Origin: an uncultured Corynebacterium sp.
GTDB taxonomy: Bacteria > Actinomycetota > Actinomycetes > Mycobacteriales > Mycobacteriaceae
Assembly (NCBI RefSeq): GCF_946221105.1
Contig: NZ_CAMICL010000002.1
Span: 14,541-78,540, forward strand
Direction: 5' to 3'
Length of the DNA stretch: 64,000 nt
A program made the translations under genes and the position numbers. Positions within the stretch are counted from its first letter, which is position 1, and every line of letters begins with the position of its first letter. Below are positions 1-64,000 of the stretch, piece after piece. Below the pieces are notes generated by a model. The model was given only the letters and a program-made list of their open reading frames with translations. It ran no database searches and had not been told where the DNA came from.

Positions 1-9
1 GACTCATGG

Positions 10-2367
10 CTACACCGTAACCGGCTCAGACTGCTGCGACTGTGACTGGTGCAGCTTCTCGCCCTCGATGTCCAGGTTCGGCAGCGCCTTGTCTAGCCAG
101 CCGGGGATCTTCCACGCGCGGTCGCCGAGCAGGTACATCGTGGCCGGGATGAGGGTCATGCGGACCACGAATGCGTCGATAAGCACACCTGCGGCGAGAG
201 CGAAGCCCATGGCCTTGATGAACGGCTCGTCGATGAGCACGAACGCCGCGAACACCGAGATCATGATCAACGCGGCCGCGGTGACCACGCGCGCGCCGTG
301 CTTGTAGCCGTTGGCCACCGCGTTGCCGGCGGTCTTGCCGCGGGAGACGTAGCCCTCGCGCATGCGGGTGACCAGGAAGACCTGGTAGTCCATGGCCAGG
401 CCGAAGGTCAGGCCGATGAGCATGATGGGTAGGAAGGACAGCAGCGGCTGCGGGTCCTCGATGAGCCCGAACATGCCCTCCTGGAAGATGGCCACGGTCA
501 CGCCGAAGGTCGCCGCCATGGACAGACCGAAGCCGAGCGCGGCGATCAGCGGGACCCAGATGGAGCGGAACACCAGCATGAGCACGATGAATGCGAGCCC
601 CAGGACGATGGCGATGTAGGGCACGAGCACGCTGGAAAGCATCTGCGAGATGTCGTCGAAGATCGGCGTGATGCCGGTGATGCCGAACGTGGCGCCGGTT
701 TCGTCCTCGAAGGGCTGCTTGAACTCGCGCAGGCGCTCCAGGGTGTCGGTGGTGGCCTGGTCGGTCGCGCCCGAGTTCGGCGTGATCAGGATCTGGGCGG
801 CGTCGAAGTTCTCGGTGGTCTGCACGATCTGGGCGTTGACCACGCCTTCGGTGCCGGCGAAGTCCTGCAGCAGCGTCTGGTAGGCACCCATACGGTCCTG
901 CTCAGCGACGTCTGCGGTGTCCACGTACGCAATCATCGGGGCGTTGCGGCCGTGGCCGAAGGCGTCGTCGATCAGCTCGTACGCTTCGCGCTGCGGGGAG
1001 CCGAGCTTCGCGGTGCCGTCCGTCGGCATGGCCAGGCGCAGGTTGGCGGCGGGGATAGCGAGGATGCCCAGCAGCAGCACACCCGCAATGAGGTTGAGCC
1101 ACGGGCGCTTGCGGATCTGGCGGGCCCACAACAGGCCCATGGTTGGCTTCTCGTCCTCCGGGTCCGGCACCTTCGGGCCGGGGATGCGGAACGCGAACGC
1201 GCGTGTGCCCAACAGGCCGAGCAGCGACGGCAGGAACGTCAGCGCCACTAGGACCGCGATGGCGACCGTCGCCGCGGCGGCCAGCGCCATGGTGGTCAGG
1301 AACGGGATGCGGATGATCGACAGGGCCGCAAGCGCGATGAGCACCGTAGTGCCCGCGAAGACGACGGAACCGCCCGCGGTGCCCAGCGCCATGCCCATGG
1401 CGTGGGCGCGCTTCGCCTTGTCCATCTTCTTCAGTTCTTGCGCCAGTTCCTTCGGCGAGAGGTCATTGAGGCCGGAGGACGAGATCAGCTCGTTGCGGAA
1501 GCGGGCGACGATGAACAGGGAGTAGTCGATGCCCACGGCAAGCCCGATCATGGACGCCAACGTCGGGGTCATGTCCGAGATCGAGTCGGTGAACAGGGTG
1601 CCCATCTGCACGCCGAGGATGCCCACGCCCACGCCGACGACCGCGGCGATCAGCGGCAGGCCCGCCGCGACCAGGGAACCGAAGGTGACCAACAGGACGA
1701 TCGCGGCGACGGCCATGCCGATCAGCTCGGAGGTGCCGTCCATCTCGCCGGCGCTGCTGAACGCGTTGCCGTTGTACTTCACGGTGAGAGCGGAGTCGTC
1801 GTAACGCTCGAGGATGCTCTCAACCTCGTCCAGGGTCTCTTCCGGGATGTCCATGATGGTGTCGTCGGTGAACGTGATGGACACGGTGCCGGTGGTCTCG
1901 TCCGGGCTCAGCGGCGACAGGGCCGCGAGGTCGGCGTCGATCTGCTCCTGGGGCATGCCCTGGGCCGCCTTGGCTTCGCCCATTTGCTTGGCCATGCCGC
2001 CGGCGGCGAGCACCGGGTTGACGATCGCGTCGGGTTCGCGGAAATCGCCGGTGGCCTTGAGCTCGTCGAGCATGGCGTCGACCTCGGCCATCACCTCCGG
2101 GTCCTTGAGCGTCTTGCCTTCGGGCGCCTTGATCACAACGCTTCCCGACGGCACACTCATCGCGTCATCGTCGGTGCCGAAGCGCTCGTTCATCTCCTCC
2201 TGCGTGACGGTGGAGTCCATGTCGGGCATGGAGAAGGTTGGGCTAGGGGACTTTGCAAAGTTCACGGCGCCGAAACCGAGGGCGCCCAAAAGGATCAGCC
2301 AAACGGCCAAAAACGGCCAGACTTTTTTGTATGACCAGCTGCCGAGCCGGTAAAGGAATTCAGACAT
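10..2367 (-). CDS. MmpL/RND-superfamily membrane transporter (CmpL-like, about 785 aa). Start taken at the internal ATG (MSEFLYRLG...).
   Basis: 791-aa ORF with multiple TM segments, a large periplasmic loop and a second TM bundle, typical of MmpL. The internal ATG at 2367 gives an N-terminus like other MmpL proteins. Confidence 0.85.
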   Translation of the reverse strand: MSEFLYRLGSWSYKKVWPFLAVWLILLGALGFGAVNFAKSPSPTFSMPDMDSTVTQEEMNERFGTDDDAMSVPSGSVVIKAPEGKTLKDPEVMAEVDAMLDELKATGDFREPDAIVNPVLAAGGMAKQMGEAKAAQGMPQEQIDADLAALSPLSPDETTGTVSITFTDDTIMDIPEETLDEVESILERYDDSALTVKYNGNAFSSAGEMDGTSELIGMAVAAIVLLVTFGSLVAAGLPLIAAVVGVGVGILGVQMGTLFTDSISDMTPTLASMIGLAVGIDYSLFIVARFRNELISSSGLNDLSPKELAQELKKMDKAKRAHAMGMALGTAGGSVVFAGTTVLIALAALSIIRIPFLTTMALAAAATVAIAVLVALTFLPSLLGLLGTRAFAFRIPGPKVPDPEDEKPTMGLLWARQIRKRPWLNLIAGVLLLGILAIPAANLRLAMPTDGTAKLGSPQREAYELIDDAFGHGRNAPMIAYVDTADVAEQDRMGAYQTLLQDFAGTEGVVNAQIVQTTENFDAAQILITPNSGATDQATTDTLERLREFKQPFEDETGATFGITGITPIFDDISQMLSSVLVPYIAIVLGLAFIVLMLVFRSIWVPLIAALGFGLSMAATFGVTVAIFQEGMFGLIEDPQPLLSFLPIMLIGLTFGLAMDYQVFLVTRMREGYVSRGKTAGNAVANGYKHGARVVTAAALIMISVFAAFVLIDEPFIKAMGFALAAGVLIDAFVVRMTLIPATMYLLGDRAWKIPGWLDKALPNLDIEGEKLHQSQSQQSEPVTV

Positions 2368-2368
2368 G

Positions 2369-2405
2369 TTGCACACAGTACGCAAAGTTGCGCAGCGTGT
2401 GCAAT
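2369..2405. promoter_or_regulatory. Nested palindrome TTGCACAC-N4-CGCAAAGTTGCG-N4-GTGTGCAA. Candidate operator or hairpin between the MmpL start and the ATPase stop.
   Basis: 8-bp outer inverted arms with an inner CGCAA-ag-TTGCG palindrome, read directly from the sequence. Confidence 0.35.
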
Positions 2406-2423
2406 GTTTGCGGGTGGGGGGTG

Positions 2424-3554
2424 CTAATCCCAGCCGGTGTCGCGCGTGGCGCGCTGGTTGAGGTGGTGGCCCATGTGGGGAATGACAAAGTTGAGCACGC
2501 CCCGGCGAGGGGAGTAGATCAGCTCGCGGTCGATGAGCTTCTGTCGCACCATGGAGACTTGCTGGACGCGTTTGCCCAGGTGCTGCGCGATGGCCGCACT
2601 TGGTACTGCCTGCTGGCCATCCTGAATTTCAGCCATCGCTTCAAGATATTCGAGCTCGGCGACGGGCAGGTGCAGCAGCGCTGGTTGGTGGACCAAATCG
2701 CCCAGTGTTTTCAACACGTCTGGGGTCACTGCCTCGAGGTCGTCGTGGGAGACGGGCTGGTCCCGGCGGTTCGCACGCTCGAATAAGTGGTAGCCGAGGA
2801 GCTGGATCAAAAAGGGGTAGCCGCGGGTCAGCACCGCGGCGTCCGTGAGTACCCCGTCGGGGATCTCCACGCCACCTTGCGCGGCGGTATCCCGAAGCAC
2901 CGTCAATGTTTCAGTCGGTGTCATTGGGGCGAGCACGGCGTGTTGAGCGCGGCGCAGAAACGTGGTCCCCGGGTGCTGTAGCAGCGACTCCACACCGTCA
3001 GGCAATCCGGCGGCGGCGAAGGCGATGTCGCGCCCGTCCCGGCGCAGATCCTGCACCGCGGCCGTGAGTTGCCACAACTCTTTCGCGTTGACACTTTGGA
3101 CTTCGTCCAGGGTGATCAGTACACCGGATTCGGGCGGCAGCTCGTCGCAAAGCGTGTTCAGTGAACCGATCAAGGAGGGGGCCGGCTTGTCGCCTGGGGC
3201 GGCGGTGGTGGAAAAGCCGCCGATGCCGGAGACCGTCACCCCTGTGATTCGGCGCCGGTCCGGATTCTGCTGCCGGAGCGTGGCGAGCGCCTGCGGGATC
3301 ACGGTGGCAACCAGCGGTTCGATCAGCTCGTACGGCTGAGCGCGTAGCACGATCCAGCCATGGTCGGCGGCTTCGTCTTCGAGCTCGTTGAGCGCGACCG
3401 TCTTACCGATGCCACGCGGCCCAGAGACGAGCAGGGTTCGCCGCGGGTCGCCAGGCCCGCCGTCCAGGCCGGCGCCGAAGCTGCGTGTGAGGCTGTCGTC
3501 GCCGCCGAGCACGACGGGTGAAACGCCGAACGTGGGGATGAAGGGATTACGCAT
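2424..3554 (-). CDS. AAA+ ATPase of the Arch_ATPase/ATPase_2 type with a C-terminal winged-HTH DNA-binding domain.
   Basis: Walker A GPRGIGKT preceded by an FG..L.GG motif, and a C-terminal HTH-like segment. Strong RBS AAGGAGG 6 nt upstream of the ATG at 3554. Confidence 0.75.
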   Translation of the reverse strand: MRNPFIPTFGVSPVVLGGDDSLTRSFGAGLDGGPGDPRRTLLVSGPRGIGKTVALNELEDEAADHGWIVLRAQPYELIEPLVATVIPQALATLRQQNPDRRRITGVTVSGIGGFSTTAAPGDKPAPSLIGSLNTLCDELPPESGVLITLDEVQSVNAKELWQLTAAVQDLRRDGRDIAFAAAGLPDGVESLLQHPGTTFLRRAQHAVLAPMTPTETLTVLRDTAAQGGVEIPDGVLTDAAVLTRGYPFLIQLLGYHLFERANRRDQPVSHDDLEAVTPDVLKTLGDLVHQPALLHLPVAELEYLEAMAEIQDGQQAVPSAAIAQHLGKRVQQVSMVRQKLIDRELIYSPRRGVLNFVIPHMGHHLNQRATRDTGWD

Positions 3555-3568
3555 CCGTGCCTCCTTGA

Positions 3569-3614
3569 GTCTTTATACTCTTTATACACTCGGAGGTCTT
3601 TATACTCTTTATAC
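3569..3614. repeat. Two perfect 19-bp direct repeats GTCTTTATACTCTTTATAC separated by 8 bp. On the minus strand this gives GTATAAAGAGTATAAAGAC twice, i.e. four TATAAAG units.
   Basis: Direct reading of 3569-3587 and 3596-3614. AT-rich element immediately upstream of the ATPase RBS. Confidence 0.8.
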
Positions 3615-3722
3615 TGCCAGCTTGGCGGTGATATTCGTGTTACTCGCCGCGCATGAGCGCGAGCTCGCAGCAGCGATGGGGCGAAGGCACCGGCAGGAAA
3701 CGCTCGGTGAGGTGTTGCTGCG

Positions 3723-3908
3723 TCACAGCAGCACCCCGATGCCGCGCACAACCGAATCCCACAGGCCGATCACGGAAAAGCTGAGGTCAGCAAGCGATTG
3801 TTGCCAGGAAGCGGGCAGGAAATTGTTACTGATGTCGGTGGTCAGCATAATGCGCAGATCCTCCGCGCCGTGGTGCATGTTGTAGGTCAGCTGCGAGCTC
3901 AAATTCAT
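3723..3908 (-). CDS. Putative small protein of 61 aa (MNLSSQLTYNMHHGAEDLRIML...). Function unknown.
   Basis: ORF with strong GC3 codon bias inside an otherwise non-coding 475-bp low-GC gap. No convincing SD sequence. Confidence 0.25.
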   Translation of the reverse strand: MNLSSQLTYNMHHGAEDLRIMLTTDISNNFLPASWQQSLADLSFSVIGLWDSVVRGIGVLL

Positions 3909-4030
3909 GCCGACGATGCTACGCCCGCTCCTTGGCGCCCCTCTGGGTAACCGTACGAACATTCCATTTTGCAGGCCTTATAGGAGTGACTACCGTCAGG
4001 TATATAACAACCGAATCAAGGAGGGGCACC

Positions 4031-5536
4031 GTGACCACAGCAGTCGCACCTGCAGCAAGCACAGAGCAACAACCCGCGAAAAAAGAACGCAACACCGGCA
4101 AGATCATCGCGTTCATCTTGGCGTTTGTGGCACTCGGCGTGGTGGTGATGCTGCCGATCGCGGGCCTGGCCATGCCGGCGAAGATCGCACTCGGCATGCT
4201 GGCCTTCGCCGTGATCATGTGGGTCACCGAGGCGGTGTCCTACTCGGTTTCCGCCGTGATCATCGTCGGCCTGATCGCGATCATGCTCACCTTCGCCACC
4301 GACCCGGAGACAGGGCAGGCGGTCGGCGCGTCCAAGGGCTTGAGCATCGCAATGAGCGGCTTCTCGTCGTCCGCGGTGGCGCTCGTGGGCGCGGCGCTCG
4401 CGCTGGCCACGGCCATGCAGGCCACGGGGCTGCACCGCAGGCTCGCGCTCTACGTGCTCAAGACTGCGGGCGAGAAGGTCTCCAACATCGTCATCGGCGC
4501 GATTGCCATCTCCATCATCCTGGCGTTCTTCGTCCCCTCCGCAACGGCGCGCGCCGGCGCCGTGGTGCCGATCCTCATGGGCATGGTGGCCGCGTTCGGC
4601 CTGGCCAAGGAGTCGAAGCTGGCGGCGCTGCTGGTGATCACCGCGACGCAGGCGGTGTCCATCTGGAACGTCGGCATCAAGACCGCCGCGGCGCAGAACC
4701 TGGTGGCCGTCGGCTTCATCGAGGATCAGCTGGAACAGACCGTCTCCTGGGGCCAGTGGTTCCTGTGGGCCGCGCCCTGGTCTGTGCTGATGTCGATCGC
4801 GCTGTTTTTCATCATGCGCTGGGCGATCAAGCCGGAGGCTGAGGCGATTGAGGGCGGGCGGGAGCTCGTCGAGAAGCAACTTGCAGAGATGGGCCCGATG
4901 ACCGGCGCCGAGAAGCGCCTCACCGCGATCGCAGTCGCGCTGCTGCTGTTCTGGGCGACCGAGGGTGTGCTGCACCCGATCAGCTCCGCCACCATCACCA
5001 TCGTTGCGGTGGGCATCATGCTTACCCCGATTATCGGCGTGATGGACTGGAAGTACGCGCAAGAGCACATCAACTGGGGCACCCTGGTCGTCTTCGCCGC
5101 CGGCATCTCGCTGGGCAAGTTCCTGCTGGACACGGGCGCGGCGACCTGGCTGTCGGAGGCCACGTTCGGTGCCATCGGCCTCGCCTCCATGCCGATCGTT
5201 GCCACGATCGCGCTGGTGAGCCTGTTTAACATCCTCATCCACCTGGGCTTCGCCTCGGCGACCTCGCTGGCGTCCGCGCTGATCCCCGTGTTCATTGCGC
5301 TGGCGGCCACCCTGGACGTGCCCAACAACGGCATCGGGTTTGTGATCATCCAGCAGTTCGTCATCTGCTTCGGCTTCCTGCTGCCGGTCTCCGCGCCGCA
5401 GAACATGCTGGCCTACGGCACCGGCGCGTTCACCGCCAAGCAGTTCCTGCGCACCGGTATCCCGCTGACGATCGTGGGCTACCTGCTCATCCTGCTGCTG
5501 TCGGCGACGTACTGGAGCTGGATCGGTCTGGTCTAG
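4031..5536 (+). CDS. DASS/SLC13-family (ArsB/NhaD-like) anion:cation symporter.
   Basis: About 500-aa polytopic membrane protein with the internal repeat architecture typical of DASS permeases. GTG start at 4031 with RBS AAGGAGG 6 nt upstream. Confidence 0.7.
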   Translation: MTTAVAPAASTEQQPAKKERNTGKIIAFILAFVALGVVVMLPIAGLAMPAKIALGMLAFAVIMWVTEAVSYSVSAVIIVGLIAIMLTFATDPETGQAVGASKGLSIAMSGFSSSAVALVGAALALATAMQATGLHRRLALYVLKTAGEKVSNIVIGAIAISIILAFFVPSATARAGAVVPILMGMVAAFGLAKESKLAALLVITATQAVSIWNVGIKTAAAQNLVAVGFIEDQLEQTVSWGQWFLWAAPWSVLMSIALFFIMRWAIKPEAEAIEGGRELVEKQLAEMGPMTGAEKRLTAIAVALLLFWATEGVLHPISSATITIVAVGIMLTPIIGVMDWKYAQEHINWGTLVVFAAGISLGKFLLDTGAATWLSEATFGAIGLASMPIVATIALVSLFNILIHLGFASATSLASALIPVFIALAATLDVPNNGIGFVIIQQFVICFGFLLPVSAPQNMLAYGTGAFTAKQFLRTGIPLTIVGYLLILLLSATYWSWIGLV

Positions 5537-5929
5537 CTACTCCACAATCAGGCCCAGGTGCAGCGCGGAAAGCTCGTGCTCGCCTGGGCCTTTCGGCAGC
5601 TCGGCGAGTTCTTTGGCCGTCGCGGGCGTGACCGGGATGATCCACCCGAGCTTCGGGTCCAGCACGGGCACGGCCTCGCGGCCAACCGGCACGAAGGTGA
5701 CGTCGCGTTCGTCTCCGTGCCGCAGCTGTACCGCGCCACCTGCGGCGATGCGATCCAGCGCGGCCGCCGAGGTGGTCACAATGACCATCTTCTCCTCGGT
5801 GTCGGGGGAGAGTTTCGCGGTGTGCACCTTAAGCTTGTCGACGTCCAAAGGTTCAAACCGGTCCGGAAAATCCACCAGCGGCGTGTGGCCGAGGCCGAGG
5901 AGCTGGCGCGCGCGACTGAGAAGTCCCAT
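5537..5929 (-). CDS. Hypothetical protein of about 130 aa.
   Basis: Internal ATG (MGLLSRARQ...) of the 182-aa ORF. The longer N-terminal extension would overlap the HNH gene. Confidence 0.45.
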   Translation of the reverse strand: MGLLSRARQLLGLGHTPLVDFPDRFEPLDVDKLKVHTAKLSPDTEEKMVIVTTSAAALDRIAAGGAVQLRHGDERDVTFVPVGREAVPVLDPKLGWIIPVTPATAKELAELPKGPGEHELSALHLGLIVE

Positions 5930-5954
5930 GCTGGCTGAGTGTATAGGGCCGACG

Positions 5955-7013
5955 CTAGTGAAAGAGCAGGCGCATCGCCCCGAACTGGTGGTACGGGTTC
6001 GGGACCGCGTGGCCCCTGGGTGAGACCCATACCGGCATCCCGCCGATGAAGCGCACGCGGCCGCGTTTGTTGATGTGCGCGTCATCGTCGTTCGTCCGGT
6101 TGTGGTACGGGCACAGCATGGCCAGATTGTTCATGTTCGTCTCGCCGCCGTGCTTCCACGGCACGACGTGGTGCACCTCGCAGTGGTCGGCGGCGTGGCG
6201 GCAGTCGGGAACCAGGCACACCGGGGAGGTCGCCTTAGCCAGGATGCGCTGCTTCCAGTTCGCGTGGCGTTGGCCCGTATACAGATTCACCGCGCCTTCC
6301 TCCGGGTGGAATAGCGCGACCTGGAGTTTGTCGCCGGCGAGGTGCTGCAGGTACTCGGCGCCCGTGATGGTAGTGCCGTCGGTCAGCCCCAGGATCGTTT
6401 CGTCGCCGTCGCCCGCGAGGATGCGGACGTGGTCCTCGAGCGGCACCAGAATCAGCGGGGTGGGGGAGGCGGTGGGGACGCTGTCGCCGTCGCGAAGCAA
6501 TGCGACAAAACGCTCGAGCATTTGCGGGCCGGCGGGTTTGGAGGTGTCGATGCCGCGGCGCAGGGCCGCTTCGAGGTCGGCGAGGAAACACTCGTCGAAG
6601 ATGATGCGCAGCACGCGTTTGCCGTCGACGGACTTGGAAAACGAGATCAAATCCTTCCGCGGCTTCTTCTTCGCCGGGATCAGCTCCTTCGCGGCGCGTT
6701 CGAGCGACTTGTATCGCCTCGACGCCTTGAGCAGCGCCAAGCGCAGCCGCCAGCGTGTGCCCTCGTGTGTGATGGGTTTGAGGCGGCGCTCGATCATGGC
6801 CAGCTGCTCCACGGAAAAGTCCCCTTCGCGGGCCCTCTTCAAGGCTTTGCGTTGCTGTTTGGTGTGCCTGGTGCGGCCGAAGTAGACCTTTTCCATCTGC
6901 TGCCAGGCGGTGGCGGTGGTCGGGCTCATGCCGATGGAAAGGGCGGTGTCGCGGTCAAAGTTTTCAAGGTGGTCGACGGTCGGGCGGTTTTGGACGAAGT
7001 GTTGGAAGCTCAT
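5955..7013 (-). CDS. HNH endonuclease signature-motif protein (DUF222/13E12-repeat family).
   Basis: C-terminal HNH motif CxxC...HH...N...C...H (CEVHHVVPWKHGGETNMNNLAMLCPYHN) and a DUF222-like N-terminal region. ATG at 7013; the ORF's M1 is a TTG. Confidence 0.8.
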   Translation of the reverse strand: MSFQHFVQNRPTVDHLENFDRDTALSIGMSPTTATAWQQMEKVYFGRTRHTKQQRKALKRAREGDFSVEQLAMIERRLKPITHEGTRWRLRLALLKASRRYKSLERAAKELIPAKKKPRKDLISFSKSVDGKRVLRIIFDECFLADLEAALRRGIDTSKPAGPQMLERFVALLRDGDSVPTASPTPLILVPLEDHVRILAGDGDETILGLTDGTTITGAEYLQHLAGDKLQVALFHPEEGAVNLYTGQRHANWKQRILAKATSPVCLVPDCRHAADHCEVHHVVPWKHGGETNMNNLAMLCPYHNRTNDDDAHINKRGRVRFIGGMPVWVSPRGHAVPNPYHQFGAMRLLFH

Positions 7014-7061
7014 GCGGGCAAACCTAAACGCAAAAAGCAACCCCGCAAGGCCCCGCAAACG

Positions 7062-7108
7062 AAATCTGTGGATAACCCACGTTAGCTCGCCGAGTTATCC
7101 ACAGATTT
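7062..7108. promoter_or_regulatory. Perfect 15-bp inverted repeat AAATCTGTGGATAAC-N17-GTTATCCACAGATTT. Each arm contains the consensus DnaA box TTATCCACA.
   Basis: Direct reading of 7062-7076 and 7094-7108, lying between the divergent HNH and yihY genes. Confidence 0.6.
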
Positions 7109-7166
7109 GGAAACGCTGGGAACCCGCGCACAGTTTCGCCACCACACCCCGGTTACAGTGTCTGAC

Positions 7167-8279
7167 ATGGCAGAAAAGGGCACCACCTACCGCGCTGAGC
7201 TGGTCATGCCGTACGGCACCAGCGACGTGGTCGTCTCCCCGCACGACTACGAATCCCCGCTGGGCACTCGGCTCACGCGTGCCGGCTGGAAGTCGGTGCT
7301 GCGCCGCATCGTCACCGACTTTGCCAACGACGCCATGGTGGACCGCGCCGCCGCGATGACGTACTACACGCTGCTGTCTGTAGCGCCGATGCTGCTGGCG
7401 TCGTACTCCATCTTCAGCCTGCTCATGCCTCGTGAGGAGGACGCCCCGGATTCACTGCTCGCCGAGCTGATCAGCTCGTACGTGCCCGCGGAGCTGCAGG
7501 AGGATGCGCTGGCGTTGGTGTTGTCGATCGTCGGGACGCCGTCGCAAAGCACGATTGCTCTTGTGGTCTCTGTGCTGATCTCGCTGCTGTCCGCGTCGGG
7601 CTATGTGCGGTCGTTTTCGCGCAACGCGAACCTCATGTACGGCCGCACCGAAGGCCGCCCGATCGTGGTCACGTGGGCCACGATGTGGCTGGTCACGCTC
7701 GTGCTCGTCGTTGGCGCAGTGGTGATTATCTTGGGTGCATTGCTTACCGACGGCATCGTCAACGCCGTCCTCGGCCCCATCGCACGGCCGCTGCAGCTGG
7801 AAGACGAGCTGGAGTACCTCACCTCGATCTTCCTGCCTGTGTGGGACTACCTGCGCGGACCCGTGATCGCGGTGGTGGCGGTCGCGCTAGTTAGCGTGCT
7901 TTACCACTTCACGCCGAACGTGCGGCCGGGGCGGTTCCGCGTGCTCACGCTCGGCTCGGCGCTGGCGCTCACGGTGGGCAGCGCGCTGTGGGTCGGCTTT
8001 GGCTGGTACCTGAAGCTGGTCGGCGTGCGCAGCACCTACGGCGCGTTCGGAACGGTGCTTGCGGTGCTGGTGCTGGTGTGGACGGTCAACGTGGTGCTGC
8101 TGATGGGCGTGAAGATCGACGCCGAGGTGCTGCGCGCCAAAGAGCTGCAGGCGGGGATGGATTCGCGCCGCTGCATCCAGGCGCCGCCGCGCTCCAGCAG
8201 AGGCGCGGCGGGGCGACTGCAGATGCGGCGGTGGACCGACCGGGCAGCCGAGGAAATTACTGACCAAAGTCGCGCTTGA
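7167..8279 (+). CDS. YihY/BrkB-family inner membrane protein.
   Basis: MTYYTLLSVAPMLL motif and six TM helices. The ORF-track start at 7107 is a TTG; the first ATG is at 7167. The start is uncertain. Confidence 0.75.
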   Translation: MAEKGTTYRAELVMPYGTSDVVVSPHDYESPLGTRLTRAGWKSVLRRIVTDFANDAMVDRAAAMTYYTLLSVAPMLLASYSIFSLLMPREEDAPDSLLAELISSYVPAELQEDALALVLSIVGTPSQSTIALVVSVLISLLSASGYVRSFSRNANLMYGRTEGRPIVVTWATMWLVTLVLVVGAVVIILGALLTDGIVNAVLGPIARPLQLEDELEYLTSIFLPVWDYLRGPVIAVVAVALVSVLYHFTPNVRPGRFRVLTLGSALALTVGSALWVGFGWYLKLVGVRSTYGAFGTVLAVLVLVWTVNVVLLMGVKIDAEVLRAKELQAGMDSRRCIQAPPRSSRGAAGRLQMRRWTDRAAEEITDQSRA

Positions 8280-8289
8280 ACACCGTTCA
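8277..8289. promoter_or_regulatory. TGAAC-ACC-GTTCA palindrome, the BioQ-type operator motif, 27 bp upstream of bioA.
   Basis: Matches the TGAAC-N3-GTTCA BioQ motif described for C. glutamicum bio genes. It overlaps the yihY stop codon. Confidence 0.55.
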
Positions 8290-8321
8290 AAACTTGCGGT
8301 GAGCTGCTAAGGTTCGTGGAC

Positions 8322-9587
8322 ATGGACCCTCGCGAGATCGCCGACATCGACGCCGCCCACATCTGGCACCCCTACGCGGAGCCGGGGCAGTTCACCTACC
8401 CCGTCGAAAGCGCCGCGGGCCCACGCATCACGCTTCACGACGGCCGCGTGCTCATCGACGCCATGTCCTCCTGGTGGGCCGCAATCCACGGCCACTCCAA
8501 CCCACGCCTGGTCGCGGCGGCCGAGGCGCAGATTTCGAAGATGAGCCACGTCATGTTCGGCGGGCTCACCCATGAACCGGCGGCGACGTTGACGAAAAGC
8601 TTGCTGGAGCTGACCGGCGGCGCCTTTTCCCAGGTGTTTTATTCCGATTCCGGGTCCGTGTCCGTGGAGGTGGCGATGAAGATGGCGCTGCAGTACGCCA
8701 TCGGACAGGGCCACCCGGAGCGCACCACCTTCCTCACCTGGCGCTCCGGCTACCACGGCGACACGTTCGCGACCATGAGCGTGTGCGACCCGGAAGGCGG
8801 GATGCATGCGATGTGGGGCGACGCGTTGAAACCGCAGGTGTTCGCGCCCGCCCCGCCGGTACGCGGGGCGTCCGCCGCCGACCGCGATGCCTACCTCGAA
8901 CAGTTCGCGCGCTTGATCACGCCGGAGATCGCCTGCGTGATCGTCGAGCCAGTGGTCCAGGGCGCAGGCGGCATGCGCTTCCATGACCCCGAGCTGCTTG
9001 TGGGGCTACGAAAGCTTTGCGACGCCTCCGGCATCCCCCTCATCGCCGACGAAATCGCCACCGGGTTCGGCCGCACCGGCCAGCTGTTCACCACCCTGGA
9101 CAACGGGGTGGTGCCCGACATCATGTGCGTGGGCAAGGCGATGACCGGCGGGTTCATGACGTTGGCCGCCACCCTCGCCACCGAGAAGATCGCGTCGGGC
9201 ATGCAGCCGCGCGCGCTCATGCACGGCCCGACATTTATGGCCAACCCGCTGGCCTGCGCAGTCGCCGCCGAATCGGTTGCGATGGTGGCCGGAGGGCAGT
9301 GGCGGGACCAGGTCACCCGGGTCGAAGCCGGCCTCGAGCGCGGCCTGCGCGCGCTGGAGGATCTCCCGGGCGTGGCCGATGTGCGCGTGCTCGGCGCCAT
9401 CGGCGTGGTCGAACTCGAACGCGACGCTCCCATGCGCGAGACCACCGAGGCCGCCATGGCCGAAGGCGTGTGGATCCGCCCGTTCGGCCGTTTGATCTAC
9501 ACCATGCCGCCCTACATCTGCACGGACGAAGACATCGCCCAGATCTGCCGGGGCATGACGGCAGCGGTCAAGGAGGCCACGAAATGA
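8322..9587 (+). CDS. bioA: Adenosylmethionine-8-amino-7-oxononanoate aminotransferase.
   Basis: Class III PLP aminotransferase with a BioA-typical N-terminus (HIWHPY). ATG at 8322 has better RBS spacing than the GTG at 8316. Confidence 0.9.
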   Translation: MDPREIADIDAAHIWHPYAEPGQFTYPVESAAGPRITLHDGRVLIDAMSSWWAAIHGHSNPRLVAAAEAQISKMSHVMFGGLTHEPAATLTKSLLELTGGAFSQVFYSDSGSVSVEVAMKMALQYAIGQGHPERTTFLTWRSGYHGDTFATMSVCDPEGGMHAMWGDALKPQVFAPAPPVRGASAADRDAYLEQFARLITPEIACVIVEPVVQGAGGMRFHDPELLVGLRKLCDASGIPLIADEIATGFGRTGQLFTTLDNGVVPDIMCVGKAMTGGFMTLAATLATEKIASGMQPRALMHGPTFMANPLACAVAAESVAMVAGGQWRDQVTRVEAGLERGLRALEDLPGVADVRVLGAIGVVELERDAPMRETTEAAMAEGVWIRPFGRLIYTMPPYICTDEDIAQICRGMTAAVKEATK

Positions 9588-10261
9588 TCATCGCCATCAC
9601 CGGCACCAACACCGACGTGGGCAAGACGGTGGCCACCGCCGCCATCGCCGCCGTGCTCAAGCGCCGCGGCGTGGACGTCGTGGCCGCCAAACCCATCCAG
9701 ACGGGCGAGGAGCCGGGGCAGGGGGACGCGTCAGCCGTCGAGAAGCTTGCTGGCGTCGAGACGTTCGAGCGGTGGCGCTACCCGGAACCACTCGCGCCGA
9801 ACCTCGCCGCGCGGCGGGCGGGAATCGCAACCCCGAGCCTGGACGAGGTCGCCGAATGGATCCGCAGCCTCGACGCTCCGGGGCGTGTGGTGCTGGTAGA
9901 GGGCGCCGGCGGGCTGCTCGTGCGGCTTGCGGACGACTACACGCTCGCCGACATCGCCAAAGCCACAGGTGCCCCGCTCGTGGTGGTGACCTCCCTCGGC
10001 CTGGGCAGCCTGAATCTCGCCGAGCTGACCTGCGTTCACGCCCGCGGCATGGGGCTGGAGGTGCTGGGGCTGATCGGCGGGAGCATGCCCGATAACCCGG
10101 ACCTGCCCACGCGCCTCAACGTCGAGGAGCTGCCTGCGGTGACCGGGGCGCGGTACTGGGGCCACCTGCCGGAAGGCTGCGGCCGACTGGACCCGGAGCG
10201 GTTCGCGGAGGTCGCCTGGGACGCGATCGGGGAGTGCGTGCGCGTAGGCTCGCGTGCATGA
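9584..10261 (+). CDS. bioD: Dethiobiotin synthetase.
   Basis: N-terminal P-loop GTNTDVGKT. ATGA overlap with the bioA stop indicates an operon. Confidence 0.9.
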   Translation: MIIAITGTNTDVGKTVATAAIAAVLKRRGVDVVAAKPIQTGEEPGQGDASAVEKLAGVETFERWRYPEPLAPNLAARRAGIATPSLDEVAEWIRSLDAPGRVVLVEGAGGLLVRLADDYTLADIAKATGAPLVVVTSLGLGSLNLAELTCVHARGMGLEVLGLIGGSMPDNPDLPTRLNVEELPAVTGARYWGHLPEGCGRLDPERFAEVAWDAIGECVRVGSRA

Positions 10262-11130
10262 TCGACGCCCGCGACACCGCCCTCATCTTCGAAGGCGGAG
10301 GCACCCGAAACTCGTATACCGCCCCCGTGGTGGAAAAGCTCATCGCGGAGGAGGTCCAATTCGGCTGGGTCGGCGGCATTTCCGCAGGTTCGGTCCACGC
10401 GTTGAACTTCGCCTCCCGCGACACGTGGCGCTCCGAGAACGCGTTCACGGAGTTCGTGGGCAACCCGAAATTCGGCGGCTGGCGCTCGGTCGTGCGGGGC
10501 AAAGGCCTGATCAACGGTGAATGGGCGTACGAGCAATCCGAGGACGTTCTGCCGTTCGATTTCGACGCGTTCGCCCGGACCACCGAGGAGGTCCACGTTG
10601 AGGCTGTGCGGGCCGACACGGGGGAGACGGTGGCGTTCAACCGCGACGACCTGCGCACCTTGGAGGACGTCGCCCTTGCCGCGCGAACGTCATCGACGCT
10701 GCCGATCCTGATGAAGATGCGCGAAATCGACGGCGTGCCCTACGTCGACGGCGCGCTGGGCACCTCGGGCGGTTTGCTCATCGACGCCGCCCGCGCCGCC
10801 GGTTACTCGCGTTTCCTCGCCGTGCTCACCCGCCCGCGTGACTACGTCAAGGGGCCGCAAAAGCGCGAGCGCGCCGTGCGCCGCATCCTGCGCAACACGC
10901 CGAAAGTCGCCGACGCGATGGTGGCTCGGCCGGGCATCTACAACGCCGCGAAGCAATCGCTTATCGACGAAGCTGCCGCCGGCAACGCCTACCTCTTCTT
11001 CCCCGACGAGATGGGGGTCGAATCCACCGAGCTCGACGCGGAGAAGCTGCGGGCGAACTACGCGGCCGGGCAGACGCAGGTGGAGCGCGATTGGCCTGCG
11101 ATGCGGGAGTTCCTCACCGCGAAGCGCTAG
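10258..11130 (+). CDS. Patatin-like phospholipase family protein.
   Basis: Glycine-rich loop FEGGGTR and the GISAG serine-hydrolase motif. ATGA overlap with the bioD stop. Confidence 0.8.
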   Translation: MIDARDTALIFEGGGTRNSYTAPVVEKLIAEEVQFGWVGGISAGSVHALNFASRDTWRSENAFTEFVGNPKFGGWRSVVRGKGLINGEWAYEQSEDVLPFDFDAFARTTEEVHVEAVRADTGETVAFNRDDLRTLEDVALAARTSSTLPILMKMREIDGVPYVDGALGTSGGLLIDAARAAGYSRFLAVLTRPRDYVKGPQKRERAVRRILRNTPKVADAMVARPGIYNAAKQSLIDEAAAGNAYLFFPDEMGVESTELDAEKLRANYAAGQTQVERDWPAMREFLTAKR

Positions 11131-12758
11131 TCCGCGATGAGCGGCTCGATGGTCAGCTCCGGGTGCTCCTTCTCCACGAACGCGAGCTTCCACTTGTCGC
11201 CGAACAGGGCGATGAGCTCGCCGTCGGTGCGGGTGAAGATCTCCACGCCGCGCTGACGGCCAAGCTCCGGCGCGGATTCGGCGTCGGTGCGACGCGCCAC
11301 CGAGTACGGGATCGGCTCGGTGACGGTCTCGACGTTGTACTCGTTTTCCATGCGCGCCTGCATGACCTCGAACTGCATCGGGCCGACGGCGGCCATGACG
11401 GGGGCGGCGTCGCCGCGGGCGTCGTTGCGCAGGATCTGCACCACGCCCTCGGCATCCAGCTGGTCCAGCGCCTTGCGGAACTGCTTGTACTTGCCCAGCG
11501 ACTTCGCGCGCAGCGTGCGGAAGTGCTCCGGCGCGAACTGCGGCATCGGCGGGAACTGGACCTTCTTGCCGGCGTAGATCGTGTCGCCGGGCGCCAGCGC
11601 ACCGGCGTTGACCAGGCCAATGATGTCGCCGGGGTACGCCGTCTCCACGGTGTCGCGGCTGCGGCCGAACACGGTCAGCGCGTACTTGGTGGAAAACGAC
11701 CGCCCGGACTGCGCGTGCGTGACCTGCATGCCACGGTCGAACTCGCCGGAGACCACGCGCATGAACGCGAGCGTGTCGCGGTGGTTTTTGTCCATGCCGG
11801 CCTGGACCTTAAACACCACGCCGGAGAAGTCGTCGCCGACCTCGCGCTGCTCGTCCATCGCGGCAGTGGACGCCTCCACAGCCTTCGGGTCGGAGGCGCG
11901 GCCCTCGGGTGCGGGGGCGATGGCGCACAGCGTGTCCAGGATCTGGTGCACGCCGAAGTTCAGCATCGCGGAGGCGAAGATGATCGGCGAGGTGATGCAC
12001 TGCTCGAAGAGCTGCTGGTCGTGCACGGCGCCGTCCTCAAGCAACAGCGACGCCTCCTCCAGGGCGGTCTCCCACACGTCGCCTTCCTTCGCCAAAGCCT
12101 CGTCGGGGGAGTAGTGCTCCTCCGGGGCGATGGTGGAGCCGCCGGCGGTGCGCGTGAAGTGCACGTACCCGTCGATGGAGCCTTCCGTATCAACGTGCGC
12201 GAGCCCGCGGAAATCGCCCGCCTCGCCCACCGGCCAGTACAGCGGCGTCGGCTGCAGGTCGATCTCGGAGACGATCTCGTCGACAAGCTCGAGCGGCTCG
12301 CGGCCCACGCGGTCCCACTTGTTAATCACGGTGACAATCGGCAGCCCGCGGGCCTTGCACACGCGGAACAGTTTCAGGGTTTGCGGCTCGAGGCCTTTGG
12401 CTGCGTCGATAAGCATGACTGCGGCATCGACGGCGGAAAGCACACGGTAGGTGTCCTCGGAAAAGTCCGCGTGGCCCGGGGTGTCCACCAGGTTGACCAC
12501 GTACGGCTCGCCCTCGTGGCCGTCGGGCGCGTACTCGAACTGCAGCGCCGAGGACGCGACGGAGATGCCGCGGTCCTTTTCCATCTCCATCCAGTCCGAC
12601 ACGGTGGACTTGCGGTTGCCCTTGCCGTGCACCGCGCCCGCCTCCGAAATGACGTGCGCGTGCAGCGCCAGCGCCTCCGTGATCGTCGACTTACCGGCGT
12701 CCGGGTGGGCGATGACGGCGAATGTGCGGCGGCGCGCGGCCTCGGAAACGGTACTCAT
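11127..12758 (-). CDS. prfC: Peptide chain release factor 3.
   Basis: Translational GTPase with the G1 motif AHPDAGKST and full-length similarity to RF3. Confidence 0.92.
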   Translation of the reverse strand: MSTVSEAARRRTFAVIAHPDAGKSTITEALALHAHVISEAGAVHGKGNRKSTVSDWMEMEKDRGISVASSALQFEYAPDGHEGEPYVVNLVDTPGHADFSEDTYRVLSAVDAAVMLIDAAKGLEPQTLKLFRVCKARGLPIVTVINKWDRVGREPLELVDEIVSEIDLQPTPLYWPVGEAGDFRGLAHVDTEGSIDGYVHFTRTAGGSTIAPEEHYSPDEALAKEGDVWETALEEASLLLEDGAVHDQQLFEQCITSPIIFASAMLNFGVHQILDTLCAIAPAPEGRASDPKAVEASTAAMDEQREVGDDFSGVVFKVQAGMDKNHRDTLAFMRVVSGEFDRGMQVTHAQSGRSFSTKYALTVFGRSRDTVETAYPGDIIGLVNAGALAPGDTIYAGKKVQFPPMPQFAPEHFRTLRAKSLGKYKQFRKALDQLDAEGVVQILRNDARGDAAPVMAAVGPMQFEVMQARMENEYNVETVTEPIPYSVARRTDAESAPELGRQRGVEIFTRTDGELIALFGDKWKLAFVEKEHPELTIEPLIAD

Positions 12759-12799
12759 AAGCAGCTAGCTTATCGACGCACCTCCGGCCAAGTACAGTC

Positions 12800-13345
12800 G
12801 TGTCCATGACAACAATCGGAGTGTTTCTCGGATCTGTACGCACTGGCCGCATCGGCAGCCAAATCGGCGCCTGGGTGATGGACGCCGCCGCCGAGCGCGA
12901 CGCGGACTACCGACTGCTCGACCTGGCTGATTTCGACGTGCCGCACCTCATCGCGGAGGTTGTGCCGGGCGCGGCGAACAAGCAGTACGACGACCCGGCC
13001 GTCGCCGCCTGGTCCGAGGCCGTGGACGCGTGCGACGGGTTCGTCTTTGTCACCCCGGAGTACAACCACTCCATCCCGGGCACGATGAAAAACGCCTTCG
13101 ACTCGCTGTTCGGGGAGTGGGCCGGCAAGCCGGTGGCGTTTGTGGGCTACGGCGCTGACGGCGGCGTGCGCGCGGTCGAGCACTGGCGCCAGATCGTGGC
13201 GAATTTGTCCATGACGGACATCCGCAACCAGGTGGCGCTGAACATCTTCGGCGAGGACGTTGCCGACGGCGAGCTTGCCCCGCGCGAGCACAAGCAGGCG
13301 GCGCTCACGCGCGCGCTGGACGACCTGGAGGAGAAGCTGGGCTAG
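12800..13345 (+). CDS. NAD(P)H-dependent FMN reductase / NADPH-dependent oxidoreductase.
   Basis: Flavodoxin-like fold with N-terminal IGVFLGSVR and a TPEYNHSIPG motif. Confidence 0.8.
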   Translation: MSMTTIGVFLGSVRTGRIGSQIGAWVMDAAAERDADYRLLDLADFDVPHLIAEVVPGAANKQYDDPAVAAWSEAVDACDGFVFVTPEYNHSIPGTMKNAFDSLFGEWAGKPVAFVGYGADGGVRAVEHWRQIVANLSMTDIRNQVALNIFGEDVADGELAPREHKQAALTRALDDLEEKLG

Positions 13346-13911
13346 TCCGCCAGCGGAAGCTCGAACTTCAGCCCCTCGCATGTGATGCGGCCGGTCTGCT
13401 TGCCGTTCCACTCGGGCGTAAAGCCGACCTCTTCGAGCGCCTCGACGACTGCCTGGCCGATCTCGGCGTCGGACTCGTCGCCGGGGTTGTCCAGGGAGCT
13501 GAAGCCGAAGTAGAGCCGCCCGATGTGGATCACACAGTCCACGTCCTGCATGGTGCAGTAGGCGTAGCCCTTGCGGCCTTCTTCGCGGGCGAGGTCGGCG
13601 CCGTCCTCGGCGGCCTCGCCCTTGTCGTAGCCGTCGTCGAAGGAAAAGGAGAGGTCGCGCTTCGCCAGCGCCTCGCGCAACGCGTCGATGCGCTTGGCGT
13701 CCTCGGAGGCCTCGGGGACGAAGCGGGCGTATTCGTCGTGGACTTCTTCAAAGACGGACACGGGGACGCCATCGTCCTCGAGTCCACTGATGATCATGGC
13801 TGAGCCCCAGCCGTGGCAGAGCCGGAGGCAGATTTCGCTGGTGGTTTCGTCGGGTTCGTAAAGGCCTTCTGCGGGTGGGTACTTGCTGTCGAACATGGCA
13901 TGGCGGGTCAT
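13342..13911 (-). CDS. Conserved hypothetical cytosolic protein (acidic, 189 aa).
   Basis: Clean ORF with actinobacterial codon bias. No motif I can name with confidence. Confidence 0.5.
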   Translation of the reverse strand: MTRHAMFDSKYPPAEGLYEPDETTSEICLRLCHGWGSAMIISGLEDDGVPVSVFEEVHDEYARFVPEASEDAKRIDALREALAKRDLSFSFDDGYDKGEAAEDGADLAREEGRKGYAYCTMQDVDCVIHIGRLYFGFSSLDNPGDESDAEIGQAVVEALEEVGFTPEWNGKQTGRITCEGLKFELPLAD

Positions 13912-13921
13912 GCCCTACAAC

Positions 13922-14518
13922 CTACCGTGTTGCGTGGATCACGTTCTGCGCTTTTCCTAGGCCTTCGCTGACAATCAACTGCACAGCCTTGGCGGCGAGC
14001 GCGACCTGGCCGGAGATGTCGTCCTCGATAGGGGAGAGCACCCAGTCCGGCACCGCCATGCCCTGCGGCGGGCGCCCGATGCCCATGCGCACGCGCAGGT
14101 AGTCGCGGGTGCCCAGGTGCTCCGTGATCGATTTCAGCCCGTTGTGGCCGTTTTCGTTGCCGCCGAGCTTCACGCGCACTTTCCCAGCGGGCAGGTCCAG
14201 CTCGTCGTGCACCACGATGATGCGCTCTGGCGCCACCCCCAGCTGCTCGGCCAGCGGGCCGACGGACTCGCCGGTGGTGTTCATGTACGTCGTCGAGCGC
14301 GCGTAGGCCACCCCATCGCGTACCTGCACCAGCGCCTTGATCCCCGGCACCGGCGCAAGATCGCCGGCCAGCTCGTCCAGCGCCATGTATCCCGCGTTAT
14401 GCCTGGTAGCGGCGTATTTCGCGCCCGGGTTGCCCAGCCCCACCACGAGCCACTCCGCCTCCAGCTGGGGGGTGCGTTTGCGCCTGAAGAATCCGAACAT
14501 GACGCATACTCTAGCCAT
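13922..14518 (-). CDS. pth: Peptidyl-tRNA hydrolase (paralogue 2).
   Basis: LVVGLGNPG and NAGYMALD motifs. Start at 14518 (MARVC...) or 14500 (MFGFF...). Confidence 0.88.
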   Translation of the reverse strand: MARVCVMFGFFRRKRTPQLEAEWLVVGLGNPGAKYAATRHNAGYMALDELAGDLAPVPGIKALVQVRDGVAYARSTTYMNTTGESVGPLAEQLGVAPERIIVVHDELDLPAGKVRVKLGGNENGHNGLKSITEHLGTRDYLRVRMGIGRPPQGMAVPDWVLSPIEDDISGQVALAAKAVQLIVSEGLGKAQNVIHATR

Positions 14519-15389
14519 GGAGTTTCCACGCGTGATCGCAGCACCCATGGCCGGCGGGCCGTCCACGCCCGCGCTCGTCAACGCGGTGAGCTTCGGGTTC
14601 ATCGCGCTCGGCACCTGCACCGTCGCCCAGGCCCGCGAGTGGCTCGCCGCGTGCGAGCCGCCGTTCGGCGCCAACCTCTTCGTGCCGCAGCGGGAGCCTT
14701 TGCTTGACGACGTCCTCACGGTCGCCCGCCGCCTCCACAAAGAAGTCCCCGAAGTGGCGTCCGACTATGCGGAGAAGTTCGCCCTCGTCCTCGACGCCGC
14801 GCCCGCCGTAGTCTCGTCCACCTTCGGCTGCTTCACCGAAAACGAGATCGCCCAGCTGCACGCCGCGGGCTCGGAGGCGTGGGCGACGGTGACCAACCCC
14901 GCCGAGATCGCCGAGGCGAAGCGCAGGGGCGTCGACGGCGTGATCGTCCAGGGCCCGCGCGCCGGCGGCCACCGCGCAACCTGGGACCAGCACGAGGACC
15001 CGGACCAGCGGACGCTGGAGGCGCTGCTCTCGCTGGCTAGCGGGCCCGTGATCGCGGCGGGAGGGGTGCGGGGACCGGAGGACGTCGAAAAGCTTGGCGT
15101 CCCTGTCGCCTGCGGCACCGCATTTCTGCTCGCGGACGAGGCCGGCACCAGCGCGCGCAACCGCGACCTGCTGCGCACGGACGCGCCCGCGGTGGTCACG
15201 CGCGCGTTTTCCGGGCGGTGGGCGAGCGGGGTGGAAACCGCGTTCACCCGCGAGCACCCGGACTTGCCGCCGACCTACCCGTACCTGCGCCCCATGACGA
15301 AGGGCAACGACTACTGCCTCGTCGGCGCGGACCGCGGCGAGCTCATTACCGCGCCGGCGCGTGAAATCGAGCGGATGCTAACGCCCTAG
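14517..15389 (+). CDS. Nitronate monooxygenase (NMO / 2-nitropropane dioxygenase family).
   Basis: IAAPMAGG N-terminal FMN-binding motif in a TIM-barrel flavoenzyme. Its start shares a CCATGG with the divergent pth start. Confidence 0.8.
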   Translation: MEFPRVIAAPMAGGPSTPALVNAVSFGFIALGTCTVAQAREWLAACEPPFGANLFVPQREPLLDDVLTVARRLHKEVPEVASDYAEKFALVLDAAPAVVSSTFGCFTENEIAQLHAAGSEAWATVTNPAEIAEAKRRGVDGVIVQGPRAGGHRATWDQHEDPDQRTLEALLSLASGPVIAAGGVRGPEDVEKLGVPVACGTAFLLADEAGTSARNRDLLRTDAPAVVTRAFSGRWASGVETAFTREHPDLPPTYPYLRPMTKGNDYCLVGADRGELITAPAREIERMLTP

Positions 15390-15412
15390 CTGGCCGGGGC
15401 GATGTTAGGGGC

Positions 15413-15703
15413 ATGAAACTTTCCAAGATTGCCATCGCCACCGCAACCACCGGCGCCCTCGCGATGGGCGCGCTCGCCCCGGCCGCTCACGCAGCCCCTG
15501 CCGAGAACGATCGCGCGTACAGCGGCAGCTCCTGGGGCCTGTACAGCTTCCTCATGACCAACATCATGAAAGGTGTCAGCCAGCTCGGCGGCGGCTCGCA
15601 AGAAGCGGCGATGTTCAGCTCCGTGCCGTTCATCATCCTGCTGCTGCCGCTGCAGATGATCGCCGAGGCTGAGGTCCGCCTGCTGGACCAGCTCGGCCGC
15701 TAA
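15413..15703 (+). CDS. Small secreted protein with a signal peptide (AHA/AP cleavage site). Unknown function.
   Basis: N-terminal signal peptide followed by a hydrophobic C-terminal segment. Confidence 0.5.
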   Translation: MKLSKIAIATATTGALAMGALAPAAHAAPAENDRAYSGSSWGLYSFLMTNIMKGVSQLGGGSQEAAMFSSVPFIILLLPLQMIAEAEVRLLDQLGR

Positions 15704-16494
15704 TACACCCGAGTGGTGTTCTCGATCGCGCCCAAGCCCTCGATCTCCACGCGCACCGTGTCGCCGTCAGCGAGGTAGCGCTTCGGCTCGCGGGCGTGTC
15801 CCACGCCGGCGGGGGTGCCGGTGGCGATGACGTCGCCCGGCTCGAGCGGGTAGAGGTGCGAGATGAACTCCACCATCTTCGCCGGCGTGAACACCAAATC
15901 GTCGGTGGGGGCGTGCTGCATCACCTCGCCGTTGACGGTGGTGGTAATCGCCGGGCCCGGCTGCCACTCGGTGTCCAGCCACGGGCCGAAGCCCGCGGTC
16001 TTTTCCAGCGACTTGCCCTGGTGCCACTGCTGCGTGCGTTTTTGAAAGTGGCGCTGGGTGTAGTCGTTGATCACCGAGTATCCCGCGATGTGCTCCGCGC
16101 CGTTTTTCGCGTGGCGGGCCTGGGTGCCGACGATCACCGCGAGCTCGCCCTCAAAATCCAGAGTGTCGGCGTTGAAGCTGGGCACCTCGGCGTCGTCGTG
16201 GGCGCCGATGAGCGCCTCCGGGTACTTGATAAACAAGGTCGGCACGTCCGGCTGCTCGTGGCCCATCTCCGCGATGTGCTTGGCGTAGTTCAGCCCCACG
16301 CAGATGATCTTGCCGGGGCGCGGGATCACCGGCGCGAGGTCGTGCGGGGCGAAGGTGATCTCTTCGCCTTCGTCGAAGGTGCCGTCGCGCAGCAGCTTTC
16401 CGACGTCCTCCGCGCCCAACGTCACCGCCCTTCCCTCGCCAATCACGCGAGCGGCTGTGGTGGTGTTTCCGGTCCTGATCGTGGCAAGTTTCAT
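15700..16494 (-). CDS. Fumarylacetoacetate hydrolase (FAH) family protein.
   Basis: FAH-fold motifs across the length of the protein. Lies 5 nt downstream of pth on the same strand. Confidence 0.8.
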   Translation of the reverse strand: MKLATIRTGNTTTAARVIGEGRAVTLGAEDVGKLLRDGTFDEGEEITFAPHDLAPVIPRPGKIICVGLNYAKHIAEMGHEQPDVPTLFIKYPEALIGAHDDAEVPSFNADTLDFEGELAVIVGTQARHAKNGAEHIAGYSVINDYTQRHFQKRTQQWHQGKSLEKTAGFGPWLDTEWQPGPAITTTVNGEVMQHAPTDDLVFTPAKMVEFISHLYPLEPGDVIATGTPAGVGHAREPKRYLADGDTVRVEIEGLGAIENTTRVY

Positions 16495-16499
16495 GCGCG

Positions 16500-17051
16500 C
16501 TAGCCTATCGCGCGCAGGATTGCATCCGCCGCGTCCGCCGACGCGATAGCCAGATCCACCTGCTCTTTCGCGCTGAATGGTTTGAGCACGTAATCCGCCG
16601 GGGCCATGCGCCCGGGCGGGCGGCCGATGCCCACCGCCACCTTGTTGTACGGCTTTCCACCCAGCGACTTTGTGATGGACTTCAGCCCGTTGTGCCCGTG
16701 GTCGCCGCCGCCCAGGCGCAGCTTCACCTCGCCGAGCTCCAAATCCAGCTCGTCGTGCACCACGTACAGGTCCTCCGGCTTCACGCTGAAATAATCCATC
16801 AGCGCTTTGACCGGCCCGCCGGAGACGTTCATGAAGGCGCGGGTGCGTGCGAGGACCGCATGGTCGTCGTCAAGCAAGCGCCCCTTCGCAAGCTCGGCGA
16901 TCTCCGTATTCGTGCGCTTGTGCACCGCAAGCTGCGCCGGCATCGGGGTTGCGCGGCCGAGCAGCTCCTCCACGACGAACACGCCTGCGTTGTGCCGCGT
17001 GGCGGCGTACTGGGGGCCGGGGTTGCCAAGGCCGACGATCAAGATAGTCAC
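16500..17051 (-). CDS. pth: Peptidyl-tRNA hydrolase (paralogue 1, downstream of rplY).
   Basis: LIVGLGNPG and NAGVFVVEEL motifs. GTG start at 17051 gives (M)TILIVGLGNPG. The ORF track's N-terminal extension overlaps rplY and is rejected. Confidence 0.85.
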   Translation of the reverse strand: MTILIVGLGNPGPQYAATRHNAGVFVVEELLGRATPMPAQLAVHKRTNTEIAELAKGRLLDDDHAVLARTRAFMNVSGGPVKALMDYFSVKPEDLYVVHDELDLELGEVKLRLGGGDHGHNGLKSITKSLGGKPYNKVAVGIGRPPGRMAPADYVLKPFSAKEQVDLAIASADAADAILRAIG

Positions 17052-17080
17052 GCCCACGAGGATAACCCACCCAAAGAAGC

Positions 17081-17116
17081 GGAAAACCCGCCGCCGCGGG
17101 AATGCGGTGGCGGGTT
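17081..17116 (-). terminator. Rho-independent-like hairpin (13-bp stem with one G.U pair) followed by a UUUUCC tract, between rplY and pth.
   Basis: Plus strand AACCCGCCGCCGC-gggaat-GCGGTGGCGGGTT with AAAA upstream, i.e. a T-tract on the minus strand. Confidence 0.55.
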
Positions 17117-17130
17117 GAAAGGGGGAGGAT

Positions 17131-17781
17131 TTACTCCTCGTCGCCCTTCTCCTCAGCCGGAGCCTCGGACTCGGCGCCAGCCTCAGCGCCGCCTTCCTCA
17201 GCGGCCTCGGCCTCAGCCTCGAGGTCCTCGTCAACCTGCTCGAAGGTGACGTTGACCAGCAGGGTCTCCGGGTCGGAAATGAGCTCCGCGCCCTCCGGCA
17301 GCTTCACGTCGGAAGCGTGGAGCGTGTCGCCGATCTCCTTGCCCTCGATGGACACGGTCAGCTCGTCCGGGATGGACAGCGCGTCGATCTCGATCTCGAC
17401 GTAGTCGGTCTCCTGCAGCACAACTGCGCCCGGAGCGGCCTCGCCTTCGGTGACAACCGGGACCTCGACGGTGACCTTCTCGCCGCGCTTAATGCCGAGC
17501 AGGTCGATGTGGTCGATGTCCAGGGTGATCACGTTCTGGTCGATGTACTTGACCATGGCCAGCAGCTTCTCGCCGTCCAGCTCGAGCTCGACGATGGCGT
17601 TGGTGCCGTCGTTACGCACGACTGCGGTCATCTCGATGCGGTCGACCGCGAAGTGGATGTTCTCGATGCCCTTTTCGTACAGGACACCCGGGATCTTGCC
17701 GTCGCGGCGCAGACGGCGTGCGGAGCCCTTGCCGAACTCCTCGCGACGCTCACCCTTGATAACGGTGGGGGTAATAGCCAT
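17131..17781 (-). CDS. rplY: 50S ribosomal protein L25 / general stress protein Ctc.
   Basis: L25/Ctc N- and C-domains with an acidic Glu/Ala-rich tail. ATG at 17781. Confidence 0.92.
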   Translation of the reverse strand: MAITPTVIKGERREEFGKGSARRLRRDGKIPGVLYEKGIENIHFAVDRIEMTAVVRNDGTNAIVELELDGEKLLAMVKYIDQNVITLDIDHIDLLGIKRGEKVTVEVPVVTEGEAAPGAVVLQETDYVEIEIDALSIPDELTVSIEGKEIGDTLHASDVKLPEGAELISDPETLLVNVTFEQVDEDLEAEAEAAEEGGAEAGAESEAPAEEKGDEE

Positions 17782-17914
17782 GGTGTACTCCTTCGTGTGT
17801 GAAGGGCCACAGGCCTTGCCTGCGACCACTAAACGGATATGTGCTCGTCGAGTGATCGCAAAAGGATCTCAAAATCGCGTCGATAACGGCCTTGGTAGGC
17901 CCTCGCCGAGACTG

Positions 17915-19249
17915 CTACAGGGTAGCAGCCGGTTTCTGCCACACAAAATGCCCGCTCGCCTGGGCTTCCTCGTGCTCGTGCCCCAGCGGGATGCCGCCAC
18001 GTTCGCGTATCACAAGCGTGACGACGAATCCTGTCACCGTCGCCGCCATCAAATACACGGTGATCGCGGCGGTGCCGCCGGTCGCCTCGCGCAGGGCGGC
18101 GGCGATGGTGGGGGCGAACGCGCCGCCCAAAATCGCGCCGAACGCATAGGAGATGGAGGCGCCGGACGCGCGGATGGAGGCGGGGAAGAGCTCGGCGTAG
18201 AACGCGCCGATCTCGCCGTAGGTCAGTCCCAGCCCGACGGTGAGGAAGATCAGCGCCGCGGTGATCTTCGGCAGTGACCCGGTGTTCACCAGCGGGAACA
18301 AGGCCAGCACGCCGGCGGCCTGCACCACGAAGCCGATTGCGAGGGTGCGGCGGCGGCCGATGATGTCGGACACCCAGCCTGCGAATGCGGTGGTGCATAG
18401 CCAGGTGGCGGCGGAGGCGGTGACGGCCCACAGGATGTCGCCGCGCTCCAAGGCGAGCCCGGCCGGGTCGGTGACGTAGTTCTGGATGTAGCCGCCGGTG
18501 GTCATGTAGCCCACCGTGCCGTTGGCGGCGAAGATCAGCGCCGCGGCGAGAACGAGCCCGGCGTGGCGCTTGAACAGCGAGCCGACCGGGTTGCGTGCTC
18601 CGACCTCGCGCATCTCTTCCACCACGGGCGATTCCTCCACGCCGGTGCGGATCCACCAGCCCAGCACAGTCAGACCGATGGACAGCAAAAACGGCACGCG
18701 CCAGCCCCACTGCAAAAATGCTTCGCCGGGGGCGATCATGGTCATCAGCGCCAGCACGCCGGAGGACAGCAGCAGCCCCGCTGGCACGCCCACCTGGGGA
18801 CCGGCGCCGTAGAGGCCGCGCTTGTGGGTCGGCGCGTGCTCCACGGCCAACAGCACGGCCGAGCCCCATTCGCCGCCGGCGGAGGTGCCCTGCAGGATAC
18901 GCAGCAGCACCAGGGCGGCCGGCGCGAACCAGCCGGCGGTCTCGTACGTGGGCAACAGCCCGATCAGCGCGGTGGCGGTGCCCATGGTGAACAGCGTGAC
19001 CATGAGCACGCCGCGGCGTCCCAGCCGGTCGCCGAAGTGGCCCGCCAGCACCGCGCCCAACGGGCGGAACAAAAACGACAGGCCGACGGTGAGGAAGCTG
19101 GCGATCGTCGCCGCCGCGGGCCCGAGCGGGCCGAACATGACCTGGTTGAACACCAGGCCGGCGACGGCGGCGTAGAGGAAGTAGTCGTACCACTCGATGG
19201 CGGTGCCGATGGTCGTGGCCGCGACAACGCGGCGTCGCTCACTACGCAC
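17915..19249 (-). CDS. MFS transporter of the metabolite:H+ symporter (MHS) family.
   Basis: EWYDYFLY N-terminal motif and 12 TMs. GTG start with a GGAGG RBS. Confidence 0.8.
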   Translation of the reverse strand: MRSERRRVVAATTIGTAIEWYDYFLYAAVAGLVFNQVMFGPLGPAAATIASFLTVGLSFLFRPLGAVLAGHFGDRLGRRGVLMVTLFTMGTATALIGLLPTYETAGWFAPAALVLLRILQGTSAGGEWGSAVLLAVEHAPTHKRGLYGAGPQVGVPAGLLLSSGVLALMTMIAPGEAFLQWGWRVPFLLSIGLTVLGWWIRTGVEESPVVEEMREVGARNPVGSLFKRHAGLVLAAALIFAANGTVGYMTTGGYIQNYVTDPAGLALERGDILWAVTASAATWLCTTAFAGWVSDIIGRRRTLAIGFVVQAAGVLALFPLVNTGSLPKITAALIFLTVGLGLTYGEIGAFYAELFPASIRASGASISYAFGAILGGAFAPTIAAALREATGGTAAITVYLMAATVTGFVVTLVIRERGGIPLGHEHEEAQASGHFVWQKPAATL

Positions 19250-20255
19250 GGTCTAAGGCCTCCAAAAGCGCGTCGGTTTCCTCCGCGTTGGTCACGGTCA
19301 CGCGGATCCCCTCGGGGAAGGCGCGCACCAGCACGCCCTCCGCGGCCAGCCGCTCCGCCAGCTCTTTGCCTGCGCCGGGCAGCCACACAAAGTTCGCTTG
19401 GCTTTCTGCGAGCCCAAGCTTTGCGACGACACGGCTCCGCTCGGCCACGGTGCCGTCGATACGCGCACGCAGCTCCTTTTGTGCCTCGAGCGAGGCCAGC
19501 GCCGCCTCCTGCGCCACCGCGCTGACGGAGAAGGGGATGGAGACCTTGTTCAGCGCCTCGATGATCGGGCGCGGGCCGAACGCGTAACCGATGCGCGCGC
19601 CGGCCAGCCCGTACGCCTTGGAGAAGGTGCGCAGCCCCACCACGTTGGGGTAGCGGGTGATCACCTCGGTGGCGACGGGGGTGTCGGCGGCCTGGTTGTA
19701 CTCGAAGTAGGCCTCGTCGAGCACGACGAGGACGTCCGCCGGCACCTCGTCCATGAAGGCGGCGAACTCGGCGTTGGTGATCGTCGTGCCGGTGGGGTTG
19801 TTCGGGTTGCAGATGAAGATCAGCTTGGTGCGCTCGGTCACCGCGGCGGCCAACGCCGGCATGTCCAGCCTGTTGTCGCTGTCCAGCGGGACGGGCACCG
19901 GGGTGGCGCCGACGACCTGGACGAAGATCGGGTAGGCCTCGAAGCTGCGCCAGGGGAAGACCACGTCGTCGCCGGGCTGGGCCGCAATTGAGACCAGCTG
20001 CTGGCACAGCGCGGAGGACCCGGCGCCGAGCGCGACCTGCTCCGGATCCACGCCCAGGTGCTCACCGAGGGCGGTGCGCAGCTTCAGCGCGCCGATGTCC
20101 GGGTAGCGGTTGATCTCACCGAGGGCTTCGCGCATGGCGTCGAGCACCGGCGGCAGTGGGCCCTCGGCGCACTCGTTGGAGGACAGTTTGATGGCGCGCT
20201 CGTCGCGCACGCCGGGGACGTACGCCGGAATTGCCTCGAGGTCGGGGCGGATCAT
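19242..20255 (-). CDS. Class I/II aminotransferase of the histidinol-phosphate / aromatic aminotransferase (HisC/Pat) family.
   Basis: NPNNPTG and SFSKAYGLAGARIGY PLP-lysine motif. 337 aa. 4-nt overlap with the upstream permease gene. Confidence 0.85.
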   Translation of the reverse strand: MIRPDLEAIPAYVPGVRDERAIKLSSNECAEGPLPPVLDAMREALGEINRYPDIGALKLRTALGEHLGVDPEQVALGAGSSALCQQLVSIAAQPGDDVVFPWRSFEAYPIFVQVVGATPVPVPLDSDNRLDMPALAAAVTERTKLIFICNPNNPTGTTITNAEFAAFMDEVPADVLVVLDEAYFEYNQAADTPVATEVITRYPNVVGLRTFSKAYGLAGARIGYAFGPRPIIEALNKVSIPFSVSAVAQEAALASLEAQKELRARIDGTVAERSRVVAKLGLAESQANFVWLPGAGKELAERLAAEGVLVRAFPEGIRVTVTNAEETDALLEALDRA

Positions 20256-21601
20256 GCGCGGCTCCTCTGCGTGGTCAGTGAGATCAGGCCCAGCACGATG
20301 ATCCAGCCGGTCAGCGTGGCAAGGCCCATGCGGTATTCCGGAAGAATACCCATCAGGACGAGCACGAGGACGAAAAACGCGATGCAAATCCAGTTGGCCG
20401 CCGGGTAGAGCGGGGCGGGGAAGGTCGCGCTTTTGAACTTTTTGCGGAAGTTCAGGTGCGATACACAAATGCCCGCCCAGGTGATCAGCTCGGTGCCGAC
20501 GATGATCGCCAGCAGCACCGCGAAGATTTTGCCTTCGAAGAAGAAGTTCAGGATGACCACGGTGCCCATCAGGGCGGCGTCGAAAAGCAAGGCCTTGGTG
20601 GGCAGCCCTTTCGCGCTGGTGGCGGCGAACGCGCGGGGCGCCTGGCCGTTGCGCGCGAGGTCGCGCAGCATGCGCGCACCCGAGTACGTCATGGTGTTGA
20701 GCACCGAGAACACCGCCACCACGATGACCACGTTGAGCGCGGTGGCGGCCGGGCCGAAGCCCACGCCGGCGAGCACGCGGATGAACGGGCTTTCGTTCGT
20801 TTCCTGCTCGTTCCACGGCGCGAGCAGCAAAATGGTGCCGATGCCGCCGAGGTAGAACACCAGAATGCGCCACACCACGGAGTTCACGGCGCGCGGGATG
20901 GCCGCTTTCGGGTTGTCCGCCTCGCCGGCGGCGGTGCCGATGGACATGATGCCGCCGAATGTGAACGTCACCGCCACCAGGGCGAACAGCACGCCGGAGA
21001 GGCCGTTGGGCATGAACCCGCCGTGCTCGGTGATGTTGGAAAACCCGATCGCCTCGTCCGGGCCGAGACCCACCACGAGCGCAAACCCGAGCACGATCAT
21101 GAGCACAAGAGCTGCGACCTTGATCAAGGACAGCCAGTATTCCGTCGCGGCGAACACCCGCACGTTGAACAGGTTCAACACCACCACCAGCAGCAGCGTC
21201 ACCAGCGCGGTGACCCAGTGCGGCAGCCCGGGGAACCAGTAGTCCAAAAAGGTGCCCATGGCGGTCAGCTCCAGCATGCCCACCACGACGGTGGTGAACC
21301 ACCAGTTCCAGCCGGTGATGAAGCCGGCCACCGGCCCGATGAACGCGCGCGAGTACGCCGCGAACGACCCGGAGACGGGGTGCTCGACCGCCATCTCGCC
21401 GAGCATGCGCATGAGGAAGTACACGATCACCCCGACGAGCGCGAACGAGATCAGCACCGCCGGCCCGGCGTACTGGATCGATCCGGCGGAGCCCAAAAAC
21501 AGGCCCGTGCCTATCGACGAACCAAAGGCAATCATCATCAATTGCCTACTCTTGACGCTCCTGTTCAGCCCCTGTTCTTGCAGGCTGTCGTTCTGGCTCA
21601 C
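20252..21601 (-). CDS. Amino acid permease (APC family, AroP-like).
   Basis: IAFGSSIGTGLFLGS signature and 12 TMs. GTG start with an AGGAAA RBS. Confidence 0.85.
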   Translation of the reverse strand: MSQNDSLQEQGLNRSVKSRQLMMIAFGSSIGTGLFLGSAGSIQYAGPAVLISFALVGVIVYFLMRMLGEMAVEHPVSGSFAAYSRAFIGPVAGFITGWNWWFTTVVVGMLELTAMGTFLDYWFPGLPHWVTALVTLLLVVVLNLFNVRVFAATEYWLSLIKVAALVLMIVLGFALVVGLGPDEAIGFSNITEHGGFMPNGLSGVLFALVAVTFTFGGIMSIGTAAGEADNPKAAIPRAVNSVVWRILVFYLGGIGTILLLAPWNEQETNESPFIRVLAGVGFGPAATALNVVIVVAVFSVLNTMTYSGARMLRDLARNGQAPRAFAATSAKGLPTKALLFDAALMGTVVILNFFFEGKIFAVLLAIIVGTELITWAGICVSHLNFRKKFKSATFPAPLYPAANWICIAFFVLVLVLMGILPEYRMGLATLTGWIIVLGLISLTTQRSRA

Positions 21602-21604
21602 GGT

Positions 21605-22051
21605 TTAGTTTCCTGTCGGTGGTCGGGAGGTGGTGCGGGACATGCCGCGGAATTCGGCGATGGCGGTGTCGCCGTCGTAAAGCGTGACGTCCGAAAGCCC
21701 GTTTTTGCCCCACGTGTGGCGCTCGCGTGCAACCCCGCGGATGGTGCGGCCCATCTTCGCCGGGGCGAGGAAGATGATCTCGGACTGCGCGCTGACGGTC
21801 GGGTCGGTGCGCCGCGAGTTGCACGCGCCGCCGAACAGCGCGTCGGCGAAAGTGAACAGCACGCCGCCCTGGCACACGCCGAAGCCGTTGGCGTGGCGCG
21901 CCTCCACCGTGAACTCGCCCTCGGCCAGGCCCGGCTCAAGGCGTGTGATGGTGGCGCCGAGGTACTCCAGGGTGGCGTCGTTGTCGAACATGGATTTCGC
22001 GTGCTCGAGGTCGGGGGTGAAATCCACCGACGGGGCGTAGCGCTCGTACAT
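21605..22051 (-). CDS. PaaI/YdiI-type hotdog-fold thioesterase.
   Basis: Hotdog motif GVCQGGVLFTFADALFG. Confidence 0.75.
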   Translation of the reverse strand: MYERYAPSVDFTPDLEHAKSMFDNDATLEYLGATITRLEPGLAEGEFTVEARHANGFGVCQGGVLFTFADALFGGACNSRRTDPTVSAQSEIIFLAPAKMGRTIRGVARERHTWGKNGLSDVTLYDGDTAIAEFRGMSRTTSRPPTGN

Positions 22052-22076
22052 CCTTATTCCTTCCCGTATGCGTGAA

Positions 22077-22104
22077 GCCGGGGCAGCTTAACTGCTGCCC
22101 CGGC
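22077..22104 (-). terminator. 11-bp perfect GC-rich hairpin (GCCGGGGCAGC-ttaact-GCTGCCCCGGC) downstream of prs, with no U-tract (I-shaped).
   Basis: Direct reading of the sequence. Confidence 0.45.
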
Positions 22105-22127
22105 TGAATCCCGGCGAACCGCGGCGT

Positions 22128-23105
22128 TTACGCCTGGCCCTCGAACAGGGTGGTCACGGAGCCGTTTTCGAAGATCTCGTGGATCGTCTTGGCCAAAAGC
22201 GGCGCAATGGACAGCACCGTGAGGTTGCTCCAGCCTTCGGTGTCCTGCGGCAGGGTGTCGGTGGTGATGACTTCCTCGGCGCCGCAGTCGCTGAGGCGCT
22301 CGCGGGCCGGGTCGGAGAACACGCCGTGGGTGCAGGCGATGACCACGGACTTCGCGCCGGCCTCCTTGAGCACGCCGACGGCGCCGGCGATGGTGCCGCC
22401 GGTGTCGATCATGTCGTCCATGAGGACGCAGTCCTTGCCGTCGACATCGCCGACGACGCGGTTGGACACGACCTTATTCGCGGCGTCGATGTCGCGGGTC
22501 TTGTGCACGAACGCCATGGGCGCGTCGCCGAGCATGTTGGCCCACTTCTCCGCCGACTTCACGCGGCCGGCGTCGGGGGAGACCACGACGAGGTTGTCCA
22601 GCGGGTACTTGGACTTGATGTAGTCCACCAGGATCGGCTGGGCGTGCATGTGGTCCACCGGACCGTCGAAGAAGCCCTGGATCTGGTCGGTGTGCAGGTC
22701 CACGGACACGATGCGGTCGGCGCCGGCGGCGGTGAGCAGGTCCGCGATCAGGCGGGCGGAGATCGGCTCGCGGCCGCGGTGCTTCTTGTCCTGGCGGGCG
22801 TACGGGTAGAACGGCAGGATCGCGGTGATGCGCTTGGCGGAGCCGCGCTTGAGCGCGTCGATCATGATCAGCTGTTCCATCAGCCACTTGTTCAGCGGCT
22901 GGGCGTGGGACTGCATGACAAAGCAGTCGGCGCCGCGGACGGACTCTTCGAAGCGGATGAAGATCTCGCCGTTGGCGAAGTCGCGCGCGGTGGTGGGCAC
23001 CAGCTCGATGCCGAGCTCCTTGGCCACGGCTTCTGCGAGGGCCGGGTGCGCGCGGCCGGTGAAGACCTTGAGGTCTTTGTGGTTTTCGGTGGAGTAACCA
23101 GTCAT
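22128..23105 (-). CDS. prs: Ribose-phosphate pyrophosphokinase.
   Basis: PRPP synthetase motifs and the PRPP-binding site DMIDTGGT. ATG at 23105, 5 nt after the glmU stop. Confidence 0.93.
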   Translation of the reverse strand: MTGYSTENHKDLKVFTGRAHPALAEAVAKELGIELVPTTARDFANGEIFIRFEESVRGADCFVMQSHAQPLNKWLMEQLIMIDALKRGSAKRITAILPFYPYARQDKKHRGREPISARLIADLLTAAGADRIVSVDLHTDQIQGFFDGPVDHMHAQPILVDYIKSKYPLDNLVVVSPDAGRVKSAEKWANMLGDAPMAFVHKTRDIDAANKVVSNRVVGDVDGKDCVLMDDMIDTGGTIAGAVGVLKEAGAKSVVIACTHGVFSDPARERLSDCGAEEVITTDTLPQDTEGWSNLTVLSIAPLLAKTIHEIFENGSVTTLFEGQA

Positions 23106-23109
23106 GTAA

Positions 23110-24552
23110 TTAACCCTCTCGCTTCGCGTTTTTTGCTGCTTCAGCCGCTTCGGTGCCCGGGCGGCGGTCTTCCACCCAGCCTTCGATGTTGCGCTGGCGG
23201 CCTTCCTTGATGGCCAGGGCGCCGGCGGGCACATCTTCGGTGACCACTGTACCCGCGCCGGTGTAGGCGCCATCACCGATGTTGACCGGTGCGACGAACA
23301 TGGTGTCGGAGCCGGTGCGGCAGTAGTCGCCGATGGTGGTGTGGTGCTTGTTTACGCCGTCGTAGTTGGCAAACACGGAGCTTGCGCCAATGTTGGAGTG
23401 CTTGCCCACGGTGGCGTCGCCGATGTAGGTCAGGTGCGGCACCTTGGAGCCTTCGCCGATCTTGGCGTTCTTGGATTCGACGAAGCCGCCGAGCTTGCCG
23501 CGGGCGCCGAGTTCGGTGCCGGGGCGGATGTAGGTGAACGGGCCGACGGTGGCTTCTTCACCGATGACGCCGAGTTCGCCCTGGGTGCGCACGACGGTGG
23601 CGCGGGCGCCGACTTCCATGTCGGTCAGGGTGGTGTCGGGGCCGATTTCGGCGCCGTCGCCGATGACGGTGGAGCCCCACAGCTGGGTGTTCGGGTGGAT
23701 GACCACGTCGCGGCCGATTTCCACCTCGACGCCGATCCAGGTGGTGTCCGGGTCGATCACGGTCGCACCGTTTCGCATCGCCTTCTCGACGAGCCTGCGG
23801 TTGAGCTCCTTGCCAGCCTCCGCCAGCTGCACTCGGTCGTTCACGCCGGCCAGTTCGCGTGCGTCGGGGGCGGTAAAGGCGGTGACCCGGAGGCCGTCGC
23901 CACGCGCGATGCTCAGCACGTCGGTGATGTAGAACTCGCCCTGGGCGTTGTCCGGGGTGACGCGCGTGAGGGCGTCGCGAAGCACCTTGCCGTCGAAGGC
24001 GAACACGCCGGAGTTGACCTCGCGGACGGCGCGCTGCTCGTCGGTGGCGTCCTTTTCCTCCACGATCTCGAGGACGTCGCCGGCCTCGCTGCGGATGATG
24101 CGGCCGTAGCCGGTGGGGTTGTCGAACTCGAGCGAGAGCACGGTGACCGCTGCGTGCTCGGCCTCATGCTTTTCGACGAGCGCCTGCAGGGTCTCCGGGG
24201 TCAGAAGCGGCACGTCGCCGTTGGTGACCACCACGGTGCCGTCGAAGTCCGGGATGGCGGACAGGCCCACCTGCACGGCGTGGCCGGTGCCGTTTTGCTC
24301 CTCCTGGATGGCCTGGCGGATCTCCACGTGCATCTGTTCGGCGATCTGCTCCACGGCCGGGGCGACCTGGTCGCGCTGGTGGCCGACAACCGCAACCAGG
24401 TGGTTGGGGTGCACACCGGCGGCTGCGTGCAGGGAGTGGGACAGCAGGCTGCGCCCGCCGATTTCGTGCAGCGTCTTCTGGCGGTCGGACTTCATGCGGG
24501 TTCCGGCGCCGGCCGCGAGCACGACAACGGCACGTTCGAAGTGGGTAGGCAC
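23110..24552 (-). CDS. glmU: Bifunctional UDP-GlcNAc pyrophosphorylase / glucosamine-1-phosphate N-acetyltransferase.
   Basis: LAAGAGTRM nucleotidyltransferase motif and C-terminal LbH hexapeptide repeats. GTG start at 24552 with an AAGGAG RBS; the ORF's M1 is a TTG. Confidence 0.92.
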   Translation of the reverse strand: MPTHFERAVVVLAAGAGTRMKSDRQKTLHEIGGRSLLSHSLHAAAGVHPNHLVAVVGHQRDQVAPAVEQIAEQMHVEIRQAIQEEQNGTGHAVQVGLSAIPDFDGTVVVTNGDVPLLTPETLQALVEKHEAEHAAVTVLSLEFDNPTGYGRIIRSEAGDVLEIVEEKDATDEQRAVREVNSGVFAFDGKVLRDALTRVTPDNAQGEFYITDVLSIARGDGLRVTAFTAPDARELAGVNDRVQLAEAGKELNRRLVEKAMRNGATVIDPDTTWIGVEVEIGRDVVIHPNTQLWGSTVIGDGAEIGPDTTLTDMEVGARATVVRTQGELGVIGEEATVGPFTYIRPGTELGARGKLGGFVESKNAKIGEGSKVPHLTYIGDATVGKHSNIGASSVFANYDGVNKHHTTIGDYCRTGSDTMFVAPVNIGDGAYTGAGTVVTEDVPAGALAIKEGRQRNIEGWVEDRRPGTEAAEAAKNAKREG

Positions 24553-24612
24553 TCGAATGCTCCTTGTTTTGTGGGATTTGTAGCGGGTTTTTGTCGGCAA
24601 CCAGCATAACGC

Positions 24613-25839
24613 CTAGGCGGCGGCCGCCGAGACTTCTTTCAGGTTCCGCGCGCCGACCACGCCGGCGTAGCCCACCGCAGCCAGGAAGATCAGCGCGGCC
24701 TGCGGCCCGAGGACTGCAATCGCGGAGGACACCGCGCCGACGACGAGGAGGACCACGCCCATCACCGTGTTGGAGGCACCGGTGATCATGGTGCGCTTGT
24801 CGCCGTCGGCCATGTCCACCAGGTAGGTCTTGCGGCTCACGCGCACCGCGGTGTGGGCGAGGTTGACCAGGAAAAAGCCCAGCGGCATGACCCAGGCGTT
24901 CACCGCAGAAGGCGCGAGGCGTGCGCTTGCGACAAGGGCCACGATCACGGTCGAGGCGATACCCGCGGCCCAGGCCATCGTGCTTTTCGACGACCTGTCG
25001 GAAAGCTTGCCCGACACCCTGCCACCCAGCAGCGACGCGCCGCCGGAGGCGATGATGAACGCGCCCAGTCCCGTCAGGTCCGCGCCCTCGTTGCCGGCCA
25101 GCACCACGATGAACGGGGTGGAAAGGGCGGTGACCAGCATCAGCGAGCGCACCACCAGGAACTTCTGCAGGTCCCGGTCGCCCTTAACCAGCGCCCACAT
25201 TTCCTTCATGCTCTGGCCGTCTTTGGACTCCGGTTCGGCTTCCGGCTCGTCGATGCCGCTGAAGACCAGCGATGCCAGCGCCCACGTCAAAGCACCTCCG
25301 GCGAGCAGCGCGGCGATCGTCCACTGCGGCAGGTTGTTCGGCAAAAACGTCAGCAGCAGACCGATCGCGAGCGTGAACGCGCCGGCCAAGGCGGTGGCGC
25401 GGCCGGTGATACTGCCGCGGCGGCCCTTGGAAATCGTGCGCCCCTGCACGTCCTTGCCCGCCAGCGAGCACAACGAGCGAAACAACGCATGGGCGGCCAA
25501 AAGGATAAGGATGACGGCGCCGAGCGGAGTGCCGTCGAGAAGCAATGCGCTGAGCGCGATGAGCCCCGCGGCGATGGCTTGGCCCCACGAACCGATGAGC
25601 CACACGCGTTTGCGGGAGCGCTTCGAGGTCACCCACGGGCTCAAAAACGCCTGCGGCAGCATCGAGCCGGATTCGCGGATGGGCACGAGGAACGAGGTCA
25701 GCACCGCCGGCACGCCCGCGGCGCCGAAGAGCCACGGCAGCACCGTCTTCGGAGCGACGATCTGGTCGCCGATGTTTTGCAGGCCGTTGGACCAGACGAA
25801 CCGGCGTGCGTTGCGTTCCTCGCGTTGATCGTTAGGCAT
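24613..25839 (-). CDS. MFS transporter (12 TMs).
   Basis: Hydrophobicity pattern and MFS loop motifs. ATG at 25839 with a GGGAGG RBS. Confidence 0.7.
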   Translation of the reverse strand: MPNDQREERNARRFVWSNGLQNIGDQIVAPKTVLPWLFGAAGVPAVLTSFLVPIRESGSMLPQAFLSPWVTSKRSRKRVWLIGSWGQAIAAGLIALSALLLDGTPLGAVILILLAAHALFRSLCSLAGKDVQGRTISKGRRGSITGRATALAGAFTLAIGLLLTFLPNNLPQWTIAALLAGGALTWALASLVFSGIDEPEAEPESKDGQSMKEMWALVKGDRDLQKFLVVRSLMLVTALSTPFIVVLAGNEGADLTGLGAFIIASGGASLLGGRVSGKLSDRSSKSTMAWAAGIASTVIVALVASARLAPSAVNAWVMPLGFFLVNLAHTAVRVSRKTYLVDMADGDKRTMITGASNTVMGVVLLVVGAVSSAIAVLGPQAALIFLAAVGYAGVVGARNLKEVSAAAA

Positions 25840-25889
25840 ACAGCGGATAGTAGGGTCGAAAGAGAGTATCAGCGAACCGGGAGGCGGAC

Positions 25890-27386
25890 ATGGCAATGAG
25901 CAGACGCACATTCTTCAGGGGCACACTTCTTGCGACGGCAGCGCTGGCCGCAGCAGCCACGGGTACGGCGTGCTCGACGTCCTCGCAGACCAAACCGCTG
26001 GGCGCTGACGAAAAGGCGCGCCCGCTTCGCATTCCGCCGCTGTACGAGGGCGAGCTGGACGGCAACGTGCGCCGGTTCGAGCTGACCGCGCAGGAAGGCG
26101 AGTTCGAGATCGTGCCCGGCACGATGACCAAGACCTGGGGCTTCAACGGCCCGTACCAGGGCCCGACGCTGTACATGCGCCGCGGCGAGGAAATCGACAT
26201 GACGGTGCACAACGAGCTGCCGGAGCCGACGGTTGTGCACTGGCACGGCATGCACCTGCCTGCGACCGCCGACGGCGGGCCGGCGCTCATGTTCGACCCG
26301 GGTGAGTCCTGGTCACCGTCGTGGACCGTGGACCAGCCGGCGGCGACCTGCTGGTACCACCCGCACCCGCACGAAAAGTCCGCTGTCCACGCCTACCGCG
26401 GACTGGCCGGGGGCATCGTGCTTGACGACGACACTTCCGCCTTCCCCGGCCTCCCCAATGAGTACGGGGTAGACGACATCCCCGTGATCATCACCGACGC
26501 CAACTTCACCGAAGACGGCCAGCTGGACGAGGATAACGGCTGGGTCGGCTCCACCGTCATGGTCAACGGCATGACCAAGCCGCGCTTCGAAGCGACCACC
26601 CGTCGCGTGCGCCTGCGCGTGCTCAACGGCGCGACGATGCGCTTCCACCACCTGTCCTTGGGCAAGCCGTTCCACGTGGTGGCCACGGACCAGGGTTTCC
26701 TGGACGCGCCGGTCGAGGTCGACGGCGTACTGCTCAGCGCCGGCGAGCGCGTTGAGATCGTGGTGGACCTGGAGCCGGGCAAGGACTTGAAGCTGCGCAG
26801 CGACGGTGTCCCGGACCTCGGCGGCATGCCGGACAAGGAAACCGCGGAGATGTTCGGCTTCACCGACAAGTTCGACCTGCTCGAGATCGCAGCGCCGTCG
26901 GACGAGGCCCCCGAAGTGTCTGAGCTTACGGATTCGCTGGTGCCGTTCGAGGTGCCTGACGCGGACTCTGTCGAGGTGGAGCGCGAGTTCCGCCTCAACG
27001 GTGTGGAGATCAACGGCAAGACCATGGACATGACGCGCGTGGACTTCACCGTGGACCACAAGGGTCCGGAGATCTGGCACGTGACCAACGAGAACGAGGA
27101 CATGGCCCACAACTTCCACATCCACGACGCGCGCTTTGCCGTCATCGGCGTGGAAAACGGCGAGTTGGAGTTCACCACCGGCTGGCACGACACGATCACC
27201 GTCCCGCCGCTGGCCACGGTGAGCCTGCTCGTGGAGATGGGCTACTACCCGGACCCGAGCCTGGCGTACATGTACCACTGCCACATGCTCAACCACGAGG
27301 ACCAGGGGATGATGGGCCAGTTTGTCATCGTCGAGCCTGGCCAGGAAGCTGACCTGGATCTGCCCGCCGGCCACGGTGGGCACTAG
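25890..27386 (+). CDS. Multicopper oxidase (CueO/laccase-like) with a Tat signal and a lipobox.
   Basis: RRTFFRG twin-arginine motif plus TGTAC lipobox. Copper-site motifs HWHGMH and HCHMLNHEDQGMM. Confidence 0.88.
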   Translation: MAMSRRTFFRGTLLATAALAAAATGTACSTSSQTKPLGADEKARPLRIPPLYEGELDGNVRRFELTAQEGEFEIVPGTMTKTWGFNGPYQGPTLYMRRGEEIDMTVHNELPEPTVVHWHGMHLPATADGGPALMFDPGESWSPSWTVDQPAATCWYHPHPHEKSAVHAYRGLAGGIVLDDDTSAFPGLPNEYGVDDIPVIITDANFTEDGQLDEDNGWVGSTVMVNGMTKPRFEATTRRVRLRVLNGATMRFHHLSLGKPFHVVATDQGFLDAPVEVDGVLLSAGERVEIVVDLEPGKDLKLRSDGVPDLGGMPDKETAEMFGFTDKFDLLEIAAPSDEAPEVSELTDSLVPFEVPDADSVEVEREFRLNGVEINGKTMDMTRVDFTVDHKGPEIWHVTNENEDMAHNFHIHDARFAVIGVENGELEFTTGWHDTITVPPLATVSLLVEMGYYPDPSLAYMYHCHMLNHEDQGMMGQFVIVEPGQEADLDLPAGHGGH

Positions 27387-27412
27387 CGGGCAGGGGGGAG
27401 CGGCGGCGGGGT

Positions 27413-29212
27413 TTAGCCGCGCACGTTGTGGCCGATGACTGCTGGCAGGAGCAGGGGAGCGTCGCCTAGCAGCGCCTTGAGGTTGCCGTCGCGCTCCACC
27501 GCACTGGTGACGGTGCGGACCTTCGAGCCTGACTTGTCGCGACCGCGGCCCCGGTTGGCGCCAGCAGCCATGGGTCCTGCGGCCACGGCACCGCCGCGTG
27601 CGCCGTTGGTGTTCTGGTTACCAGCCGCGCCTGCGGCGGCATACGACGAGCTTGCGCCAGCGTTGCCGAAAGCGGAACCCGTGCCGCCACCGAAGCCTGC
27701 ACCATTGCCACCTGGGCGCATGCCATTGGCGCCGAGGCTGCCAGCGCGACGATTGCCCGCCGCGGAACCAGCGCTGCCAAAACCTGCGCCGGCGCCGGCG
27801 CCGGCGCCGGCACCGGCACCGGCACCGCGGCCGCTTCCCACGCCCGGCCGAGCGCCGTTTGCGGCCCCCGCGCCAGCGCCATGACCTTGCGCCGCGCCTA
27901 CGCCACGGCTCCCTGCAGGGCCGCTACCCGGAGCGAGGCCAACTCCTGCCGCGCCAGTGCCAGGCGCTGCACCGGAGCCGGAGGCGCTGATGCCGCTTGC
28001 GGGCAGGCCTACGGTGCCAGAGCCGCCGTTGGCGGTGGGAGTGAGGGAAGTGACGGGTGCAGTGGCACCGCCCGTCGGCAAGCTGCCTGCTGCTGGCGGC
28101 GCCGGCGGGGCGAGCACCGCGGATGCCGATTGGGTTGGCGCTGCGCCTGCCGCGATGCGCTCAAAGGTTTCGGGCGTGGGGCGGCCGTACTGCTGGATGA
28201 CTTCCGCGGGCGACTTCGCGTGTGCGAGATCGGCGAAACCGCGGCTGGCCAGCACGTCGCGAAGCCCTCGCGGCAGCTCGGTCGGTGTGTACGACGTTTC
28301 GGCCGGAGCTGGCACATCGGTGCTCGCGTAGGGGGTCGAAGGCACGCTACCGGCGTCGGGCAGCAGCCGGTTAAAGATTGGGATCGCCGGCACCAACCCA
28401 GCCGTGACACGGGCGGGGTAGGAAGCCAGGTATTGCGCCTCGATCATCTTTTTCGCCGCTGGATGGATCGCCGCGGCGTACGCGGCTGCCGACGCAGCGG
28501 CAAACATCCGTTCCGAGTCCGCCGCCATACCGAGCGCCTGCGTGTGATTGGCAAGCGAAAACGAGTTAGCAACGTACCCGAGCCCGGCATTCTGAATCTG
28601 GGTGACTTTCTTCATCGCCTTTTCAATCCAGATCGTGTCCGCCGAGGAACTCAACGCATGCTGAACCCCGTTGAGTGCCTCCATGGCATCTGCGATGAGC
28701 CGCGCATTGGAATACCAAAAATCCGACGCCAGATACGCCAGGGGCGTATTGGTTGCGCTCAGCTTCATATCTGCACCGAGCAGGGACGACTCCGAAGCGG
28801 TGACCACGGCCGCATTGTTAAACGTGTTCGTCTTCGGATCCGCTGCCTTGAGCTGCTGGAACCCCTGCGAGTACAGCGGCGTCAGCGCCGCGGCAGGCTT
28901 GCCGAGCGGCGCCAGCAGCGAGCCCATCATCCCGGAGAACGACTCATCCGTCTGCTGCGTGTTAGTTAGGGCAAGCCACAGGTTGTCCGCGGTGTGCTTC
29001 AGATACAGCGCGATCGCTTGATTCGCTTCCGGTGCCCGCTCGTCGCCGATCGGGCTGAGACGCTCGCCCGCTTCGTCCAAGCCTCCCGCGTTGGAGAAAC
29101 TGGTGAGGGAAATCCTCTGAGTGAGACGGTGGTTGTTAGTGAGACTTTTGCCTATTTCTCGTAGCTGTTCAACAGCACGGAAGACTGCATCAGTATCGAT
29201 CGAAATCTTCAT
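27413..29212 (-). CDS. Large protein with an N-terminal helical domain and a C-terminal Gly/Ala-rich low-complexity region ((GA)n, PGRS-like).
   Basis: About 300-aa non-repetitive N-terminal domain, a Pro/Ala linker, then more than 150 aa of G/A/N/S repeats. No signal peptide. GGGGGT SD sequence 5 nt before the ATG at 29212. Confidence 0.65.
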   Translation of the reverse strand: MKISIDTDAVFRAVEQLREIGKSLTNNHRLTQRISLTSFSNAGGLDEAGERLSPIGDERAPEANQAIALYLKHTADNLWLALTNTQQTDESFSGMMGSLLAPLGKPAAALTPLYSQGFQQLKAADPKTNTFNNAAVVTASESSLLGADMKLSATNTPLAYLASDFWYSNARLIADAMEALNGVQHALSSSADTIWIEKAMKKVTQIQNAGLGYVANSFSLANHTQALGMAADSERMFAAASAAAYAAAIHPAAKKMIEAQYLASYPARVTAGLVPAIPIFNRLLPDAGSVPSTPYASTDVPAPAETSYTPTELPRGLRDVLASRGFADLAHAKSPAEVIQQYGRPTPETFERIAAGAAPTQSASAVLAPPAPPAAGSLPTGGATAPVTSLTPTANGGSGTVGLPASGISASGSGAAPGTGAAGVGLAPGSGPAGSRGVGAAQGHGAGAGAANGARPGVGSGRGAGAGAGAGAGAGAGFGSAGSAAGNRRAGSLGANGMRPGGNGAGFGGGTGSAFGNAGASSSYAAAGAAGNQNTNGARGGAVAAGPMAAGANRGRGRDKSGSKVRTVTSAVERDGNLKALLGDAPLLLPAVIGHNVRG

Positions 29213-29295
29213 TTGACCCCCATTGGTTGTAGTGCTTGGGGCCACCGTAACTTCGACAACAAGAACTCAAAAGAGTTTGTCCACTGAAATGGACA

Positions 29296-29961
29296 TTAAT
29301 GCTTCGCGCTCCTATTGGCAGCGAAAAGCGCATCTAGGTTCTCAATCGCAACTTCGCAAGTACGGTCTTGACTGTTGTAACCATCTAAACCGGAAGCCTC
29401 GGAAACGATCCCTCCGCGCGTCGTGTCAATCTGGGCGTAGCAGTGAGTTCCTATCCCGTTCTTGGGCCCGTAGACGAAGACATCGGGAAGTAGATCCGAG
29501 GAATATTGCTTCAAAATTGAGGTTTGCTCCTCAACAAACTTTTGACTCGCGTTGTTGTTTCCAAAACCCTCGCCGGGGAGATCGCTGTGTTTCGTGAAAT
29601 TGCACGCACTCAAACCGCGCGCTAACCCCGCGTACTCCTCCGGGATCGGCTCGACGTTGTCGAAGCCGGCGGCGGCGAATTCCTCGGGCGATATCTCGGT
29701 GCAGGGGTCGAAGATGTCGTCGCCGAGGGTGTAGGGGTCAAAGTCGCCGATTTCGAGGGTGCCGCTTTTGAAGTGGAACGCGGCGGGAGCATCGGCAGAA
29801 TCGCCAGCAGAACCGCCAATCGCACCGCCCGCTGCTTCGGCGCTGTGCTCGTTGTCCTGGTCGCTGGCGGTGGGGGCCGGAGGGGCGTCGATAGGCGAAG
29901 GCTCCGAAGCGCACCCCGCAAGTACCCCGCATGCCATGAGCCAAGCGATGTGGCGTTTCAT
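29296..29961 (-). CDS. Lipoprotein (LAGC lipobox). Unknown function, possibly DUF3558-like.
   Basis: MKRHIAWLMACGVLAGC signal peptide with lipobox. Two Cys pairs in the mature part. Confidence 0.65.
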   Translation of the reverse strand: MKRHIAWLMACGVLAGCASEPSPIDAPPAPTASDQDNEHSAEAAGGAIGGSAGDSADAPAAFHFKSGTLEIGDFDPYTLGDDIFDPCTEISPEEFAAAGFDNVEPIPEEYAGLARGLSACNFTKHSDLPGEGFGNNNASQKFVEEQTSILKQYSSDLLPDVFVYGPKNGIGTHCYAQIDTTRGGIVSEASGLDGYNSQDRTCEVAIENLDALFAANRSAKH

Positions 29962-29981
29962 GTACCCCTCCAATAAAAAAG

Positions 29982-30053
29982 CTTCCCCACCAGGACTCGA
30001 ACCTAGAATGACGGTACCAAAAACCGTAGTGTTGCCGATTACACCATGGGGAA
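29982..30053 (-). tRNA. tRNA-Gln (anticodon TTG), 72 nt, CCA not encoded.
   Basis: Manual cloverleaf. Acceptor TTCCCCA/TGGGGAA, D-arm GTGT..ACAC, anticodon stem ACGGT/ACCGT with loop UUUUGGU, T-arm CTAGG-TTCGAGT-CCTGG, followed by TTTTTT. Confidence 0.85.
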
Positions 30054-30129
30054 TAGCACCGCTGATTGTAGACCAGACCCGCCAACTGCCAAAGACGGGG
30101 TTAACACTACGACGCTCTAAGCTAGGGCG

Positions 30130-30796
30130 CATGGCTCGAAGGCGAATGACGGCACCCCAGCGCAGAGATCAGTTGATCGGAGTGGGCAGGCAAGCATTTG
30201 CTGAGCGGGGCCTCGACGGCATTTCCATGGAGGAGATCGCGGCGCGCGCCGGGGTGTCCAAACCTGTGGTGTACGAGCATTTCGGCAGCAAGGAAGGCCT
30301 GTACCAGGAGGTTGTGCGGCTGGAGATGGCCCGGCTGGAGCACACGATTACGTCGAATATCCAGGCCGGCCCGTGGCGCGACCGCATCGAGCGCGGCGTG
30401 CTGGCGCTTTTGACCTACGTGGAGGAGGAAACGGACGGGTTTGTCATCCTCGCGCACGGGCAGCTGCCGGGGGAGGGCAGGACGTACTCGACGATCCTCA
30501 ACCGCGTCACCGCCGAGGTGAGCTACCTGCTGGGGGAGGCATTTAAGCACCGCGGGCTCGACGAGTCGATGGCGGGGCTGTACGGTCAGGCGCTTGTGGG
30601 CACCGTCTCCAATTCGGCGCTGTGGTGGCTGGACGAGCGCACGCCCGACAAGCACACCGTGGCGGCGCACATTTCCAATCTGTGCTGGAACGGGTTGCGG
30701 GGGATGGAGGCGCAGCCGCGTGTGTACGGAAGCGGCGAGGCGAGCGAAAGCGCGAGCGACGAGACAAGCGGCGATACCGCAGAGAAGGATGCGTAA
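30130..30796 (+). CDS. TetR/AcrR-family transcriptional regulator.
   Basis: N-terminal HTH (ISMEEIAARAGVSKPVVYEHF). The ORF track's upstream extension spans the tRNA-Gln and is rejected. Confidence 0.85.
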
Positions 30797-30801
30797 GACA
30801 C

Positions 30802-33800
30802 ATGACTGACACCACCCCGCCCGTGTTGGGCGGTTTGCTCACCGCGGCGCTGACGGACCCGAAGCTGAAAGGCCTGGTCACGCACGTGGGCGAGGATTCG
30901 CTGCACGTCACTGGCATTGACCAGGTACGTTCTTGGGCTGCGGGCGCGATTGCGCGCGAGACGCCGGTGCTGCTTGTCACGGCCACCGGCCACGAGGCGG
31001 AGGACCTCGCCGCGGAGCTGAAGGCCATTTTGGGCGAGGAGAAGGTCGCGCAGTTCCCGGCATACGAGACGCTGCCGCACGAGCGTCTCTCGCCGGCGCC
31101 GGACATTGTGGGGCGCCGCTCGAAGGTGCTGTGGGACATGCCGCGCGTGATCGTCGCGGCGGCGCGCGCGGTGTGCCAGCCGGTGCTGCCGCCGGCGGAG
31201 CCTGTCAGCATCGCGGTGGATGAGGAGCACGACTTCGAGGAGCTGACCGCGCAGCTGGTGCACTTCGCGTACAACCATGTGGACATGGTGGCGTCGCGAG
31301 GCGAGTTCGCCACCCGCGGCGGCATCATCGACGTCTTCCCGACCACCGCGCAAAACCCTGTGCGCATCGAATTCTGGGGCGACGAAGTCACCGACATCCG
31401 CTCGTTCGCGGTCGCGGACCAGCGCACCATCGAGGAGGTGCGCGCGGTTGAGCTGCATCCTGCGAGGCAATTGCTTATCGACGACACCGTGGCCGCCAAA
31501 GCCGACGACCTCGCGCGAAAGTTCCCCTCGAACCCGACGTTGTCGTCGCTGCTCGCCCGCATCTCGGAAAAGCAGCCGGCGGATGGCATGGAGGCGCTCA
31601 TCCCGGCGCTGACGGACAAGCAGTACGCGGTGCTGCCGGAGCTTATGCCCGCAGGTTCCGTGGTGCTGGTGACCAACCCGGAGAAGGTGCGCACCCGCAT
31701 TGCCGACTTGGAGGCGACGGACCGCGAGTTCCTCGAGGCCGGCTGGGAGGCCGCCGCCATGGGCGCCGAGGGCCCTGTGGTGGTGGAGGGCCTGGACGTG
31801 TCCGCCTCGTCGTACCGCTCGTACGAGTCGCTGGAGGTCTCCGCGTCCAAGACCGGCAACGCTTGGTGGACGTTTGCCCCGCCCGGCATGTTCGCCGCCG
31901 ACGACGCGGAGACGCTGCCACTGGAATTCGAGGCCGCGCCCGCGCCGAAGGGCGACCCGAAGGCGATCGAGCAGCTCTACGCCACCCTGAAACTCCACAT
32001 CGGGCAGAACCACGGCAAGGTCGCGTTCGTGGCACCGGCGAAGGGCACGATCGACCGCATGGCGGAGCGCCTGCGCGAGCACGGCGTGTCCGCGCGCGTG
32101 GCCACACCCGGTTTGGAGCCGGTCGAGGGTGCGGTGACCTTGTACCAGGCGCTGTCGCACGCGGGCCTGGTCTTCGGCGGGCCGAACCTGGTCGTGGTCA
32201 CCGAAACGGACGTCACCGGCAACCGCGTCGGCGATATCGCGGGTGCTAAACGACGCGCCCCGCGCCGCCGCAACCGCGTCGACCCCCTCGCACTGCAGCC
32301 TGGCGACTTCGTCGTGCACGACACCCACGGCATCGGCAAGTTCGTGAAGATGGCCGAGCGCACCGTCAAAGCCGGCGACGAGGACTCGCGCCGCGAATAC
32401 ATCGTGCTGGAGTACCAGCCTGCCAAGCGCGGCCAGCCCGGCGACCAGCTGTGGGTGCCAATGGAGTCTTTGGACCTGCTGAGTAAGTACACCGGGGGCG
32501 AGAAACCGTCGCTAAGCAAGATGGGCGGCTCCGACTGGAAGTCCACTAAGCGCAAGGCGCGCGCCGCGGTGCGCGAGATCGCCGGCGAGCTGGTGGAGCT
32601 CTACGCCAAGCGCCAAGCCGCACCGGGCCACGCGTTCGCGCCGGACACCCCGTGGCAGCACGAGATGGAAGACGCCTTCCCGTTCGTGGAGACCGAAGAC
32701 CAGCTCACCGCCATCGAAGCGGTGAAGTCGGACATGGAAAAGCCCACGCCGATGGACCGCGTCATCGTCGGTGATGTGGGCTTCGGCAAAACTGAGGTCG
32801 CCGTGCGCGCCGCGTTTAAGGCAGTCCAGGACGGCAAGCAGGTCGCGGTGCTCGTGCCCACGACCCTTCTGGCCCAGCAGCACTTCTCCACGTTTAGCCA
32901 GCGCATGGACGGCTTCGGCGTGACGGTGCGCGAGCTGTCGCGCTTTACCACCGCCGCCGATTCGAAGAAGATCATTTCGGGACTTGCGGACGGCTCGGTG
33001 GACATCGTCATCGGCACCCACCGCCTGCTGCAGACGGGCGTGCAGTGGAAGAACCTCGGCCTGATCATCGTGGACGAGGAGCAGCGCTTCGGCGTGGAGC
33101 ACAAGGAGCACATCAAGGCGCTCAAATCGCACGTGGACGTGCTGACCATGACCGCAACGCCGATCCCGCGCACCCTGGAGATGTCTTTGACCGGCATCCG
33201 CGAGATGACCTCCATTACCACCGCGCCGGAGGACCGCCACCCGGTGTTGACCTATGTGGGCCCGCAGGAGGACAAGCAGGTCGCCGCCGCAATTCGCCGC
33301 GAGCTGCTCCGCGACGGGCAGGTGTTCTACATCCACAACAAGGTCTCCGACATTGAAAAGACCGCCCGCCAGCTGCGCGAGCTTGTCCCGGAGGCGCGCA
33401 TCGTGGTCGCCCACGGCCAGATGAGCGAGCAGGTGCTCGAGCAGACCGTGCAGGGTTTTTGGAACCGCGACTACGACGTGATGGTCTGCACCACCATCGT
33501 CGAAACCGGCCTGGACATCGCCAACGCCAACACCCTGATCGTGGAAAACGCCCAGAACATGGGCTTGAGCCAGTTGCACCAGCTGCGCGGGCGCGTGGGC
33601 CGTTCCCGCGAGCGCGCCTACGCGTACTTTTTGTACCCGAAGGACAAAACGCTCACGGAGACCTCCTACGACCGCCTGGCCACCATCGCCCAGAACAACG
33701 ATCTGGGCTCCGGCATCGCCGTGGCGCAAAAGGACCTGGAGATGCGCGGCGCCGGCAACGTGCTCGGCGCCGAGCAGTCCGGCCACATCGCTGGGGTGGG

Positions 33801-34446
33801 CTTTGACATGTACGTCCGCCTGGTCAGCGAAGCCGTGGAAACCTTCAAGGGGCTCATGAGCGGCGAGCCCATCGACGCCACCGACAAGGGCCCGAAAGAG
33901 ATCCGCGTGGACCTGCCCGTCGACGCCCACATCCCGGAGAGCTACATCAACTCCGAGCGTCTGCGCCTGGAGGTCTACCGCAAGCTCGCGGAAGCGCGCG
34001 ACGACGACGCCCTGACCGCCGCCGCCGACGACATGATCGACCGCTTCGGCGCCCTGCCGAAAGAGGTCGAGCACCTCATGGCCGTAGCGCGACTGCGCAA
34101 CCAGGCCCGCGAGGTCGGCGTTGCGGATGTGCTCACCCAGGGCAGTCGCATCAAGCTGCACCCGGTGGAGCTGCCAGACTCCAAGCAGGTGCGCCTGAAG
34201 CGCCTCTACCCGGGCGCGAACTTCCGCGCCGCGGCGAAAGCGCTGCAGGTGCCGATGCCGCGCGAGGGCGGGGCGAAGCGCGCGCTGAATTCGCCGAACC
34301 TGCGCGACCTGGAGCTTTTGCAGTGGGTCGCCGACTTCATGACGGAGATGCTCGACGCCCCGAAGATCTCCGTCGCGGGTGCTGCCGCGGATGCTGCGGC
34401 CGCAGAAAAGGCGCCGAAGAAGAAGGTGTTCTCCGTCAGCGAGTAG
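30802..34446 (+). CDS. mfd: Transcription-repair coupling factor.
   Basis: UvrB-homology region, RNAP-interacting domain, superfamily-2 helicase motifs (GDVGFGKTEVA, DEEQRFG) and the TRCF C-terminal domain. Confidence 0.95.
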   Translation: MTDTTPPVLGGLLTAALTDPKLKGLVTHVGEDSLHVTGIDQVRSWAAGAIARETPVLLVTATGHEAEDLAAELKAILGEEKVAQFPAYETLPHERLSPAPDIVGRRSKVLWDMPRVIVAAARAVCQPVLPPAEPVSIAVDEEHDFEELTAQLVHFAYNHVDMVASRGEFATRGGIIDVFPTTAQNPVRIEFWGDEVTDIRSFAVADQRTIEEVRAVELHPARQLLIDDTVAAKADDLARKFPSNPTLSSLLARISEKQPADGMEALIPALTDKQYAVLPELMPAGSVVLVTNPEKVRTRIADLEATDREFLEAGWEAAAMGAEGPVVVEGLDVSASSYRSYESLEVSASKTGNAWWTFAPPGMFAADDAETLPLEFEAAPAPKGDPKAIEQLYATLKLHIGQNHGKVAFVAPAKGTIDRMAERLREHGVSARVATPGLEPVEGAVTLYQALSHAGLVFGGPNLVVVTETDVTGNRVGDIAGAKRRAPRRRNRVDPLALQPGDFVVHDTHGIGKFVKMAERTVKAGDEDSRREYIVLEYQPAKRGQPGDQLWVPMESLDLLSKYTGGEKPSLSKMGGSDWKSTKRKARAAVREIAGELVELYAKRQAAPGHAFAPDTPWQHEMEDAFPFVETEDQLTAIEAVKSDMEKPTPMDRVIVGDVGFGKTEVAVRAAFKAVQDGKQVAVLVPTTLLAQQHFSTFSQRMDGFGVTVRELSRFTTAADSKKIISGLADGSVDIVIGTHRLLQTGVQWKNLGLIIVDEEQRFGVEHKEHIKALKSHVDVLTMTATPIPRTLEMSLTGIREMTSITTAPEDRHPVLTYVGPQEDKQVAAAIRRELLRDGQVFYIHNKVSDIEKTARQLRELVPEARIVVAHGQMSEQVLEQTVQGFWNRDYDVMVCTTIVETGLDIANANTLIVENAQNMGLSQLHQLRGRVGRSRERAYAYFLYPKDKTLTETSYDRLATIAQNNDLGSGIAVAQKDLEMRGAGNVLGAEQSGHIAGVGFDMYVRLVSEAVETFKGLMSGEPIDATDKGPKEIRVDLPVDAHIPESYINSERLRLEVYRKLAEARDDDALTAAADDMIDRFGALPKEVEHLMAVARLRNQAREVGVADVLTQGSRIKLHPVELPDSKQVRLKRLYPGANFRAAAKALQVPMPREGGAKRALNSPNLRDLELLQWVADFMTEMLDAPKISVAGAAADAAAAEKAPKKKVFSVSE

Positions 34447-34466
34447 CAGGGCTGCTGAGAGGCTGC

Positions 34467-35150
34467 CTAGAAGAACTGAGGCAGGATCAGCAGCATGCCG
34501 ATACTCCACGTCAGGTGCGCCGCGATGGGGGAGTAGAGCCTGCCGGTCTTCACGGACTCGTAGTAGGTCACAGCCCCCAGCACGCCGGCGGCGAAGACCA
34601 GAAGCGGCACGCCCATCACGCAGGTGACCAGGCAGTAGGCCAGTGTGGACCACACGCCAGCCTGCACCACCGACTGACCCATGCCCCGCAGCTGGCGCGG
34701 CACCGCGTCGCGGAACACCATCTCCTCGCCGGCGCCGTTGACCACTAGCACCAGCAAAGTCAGGAAGTACCCGCCTTTGTTCGGGGTCTGCAGCAGCTCC
34801 GCGGCCGGGCCGGCCAGCAGTGGGATGTGCTGCACCACCAGCGCGCCGAGGACGAACACGAGCGCGAGGGTGGCGCCGATGAGGGTGCCGCGGAGGACGT
34901 CGAAAAGCTTGCGGGGCCCCGCGAACGCCTCGCGGTCACCCCACAGCCACCACGCGGCCGCGTAGACCACCGCCGTAAACGCGGTGGCCCAGTAGAAGCC
35001 AGCGGTGCCGTCGCCGGCGCGGCGCGCGAGAAAGAGGCCGAGTGCGCCGAGCGCACACGGCACCAAAAGCAGCCATTGCCTGGTCACGTGGGGTCTTTGT
35101 CCGTCAACTTCCGCAAACACGGAAGCTAAGGTTACCGGCCCGCAGACCAA
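34467..35150 (-). CDS. CPBP-family intramembrane glutamic endopeptidase (CAAX protease/Abi).
   Basis: EExxxR motif (GEEMVFRD) and a conserved His motif within TM helices. Confidence 0.75.
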   Translation of the reverse strand: MVCGPVTLASVFAEVDGQRPHVTRQWLLLVPCALGALGLFLARRAGDGTAGFYWATAFTAVVYAAAWWLWGDREAFAGPRKLFDVLRGTLIGATLALVFVLGALVVQHIPLLAGPAAELLQTPNKGGYFLTLLVLVVNGAGEEMVFRDAVPRQLRGMGQSVVQAGVWSTLAYCLVTCVMGVPLLVFAAGVLGAVTYYESVKTGRLYSPIAAHLTWSIGMLLILPQFF

Positions 35151-35163
35151 GCAATTCCGACAG

Positions 35164-36486
35164 CTACTTCACGGAGAAGATGATCATCTCGGTGTCGTCG
35201 GGTTTGCCGCGGTAGCGGCCGTCGTCGCCCGGGAAGTTGTTGTCCAGCGCGGTGAGGTAGCGGCCGTCCTCGAGCTGGACGATGGTCTCGACGCTGAGCA
35301 GCGCGAATTGGAACGGATCGCCGATGCCGTAGGCGCGGGCGTCGGAAACCATGCCGATCTTCCCCGGGTTGGCAATGTCGAGCAGGTCCGCCATCAGCTC
35401 CTTTTTCACCGTGGAGCCGGCTTCAGCGTCCGCGAAGTCCTTGACCTCGAAGACCTTCTTCAGCTGCGCTTCCGAGCCGCGGAAATCGTCGCGCTCGAGC
35501 ACGAGCAGGCGGCCGTCCTTGGTCAAAAACGCGTCGCCGATCAGGGCGTCGTCGCCCTCTGCCACGTAGTTCCAGGTCTTGCCGGTGTACTTGCCGGACT
35601 CGGTGTCGAACTGGGAGATCACGCGCACGCGCTTGTCGGTGGCGCTGTCCAGGTAGCCCTCGAAAATGGGGTACAGGTAGCGGCCGTCGGTGGCCATCGC
35701 CTCGAAGCCCTTGGAGTTGCGCAGGTTCGGCTTTTCGTCCTTGCCCAGGGTCGGGTTCGACGGGCTCTTGACGCCGGGGTAGGGGTACGGGGCGTCGAGA
35801 AGCGTGCCGTCCTTATCAACGTGCAGGATGTAGGGGCCGAACTCCTCGCCGACCCAGAAGGTGCCGTCTTCGGCGCGGACGAAGGACTCCGGGTCGAAGT
35901 CGGCGCCGGTGAGCAGGCGGTCCTTGGTGTCGTTGTTGACGATCTCCCACGGGATCGTGTTGTTTGGGTCCTTCAACTCGATGTAGTCCAGCACTTCGAT
36001 GCCGCCGACGTCCTTCGGGTTCTTCGCGGTCTCGGCGGTTTCCCAATTCGGCTTCACCGTGTAGATGCGCAGCAGGAAGTCCGAGGAGTTCTGCTTCGAG
36101 CCGAAGCCGTTGTCCGGCAGTGCGAAGAACTCGCCGTCGCCCTTTTCGATCATGCCGGAAAAGCCCGGGATGACCTGGCCTTTGAACGGGTGGGTCTGGC
36201 CGTTGCCGTCGAAAGCGTCCTTGCCGGAGTCCGGGCCCGGCGCCTGGTAGAGCGCAGACAGCTTCGCGCGGCCTTCAAGCACCGGCCCGTTGACCTCGGG
36301 CGCGGGCTCGGTGTGGGCGGCGCCGTCGCTGGAGCCGGTCGCTTCCGAGCTCCCGCCAGCGGCGGAACCGATCGCGCCGCCGACGAGGCCGCCGACAACG
36401 AACGCGCCCGCGACAGCCGCGATGAGCTGCTCGAGGTTGAGGTTCTTAATGATCTGGTCGAGCGGGGGAGGGAGCTGAATATTCAT
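35164..36486 (-). CDS. Secreted/membrane-anchored protein of the 'esterase-like activity of phytase' family.
   Basis: N-terminal TM anchor and a C-terminal beta-propeller-like domain resembling PF13449-type proteins. My family assignment is tentative. Confidence 0.6.
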   Translation of the reverse strand: MNIQLPPPLDQIIKNLNLEQLIAAVAGAFVVGGLVGGAIGSAAGGSSEATGSSDGAAHTEPAPEVNGPVLEGRAKLSALYQAPGPDSGKDAFDGNGQTHPFKGQVIPGFSGMIEKGDGEFFALPDNGFGSKQNSSDFLLRIYTVKPNWETAETAKNPKDVGGIEVLDYIELKDPNNTIPWEIVNNDTKDRLLTGADFDPESFVRAEDGTFWVGEEFGPYILHVDKDGTLLDAPYPYPGVKSPSNPTLGKDEKPNLRNSKGFEAMATDGRYLYPIFEGYLDSATDKRVRVISQFDTESGKYTGKTWNYVAEGDDALIGDAFLTKDGRLLVLERDDFRGSEAQLKKVFEVKDFADAEAGSTVKKELMADLLDIANPGKIGMVSDARAYGIGDPFQFALLSVETIVQLEDGRYLTALDNNFPGDDGRYRGKPDDTEMIIFSVK

Positions 36487-36645
36487 ATGCCACTGCCTTT
36501 ACAATCGTGCGAAGCTGAGCGGAAAACTCAGGCGAAACTTAGTTTTCGCACAGCGAGTGTAAGGCGGGTCGGCCGGCTTCGCTCGGTGAAAACAGCCGAC
36601 CGATTCCCGCCCGGAGGCGCGGGGGAAGTACGATATTTTCCCGTC

Positions 36646-36722
36646 GCCCCTATAGCCCAATTGGCAGAGGCAGCGGACTTAAAATCCGCCCAGTGTCGGT
36701 TCGAGCCCGACTGGGGGCACCA
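36646..36722 (+). tRNA. tRNA gene (74 nt plus encoded CCA). The anticodon loop CUUAAAA reads as anticodon UAA (Leu) in a class I (short variable arm) body. The isotype needs confirmation.
   Basis: Manual cloverleaf. Acceptor GCCCCTA/TGGGGGC (one G.U), anticodon stem GCGGA/TCCGC, 5-nt variable loop, T-arm GTCGG-TTCGAGC-CCGAC, discriminator A, CCA. Confidence 0.8.
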
Positions 36723-37481
36723 CTACACGGCGGTGTATCCGCCGTCGGCGAGGTGGTAGGAGCCGTTGACGAACGACGCGTCGTCGGAAAGCAAGAAGCT
36801 CACCACCGCCGCGATCTCCTCGGGCTCGCCCAGGCGGCCAGCAGGATGCTTATCGACGAGCGCCTGGCGGGCCTCGCCCTGCGCCCGCTGAATCAGCGGC
36901 GTGTCAATGTACGCCGGACCCACGCAGTTGACCCGGATGCCGGTGGCGGCGTAATCCGCGGCCAGAGACTTGGTCAGCCCCACCACGCCGTGTTTCGCGG
37001 CGGTGTATGCCTCGATGCCGCCGGCGCGGCCCACGGAGCCGTGGATGGAGGACATGTTCACAATCGCGCATTGTTCCGTGTTGCCCTGCTCGAGGAACTG
37101 CTTGAGCTGGTAGTGGCAGCCGTAGGCCACGCCGGACAGGTTGATGGCGATGACCTTGTCCCAGTCGGCCAGGTCCTTGTCCGCAAGCGGGGTGTGGTCG
37201 CCCACGCCAGCGTTGTTCACTGCGAGGTGGAGCGCGCCGAACGTGTCCACGGCGAACTGCACGGCCGCCTCGTTGTCCTCCTTGCTGGCCACGTCCTGGC
37301 GGAACGCGGCCGCGGCACCACCGTCCGCCTCGATCGCGGCGGCGACGTCCTTGGCGGCGTCGTCGTTGATGTCGGCGACCACCACCTTGGCGCCCTCGCT
37401 GGCGAGACGCTTCGCGATGGCCTCACCGATGCCGGAGGCGCCGCCGGTGACCAGCGCAACTTTGTTTTCAAACTTGCTCAT
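36723..37481 (-). CDS. SDR-family short-chain dehydrogenase/reductase.
   Basis: TGGASGIG Rossmann motif, NNAG, and the catalytic S...YxxxK. Confidence 0.88.
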   Translation of the reverse strand: MSKFENKVALVTGGASGIGEAIAKRLASEGAKVVVADINDDAAKDVAAAIEADGGAAAAFRQDVASKEDNEAAVQFAVDTFGALHLAVNNAGVGDHTPLADKDLADWDKVIAINLSGVAYGCHYQLKQFLEQGNTEQCAIVNMSSIHGSVGRAGGIEAYTAAKHGVVGLTKSLAADYAATGIRVNCVGPAYIDTPLIQRAQGEARQALVDKHPAGRLGEPEEIAAVVSFLLSDDASFVNGSYHLADGGYTAV

Positions 37482-37564
37482 GACTGCTCCTTGACCTTCC
37501 GTGGGGATGCGGTGCAGCCAAAGTGTAAGCAGCCGCCGACCCTCCTGGGGCCGGTTTTGGGCAG

Positions 37565-37921
37565 CTACTTCTTCGCCGCGCCGAGCGCAGCCTTGATCAG
37601 CGGGATCTGCAGCGGCAGTCGCCCGATGGAGATGATCTGCTTCTGCCAGGGCTCGTTGCGCCACTGCCACGCCATCTGGAAGTTCGCCGGCCACACCGCC
37701 GCCAACAGCGCCGCGGCGAAATTGCCGCCGGCCGCGCGGGTTTTGGGATTCGCCAGTAGGGCAGCGGCGGCGAGCTCGGCCACGCCGGAGACGTACGTGT
37801 AGGTGCGTGCGGAGCCGGGGAGGGCGTCGGGCACGATGCCGTCGAAAGGCTGCGGCTTTGCAAAATGCAGCACGCCCGCGCCGGCGAACAAGGGGATGAG
37901 GAACTTCTGCAACGGTGTCAT
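37565..37921 (-). CDS. DoxX-family membrane protein (118 aa).
   Basis: Three to four TM helices and DoxX-like size and sequence. ATG at 37921. Confidence 0.6.
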   Translation of the reverse strand: MTPLQKFLIPLFAGAGVLHFAKPQPFDGIVPDALPGSARTYTYVSGVAELAAAALLANPKTRAAGGNFAAALLAAVWPANFQMAWQWRNEPWQKQIISIGRLPLQIPLIKAALGAAKK

Positions 37922-37947
37922 TGGTCTGAGCCTACGCCTGGGCTGCG

Positions 37948-38814
37948 TTACAGCGCGCGGGCGACTTGGTCGGCCACGAAGGCGGACCCGGCGCGGGAGG
38001 GGTGGAAGACCATGTTGTATCCCGCCGTAGTGGTGTCGATGAGGCCCGCGACCCAGCGGTCGGCGTCGCGCGCGCAGGTGCTGTGACCGGTGGACTGTGC
38101 GTTGATGTCCAAAAACGCAGCGCCGACTTGGAGCGCGGCTTCGCGCTGATTGTCGCGGTGGTGCTGCTCCCAGCCGTGCACCGTCGGAGTGGGCACGCCG
38201 AGCGGGAGGTTGGGTACCACGTTGAAGGCGCAAATCGCGCCGTTTGCTCCGGCCACCGAAAGCATGCCGGGGATGATGATCTTCGCGTTCGGCGCCGCGG
38301 CGCGGACTTTCACCGCGGCGGCGCGCATGTTGGCCAAGTACTGCTCGCGGGTGCGCGCGGCGTCGTAGGTGGTGCCGGGCTTGTCCAGTAGCGGGCGCCA
38401 GTGATCGTTGAAGCCGGCGCCCAACGTCACAGCCCGGGTGCCTGCGTTCAGCGCGCCGGTGTGCACAGCGTGGTCGATGCGGCCAAGCATTTGCTCAGAG
38501 GTGATGCCGGCGCACGACCAGTCCGCAACCGCGGCGCCGGTGCGTGCACCGAGCTGGCTCGGCCAGTTGTCCGGGCCGTGGAGGCATCCGGATTCGCTCG
38601 GGTTGTTGCGGAGCACGCGTTCGGAGGAAGTGGAAGACAGGCTCGATCCATCGGTGAACCGCAGCACGGTGTTGAGGTACTGGTCCGGGTTAGCGGCGAA
38701 CGAGTCGCCGAAGACCACCACGTTGCCCGCGGGCTGCGCGGTAGCGGGGGAGGCGGACGTGGCTGCAAGCAGCGCGACGAGGAATATGACGGTACGGCGG
38801 ATCAGTTGGCTCAC
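37948..38814 (-). CDS. Secreted SGNH/GDSL hydrolase (lipase/acylhydrolase).
   Basis: Signal peptide then VVFGDSFAAN (GDS block). GTG start. Confidence 0.8.
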   Translation of the reverse strand: MSQLIRRTVIFLVALLAATSASPATAQPAGNVVVFGDSFAANPDQYLNTVLRFTDGSSLSSTSSERVLRNNPSESGCLHGPDNWPSQLGARTGAAVADWSCAGITSEQMLGRIDHAVHTGALNAGTRAVTLGAGFNDHWRPLLDKPGTTYDAARTREQYLANMRAAAVKVRAAAPNAKIIIPGMLSVAGANGAICAFNVVPNLPLGVPTPTVHGWEQHHRDNQREAALQVGAAFLDINAQSTGHSTCARDADRWVAGLIDTTTAGYNMVFHPSRAGSAFVADQVARAL

Positions 38815-38824
38815 GCGGCCGATC

Positions 38825-40195
38825 CTATACGCCGCCTTTGATGCCGTTGTACGCCTCGAGTGCGACTTTGCGCGACGCCTTCACGTCCACCATCGGCTCC
38901 GGGTAGCCGGGCAGCAACGCCTCCGGCGTCCAGCGCCCGACGTACTTGCCGGAGGGGTCGAACTTCTCCTGCTGGGTCAGCGGGTTGAAGATGCGGAAGT
39001 ACGGTGCGGCGTCGTCGCCCGAGCCTGCCACCCACTGCCAGTTGAACGGGTTGGAGGCGGCGTCGGCGTCAACGAGCGTGTCCCAGAACCACTCCTCGCC
39101 GTGGCGCCAGTGGATGCCCAGGTTCTTGGTCAGCCAGGAGCCGGCCACCATGCGCACCCGGTTGTGCATGCGGCCGGTTTCCCACAGCTCGCGCATGCCG
39201 GCGTCCACCAGCGGCACGCCGGTCTCGCCGCGCTGCCACTGCGCCAGCTGGCCCAAGTGCTGGGCGGCGTCGGCGTCCGGCTCCATCGCCGGATCCGCGA
39301 AGGCTTGCGCGAAATCCCAGGGTGCCGCGTGCGAGCTCCACGCCCACTCGAACCGGTCGAACTGGCTGTGCACGTTGCGCACCGCCAGGTCCGGCAGGTG
39401 GTATAGGCGGTGCCAGGCGAACTCGCGCCACACCAGCTGGCGCAAAAACGCCCACGCGTGGGGCGCGGCGGCCGGGTGCGTCTCCGCAAACGCCGCCGTT
39501 TCGGCCCACACGTAGCCCGGCGAGAGCTCCCCGAAGCGCAGGTGCGCGCTCAGGCCCGAGGTCGCGCCGGGGCTCAAGTCGTTGTTGTCGTAGCCGCGCC
39601 CGTCCGCAAGCCCGTCCAAGAATTCGTGGAAGCGCGAGAGCGCGGCGTCCTCGCCGGGTATGTTGTGCTCGACTAACCCCTCGGTCCACGACGGCGCCTC
39701 CGGAACCTCCAGCCGCGCGCCGCCCGGCAACGCCGGCGCGGAAACGGGCTGCGGCGGGTGCGCGATCAAATGCTGCTGCATGGCCTTGTAAAACGGCGTG
39801 AACACCCGGTACGGGGTGCCGGCGCCGGTGTTGATCTCCCAGGGTTCCGCGAGCAGGAACCCGGGGAACGTGCGCGCGCCCACCGCACGCTTGACCTCGG
39901 CGTCCACATCGACCGCGTCGTACCGGCGGTTCCACGCCACCTCCGCGCCGAGCTCTTTGGCCAGGCGCGGGATGATCTCGCGGGGATCGCCCTGCTCGCG
40001 GATTATCGGGAGCTTCGTGCTTAGCGACGCCACACTGTGGTCGCGCCACCACGCGGCGGCGCGGCCCAGGGGGCGGGGGCCGGAGGTGTCGTCGATAAGC
40101 ACACCTGCGACCTCTCCGCGCGACACCGCCCACGACAAGGCGGGGTTGTCCGTGACGCGAAGGTCGTCGCGGAACCAAACAAGGGTGGTGGGCAC
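38825..40195 (-). CDS. phr: Deoxyribodipyrimidine photolyase (cryptochrome/photolyase family).
   Basis: [17 protein letters not shown]-terminus and the FAD-binding C-terminal domain (WRE..W..L). GTG start with a GGAGG RBS. Confidence 0.9.
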
Positions 40196-40224
40196 GTGCG
40201 CCTCCGTTCAGTAGAGTCAAGGCC

Positions 40225-40689
40225 ATGACTGATCGTATGAATGTGGAATCTTTCAACCTCGACCACACCAAGGTAGCCGCCCCGTTCATCCGGCTCGCGG
40301 ACCGCAAGGAGCTGCCCCAAGGCGACACGCTGGTGAAGTGGGACATCCGCTTCAAGCAGCCCAACGTCGAGCACCTGGAGATGCCGGCGGTGCACTCGCT
40401 GGAGCACATGTTCGCCGAGCACGCCCGCAACCACGCGGACAACGTCATCGACTTCGGCCCGATGGGCTGCCAGACCGGCTTCTACCTCATGCTTTCCGGC
40501 GACGTCGCCGAGGCCGAGGTGGCCGATCTGGTGGAAAAGACGCTCACCGACATCACCAACGCTTCCGAGGTGCCGGCCGCCAACGAGAAGCAGTGCGGCT
40601 GGGGCGCAAGCCACGACCTGGAGGCAGCCAAGCGCGAAGCGCAGGCGTTTTTGGACAAGCGCGACGAGTGGGGCACCGTCTTTAAGTAG
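40225..40689 (+). CDS. luxS: S-ribosylhomocysteine lyase.
   Basis: HSLEH metal-binding motif and GCQTG. Full-length LuxS size of 154 aa. Confidence 0.92.
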
Positions 40690-40696
40690 TCGGGCT

Positions 40697-41635
40697 TTAA
40701 GTAGTCGGGTCCACCACCCGGATTTCCAGCGGCGCGGTGCGCAGGCGGTAGATGCCTGGCACCGCGTCGAACGTTGCGAGCAGTTCATGGGCGAGCGCCG
40801 GGGTGGCGGCGACGATGATGTGGCTCTCCGCGAGCTCAGTCGTCGGCTCATGCGGGTTGAGTAGCAGCCACGTTTCGCCGTTGAGCAGCGCGAACGCTCT
40901 TTCGTGCAGCAGTCGGTGGCGCGCGGCGCGGATCAACGCGCGCGCAGCCTCCGGATCCAGGTCCACGCGACCTGCGGCGTCGACCTCGAGGTAGCGGGCG
41001 TGCATCGCGCCTATCGACGACCCTTCGGCCGCCACCGTTTCCTCCAACAATGCCCGGTCCTGCATGTTCGCGCTGATTGGTTTGCGGTCCGTGGACGTAA
41101 GCCCCAGCGGCACGCGGTCGCCGACAAAGGCCGCGAATTTCAGCGGGTCCCAGGACAGCATCTGCTCCACGTCGTCGCCGTTGATGCCGACCGCGTAGGT
41201 GAAACGGACCAGGCCAGTGGGCCCGTCCAGCACACCGAGGATGGGGTCGGTGACAAACACGAAGCCGGTGAGCGTGCCGCGCGGGTTGTCCAGCACCAGG
41301 TAGTGCCCCGGCTCGATGTCGTCGCGGGCGGCGCGGGCGAGCAGGCGGGCCGGCCACTCGTCGGGAAGCGCAGGCGTGCCAGGCACGCGCAACGTGAGCT
41401 CGGTCTGGGTGCCCGCGGACGGCTGGGAGGACTCCACACGGGACTTGCCGTAGGTGCAGTACAGCACGTGGGGGACAGGCTCGGCTAGCACGTACGCGTG
41501 GACCTCCAGGTGGCGGTAGGAAAACACGTACGCGTCCGCGCCGCCGGCGGCCTGAACGATGTGGCCGCGCACCACCTCACCGCCCGTTTTCGGGCCGCGG
41601 CGGGCGTTGTCGAGCATTCCCATGCAGCCCACCAT
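40697..41635 (-). CDS. Conserved hypothetical protein (about 310 aa).
   Basis: ORF with typical codon bias. Alternative ATGs at 41635, 41623 and 41617. Confidence 0.5.
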   Translation of the reverse strand: MVGCMGMLDNARRGPKTGGEVVRGHIVQAAGGADAYVFSYRHLEVHAYVLAEPVPHVLYCTYGKSRVESSQPSAGTQTELTLRVPGTPALPDEWPARLLARAARDDIEPGHYLVLDNPRGTLTGFVFVTDPILGVLDGPTGLVRFTYAVGINGDDVEQMLSWDPLKFAAFVGDRVPLGLTSTDRKPISANMQDRALLEETVAAEGSSIGAMHARYLEVDAAGRVDLDPEAARALIRAARHRLLHERAFALLNGETWLLLNPHEPTTELAESHIIVAATPALAHELLATFDAVPGIYRLRTAPLEIRVVDPTT

Positions 41636-41756
41636 ATCCCCGCCGGGACGAGGCGAGCGTTCAGCTGGCAGCACGCTCGCGGGAACCTTTTTGGTAAGAG
41701 TGGCGTTATACCCGGTGAACTCTCGGACAAAACCCAATGGAAAGGAACTGTGCGAC

Positions 41757-42563
41757 GTGAGAAGCACTAACCCCGTTCTGCGCAACATTCCGGGGGCGGA
41801 TGCGGACAACGGCTACCAGGCCGGCCAGACCGCGACGCTTCCGGGGCACGCGCCCGAAATTGATCAGCAACGCCCGATGACGGTGGACGATGTGGTGACC
41901 AAGACGGGCATCACCCTCGCCGTGATCATCGCGTTCGCCGCAGCGAACTTCGGCATCTTCCTCACCGGCAACGTTCAGCTCGGCTTCATCCTGACCGTCG
42001 TCGGCGCCATCGGCGGCTTCGTCACCACCCTGGTCAACGCATTCCGCCGCGAGTTCGGCTCAAGGACGCTGACGTTGATCTACGCAGCATTCGAGGGCCT
42101 GTTCCTCGGCGGCTTCTCCCTGACTGTCTCCGGCTGGTTTACAGTCGGCGGCGCCGATGCTGGCCAACTGATCTTCCAGGCCATCCTGGGCACGATCGGT
42201 GTGTTCATCGGCATGCTCGTGGTCTACCGCCGCGGCGCGATCCGCGTGACCCCGCGCTTTAACCGCATCCTCACCGGCCTGATCTTCGGCGTAGCAATCA
42301 TGGCGCTGGGCAACTTCCTGCTGGCCATCTTCGCCGGCATCTCCCCGCTTCGCGACGGCGGCACGCTGTCTATCATCTTCGGTGTGGTCTGCGTGGTACT
42401 GGCGGCCCTGTCCTTCCTGCAGGACTTCGACCTGGCTGACAAGCTGGTCCGCACCGGTGCGCCGGAGCGCGCCGCCTGGGGCGTCGCCCTGGGCCTCGCC
42501 GTGACTCTGGTGTGGCTCTACACCGAGATCCTGCGCCTGCTGTCCTACTTCAACGACCGCTAG
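41757..42563 (+). CDS. Bax inhibitor-1/YccA-family membrane protein.
   Basis: Seven-TM BI-1 architecture. GTG at 41757 with an AAAGGAA RBS. Confidence 0.7.
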   Translation: MRSTNPVLRNIPGADADNGYQAGQTATLPGHAPEIDQQRPMTVDDVVTKTGITLAVIIAFAAANFGIFLTGNVQLGFILTVVGAIGGFVTTLVNAFRREFGSRTLTLIYAAFEGLFLGGFSLTVSGWFTVGGADAGQLIFQAILGTIGVFIGMLVVYRRGAIRVTPRFNRILTGLIFGVAIMALGNFLLAIFAGISPLRDGGTLSIIFGVVCVVLAALSFLQDFDLADKLVRTGAPERAAWGVALGLAVTLVWLYTEILRLLSYFNDR

Positions 42564-42589
42564 GCCTCCGCGGAAACAGCGGCAAACGC

Positions 42590-42631
42590 AAAGCGCCTCG
42601 CCTCCGGATCATCTCCGGGGCGAGGCGCTTT
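42590..42631. terminator. Bidirectional hairpin terminator between convergent genes (13-bp perfect stem AAAGCGCCTCGCC/GGCGAGGCGCTTT).
   Basis: Direct reading. A/T runs flank both sides. Confidence 0.65.
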
Positions 42632-42645
42632 GTCGTGCGCGCGGC

Positions 42646-43173
42646 TTAGTAGTTGTTGTCCGGCACGACCGACTGACCGTCGACGGACACGGTGGTGAAC
42701 ACCGGCTTGCCGTCAACAATCTCCGGGTTGCCCAGCACAACCTTCACACCCTCTTCGCGGTTGTCCGGGGAGACAACGACGCGGGTTGCGGTGCCCTCGG
42801 CGATGTCCTCGCCCCACTGATCCCAGACGATGTTCTCCAGGAAGTCGTCCTGGTTGGCGCAGTCCACGGTCAGGCGGTCCGGGCGCACCAGGTCGGTGGC
42901 GCCGCAGTTATTGAACACCGGTGCGGCGTCGACGGCGGCCTCGGAAGTCTCCTGCTCCTGCGCGGCGTTCGCCTCGGTGACGTTGGTCGCCGTCGCGGTG
43001 CCGGTGGCGGTGGTCGCGGTGCCGGCGCCCTTCAAGGAGTTCGGGTCCTGGGTGGTGGCGGTGTCGACCTTCTCGGAGGAGGGGTTCTGGTGCGGCGGGG
43101 TGCAGCCTGCAAGAGCGATGGCGGCCAGGGCGGCGACGCCGGCTACTGCTTTGCGGGAAGAGGTGGCAATCAC
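42646..43173 (-). CDS. Lipoprotein (LAGC lipobox). Thr/Ala-rich linker and a two-Cys C-terminal domain.
   Basis: Signal peptide with lipobox. GTG start with a GAAGGA RBS. Confidence 0.6.
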   Translation of the reverse strand: MIATSSRKAVAGVAALAAIALAGCTPPHQNPSSEKVDTATTQDPNSLKGAGTATTATGTATATNVTEANAAQEQETSEAAVDAAPVFNNCGATDLVRPDRLTVDCANQDDFLENIVWDQWGEDIAEGTATRVVVSPDNREEGVKVVLGNPEIVDGKPVFTTVSVDGQSVVPDNNY

Positions 43174-43212
43174 AGGAATGGTCCTTCTGTTTGGAAAAGA
43201 GAAAAGTACTGG

Positions 43213-43734
43213 CTACTTCGCGCGGGGCGTGGAGGCCTTGACTGAATCATACGGCTCGGCGGAAACGACGGTGACGGAAATCTCGCGGCCGTTCGGGGCG
43301 GTGTACTTGCGGGTTTCGCCCTCGGAAGCACCGACGACGGCTGCGCCGAGCGGGGACTGCTCCGAGTAGGTCTCCAGATCCGCGTTGTCCGTGGACGCCG
43401 CGCGGGTGCCGATGAGGAAGGTCTCGCGGTCGTCCTCGTCGCCGTCGTAGTAGACGTGCACGACGGAACCGACGTGGGCGACACCTTCTTCGATGCCGGC
43501 ACGCTCAGTGGTGGAGTTGGACAGGATCTCGGAGATCTGCTTGATGCGCGCCTCCTCCTGGTCCTGCTGCTCGCGGGCGGCGTCGTAGCCGGCGTTCTCC
43601 TTGAGGTCGCCCTCCTCGCGGCGCTCGTTGATCTCGGCCGCGATCGCGGGGCGGTTATCAATGAGCTGCTGCAGCTCGGCCTCGAGCTTGGCCTTCATTT
43701 CAGGAGTGATGTACTGCTGCTGGGATTCAGCCAT
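43213..43734 (-). CDS. greA: Transcription elongation factor GreA.
   Basis: Coiled-coil N-terminal domain and FKBP-like C-terminal domain. Confidence 0.92.
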   Translation of the reverse strand: MAESQQQYITPEMKAKLEAELQQLIDNRPAIAAEINERREEGDLKENAGYDAAREQQDQEEARIKQISEILSNSTTERAGIEEGVAHVGSVVHVYYDGDEDDRETFLIGTRAASTDNADLETYSEQSPLGAAVVGASEGETRKYTAPNGREISVTVVSAEPYDSVKASTPRAK

Positions 43735-43840
43735 AGGGGTCTAAACCTTCCCTGATACGTGAAATCGGCCCGCCGCTCGCGGGCCAATGTGTGCAGATAT
43801 ACAGCCGGAAGATTACCACACGCGAATGCGGCAGTTTCCG

Positions 43841-44299
43841 CTAGCGTGCTGCGTAGAAGCTGCTCTCCGGGTCCATATAGAAGGGGAGATTCTCGGAGCA
43901 GCCGTAGATGCGCCCAGACACCAGCGGCTCGCGCACCGGCAGGTCCACAGCGATGCGGGAGTGCTCCTCGCCGCCGGCGGGCAGGACCACCTCGCGGCGG
44001 CCCACCTCCGCGTGCGAGTAGTCCACCGCCGTGACGATGCAGTACGCGGGCGTGTCCGGGTTTTTACGGTTCACGTCGATCCAGAGCCGGCCCGTTTCGT
44101 CGTCGATATGCTCCTGCGAAATGAATTCGGCGCGGACCGGTTCGTTGAAGCGCTCCATGATCGTGCGGGCGCCGACGAAGAGCAAAGCGATCATGAGCAG
44201 CGCGGCGACAACCGCCACCACCTTGCCGCCGATGGAGCCGCCGGAGCCGCGGTTGCGGCCGTATCGCTCGGCGGGGCGGGGAGAGGTAGCGGTGCTCAC
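43841..44299 (-). CDS. DUF4307-type membrane-anchored protein (Rv1081c-like, conserved upstream of greA).
   Basis: Single TM anchor and a position syntenic with mycobacteria. Confidence 0.6.
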   Translation of the reverse strand: MSTATSPRPAERYGRNRGSGGSIGGKVVAVVAALLMIALLFVGARTIMERFNEPVRAEFISQEHIDDETGRLWIDVNRKNPDTPAYCIVTAVDYSHAEVGRREVVLPAGGEEHSRIAVDLPVREPLVSGRIYGCSENLPFYMDPESSFYAAR

Positions 44300-44349
44300 G
44301 GAAACGGCTCCTTGCAGGTGGTAAGGACTTTAGCGTTGATGGTACTAAG

Positions 44350-45270
44350 ATGGCGCGGAGGTACAGAACTGACCCCTACGAAAGTTGGATTGATCGAGTG
44401 ACCGGGTTGCGTCTCATGGCAATTCACGCCCACCCCGACGACGAGTCCTCCAAGGGCGCGGCCACCATGGCTAAGTACGCCGCGGAAGGCAACCGCGTTC
44501 AGGTCGTCACTTGCACTGACGGCAGGCGCGGCGACATTCTCAATCCGGCTATGGACCGCCCCGGCGTCCTAGACAACATCCTCGACGTGCGCCGCGAGGA
44601 AATGGCGCGCGCCGCGGCGGCGCTCGGCGTCGAGCACGTCTGGCTGGGCTACGAGGACTCCGGGCTGCCGGAGGGCGACCCGCTGCCGCCGCTGCCGGAA
44701 GGCTCGTTCGCGGTGCAGGACCCGGAAGAAGTCGCGGTGAAGATTGTGGAGCAGATCCGCGAGTTCCGCCCGCACGTGATCATCACTTACGACGAAAACG
44801 GCGGCTACCCGCACCCGGACCACCTGATGGTGCACGCGATCTCCATGATCGCCTGGGAGCGCGCCGGCGACCCGGAGTTTGCGCCTGGCACCGGCGAGCC
44901 GTGGACGCCGCTGAAGCTGTACTACTCGCACGGATTCATCCTGCAGCGCATGAAGCTGCTGCAGGAGCGCCTGATCCAGCGCGGAAAGAAGAGCCCGTAC
45001 GAGCTGATGATCAAGCGTTGGGAGGAAAACGAGGGCGACGTCTTCGGTCGCGTGACCACTCAGGTGGAGTGCGCCGGCTACTTCCAGCAGCGCGCCGAGG
45101 CGCTCACGGCCCACGCCACGCAGATCGACCCCGCCGGCGCCTTCCTAGCCAGCCCGGTGGAGGACCAGCAGGACGTTTGGCCCACCGAAGAGTTCGAGCT
45201 GGCCGCGTCCAGGGTGGAGACCACTCTGCCGGAAACCGACCTGTTCGCAGGCATCGAGGAGGAAAACTAA
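44350..45270 (+). CDS. mca: Mycothiol S-conjugate amidase (LmbE-like, MshB/Mca family).
   Basis: AIHAHPDDE zinc-binding motif. Adjacent to greA as Rv1082 is. The start could be the GTG at 44398. Confidence 0.85.
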   Translation: MARRYRTDPYESWIDRVTGLRLMAIHAHPDDESSKGAATMAKYAAEGNRVQVVTCTDGRRGDILNPAMDRPGVLDNILDVRREEMARAAAALGVEHVWLGYEDSGLPEGDPLPPLPEGSFAVQDPEEVAVKIVEQIREFRPHVIITYDENGGYPHPDHLMVHAISMIAWERAGDPEFAPGTGEPWTPLKLYYSHGFILQRMKLLQERLIQRGKKSPYELMIKRWEENEGDVFGRVTTQVECAGYFQQRAEALTAHATQIDPAGAFLASPVEDQQDVWPTEEFELAASRVETTLPETDLFAGIEEEN

Positions 45271-45570
45271 ATGACAACGTTCACCATCGCCGCCGCCAAC
45301 GCCGCGAACTTCGTGCTCGCTCAGAACCCGGGCGAGACCCCGGTCGGCCCGGACTTCGGCAAAGCCTCGCCGATCGGCCTGCTGCTGCTGGTGGTTCTGG
45401 CCATTGTGGTGCTGTTCATCGGCTGGTCGTTCCACCGCCGCTTCTCCCGCTTCAAGCGCCGCCAGGCGTTCGCGGAGGCGCGCGGGATCGACCCGTTCGA
45501 CGAGAAAGCGATCGACGAGGCCATGGAGAAGGCCGGGGTCAAGGACCAGCGGAAGAAAAACGCGTTCTAG
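45271..45570 (+). CDS. Small membrane protein (Rv1083-like), 99 aa.
   Basis: One TM helix. Its ATG directly abuts the mca stop. Confidence 0.6.
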   Translation: MTTFTIAAANAANFVLAQNPGETPVGPDFGKASPIGLLLLVVLAIVVLFIGWSFHRRFSRFKRRQAFAEARGIDPFDEKAIDEAMEKAGVKDQRKKNAF

Positions 45571-45588
45571 CTGGCTAGAATTTATCCC

Positions 45589-46368
45589 GTGTCTGTCCTT
45601 TCGAAGCTGCGATACCCGCTGTACCCGCTGTATGAGGCGCGCTTAAAGCGCGAGCTGCGCGGCAAAAAGCGCCCGAAGCACATTGCCGTGATGGCCGACG
45701 GCAACCGTCGTTGGGCGCGCGAGGCGGGCTTCGAGGACATTTCCCACGGCCACCGCGTCGGTGGCGCGAAGATCGGCGAGCTCGTGCGCTGGTCTGCGGA
45801 GATGGACGTGGATGTGCTCACCATTTACCTGTTGTCCACGGAGAATCTGCAGCGCACCACCGAAGAGGTGGAGCTGCTCTTCGACATCATCTCCGGGGTC
45901 ATCGAGGACCTGGCCACGGAGGATTACACCTGCCGCGTGCGGTTGGTGGGGCATTTGGATTTGCTGCCGCAGGACGTCGCTAAGCGTATGCGCGAGGGTG
46001 CGGCCGCAACCGACACGAAGCATGGCCTCACCGTGAACATCGCGGTCGGCTACGGCGGGCGCCAGGAGATCGTGGATGCGGTGCAGTCGCTTATCGACGA
46101 CAAAGCGCACGCCGGAGTGCCAGCCACGGAAATGGCCGCCGAGATCACGGTGGAGTCCATCGCGGAGCACCTGTACACCTCCGGCCAGCCGGACCCGGAC
46201 CTGGTCATCCGCACCTCCGGCGAGCAACGCCTGTCCGGGTTTTTGCTGTGGCAGGCGGCGTACTCGGAGATCTGGTTCACCGATATTTACTGGCCGGCGT
46301 TCCGCAAGATCGACTTCTTGCGCGCGCTGCGCGACTACTCGCAGCGCTCCCGCCGCTTTGGCAAGTAG
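45589..46368 (+). CDS. uppS: Cis-prenyltransferase / (2Z,6E)-farnesyl diphosphate synthase (UPP synthase family, Rv1086-like).
   Basis: HIAVMADGNRRWA motif and the C-terminal RxG motif. Confidence 0.88.
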   Translation: MSVLSKLRYPLYPLYEARLKRELRGKKRPKHIAVMADGNRRWAREAGFEDISHGHRVGGAKIGELVRWSAEMDVDVLTIYLLSTENLQRTTEEVELLFDIISGVIEDLATEDYTCRVRLVGHLDLLPQDVAKRMREGAAATDTKHGLTVNIAVGYGGRQEIVDAVQSLIDDKAHAGVPATEMAAEITVESIAEHLYTSGQPDPDLVIRTSGEQRLSGFLLWQAAYSEIWFTDIYWPAFRKIDFLRALRDYSQRSRRFGK

Positions 46369-47301
46369 CTAGATCTTGCGCATGCGCACGCGCTGGACGG
46401 TGTGGTCGTAGTCCTTGCGCAGCACCAGCGAGGCGCGCACGCGGGTGGGCAGGATGTTTTCCACCAGGTTGGGCAGGTTGATGGTCTGCCACAGCTCGCG
46501 CGCGGCGTAGGTGGCTTCGGCGTCGTCCATGCCGGCGAAGTCTTCGAAGTGGTTGCCGGGCTGCTGGAACGAGGTGTCGCGCAGTTTGAGGAAGCGCTCG
46601 ATGTACCAGCGCTCGATGTCTTCGGTCTTCGCGTCGACGTAGATGGAGAAGTCGAACAGGTCGGAGACCATCAGCGTAGGGCCGGTCTGCAGCACGTTGA
46701 GCCCCTCGAGGATGAGGATGTCGGGCTGGCGGACCTCCACGAACTCGTCGGGGAGGATGTCGTAGGCCTCGTGCGAGTAGATCGGTGCCTTAACCACCGG
46801 CTGGCCGGATTTCACCTCGGTGACAAAACGCATGAGGTTTCTGCGGTTGTAGGACTCCGGGAAGCCCTTGCGTTTCATGATCCCGCGCTCTTCCAGCACC
46901 GCCTTGGGGTGGAGGAAGCCGTCGGTGGTGACCAGGTCCACCCGCGGGTGCGAGTCCCAGCGCTGCAGCAGCACCTGCAGCACGCGCGCGGTGGTGGACT
47001 TGCCCACAGCCACCGAGCCGGCCAGGCCGATGATGAACGGCACGTGCCCCGGGTCGCCGCCGATGAACGTCTCGGTGGCGTTGGTGAGCTTTTGCCGGGC
47101 GCGCACCTGCAGGTGGATCAGGCGCGACAGGGGCAGGTAGATGTCCTCGACCTCCTGCAGGTCGAGGCTCTCGCCGATGCCGGAGAGCTTTGTCAGCTCT
47201 TCCTCGGTGAGCACCTGGGGCATCTTGGCGCGGCGCTTGCGCCAATCCTCGCGGTGGAAGTCGAGGTACGGCGACGAATCGGCTCGTGACATAGCCACCA
47301 T
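46369..47301 (-). CDS. coaA: Type I pantothenate kinase.
   Basis: P-loop GSVAVGKST and CoaA-specific motifs. Confidence 0.92.
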
Positions 47302-47405
47302 TGTTGCACTCGCGCAAAAGGGGAATAAATCAGCCTTCCGGGCGTGCCGATTTTCCTATACTGCGAGGAGCCGTTATCAACGCGAAAAGAAAGGACCCGG
47401 TCGAC

Positions 47406-48698
47406 GTGTCTGAAGACCTCCGCTACCAGGATCTGGCCACCTACGATCCAGAGGTGCACGCCGCAATTGTGGATGAGCTGGCGCGCCAGCGCGACACCTT
47501 GGAGATGATCGCCTCCGAGAACTTCGTGCCGCGCTCCGTGCTGCAGGCGCAGGGCTCGGTGCTGACCAACAAGTACGCCGAGGGCTACCCGGGCCGCCGC
47601 TACTACGGCGGCTGCGAGCACGTGGACGTCATCGAGGATCTGGCGCGCGACCGCGCCAAGGAGGTCTTCGGCGCCAAGTACGCGAATGTGCAGCCGCACT
47701 CCGGCGCGCAGGCCAACGCCGCGGTGCTCATGGCGCTGGCTGAGCCGGGCGACACCATCTTGGGCCTGGATCTGGCGCACGGCGGCCACCTCACCCACGG
47801 CATGAAGATCAACTTCTCCGGCCGCCTGTACAACGTCGCGGCGTACCAGGTGGAGGAGGACACCCACCAGATCGACATGGCGAAGCTGCGCGAGCAGGCC
47901 CGTGAGGTCAAGCCGAAGGTGATCATCGGCGGCTGGTCCGCGTACTCGCGCCAGGAGGACTTTGAGGAGTTCCGCTCCATCGCCGACGAGGTCGGCGCCT
48001 ACCTGTGGGTGGACATGGCCCACTTCGCCGGCCTCGTCGCCGCCGGCCTGCACCCGAATCCGGTCCCGCATGCGCACGTGGTGTCCTCCACGGTGCACAA
48101 GACCCTGGGCGGCCCGCGCTCCGGTTTCATCCTCACCAACGACCTGGAGCTGCACAAGAAGCTCAACTCCGCGGTCTTCCCGGGCCAGCAGGGCGGCCCG
48201 CTGATGCACGTCGTTGCCGCGAAGGCGACCGCGTTCAAGATCGCGGGCACGGACGAGTTCAAGGATCGTCAGAGCCGCACCCTCGCCGGCGCGAAGGTGC
48301 TGGCGGAGCGTCTGCTAAACGACGACGCACGCGAGGCCGGTGTGTCCGTCGTCTCCGGCGGCACCGAGGTGCACCTCGTGCTGGTGGACCTGCGCAACTC
48401 GCCGATGGACGGACAGCAGGCGGAGGACCTGCTGCACTCGGTGGGCATCACCGTCAACCGCAACGCGGTGCCGTTCGACCCGCGCCCGCCGAAGGTGACC
48501 TCGGGCCTGCGCATCGGCACGTCTGCGCTGGCCACCCGCGGCTTCGGCGAGGAGGATTTCCGCGAGGTCGCCGAGATCATCGCGGAGACCCTGATCAAGG
48601 GCGAGGGCGCCGATGTGGCCGCGCTGCGCGGCCGCGTTGAGGCCCTGGCGCGGAAGTACCCGCTCTACCCGGACCTTGAGGATTGGAAGATGCTCTAG
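47406..48698 (+). CDS. glyA: Serine hydroxymethyltransferase.
   Basis: SHMT motifs ([18 protein letters not shown] site [16 protein letters not shown]). GTG at 47406 with an AAAGGA RBS. Confidence 0.93.
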
Positions 48699-49096
48699 TC
48701 CTCTTCGGCTTCTCCGGCGTCGGCGTTTGCGCCGTCGCCGCCGGCGACATCGTGCCCGCGCTGATCTGCGAGAGTGGCGCGGGCTTTTTGCAGCCACTCG
48801 GGCTGGTCGTCAAGCAGCGCGCGGATCTCATCGGTGGTCATGGCCTGGTCCACGCCGGCGTTTTTCAGCGCGGTCACCGAAATGCCCAGCTTGCGGGCGA
48901 CCTCGGGGCGCGGGTGCGGGCCGGACAGGCGCAGGTCCTGCAGCCACTGCGGCGGATTGTCCTGCAGCTCGCGCAGCTCGGCGTGGGTCACCGCGCCGTC
49001 CTGGAACTCCTGCGGGGTGGCGGGAAGGTAGATGCCCAGCTTCTTTGCGGCGGTCACCGGCTTCATGGCGGTGCCGGAGGGGGTCTGATCAGTCAT
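48695..49096 (-). CDS. Conserved hypothetical protein (DUF5997-like, about 133 aa).
   Basis: Internal ATG (MTDQTPSG...). Convergent 4-nt overlap with glyA. Confidence 0.5.
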
Positions 49097-49700
49097 GGCC
49101 AAAACGGTAGCATTGAGCGCCATGCTCACCATTGCCTTCGCCACCGGCACTGAGCCGGGGAAGTGGTTCCGCCGATACGAGGAACTCACAAGAAGTCGCC
49201 TTGAGACGGTGCCGTCGGATGATCCGTTCGTGCTCGTCGGCAAGCAAGCAACTGCGGCGCTCGTGCGACTTCCGGACGAGCGCGTCACCGACGAGCACCA
49301 CGTGGTGCGCCTCTACGAAGAGGCAGCCGGCGTCGCGGTGCCGAAAGATTCCGTCTATGCGGAGGTCGGGGAGGTCACCCGCGCGGATGTGGCGGAGGAG
49401 ATCGTGAATTTTGATGGGCCATCGCCTATCGACGACCTCCGGTCCGCCCTCCAAGTCGTCGCCGCGAACGTCGGCGTGGCCTTCGCACCCCTGCCGCTGT
49501 TGAAGAACCTCGCGCGCAAACAGATCAAAGCGTTACCGCTTGTGGGGGAGGAGCCGGCGACCCAGATCGCGCTTGTGTGGCGCAAAGTGGACGATTCGGA
49601 CGCTGTGCAGGACTTTGTCGGCGTGACAAAGGGGAGGACGGTGCGTTCCTCGCGCGGAAAAGCGCACCCCCGATCGGGTGCAAAGAGGGCTCGACGTTAA
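49095..49700 (+). CDS. LysR substrate-binding-domain protein with no N-terminal HTH.
   Basis: Similarity to the LysR effector-binding domain only. The divergent start shares TCATGG with the upstream gene. Confidence 0.5.
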   Translation: MAKTVALSAMLTIAFATGTEPGKWFRRYEELTRSRLETVPSDDPFVLVGKQATAALVRLPDERVTDEHHVVRLYEEAAGVAVPKDSVYAEVGEVTRADVAEEIVNFDGPSPIDDLRSALQVVAANVGVAFAPLPLLKNLARKQIKALPLVGEEPATQIALVWRKVDDSDAVQDFVGVTKGRTVRSSRGKAHPRSGAKRARR

Positions 49701-49747
49701 CGCAAAGTTCATAATGGACGATGCACTAATTTCAAGAATGAAAGGTA

Positions 49748-50359
49748 ATGATTATGTTTTCCCGTAAGATTGTCGCTTCCGCAGCTGCCCTGACCCTTGG
49801 CGCAACCGGCCTGGTTGCTTGCTCCAACGATGGCGAGGGCGAGCCGACCTCCACCGAGGTTGTCTCCGAGACCGCTACCGAGACCGAGGTCGTTACCGAG
49901 GGTGCGGGCGCTGGCGACGCGGACAAGGCTGACAAGTCCGGCGAGGCTGGCGCAGGCGCTGCTGCCGGCGACGCTGAGGCCACCGAGGAGATCACCACCG
50001 CTGACGGCGCAACCGCCATGGTTCCGGCCGGCGTGAAGGCCGCTATGGACCAGTACGCTCAGCCGGAGTGGGGCGAGCCGATGGCGGTTGAGGAGACCGA
50101 CGGCGGCTGGATCGTCACCTACGACAACGAGCACTACATCACCTGGAACGAGAACACCGGTGGCGCTCCGACCTGGGGCCAGATCGCTAACGAGTGGATC
50201 ACCGACGTCCACCTGGACCAGAAGATGGGCTTCCCGCTCGCACCGGAGACCGAGAACGCTGACAAGTCCGGCTGGACCCAGGAGTTCGAGAACGGCACCA
50301 TCGAGTGGACCCGCGGCGGCACCGCTGACGCCTTCGAGGCCATCGTCACCGAGAAGTAA
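49748..50359 (+). CDS. Lipoprotein (LVAC lipobox), acidic.
   Basis: Signal peptide with lipobox. AT-rich promoter and GAAAGG RBS upstream. Confidence 0.65.
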   Translation: MIMFSRKIVASAAALTLGATGLVACSNDGEGEPTSTEVVSETATETEVVTEGAGAGDADKADKSGEAGAGAAAGDAEATEEITTADGATAMVPAGVKAAMDQYAQPEWGEPMAVEETDGGWIVTYDNEHYITWNENTGGAPTWGQIANEWITDVHLDQKMGFPLAPETENADKSGWTQEFENGTIEWTRGGTADAFEAIVTEK

Positions 50360-50399
50360 ACCGGTGAAGTAAATCAGCGCTGAGCACTGCTGATTTCAA

Positions 50400-50431
50400 G
50401 CGCCACCCGGCTTCGGCCGGGTGGCGCTTTT
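50400..50431 (+). terminator. Canonical rho-independent terminator (GCGCCACCCGGC-ttcg-GCCGGGTGGCGC followed by TTTT).
   Basis: 12-bp stem with a tetraloop and a T-tract. Preceded by a second hairpin at 50371-50396. Confidence 0.8.
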
Positions 50432-50476
50432 GCGTTGTTTCGGCAACGTTTGCGCGCTGTGGCACGGATCTGGACA

Positions 50477-51016
50477 ATGGGGCGCATGCAAAAATCGGAC
50501 TTTGCCATCCGGCCCATCCGACCGGAAGACTATCCGCAGGTACGAGCCATCTACGAGATGGGGTTACAGACAGGCAACGCCTCTTGGGAAACCAAGGGGC
50601 AGAACTGGGAGCAATTCTCCCGCAAGAAGATCATGGAGACCGTCTTCGTGGCGGTCGACGCAAACGACGACAGCAAGGTGCTCGGCTGGGTCGGCGCCGC
50701 GAAAGCGTCGACACGCAGCGTGTTCCACGGCGTGGTGGAAGACTCGATTTACACCCACCCGGACGCCCGTGGCCGCGGCGTTGCAGGCGCGCTGTTGGAC
50801 CACCTGATCCAGACGTGCATCAGCCTGCACAAGTGGTCCATCCACTCCTGGATCTTCCCCGAAAATGAAGGATCCGCGGGCCTGCACAAGTCCCGCGGAT
50901 TTGAAAAGGTGGGCACGTTCCACAACATGGCGCAGATGGCCTACGGCGAGCGCCAGGGCGAGTGGCGCGATTGCGACATCTGGGAGCTGATTCTGCCGAT
51001 GTCGCGCGAGCAGTGA
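50477..51016 (+). CDS. GNAT-family N-acetyltransferase.
   Basis: GNAT motifs A/B (RGRGVAGALLDHLI). Confidence 0.75.
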   Translation: MGRMQKSDFAIRPIRPEDYPQVRAIYEMGLQTGNASWETKGQNWEQFSRKKIMETVFVAVDANDDSKVLGWVGAAKASTRSVFHGVVEDSIYTHPDARGRGVAGALLDHLIQTCISLHKWSIHSWIFPENEGSAGLHKSRGFEKVGTFHNMAQMAYGERQGEWRDCDIWELILPMSREQ

Positions 51017-51020
51017 GCTG

Positions 51021-52580
51021 CTAGCTCAAGTCCTCCTTGAGCGCCTCCTCGCGCACCGGCAACAGGAGGACAAACGCGACGACCGCCAGCGGCACCATGA
51101 GCAGGAACACGGGGGTAAGCCCGTCGTTGTAGCTGCTCAGCACGGCTTCCTTGATGGGATCCGGCAGCTGGGAAACAACGCCGGGGGTGAGGCTGTTCGC
51201 CCCGCCCTCCTGGAATTTCGCCGCGTACGCCTGGCCCTCCGGGCCCAGCTTGGCCAGCGCCTCCGGGAGGCGCTGCTCCAGGTTGTCGCGCATGTTGTGG
51301 ATGAACAGCGAGCCCGCGAGCGACGCGCCAATGGACGAGCCGATCTGACGGAAGAAGTTGTTCGTGGACGTTGCAGTTCCCACGTGCTTGAGCGGGAACG
51401 AGTTCTGCACGATCAACACCAGCACCTGCATGACCAGCCCCAGGCCGAAGCCGAAGATGAACATGTAGATGCCCAGCCTGGTCAGCGACGTGGTCACGTC
51501 CAGGCGGGAGAAGAGGAACAGACCCAGCGTGGTCACGAGCATGCCGGCCAGCGGGTAGATCTTGTAGCGGCCGGTCTTGGAGATGATGAAGCCGACCGCC
51601 ATGCCGGTGACGAGCATGCCAATGACCATCGGCAGCATCATCAGGCCCGCCTCGGTGGGGGTGAGCTGGTGGACCATCTGCAGGTAGGTGGGCAGGTATG
51701 CCAGGCCGCTGGTCATGGCCAGACCCAGCACGGTGCCTGCCAGGGTGGTCAGGACCATGTTGCGGTTTGTGAACAGGTCCATCGGGATCAGCGGGTTGGT
51801 CGCGCGCAGCTCCACAAACACGAACGCCACGGCGGCAACAAGCGCGATAAGCGAGGTGGCGATGATGGTGGGGGAGGTCCACTCGTACTGGGTGCCGCCC
51901 CACGTGGTGGTGAGGATCAGCGAGGTGGTGGCCACCACCATCAGCGTGGTGCCCAGGTAGTCATAGTGCATGCCCTTGGCGGAGCCGCGGCGCAGGCGCA
52001 GCACGGCGGCGCACACGCTCATGGCCAAAATGCCGAGCGGGATGTTCATCCACAGCGCCCAGCGCCAGCCGGGCCCGTCGGTGAACCATCCGCCGAGCAC
52101 CGGGCCGAGCACCGAGGACACGCCGAAGACGGCGCCCATGACACCCATGTACTTGCCGCGCTCGCGGGCGGGGACCACCTCGGCGATGATGGATTGCGAG
52201 TTCACCATCATTCCGCCCGCGCCCAAGCCCTGGATGGCGCGTCCGATGATCAAAAGCTCCATGGTGTGGGCGAAGCCGCCGATGGTGGAGCCGATAACGA
52301 ACAAGCCGATGCCGGTGATGTAGAGCCACTTGCGGCCCAGGATGTCGCCGAGCTTGCCGTTGACCGGCATGGCGATGGTCATGGTGACCAGGAATGCCGA
52401 GATGACCCAGCTCATGTGGTCCACGCCGCCGAGCTCGCCGACGATGGTGGGCAGGGCGGTGGCGAAAATCATCTGGCCCAGCGAGCTCATCAGCATGGTC
52501 AGCAGCAGGGCCGAGAACACCAGCCCCACGTTTGGCGGGGTGGCCTGAAGCGGATCGCGGTCCGCGCGGGTTTCTACCAT
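51021..52580 (-). CDS. MFS transporter of the DHA2 (EmrB/QacA, 14-TM) drug:H+ antiporter family.
   Basis: 14 TMs and DHA2 motifs. ATG at 52580 with a GGAGA RBS. Overlaps the TetR gene stop. Confidence 0.85.
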
Positions 52581-53191
52581 TTCATCTCCTTTGCGTAGAC
52601 GGTGAGATCGTGTGCGTTTGCCAGCAGTTGCTCGACGGGGTCGGCGCCCTCCGGAGGGTGCCACAGGTAGCGGCTGACCGCTCCCTGGAACAGCACGACG
52701 ATGAAGTGCGTCTCGTCCTCCAGCGTCCCGGGGTGCTTCCGGTCTTCGGGGAAGCGTTCGAAGTGGGCGTAAACGGCGCGGCCGACCTCGGTGAGGAACC
52801 CGCGTTTGCGGGCGGCCTCGGCGTGCATCAGGCCGGGGTTGTTTTCCAACAGCTCGCGGCGGCATTTCGCGGCTGGCCCGTCAAAGCGCCCCGGCTCCAC
52901 TTCGATGGAGCGGATGACGAGCTCGAGCACATTGTCGCTTCGCGTCTGACGAATTGCGTCGAGCGCATCCTCGCTGAAGGCGAAGGGGAACGAGCCCAAG
53001 ATCGCCTCGTCTTTGGAGTCGACGTAGTTGAAAAACGTGCGCCTGGAAATGCCCGCGGCGCCGCAGATGTCGTCGACGGTGACGTTGTCGTACCCGTGCG
53101 CGCGGACAAGTTTCGCGGCTTCGTCGCGGATGCGTTGCAGCGTCTCGCGCCGCTTCTGCTCCCTGATTCCCTCAATTTGCACGGGGTGCAA
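52574..53191 (-). CDS. TetR/AcrR-family transcriptional regulator (cognate to the DHA2 pump).
   Basis: N-terminal HTH ([21 protein letters not shown]). TTG start. Confidence 0.85.
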
Positions 53192-53209
53192 TATTACACC
53201 CGGTGCACG

Positions 53210-53713
53210 TTAAGGCAAGCCCGCTGAAAGCTCGCCCTCTACCAGCGCTTTTCCATCCTCTAAGTAGGTCAGCTTCACAATGCCGGGCGTGTGCTTCTCG
53301 ACGTCCCAACGGCCCTGCCCGTCATTACAGCCCTTTGTCAACGGGATCGACTCGCCCTCTTCACCGATCAGCGCCGTGCAGCCGGTCAGCGGATAGGTCA
53401 CCGAGGCGGTGCCGCCGCCGAAGGTCGCCACCGCGGGCCATGCCTTGACCTTCGCGTCGTCCTCCAAACTGTTCAGCGTTCCGGTGTAGGTGCCGGTGGG
53501 GGCCGAAGGGTCGTCGATAGGCGATTGCGGCTGCGCGGTGACCGTGACCGTTTCGGGGACGGTGTTTGCGGGCTCGGGCCGCGGGTTGGCGTACCAGTAG
53601 GCCGCCGCGAGCGCGACGCCAATGATGGCGACGATGAGCGCGAGCACCCCGCCGACGACCCACGGCTTGTTCGGGCCGCCCGCGGTGCGCAGCTCGGAGA
53701 AAGAATCAGGCAT
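53210..53713 (-). CDS. Membrane-anchored hypothetical protein (N-terminal TM plus an extracytoplasmic two-Cys domain).
   Basis: ORF with a single TM helix. Confidence 0.5.
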   Translation of the reverse strand: MPDSFSELRTAGGPNKPWVVGGVLALIVAIIGVALAAAYWYANPRPEPANTVPETVTVTAQPQSPIDDPSAPTGTYTGTLNSLEDDAKVKAWPAVATFGGGTASVTYPLTGCTALIGEEGESIPLTKGCNDGQGRWDVEKHTPGIVKLTYLEDGKALVEGELSAGLP

Positions 53714-53715
53714 GG

Positions 53716-53752
53716 AAAAAGCCCCCAGCGAGTTAGTTGATGTGCTGGGGGC
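53716..53752 (-). terminator. Rho-independent terminator of fumC (GCCCCCAGC stem, 14-nt loop, UUUUU).
   Basis: 9-bp GC stem with AAAAA on the plus strand, i.e. a T-tract on the minus strand. Confidence 0.7.
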
Positions 53753-53779
53753 TGATTCTAGCTACGCGCTAGTTGCGGC

Positions 53780-55183
53780 CTAGTTTCGGTCAGTGTTGGC
53801 CATGGACAGCACGTCGAGGCGCTTGTCCAGCTCCTCCTCGGTGAGCTTCTCGCCGTCCACGAAGCCGAGGTCGATGGTGGCCTGGCGGATGGTGATGCCC
53901 TCCTTGATCGCGTGCTTGGCAATCTTCGCGGCGTTTTCGTAGCCGATCGCGGAGTTGAGCGGGGTCACGATCGACGGGGAAGACTCTGCCAAGGTGCGCA
54001 TGCGCTCTTCGTTGGGCTCGATGCCGTCGACAAGCTTGGTGGCGAACTGGCGGGCCGTGTTCGCCAGCAGGCGGGAGGACTCGAGGACGTTGCGCGCCAT
54101 CATCGGGATGAACACGTTGAGCTCGAACTGGCCCTGGGTGCCGCCGAACGCGACAGCCGCGTCGTTGCCGATGACCTGCGCGGAGACCTGGGTTGCGGTC
54201 TCGCACAGCACCGGGTTGACCTTGCCCGGCATGATGGAGGAGCCCGGCTGCAGATCCGGCAGGTGGATCTCGCCGAAGCCGGCCAGCGGGCCGGAGCCCA
54301 TCAGGCGGATGTCGTTGGCGATCTTGTACAGGGACACGGCCACGGTGCGCATCGCGCCGGAGAACTCGACCAGGCCGTCGCGGTTGGCCTGCGCCTCGAA
54401 GTGGTTCTCCGCCTCGGACAGCTGCTCGATGCCGGTGAGCTTCTTCAGCTCCTCGGTGACCTTGCCGCCGAACTCGGCCGGGGTGTTGATGCCGGTGCCC
54501 ACAGCGGTGCCGCCGATGGCGAGCTCGCCCAGGCGCTCCAGGGTCGCCTCGACGCGCGCGACGCCGAGCTCGATCTGGCGGGCGTAGCCGGAGAACTCCT
54601 GGCCCAGGGTCACCGGGGTGGCATCCATGAGGTGGGTGCGGCCGGACTTGACCACCTCGTGCCACTCCTTGGCCTTCTTCTCCAGGGACTCCTGCAGCAC
54701 CTTCAGCGCCGGGATCAGGTCGCTGGCCGCGGCCTCGGTGGCGGCGACGTGGGTGGCGGTGGGGAAGGTGTCGTTGGAGGACTGGCCCATGTTCACGTGG
54801 TCGTTCGGGTGGACCTCAACGCCGTTCGCCTTCGCGATGGAGGCGATGACCTCGTTGGTGTTCATGTTGGACGAGGTGCCGGAACCGGTCTGGAACACAT
54901 CGATGGGGAACTGCTCGTCGTGCTTGCCGTCCGCGATCTCCTTCGCGGCGGCGATGATGGCGTCGGCCTTCTCGGCGTCCAGGTTGCCCAGGTCCTTGTT
55001 CACCTGCGCGCACGCGGCCTTGAGCAGGCCGAGCGCGCGGATCTGCTGGGCTTCCAGGCCGCGGCCAGAGATGGGGAAGTTCTCCACAGCGCGCTGCGTC
55101 TGGGCGCGCCAGAGAGCGTCGACGGGCACCTTGACCTCGCCCATCGTGTCATGTTCGATGCGGTATTCCTGATCAGCCATCAT
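53780..55183 (-). CDS. fumC: Class II fumarate hydratase.
   Basis: GSSxMPxKxN signature and full-length similarity to the aspartase/fumarase family. Confidence 0.95.
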
Positions 55184-55283
55184 TGTCCTTTACTACTGTC
55201 GCGTGCACGCCGCGCGCGGTAGAGTGCGCGCGTGCCTTTCCACTGCACGATTATGCACCAACCGGACATAACGAGGAGACGAA

Positions 55284-55985
55284 ATGCCCGAACCGCAGGC
55301 CATGAAGACCCCCACTTTGAGGGACGCGGGAGTCGCGGCCGCCGCGATGGGGGCGATGTACGTTCTGCTCCTCGGCCAGGGGCTGGTTTTGGTGCGCGCC
55401 GGTGTGTCCCGGACTGTGGCGCTGACGGTGCTGCCGGTTGCCGTGTTGGTCGCGCTGGCGGTGCCGACGGTGCTGCTCGTGCGCTACATGCGGCACCGCG
55501 GTCTTGAGCTCGGCTTCTCGCGGCTCGGGCGCCGGGGCTGGCACCTGCTGTGGCAGGCCCCGGCGGTGGTGCTCGGCTCGGCGGCGGCGACCTCGGTTGT
55601 CGCGCCGCTTTTCGGGCTTGAGCCCGGAGGCGATTCCACAGGGGACATCCTCGCCCGGGATCTGGATAGCGCCGCGCCGGTGCTGGCTCTGCTCGCCGGT
55701 TACTTGCTCATCGGTCCGTTCATTGAGGAGATCGTGTTCCGCCGCGTCCTCATGAACTACTTCGACACGCTCATGCCGGCGGCTGCGAGCGTGGTGGCCA
55801 CCTCAGCGATTTTCGGGGCGGCCCACATCGCGCCGCCGGCGATCGTGTTCACCTTCTTCTCCGGCATCGGCCTGGCGCTGGTGGCGCGCTTCCACGGCAC
55901 CATCACCGCCAGCTACATCGTGCACGTGGTGAACAACCTATTGGCCAGCGCGGCGGTGATCGGCGCGCTGCTCAGCGGGGTTTAG
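55284..55985 (+). CDS. CPBP-family intramembrane metalloprotease.
   Basis: EEIVFRR and FGAAH motifs. GAGGAG RBS. Confidence 0.75.
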
Positions 55986-56992
55986 TTCTCCGGCTCGGTG
56001 TAGTCCACCACGGAGTAATCCTGCAGCTTGGCCATCTGGTGCTGGGACTCCACGAAGCGCACGGTGCCCGACTTCGAGCGCATCACCAGCGAACGGGTGG
56101 TCGCACCCGACTTGCGGTAGGTCACGCCCTGCAGCATGTCGCCGTTGGTCACGCCGGTGGCGGCGAAGTAGCAGTTGTCGGAGGTGACCAGGTCGTTGAT
56201 GCCCAGCACGCGGTCCAGGTCGTGGCCGGCGGCGAGGACCTTTTCGCGCTCCACGTCGTCCTGCGGGGCGAGCATGCCCTGGATCTCGCCGCCTAGGCAC
56301 TTCAGGGCGCACGCCGTGACGACACCCTCCGGGGTGCCGCCGATACCCATCGCAATGTCGATGCCGTTGTCGTGCTGCGCCGCGGCGATGGCGCCGGCGA
56401 CGTCGCCGTCCATGATGAAGCGGACTTTGGCGCCGGCGGCGCGGATGTCGTCGACAAGCTGCTTGTGGCGCGGACGATCAAGCACGACCACCGTGATGTC
56501 GGCGGGGCGCACGCCCTTCGCCTCCGCGACCGCGTTGATGTTCTCTGCGGTGGACTTGGTGATGTCGATCGCGCCGACCGCCTCCGGGCCGACGGCGATC
56601 TTGTTCATGTAGAAGGCGTCCTGCGGGTTGAACATCGAGCCGCGGTCGGCGGCGGCGATGACGGAGATCGCGTTCGGGCGGCCCTCGGCCATCAGGCGGG
56701 TGCCGTCGACCGGGTCGACGGCGATGTCCACGGCGGCGCCGCGGCCGGTGCCGACCTGCTCGCCGTTGAACAGCATCGGGGCCTCATCCTTTTCGCCCTC
56801 GCCGATGACGATCACGCCGTCCATCTCCACGGAGTTGATCATCTTGCGCATCGCGTTGACGGCCGCGCCGTCGCCCTCGTTCTTCTGGCCGCGGCCCACC
56901 CAGCGGCCGGAGGCGAGTGCGGCGGCCTCGGTGACGCGCACCAGCTCCATCGCGAGATTGCGGTCGGGGAAAAGATCGGACTGTTCGGTCAT
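55982..56992 (-). CDS. glpX: Class II fructose-1,6-bisphosphatase.
   Basis: GlpX-family motifs across the length of the protein. Confidence 0.93.
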
Positions 56993-57036
56993 GGGGAGGC
57001 CTTCCTAAACATGAATCACAAAAAGACCCCTCTATT

Positions 57037-57696
57037 GTGTCACTACCAATCGCGTTATTGCCCGTTCTTCCCACCTTTAAGGGGGAAGCGGGGGCGCATG
57101 CCATACTGTTCGGCGTGGCTAGCAACAAAAAACCCCGCATCTTCCAGGACGGACGAGACATCGCGATCAACTCCGTGCTCATCATCGTGCTGATGGTCGT
57201 CGCCGTCGGCGCGACCGGGCTGTGCTCGTTTAACCCCGGCGCACCCGAGCAGGGGCCGGTCCAAGAGGTCGACGCGAAGACCTTCCTCGACTTGGAGGCG
57301 CGCGGCGTGGATTTCCCCGTGCGCTACCCGGAGATGCCGGAAGGCTGGGTCACCAACTCCGCGCGCCGCTCCATGCTGGGCGGACAGCCGGCGCCGACGG
57401 TCGGCTGGGTCACCCCGGACCGCGGCTTCATCCAGCTCACTCAAACTGGCGTCGACGCGAATGAAGCGGCGGAGGGCGCGGACGGTAAGCCGCGCACCCT
57501 GGACCGCACCGAGGACATCGACGGCCGCAGCGTCGAGGTCTACACCTCCGACGACAAGGACGTGCGCGATCTGTGGGTCGTCGACGCGGGCGATGCCCGG
57601 CTCGTGCTCACCGGCGCCGGCGAGGCGCGCGAGTTCGAGGAACTGATCTCGACTGCGCTGGCTACTGCTCCGATTCAGGCTGCTGACGGGAACTGA
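57037..57696 (+). CDS. DUF4245-type membrane-anchored protein (Rv1100-like).
   Basis: One TM helix and a position syntenic next to glpX. The start (GTG 57037 or a downstream GTG) is uncertain. Confidence 0.55.
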
Positions 57697-57925
57697 TCGC
57701 TTCTTCGACGCGCTTTGAAGCGCCGTCCAGAAGCACCTCGCACCGCTTCGCCAACGCCTCGCCGCGCTCCCAGTACTTCAGTGACTCGTCCAGGCTCATC
57801 TGGCCCAGCTCGAGGATCTTCACGGTTTCGACCAGCTCGTCGCGGGCCTGCTCGTAGCTCAAGGTGGCCGGGTCCGGCAGGGCGTTGTCGTTGGCCTGGC
57901 CGGTGCCGAAAGAATTCTCAGTCAT
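57662..57925 (-). CDS. xseB: Exodeoxyribonuclease VII small subunit.
   Basis: 87-aa helical protein with XseB motifs ([14 protein letters not shown]...LEESL). Confidence 0.9.
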
Positions 57926-57935
57926 TTATGTGTTC

Positions 57936-59177
57936 CTAATCTGCTTGCGTGGTGGACATGGAGGCGGCGGTAATGGAGCCGTCGCCGACGCGGATACGCA
58001 GCTGCGATCCGGGTGGGGACTGGTCGATGGAGGTGACAACTTCGGCGTCGGAGCCGTCGCGGGGCAGCACCTGCACCACGGCGTAGCCGCGGGCGAGCGT
58101 CGCCGAGGGCCCCAACGCCGAGACCTGGGCGCGCAAGCCCCGCACGTGCTGCGTTTCCCGCTGCAGCAGGTGGGAGACGTCGCGGCGGATCAGGGCGGTG
58201 GCGCGCTCGATCTCCTCGCGGCGGCGGGTAATGGCCATCATCGGGTCTGCGAGCGCGGGGCGCGTGCGCACCGAAGCCAGGCCGTCGCGCTCGCGTTGGA
58301 CCCAGCCGCGCAGGGCGGCGGCCATGCGGGCACGTGCTTCGTCGATAAGCAATCGCTCCTGGGCGACATCGGGGACCGCGCGCTTGGCAGCATCGGTGGG
58401 GGTGGCGGCGCGCACGTCCGCGACGTTGTCCAGCACCGGGTTGTCAGGCTCGTGGCCGATCGCGGAGATCACAGGGGTGCCAAGCTTGACGACGGCACGC
58501 TGCAGCGCCTCCTCCGAGAACGGGAGAAGGTCCTCCACGGACCCGCCGCCGCGGGCGACGATGATCACGTCCACCTCAGGGTCCGCATCGAGCACCCCGA
58601 GCGCCTCGATCACCGCGGGCACGGTGGTGGGGCCCTGGACCGGGGTGTTGATGATCTCGAAGCGCACCCCTGGCCAGCGGCCCTGCGCCACGGTGACCAC
58701 GTCGCGCTCGGCTGCGGAGCCGCGGCCTGTGATCAGGCCGACCTTTGTGGGCAGGTAGGGCAGCGGCTTCTTGCGCGCGGGGTCGAACAGGCCCTCGGAG
58801 GCGAGCTGCTTGCGCAGCGCCTCAATGCGGGCCAGCAGTTCGCCGGCGCCGACGTGCCTGATCTCGGTCACGCGCATGGAAAACGTGCCGCGGCCCTGGT
58901 AGAAGGACGGTTTGCCCAGCACGACGACGCGGTCGCCGTCGTTAAGCGGCACCTGCATGCCCGTCAGCAGCGAGGTTTCCGCGGTGAGCTGGACGCTGGC
59001 CTGCTCCTGGGTGTCGCGCAGCGTGAGGTAGGAATACCGCCACGTGGGCTTGGTGTTGACCTGGGTGAGCTGGCCTTCGATCCACAGCCAGCCGAGGCGC
59101 TCGATCCAGCCCTTCACCGAGGTGTTGAGCTTGGACACCGACCACGGCTGCTCCGGCGAGCTCTTCGAATCTGCCAC
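57936..59177 (-). CDS. xseA: Exodeoxyribonuclease VII large subunit.
   Basis: OB-fold N-terminus and catalytic domain. GTG start. Confidence 0.92.
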
Positions 59178-59272
59178 CGCATGCTCCTTTCCATTTGACT
59201 TCTGCCACGTTACCCGGCGAGCCGATACGGCCCGCCTATTGTTTTTGACGCTGATTAGTTAGGGTTGGTTCC

Positions 59273-60250
59273 ATGACAGAACAGGGTAAAAAAGTCCTCC
59301 TCGCATCCCCCCGCGGCTACTGCGCCGGCGTCGACCGCGCCGTGGAGACCGTAGAGAAGGCCCTGGAGAAATACGGCGCACCCGTCTACGTGCGCAAAGA
59401 GATCGTCCACAACAAGTACGTCGTGGAAACGCTGCAGGACCGCGGCGTGATCTTCGTCGACGAGACCGATGAGGTCCCCGAAGGTGCGCACCTGGTCTTC
59501 TCCGCCCACGGTGTCTCCCCGGCGGTGCGCGACTCCGCAAAGAGCCGCAACCTGCTCACTCTCGACGCGTCATGCCCGCTGGTGACCAAGGTGCACAACG
59601 AGGCCAAGCGCTTCGCCCGCGACGGCTACCACATCCTGCTCGTCGGCCACGAGGGTCACGAGGAGGTCGAGGGCACCGCCGGTGAGGCCCCAGAGATCAC
59701 GCACCTTGTCGACGGCGTGGACGGCGTGGACCGCCTGCCCGACTTCCCGGACGACCAGAAGCTGGTGTGGCTGTCCCAGACCACGCTTTCGGTGGACGAG
59801 ACGATGGTGATCGTGGACAAGCTCCACGAGCGCTACCCGAACCTGGAAAACCCGCCGAGCGACGACATCTGCTACGCCACCCAGAACCGCCAGGCCGCGG
59901 TCAAGGAAATCGCCCCGCGCTGCGAGCTGGTCATCGTGGTCGGCTCCCAGAACTCCTCGAACTCCCGCCGCCTGGTCGAGGTGGCGCTGGAAGCCGGCGC
60001 GCAGGCCTCCTACCTGGTGGACTACGCCTCCCAGATCAAGGACGAATGGTTCGAGGGCGTGAACACCGTCGGCGTGACCTCGGGCGCGTCCGTGCCGGAG
60101 ATCCTGGTCAAGGAGCTGGTGGAGGAGCTCGGCCGCCGCGGCTACTCGGACGCGGAGGAAGTGACCACCACCGTGGAGACCATCACGTTCTCCCTGCCGC
60201 GCGACCTGCGGCTGCCGCGCCGCGAGACCCCGGCGGTGGCGCAGGGGTAA
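59273..60250 (+). CDS. ispH: 4-hydroxy-3-methylbut-2-enyl diphosphate reductase.
   Basis: Three Fe-S Cys ligands and IspH/LytB motifs. Confidence 0.93.
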
Positions 60251-60266
60251 AACCCGGGGCTCGCTG

Positions 60267-60950
60267 TTAGCCCTTGTAGAGGTCCTCGCCGAGCCGCTCC
60301 GCAATCGAAGTGGAGCCGGACCGCGGGGACTTTTTCTGTGCCCGTTCGGTGCGCCCGGCACGCTCGGCCCGCTCGGTGCGCTCAGAATCGGCGCGGCGCA
60401 GAAGCTCGTCCACCGACACCGCCTTGGCGCGCTCGCGGGCGCGGCGCCCCTCGGAATTCGTGCGGCGGTTGCTGCGGTTGATCCGGGTGCGCTCGGCGGT
60501 CTCGCGGCGCAGCAGCTGCGCGTTGTGGCGCTTGATCAAGCGGATGCGCACAAACGCGATGACGATCGAGCCCAGTGTGACGGCGAACAGCACCGGAAAC
60601 AGCTCGGTGACGGGGTAGAACACCAGCAGCAGCGCGGCCTTGCCGGAGGAGCCGCCGGCCGCGATCTCGGTGCGCGACATCACCCAGCCGGCGACCACCA
60701 CCGCGATCACGAACAGGATCGGCGCGCTGGCCACGTTGAGGAACAGCCCCCGCGGGTTGACCAGTGTGGCCACCACAATCACCGCGACGGCGTAGAGGGC
60801 CAGAAACGGCCAGCCGATCACCCCGGTGGAAAGCGACAGCAGCACGCCGGTGAACAGCGTGGCGAAGATGATGCCAATGCCGGACCCCGTGGGCAACCCG
60901 TGAAACGTTGCGGACGGGGAGGTTGAGTTCCGGTGAGAGACATGCGACAC
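60267..60950 (-). CDS. DUF6542-like membrane protein with an Arg/Glu-rich C-terminal tail.
   Basis: Four TMs and a low-complexity RE-rich tail. GTG start. Confidence 0.5.
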   Translation of the reverse strand: MSHVSHRNSTSPSATFHGLPTGSGIGIIFATLFTGVLLSLSTGVIGWPFLALYAVAVIVVATLVNPRGLFLNVASAPILFVIAVVVAGWVMSRTEIAAGGSSGKAALLLVFYPVTELFPVLFAVTLGSIVIAFVRIRLIKRHNAQLLRRETAERTRINRSNRRTNSEGRRARERAKAVSVDELLRRADSERTERAERAGRTERAQKKSPRSGSTSIAERLGEDLYKG

Positions 60951-60961
60951 GCCAGACGAGT

Positions 60962-62008
60962 CTACTCGCCGGTGTGCTCGGCAGCGTGCCGGGCACGCGA
61001 AGAGACCGGTTTCAATGCCGGGGCCTCGCCGCGCCGCGACGGCACCTGGGCCTCCTCCAGCTTGCGGGCGGTGACCATCACGCGCGAATCCATCGACGCC
61101 AGCGTGGCGTTGTAGGCCTCCACGGCCTTGTCTAGCGAGGCGCCGACCCGGTTGTAGTGCTCAGCCATGGTGGACAACCGTTGGTGCAGCTGCCCGCCTA
61201 AGCGCTGGATTTCCTTCGCGGCGTCGTTGAGCGATTCTTGGCGCCACCCCAGCGCCACGGTGCGCAGTAGCGCGAACAGGGTGGTGGGGGTGGCGATGAC
61301 CACGTCGCGGGCGAACGCGTAGTCCAGAAGCTCGGGGTCGATGGACAGCGCGGCGTCCAGGAACGGGTCTGCCGGCACGAACAGCACCACGAACTCCGGG
61401 GTGGGCTGGAACGCCTCGATGTAGGACTTCGCCGACAAGGTGTCCACGTGCGCGCGCACCAGGTGGGCGTGGCGGCGCATGAACGCCTGGCGCTCCTCTG
61501 GGTCCTCGGTGCCCAGCGCGTCCAGGTACGCCTGGAACGGCACCTTCGCGTCGACGACGATGTTTCTGCCTTGTGTGAGGCGGATGATCATGTCGGGGCG
61601 GACGCGTGAGCCGTCGATAAGCATGTGCTCCTGGGTGTCAAAATCGACGTGCTCGAGCATGCCGCCGAGCTCAACCACCCGCTCGAGCTGGATTTCGCCC
61701 CAGCGGCCGCGGGTCTGCGGGGAGCGCAGGGCGGTGATGAGCTGGTCGGTGCGGTCGCCCAGGCGTGCCGACGTGCGCCCGATCGCCTGCACCTGGCCCG
61801 CAAGCGAGGACGCGGAAACGGCCTGCTGCTTGTCCATCTCGTCGAGCTGCTCGCGCATGTCTTTCAGCGCGCGGGCGACGGGGCGCAGGTCCTGCGGGGG
61901 CTGTTGCGGGGTGGAGCGGCGCATCCAGGCGGCGCCGGTGAACACGCCGGCGATGAAGCCCGCGAGCAGGCCGGTGGCGAGGAGCAAAAGCACGGTGGCG
62001 GTCGACAT
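60962..62008 (-). CDS. rmuC: DNA recombination protein RmuC.
   Basis: N-terminal TM, coiled-coil region and the RmuC nuclease-like C-terminal domain. Confidence 0.88.
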   Translation of the reverse strand: MSTATVLLLLATGLLAGFIAGVFTGAAWMRRSTPQQPPQDLRPVARALKDMREQLDEMDKQQAVSASSLAGQVQAIGRTSARLGDRTDQLITALRSPQTRGRWGEIQLERVVELGGMLEHVDFDTQEHMLIDGSRVRPDMIIRLTQGRNIVVDAKVPFQAYLDALGTEDPEERQAFMRRHAHLVRAHVDTLSAKSYIEAFQPTPEFVVLFVPADPFLDAALSIDPELLDYAFARDVVIATPTTLFALLRTVALGWRQESLNDAAKEIQRLGGQLHQRLSTMAEHYNRVGASLDKAVEAYNATLASMDSRVMVTARKLEEAQVPSRRGEAPALKPVSSRARHAAEHTGE

Positions 62009-62039
62009 AGCTGGCAGTCAACCACACCCGCCAGACACG

Positions 62040-63443
62040 CTAGCGTTCGGGTTCGCTCATATGTTCGCTTGGGGTGTCCTTGCTGCTGTCGCCCGACTGC
62101 CACCCGCGCAGCCGCCCAAGGCCAGTCTTGCGAAGCTTCCGCAGGCTGGAGGTGCCGAAGCGCTCGGTCTTCTCGTGCGCTTCCTCGTCCGCAACCGGCG
62201 CGTTGACCCATTCGCGCTCGCCGCGCCACTCCTGGCGTTTGTGCACGGACTCTTTCTCCACGATCTCCGCGATGACGCGGCCTTCGTCGGTGGCGAAATC
62301 GATGTCGGGCGCTCCCAGCTCGCCGGCGTTGATGCGCAGTACCTCCAGCAGGTAGCGGTACACCACCGCGACCATCGCCGCAGCAGGCACGGCGAGGAAA
62401 CCGCCGACAAGGCCGAACAGCGTGCCACCGACCGTGACCGAAACCAGCACGATCACCGGGTGCAGGTTCATCGCCCGCGACTGCAGCATGGGGGAGAGGA
62501 CGTTGCCCTCCAGCTGCTGGGTGGCCAGCACGATCGCCAGCACGATCAGCGCCTTGGTGAACCCGAGGGTGACCAGAGCGATCAGCACCGCCAGCGCGCC
62601 CGCGACCACGGCGCCGACGATCGGGATGAAGCCCGCCATGAACGTGATCAGCGCGAGCGTGAACGCCATCGGCACGCCCACGATCGCGATACCGGTGCCG
62701 ATGACGATCGCGTCTACCAGCGAGCACACCGCCTGCGCGCGGATGAACCCGGACAGGGTGTTCCAGGCGCGGGTGAGCAGCTCCGTCAGGTACAGGCCGG
62801 TGCGGCCGCCGGTGGCGGAGCGCAGCCACGGCAGGAAGCGGTGGCCGTCTTTGAGAAAGAAGAAGGTGAGCACGAACAGCACCATCAGCGTCACCGACAG
62901 CCCGGCGGCGGTGTTGATGCCGGAGAACACCCCGCCGGCGATCGCGCCCGCTTGGTTCTGGATCCACCGCTGGATCTCGTTGACGCCCTCGTTGAGGTTT
63001 TCTGGGTCCATGTTCAGCGGAGGGCCCTGCGCCCATAGCTGCAGGCGCTGAATGCCCTCGAACGCCTGGATGTACAGCAGGCGAGACTGGCCCACGATGT
63101 CCGGGGCGATCAACATGCCGATAAATGCCAGCACCCCGAAGAACAACAGCATCGTCAACAGGGCGGCGAGGCCGGAGGGGACCCTTTGGCGTCGTAAAGC
63201 AGCTGCGATTGGGGCGAGCACGGTGCACACGATGAGCGCGATGACGACCGGCAAAACACCGGCCCAAAACGTGCCGATAAGCTGGCCCACCGCGTACAAA
63301 AACACCGCGATGACCAGGATGCGCAGCGTGAACTTCGCCGCGGAAGCGATCCAGTCGTTGAACACAACGTTGCGGTCCACACGGTCTTCGCGCACGGGGG
63401 TCTTGATCGGTTCACTCACGCGCACCATTGTGCCCCATTGCAT
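62040..63443 (-). CDS. AI-2E-family transporter (PerM/YdiK-like, UPF0118).
   Basis: Eight TMs and AI-2E family motifs. The start may instead be 63428. Confidence 0.8.
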
Positions 63444-63513
63444 TTTGCTTTGCGACGGCCCACCTCACGGCCCCCTCCGAACCCCGCACAAGCCTCCGCT
63501 AGGATATTGCGAC

Positions 63514-64000
63514 GTGAGCCTTACTCTTGGAATTGTCGGTCTGCCCAACGTTGGCAAGTCCACCCTGTTTAACGCCCTGACGCGCAACGAGGTGCTTGCC
63601 GCGAACTACCCGTTCGCCACCATCGAGCCCAACGTGGGCCTGGTGGAGCTGCCGGATCCTCGCCTGGACCGCCTGGCGGAAATCTTCGACTCGGAGCGCG
63701 TGCTGCCGGCGACGGTGTCCTTCGTGGACATCGCCGGCATTGTCAAGGGCGCCTCCGAGGGCGAAGGCATGGGCAACGCGTTTCTGGCCAACATCCGCGA
63801 GGCGGACGCGATCTGCCAGGTCGTGCGCGCGTTTTCCGACGACAACGTCATCCACGTCGACGGCAAAGTCGACCCGTCTTCGGACATCGAGGTCATCAAC
63901 ACCGAGCTGATCCTCGCCGACCTGCAGACCATCGAAAAGGCCCTGCCGCGCCTGGAAAAGGACGGCCGCAAGGACAAGGACGTCGCCGCCCAGGCCGAGG
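63514..64000 (+). CDS. ychF: Redox-regulated ribosome-binding ATPase YchF (Obg family). 5' portion only; the gene continues past the window end.
   Basis: G1 motif [12 protein letters not shown] start with an AGGA RBS. Confidence 0.9.

Follow-up and report, generated by a model that had tools for sequence, protein, structure and literature searches.

The literature states that almost all bacterial tRNALeu species are of type II. The type I tRNALeu(CAA) of Streptomyces coelicolor (SCOt09), which has the variable loop ACAGC, is nevertheless charged by the single LeuRS of that organism with a Km of 0.16 μM (Fan et al. 2019, Nucleic Acids Res, PMC6614811), so that the premise of an earlier note on the locus described here, namely that every bacterial tRNALeu is class II, was too strong. 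For charging of the type I tRNA of S. coelicolor, 5 nt is the minimal length of the variable loop and U8:A14 is a shared identity element, and the acceptance of type I has been linked to the leucine-specific domain of LeuRS (PMC6614811). The type I tRNALeu of S. coelicolor is not a substrate of the LeuRS of Escherichia coli, which means that acceptance depends on a host enzyme that tolerates type I; human mitochondrial LeuRS charges both S. coelicolor types (PMC6614811). S. coelicolor divides these two isoacceptors between the types: bldA, with the anticodon UAA, belongs to type II, and the one with CAA to type I (PMC6614811). A short-loop tRNALeu(TAG) has been reported in a mycobacterial paper as part of a horizontally acquired tRNA cluster. 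In the literature searched beyond Fan et al. 2019, which deals with the CAA isoacceptor, no description of a type I tRNALeu(UAA) in Mycobacterium or Corynebacterium was found.

The window, i.e., the whole 64-kb stretch of DNA analysed here, contains only two tRNA genes, a tRNA-Gln at 29981–30053 and a tRNA with a leucine anticodon and a short variable loop, which very probably is an ordinary, conserved chromosomal gene for a type I tRNALeu(UAA) reading the rare codon UUA. The latter gene occupies positions 36646–36722 of the plus strand and comprises 77 nt including an encoded CCA (sequence GCCCCUAUAGCCCAAUUGGCAGAGGCAGCGGACUUAAAAUCCGCCCAGUGUCGGUUCGAGCCCGACUGGGGGCACCA). Its parts are as follows.

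36646–36722, plus strand: complete type I (short variable loop) tRNA-Leu(UAA) gene (ARAGORN, Rfam RF00005, identical copies in other assemblies)
36646–36652, plus strand: 5' strand of the acceptor stem, GCCCCUA, with its partner UGGGGGC at 36712–36718; seven pairs, including a U6.G67 wobble (sequence, Rfam alignment)
36655–36671, plus strand: D-arm of 17 nt, GCCCAAUUGGCAGAGGC, with A14, A15, G18 and G19 present (Rfam alignment)
36673–36689, plus strand: anticodon arm, stem GCGGA/UCCGC and loop CUUAAAA (sequence)
36680–36682, plus strand: anticodon UAA (positions 34–36), followed by A37 and A38, i.e., an A36-A37-A38 context (ARAGORN)
36690–36694, plus strand: variable loop CCAGU of 5 nt, in which U48 is able to form an A15:U48 Levitt pair (sequence)
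36695–36711, plus strand: T-arm GUCGG-UUCGAGC-CCGAC (sequence)
36719–36722, plus strand: discriminator A73 (36719) and encoded CCA (36720–36722) (sequence)

ARAGORN identified the gene as tRNA-Leu(taa), and the Rfam family RF00005 matched it over model positions 1–71 of 71 with 57.2 bits (gathering score 29, E = 1e-9). The combination of a Leu anticodon, UAA, with a variable loop of 5 nt that lacks a variable stem defines the tRNA as type I, and both U8 and A14, the partners of the U8:A14 tertiary pair, are present. The D-arm (GCCCAAUUGGCAGAGGC) forms three Watson-Crick pairs and contains a C13.A22 mismatch, which is marked in the Rfam alignment and is absent from the earlier note. In other respects the anatomy given in that note holds: a tRNA on the plus strand at 36646–36722 is borne out by ARAGORN and by Rfam RF00005, the 7-bp acceptor stem, the GCGGA/UCCGC stem, the T-arm, the 5-nt variable loop, A73 and the CCA are all correct from the sequence, and the anticodon UAA is the one returned (as taa) when ARAGORN is run on the locus. 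The positions 36724–36727, at which it proposed to inspect read pile-ups over the anticodon, fall outside the tRNA, past its 3' end; the anticodon occupies 36680–36682. The minimum free energy (MFE) fold of the bare, unmodified tRNA sequence is not a cloverleaf (z = −2.19). Non-cloverleaf MFE folds are common among tRNAs; as the MFE fold is uninformative for a tRNA, we rely on the covariance model and on covariation, which outweigh it.

Independent copies of the locus were sought via the neighbouring phytase-like protein (35164–36486, minus strand), exactly the same sequence of which is encoded on 13 contigs of public assemblies. Seven of these 13 places were fetched. Sequence on the tRNA side is available for five, which come from three ENA assemblies, two of them of metagenomes, a JGI metagenome and a Logan assembly. 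The identical 77-nt tRNA is present in each of them (5/5), and the samples and pipelines behind them differ. Corynebacterium lehmanniae c8Ua_144 and Corynebacterium sp. MSK008 likewise carry these 77 nt, with flanking sequences that align to the window at 92% and 89%, respectively; the region just upstream of the Leu tRNA is largely conserved in C. lehmanniae. As for RmuC, the protein encoded in the window shares 99% identity with proteins under the names C. lehmanniae and C. haemomassiliense, and on such sequence identities the window is assigned to the C. lehmanniae/C. haemomassiliense species group.

Beyond this species group, the gene is widely conserved. One genome per bacterial species was scanned for the 5' half of the tRNA (GCCCCTATAGCCCAATTGGCAGAGGC), by a pattern that left the anticodon (three positions) and its stem open, and at least 119 loci matched. 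Among the listed loci, ARAGORN recognised 118 tRNAs, every one of which carries the anticodon UAA (118/118) and is 75–77 nt long as called, corresponding to a short variable loop. The listed matches belong to the genera Nocardia, Rhodococcus, Gordonia, Corynebacterium, Mycobacterium, Mycolicibacillus, Tsukamurella and Williamsia; a few others listed are from Rothia, Brevibacterium and Leifsonia. Reduction of the 118 listed orthologues to distinct sequences yielded 40 sequences of 74 nt, across which 99.9% of the stem cells are paired. All seven pairs of the acceptor stem are kept in these 40 sequences, the pair 6:67 being UG in 37 and UA in 3 of them, and six pairs, three of the five of the anticodon stem and three of the five of the T stem, have changed on both sides. 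The covariation score was matched by none of 500 shuffles, and controls with slid partners fell to 31–50% paired. The elements that were free to vary are the anticodon stem, the T stem and the 3' strand of the acceptor stem, the 5' half being fixed by the search pattern. For the same reason, the invariance of U8 and A14 among the orthologues, which lie inside the fixed pattern, is given by construction, whereas the loop CUUAAAA, U48 and A73 are invariant in the 40 distinct orthologues though the pattern left them free. Conservation of this kind marks a functional tRNA maintained by purifying selection. The variable loop is ACAGU in many orthologues, as compared to CCAGU in the window tRNA. A CCA is encoded in 39 of the 118 listed orthologues, and the remaining ones have varied trinucleotides, all starting with C, e.g. 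CTG, CCG and CTC; the encoded CCA is thus variable within one orthologous tRNA across Mycobacteriales.

The amino acid specificity of the tRNA was approached by a second scan, of viral contigs (IMG/VR), for the D-arm pattern GCCCAA..GG.AGAGGC with the anticodon left free. It returned at least 120 loci; among those listed, 119 tRNAs with the D-arm motif were found, all of which are short and have Leu anticodons (119/119), namely UAA (82), UAG (24), CAA (11), AAG (1) and GAG (1), representing the two Leu codon boxes. A body seen solely in company with the anticodons of the two Leu boxes shows the behaviour expected of leucine identity, which would not be the case for a Lys-derived one. Short Leu tRNAs with this D-arm, with five Leu anticodons, are abundant in the IMG/VR contigs (L005–L124, at least 120 loci). 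The G+C content of the listed viral loci has a median of 42%, with 89 of 120 below 50%, so the family reaches well beyond the actinophages.

The identity elements of E. coli tRNALeu are A73, A14, A15:U48 and the placement of G18G19 (as cited in PMC6614811), and the complete E. coli-type set, i.e., A73, A14, A15:U48, G18G19 and a D-loop of Leu size, is present in the window tRNA. Alignment with E. coli leuZ(UAA) revealed the same 17-nt D-arm and A15:U48, whereas E. coli lysT(UUU) has a D-arm of 16 nt and G15:C48. In a set of 701 phage tRNAs, A15:U48 was found in 142 of the 149 Leu tRNAs of the short type and in 25 of the 26 of the long type, and A73 in all members of either type (100%); the Lys tRNAs are mixed. 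Neither U48 nor A73 was part of the viral search pattern. The possibility that the D-arm is simply that of a class II tRNALeu was rejected on edit distances over positions 8–26 between the window tRNA and phage tRNAs, the median being 8 to long Leu tRNAs and 6 of 20 to Lys or Thr tRNAs. The case for leucine identity is consequently built on particular positions, the association with Leu anticodons and precedent, and not on overall similarity of the body.

Codon usage in the window provides a further line of evidence. In the 55 window ORFs with high GC3, UUA accounts for 15 of 1709 Leu codons, or about 0.8 per 1000 codons. These 15 UUA codons are scattered over ordinary genes, among them rmuC and genes for an AI-2E family transporter, a photolyase, an MFS transporter and a GNAT protein, and are not concentrated in regulators; their distribution, although a small sample, gives no hint of a bldA-like regulon within the window. 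Three of the UUA-containing genes are the following.

60962–62008, minus strand: UUA-containing gene
62040–63443, minus strand: UUA-containing gene
38825–40195, minus strand: UUA-containing gene

Residue 270 of RmuC, inside the Pfam domain, is encoded by UUA, and the corresponding column is Leu in 119 of 120 homologues; in the 81 lower-ranked homologues, which are mostly 60–86% identical, it is Leu in 80. The conservation of this residue fits standard decoding of UUA as leucine, the codon evidence being that of a single well-conserved UUA site. This site was used instead of the UUA sites near the tRNA, which in tblastn comparisons with the fetched loci turned out to be N-terminal and to have few homologues.

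The Leu tRNA gene is surrounded by genes coding for Mfd, a Rce1-like protease, the phytase-like protein, an SDR, a GDSL lipase and a photolyase, and the gene order from mfd to the tRNA is preserved in nine Corynebacterium loci. Neither the neighbouring genes in the window nor the matching loci include phage or integrase genes flanking the Leu tRNA. Retention of the mfd neighbourhood in nine Corynebacterium loci, together with the lack of flanking phage and integrase genes, indicates that the gene has been inherited vertically. A phage attachment site or another mobile-element context was also considered, and was ruled out by the ordinary neighbours and by the conserved gene order in other Corynebacterium species. 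The second tRNA gene of the window, tRNA-Gln(ttg) on the minus strand (29981–30053), is situated just upstream of mfd (30622–34446, plus strand), 6.6 kb from the Leu tRNA; it looks ordinary, and is also found in three of the orthologous 8-kb loci. Two contigs of metagenome-assembled genomes labelled 'uncultured Campylobacter sp.' (CALTYW010000031.1 and CAMIME010000006.1, our loci L185 and L217) also carry this actinobacterial tRNA. The former encodes homologues of the Mfd, Rce1-like, phytase-like, SDR, hyp118 and GDSL proteins of the window with 58–83% amino acid identity, and the latter homologues of the phytase-like, hyp118 and GDSL proteins with 60–76% amino acid identity; both look like wrongly binned Corynebacterium contigs.

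A scan with the strict sigma-70 consensus upstream of the tRNA did not reveal a promoter. A candidate for a −10 element is nevertheless present:

36629–36634, plus strand: candidate −10 hexamer TACGAT, 12–17 nt upstream of the mature 5' end (putative)

In 56 of the 118 listed orthologous loci, a TANNNT hexamer has its first base between −14 and −16, whereas TACGAT in the window starts at −17. This positional enrichment in the orthologous loci suggests that the Leu tRNA may have its own promoter and a very short leader, predicted at about 5 nt. At the other end of the gene, the SDR gene is convergent with the tRNA, and its stop codon (36723–36725; TAG on the minus strand, CTA as read on the plus strand) adjoins the encoded CCA (36720–36722, plus strand) without any spacer; no recognisable terminator was found between the CCA end of the tRNA and this stop codon (36720–36725). 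Between the phytase-like gene and the tRNA, which are divergent, the 160-nt intergenic region contains a G+C-rich inverted repeat, GGTCGGC...GCCGACC, around 36568–36601. A further inverted repeat, CCCGC...GCGGG, is found around 36607–36625 of the same region (36532–36626), as is a terminator-like hairpin on the minus strand at 36549–36532.

Among the explanations proposed in the earlier note, an assembly or sequencing error, by which the true loop would be CUUUUAA (Lys-UUU) and both A residues would be artefacts, is extremely improbable, with nothing found in its favour: the identical 77 nt recur in five independent assemblies (ENA, JGI, Logan) and in two named genomes, and the loop CUUAAAA is invariant among the 118 listed genome tRNAs. 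The five assemblies thus refute that option, and the orthologue alignment, from which a loop CUUUUAA was to emerge if the UAA reading was wrong, shows an invariant CUUAAAA instead. It is likewise very unlikely, if slightly less so, that the gene is a derivative of a tRNALys(UUU) whose anticodon has changed to UAA, and which would be charged by LysRS and misread UUA as lysine, i.e., act as a missense decoder. In favour of such an origin, the tRNA has a generic class I appearance, owing to its acceptor and anticodon stems and its 5-nt variable loop; by edit distance of the D region, no other isotypes come closer than phage Lys and Thr tRNAs; and A73 is common to Lys and Leu tRNAs. However, neither UUU nor CUU occurs as anticodon in any of the 118 genomic or 119 viral listed tRNAs with this body, and the same body bears the CUN-box anticodons UAG, AAG and GAG, which are not derivable from Lys in this way. 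Moreover, E. coli lysT has a D-arm shorter by 1 nt than the 17 nt found here, and its Levitt pair is G15:C48 where the window tRNA has A15:U48; the D region as a whole stands at a moderate distance from that of phage Lys tRNAs (median 6 of 20), so these body features carry little weight by themselves. LysRS identity resides mainly in the anticodon, above all in U35, which the anticodon UAA lacks. The UUA codon of rmuC, finally, corresponds to a residue for which 119 of 120 homologues have Leu. The missense decoder of the earlier note is therefore contradicted by the listed relatives, none of which has UUU or any other non-Leu anticodon, and by the differing D-arm and Levitt pair. Its description of the body as Lys-type is easy to understand, since the D region is about as close to those of phage Lys and Thr tRNAs as to that of class II tRNALeu; the Lys-like look is that of a generic class I scaffold and no sign of Lys identity.

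A different type of explanation would accept the tRNA as leucine-specific and regard it as a redundant or accessory copy, perhaps acquired from a phage or with a non-ribosomal role, beside a class II tRNALeu(UAA) which does the real decoding. Close relatives are indeed found in actinophages and in many other phages, e.g. in Kykar and Trina with 84% and 90% identity, respectively. Against such an accessory status stand the chromosomal neighbourhood (mfd to tRNA) conserved in nine Corynebacterium species, with no adjoining integrase or phage genes, and the strongly conserved sequence in at least 119 species of many genera, which fits vertical inheritance and purifying selection. The loop with A36-A37-A38 and the compensatory changes in the stems also fit a tRNA that takes part in translation. 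In the 5-kb tRNA-rich stretch of phage Trina, moreover, the UAA slot is filled by a type I tRNA only, next to class II tRNAs with the anticodons CAA and UAG. On balance, we regard an accessory copy as improbable, and as a less remote alternative than the Lys derivative.

The reading we prefer with high confidence is that of an ordinary, conserved chromosomal type I tRNALeu(UAA), the orthologue of a gene passed down vertically within Mycobacteriales and no local peculiarity. It corresponds to the atypical Leu(UAA) decoder which the earlier note had listed among its options, and which is now supported by the UAA anticodon of all 118 listed orthologues, by compensatory changes and by UUA at a conserved Leu site. 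The tRNA would be transcribed from its own promoter, presumably located a few nt upstream, and processed to a 77-nt tRNA with encoded CCA. In view of the precedent from S. coelicolor and the presence of U8:A14, A15:U48 and A73, it would be charged with leucine by the LeuRS of the host, and would then decode the rare UUA, and by wobble also UUG, as leucine in ordinary translation. A wider proposal, which we consider plausible and somewhat favoured but hold with clearly less confidence than the assignment itself, is that the short-armed form may be the sole UUA decoder throughout Mycobacteriales, including relatives of Mycobacterium tuberculosis, having taken the place of the class II tRNALeu(UAA) in the order's ancestor, and that type I Leu tRNAs may be far more common in phages, including those of low G+C content, than the literature suggests.

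A class I body joined to a Leu anticodon in an actinobacterial genome should hence not raise the suspicion of recoding, of missense suppression or of an error. The missing long arm is the only unusual trait of the window tRNA, and one for which a published biochemical explanation exists. The type I tRNALeu as such is an already known kind, which the literature searched describes for bacteria only as the CAA isoacceptor of S. coelicolor; the present scans add its UAA version, conserved across Mycobacteriales, and the many type I Leu tRNAs of phages. The occurrence of the UAA type I form across Mycobacteriales, taken together with the phage-borne type I population, leads us to propose that dual-type recognition by LeuRS is probably widespread in Actinobacteria. 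The occurrence of the type I form has a bearing, too, on which hosts can make use of phage-borne type I Leu tRNAs. LeuRS is, besides, a target of antimycobacterial drugs.

The window tRNA shares with the type I tRNALeu(CAA) of S. coelicolor its actinobacterial origin, the UUR box, a variable loop of 5 nt, U8:A14, A73 and, presumably, the presence of a single LeuRS in the cell. It differs from the latter in the anticodon UAA, in having U48 where the S. coelicolor tRNA has C48, and in belonging to the order Mycobacteriales and not to the Streptomycetales; the biochemical precedent thus concerns another isoacceptor in another order, which counts against a direct transfer to the window tRNA. The class II leuZ of E. 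coli has the same anticodon, a loop of the CUUAAAA/UUUAAAA type, a 17-nt D-arm, A14, A15, G18, G19, A15:U48 and A73 in common with the window tRNA, which presumably has the same decoding job; unlike leuZ, however, it is devoid of the variable stem-loop of roughly 15 nt, and comprises 77 nt as compared to 87 nt. With bldA, which gates the translation of rare UUA codons in Streptomyces, it has in common that it is a tRNALeu(UAA) of an actinobacterium of high G+C content, where no Leu codon is rarer than UUA, but bldA is class II, and the UUA codons of the window are located in ordinary genes. The animal mitochondrial tRNALeu(UUR) is also a class I tRNA with the anticodon UAA and A73, and is charged by a LeuRS of bacterial type; as it is organellar and relaxed in structure, the likeness is architectural only. 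The tRNAs encoded by gene 27 of Mycobacterium phage Kykar and by FDI69_gt029 of Rhodococcus phage Trina have the same D-arm and the same anticodon as the window tRNA, at 83–90% identity. These short tRNA-Leu(taa) genes of 74–76 nt, which are annotated as tRNA-Leu in GenBank, are distinguished from the chromosomal gene by being phage-borne and, in some of them, by the absence of an encoded CCA.
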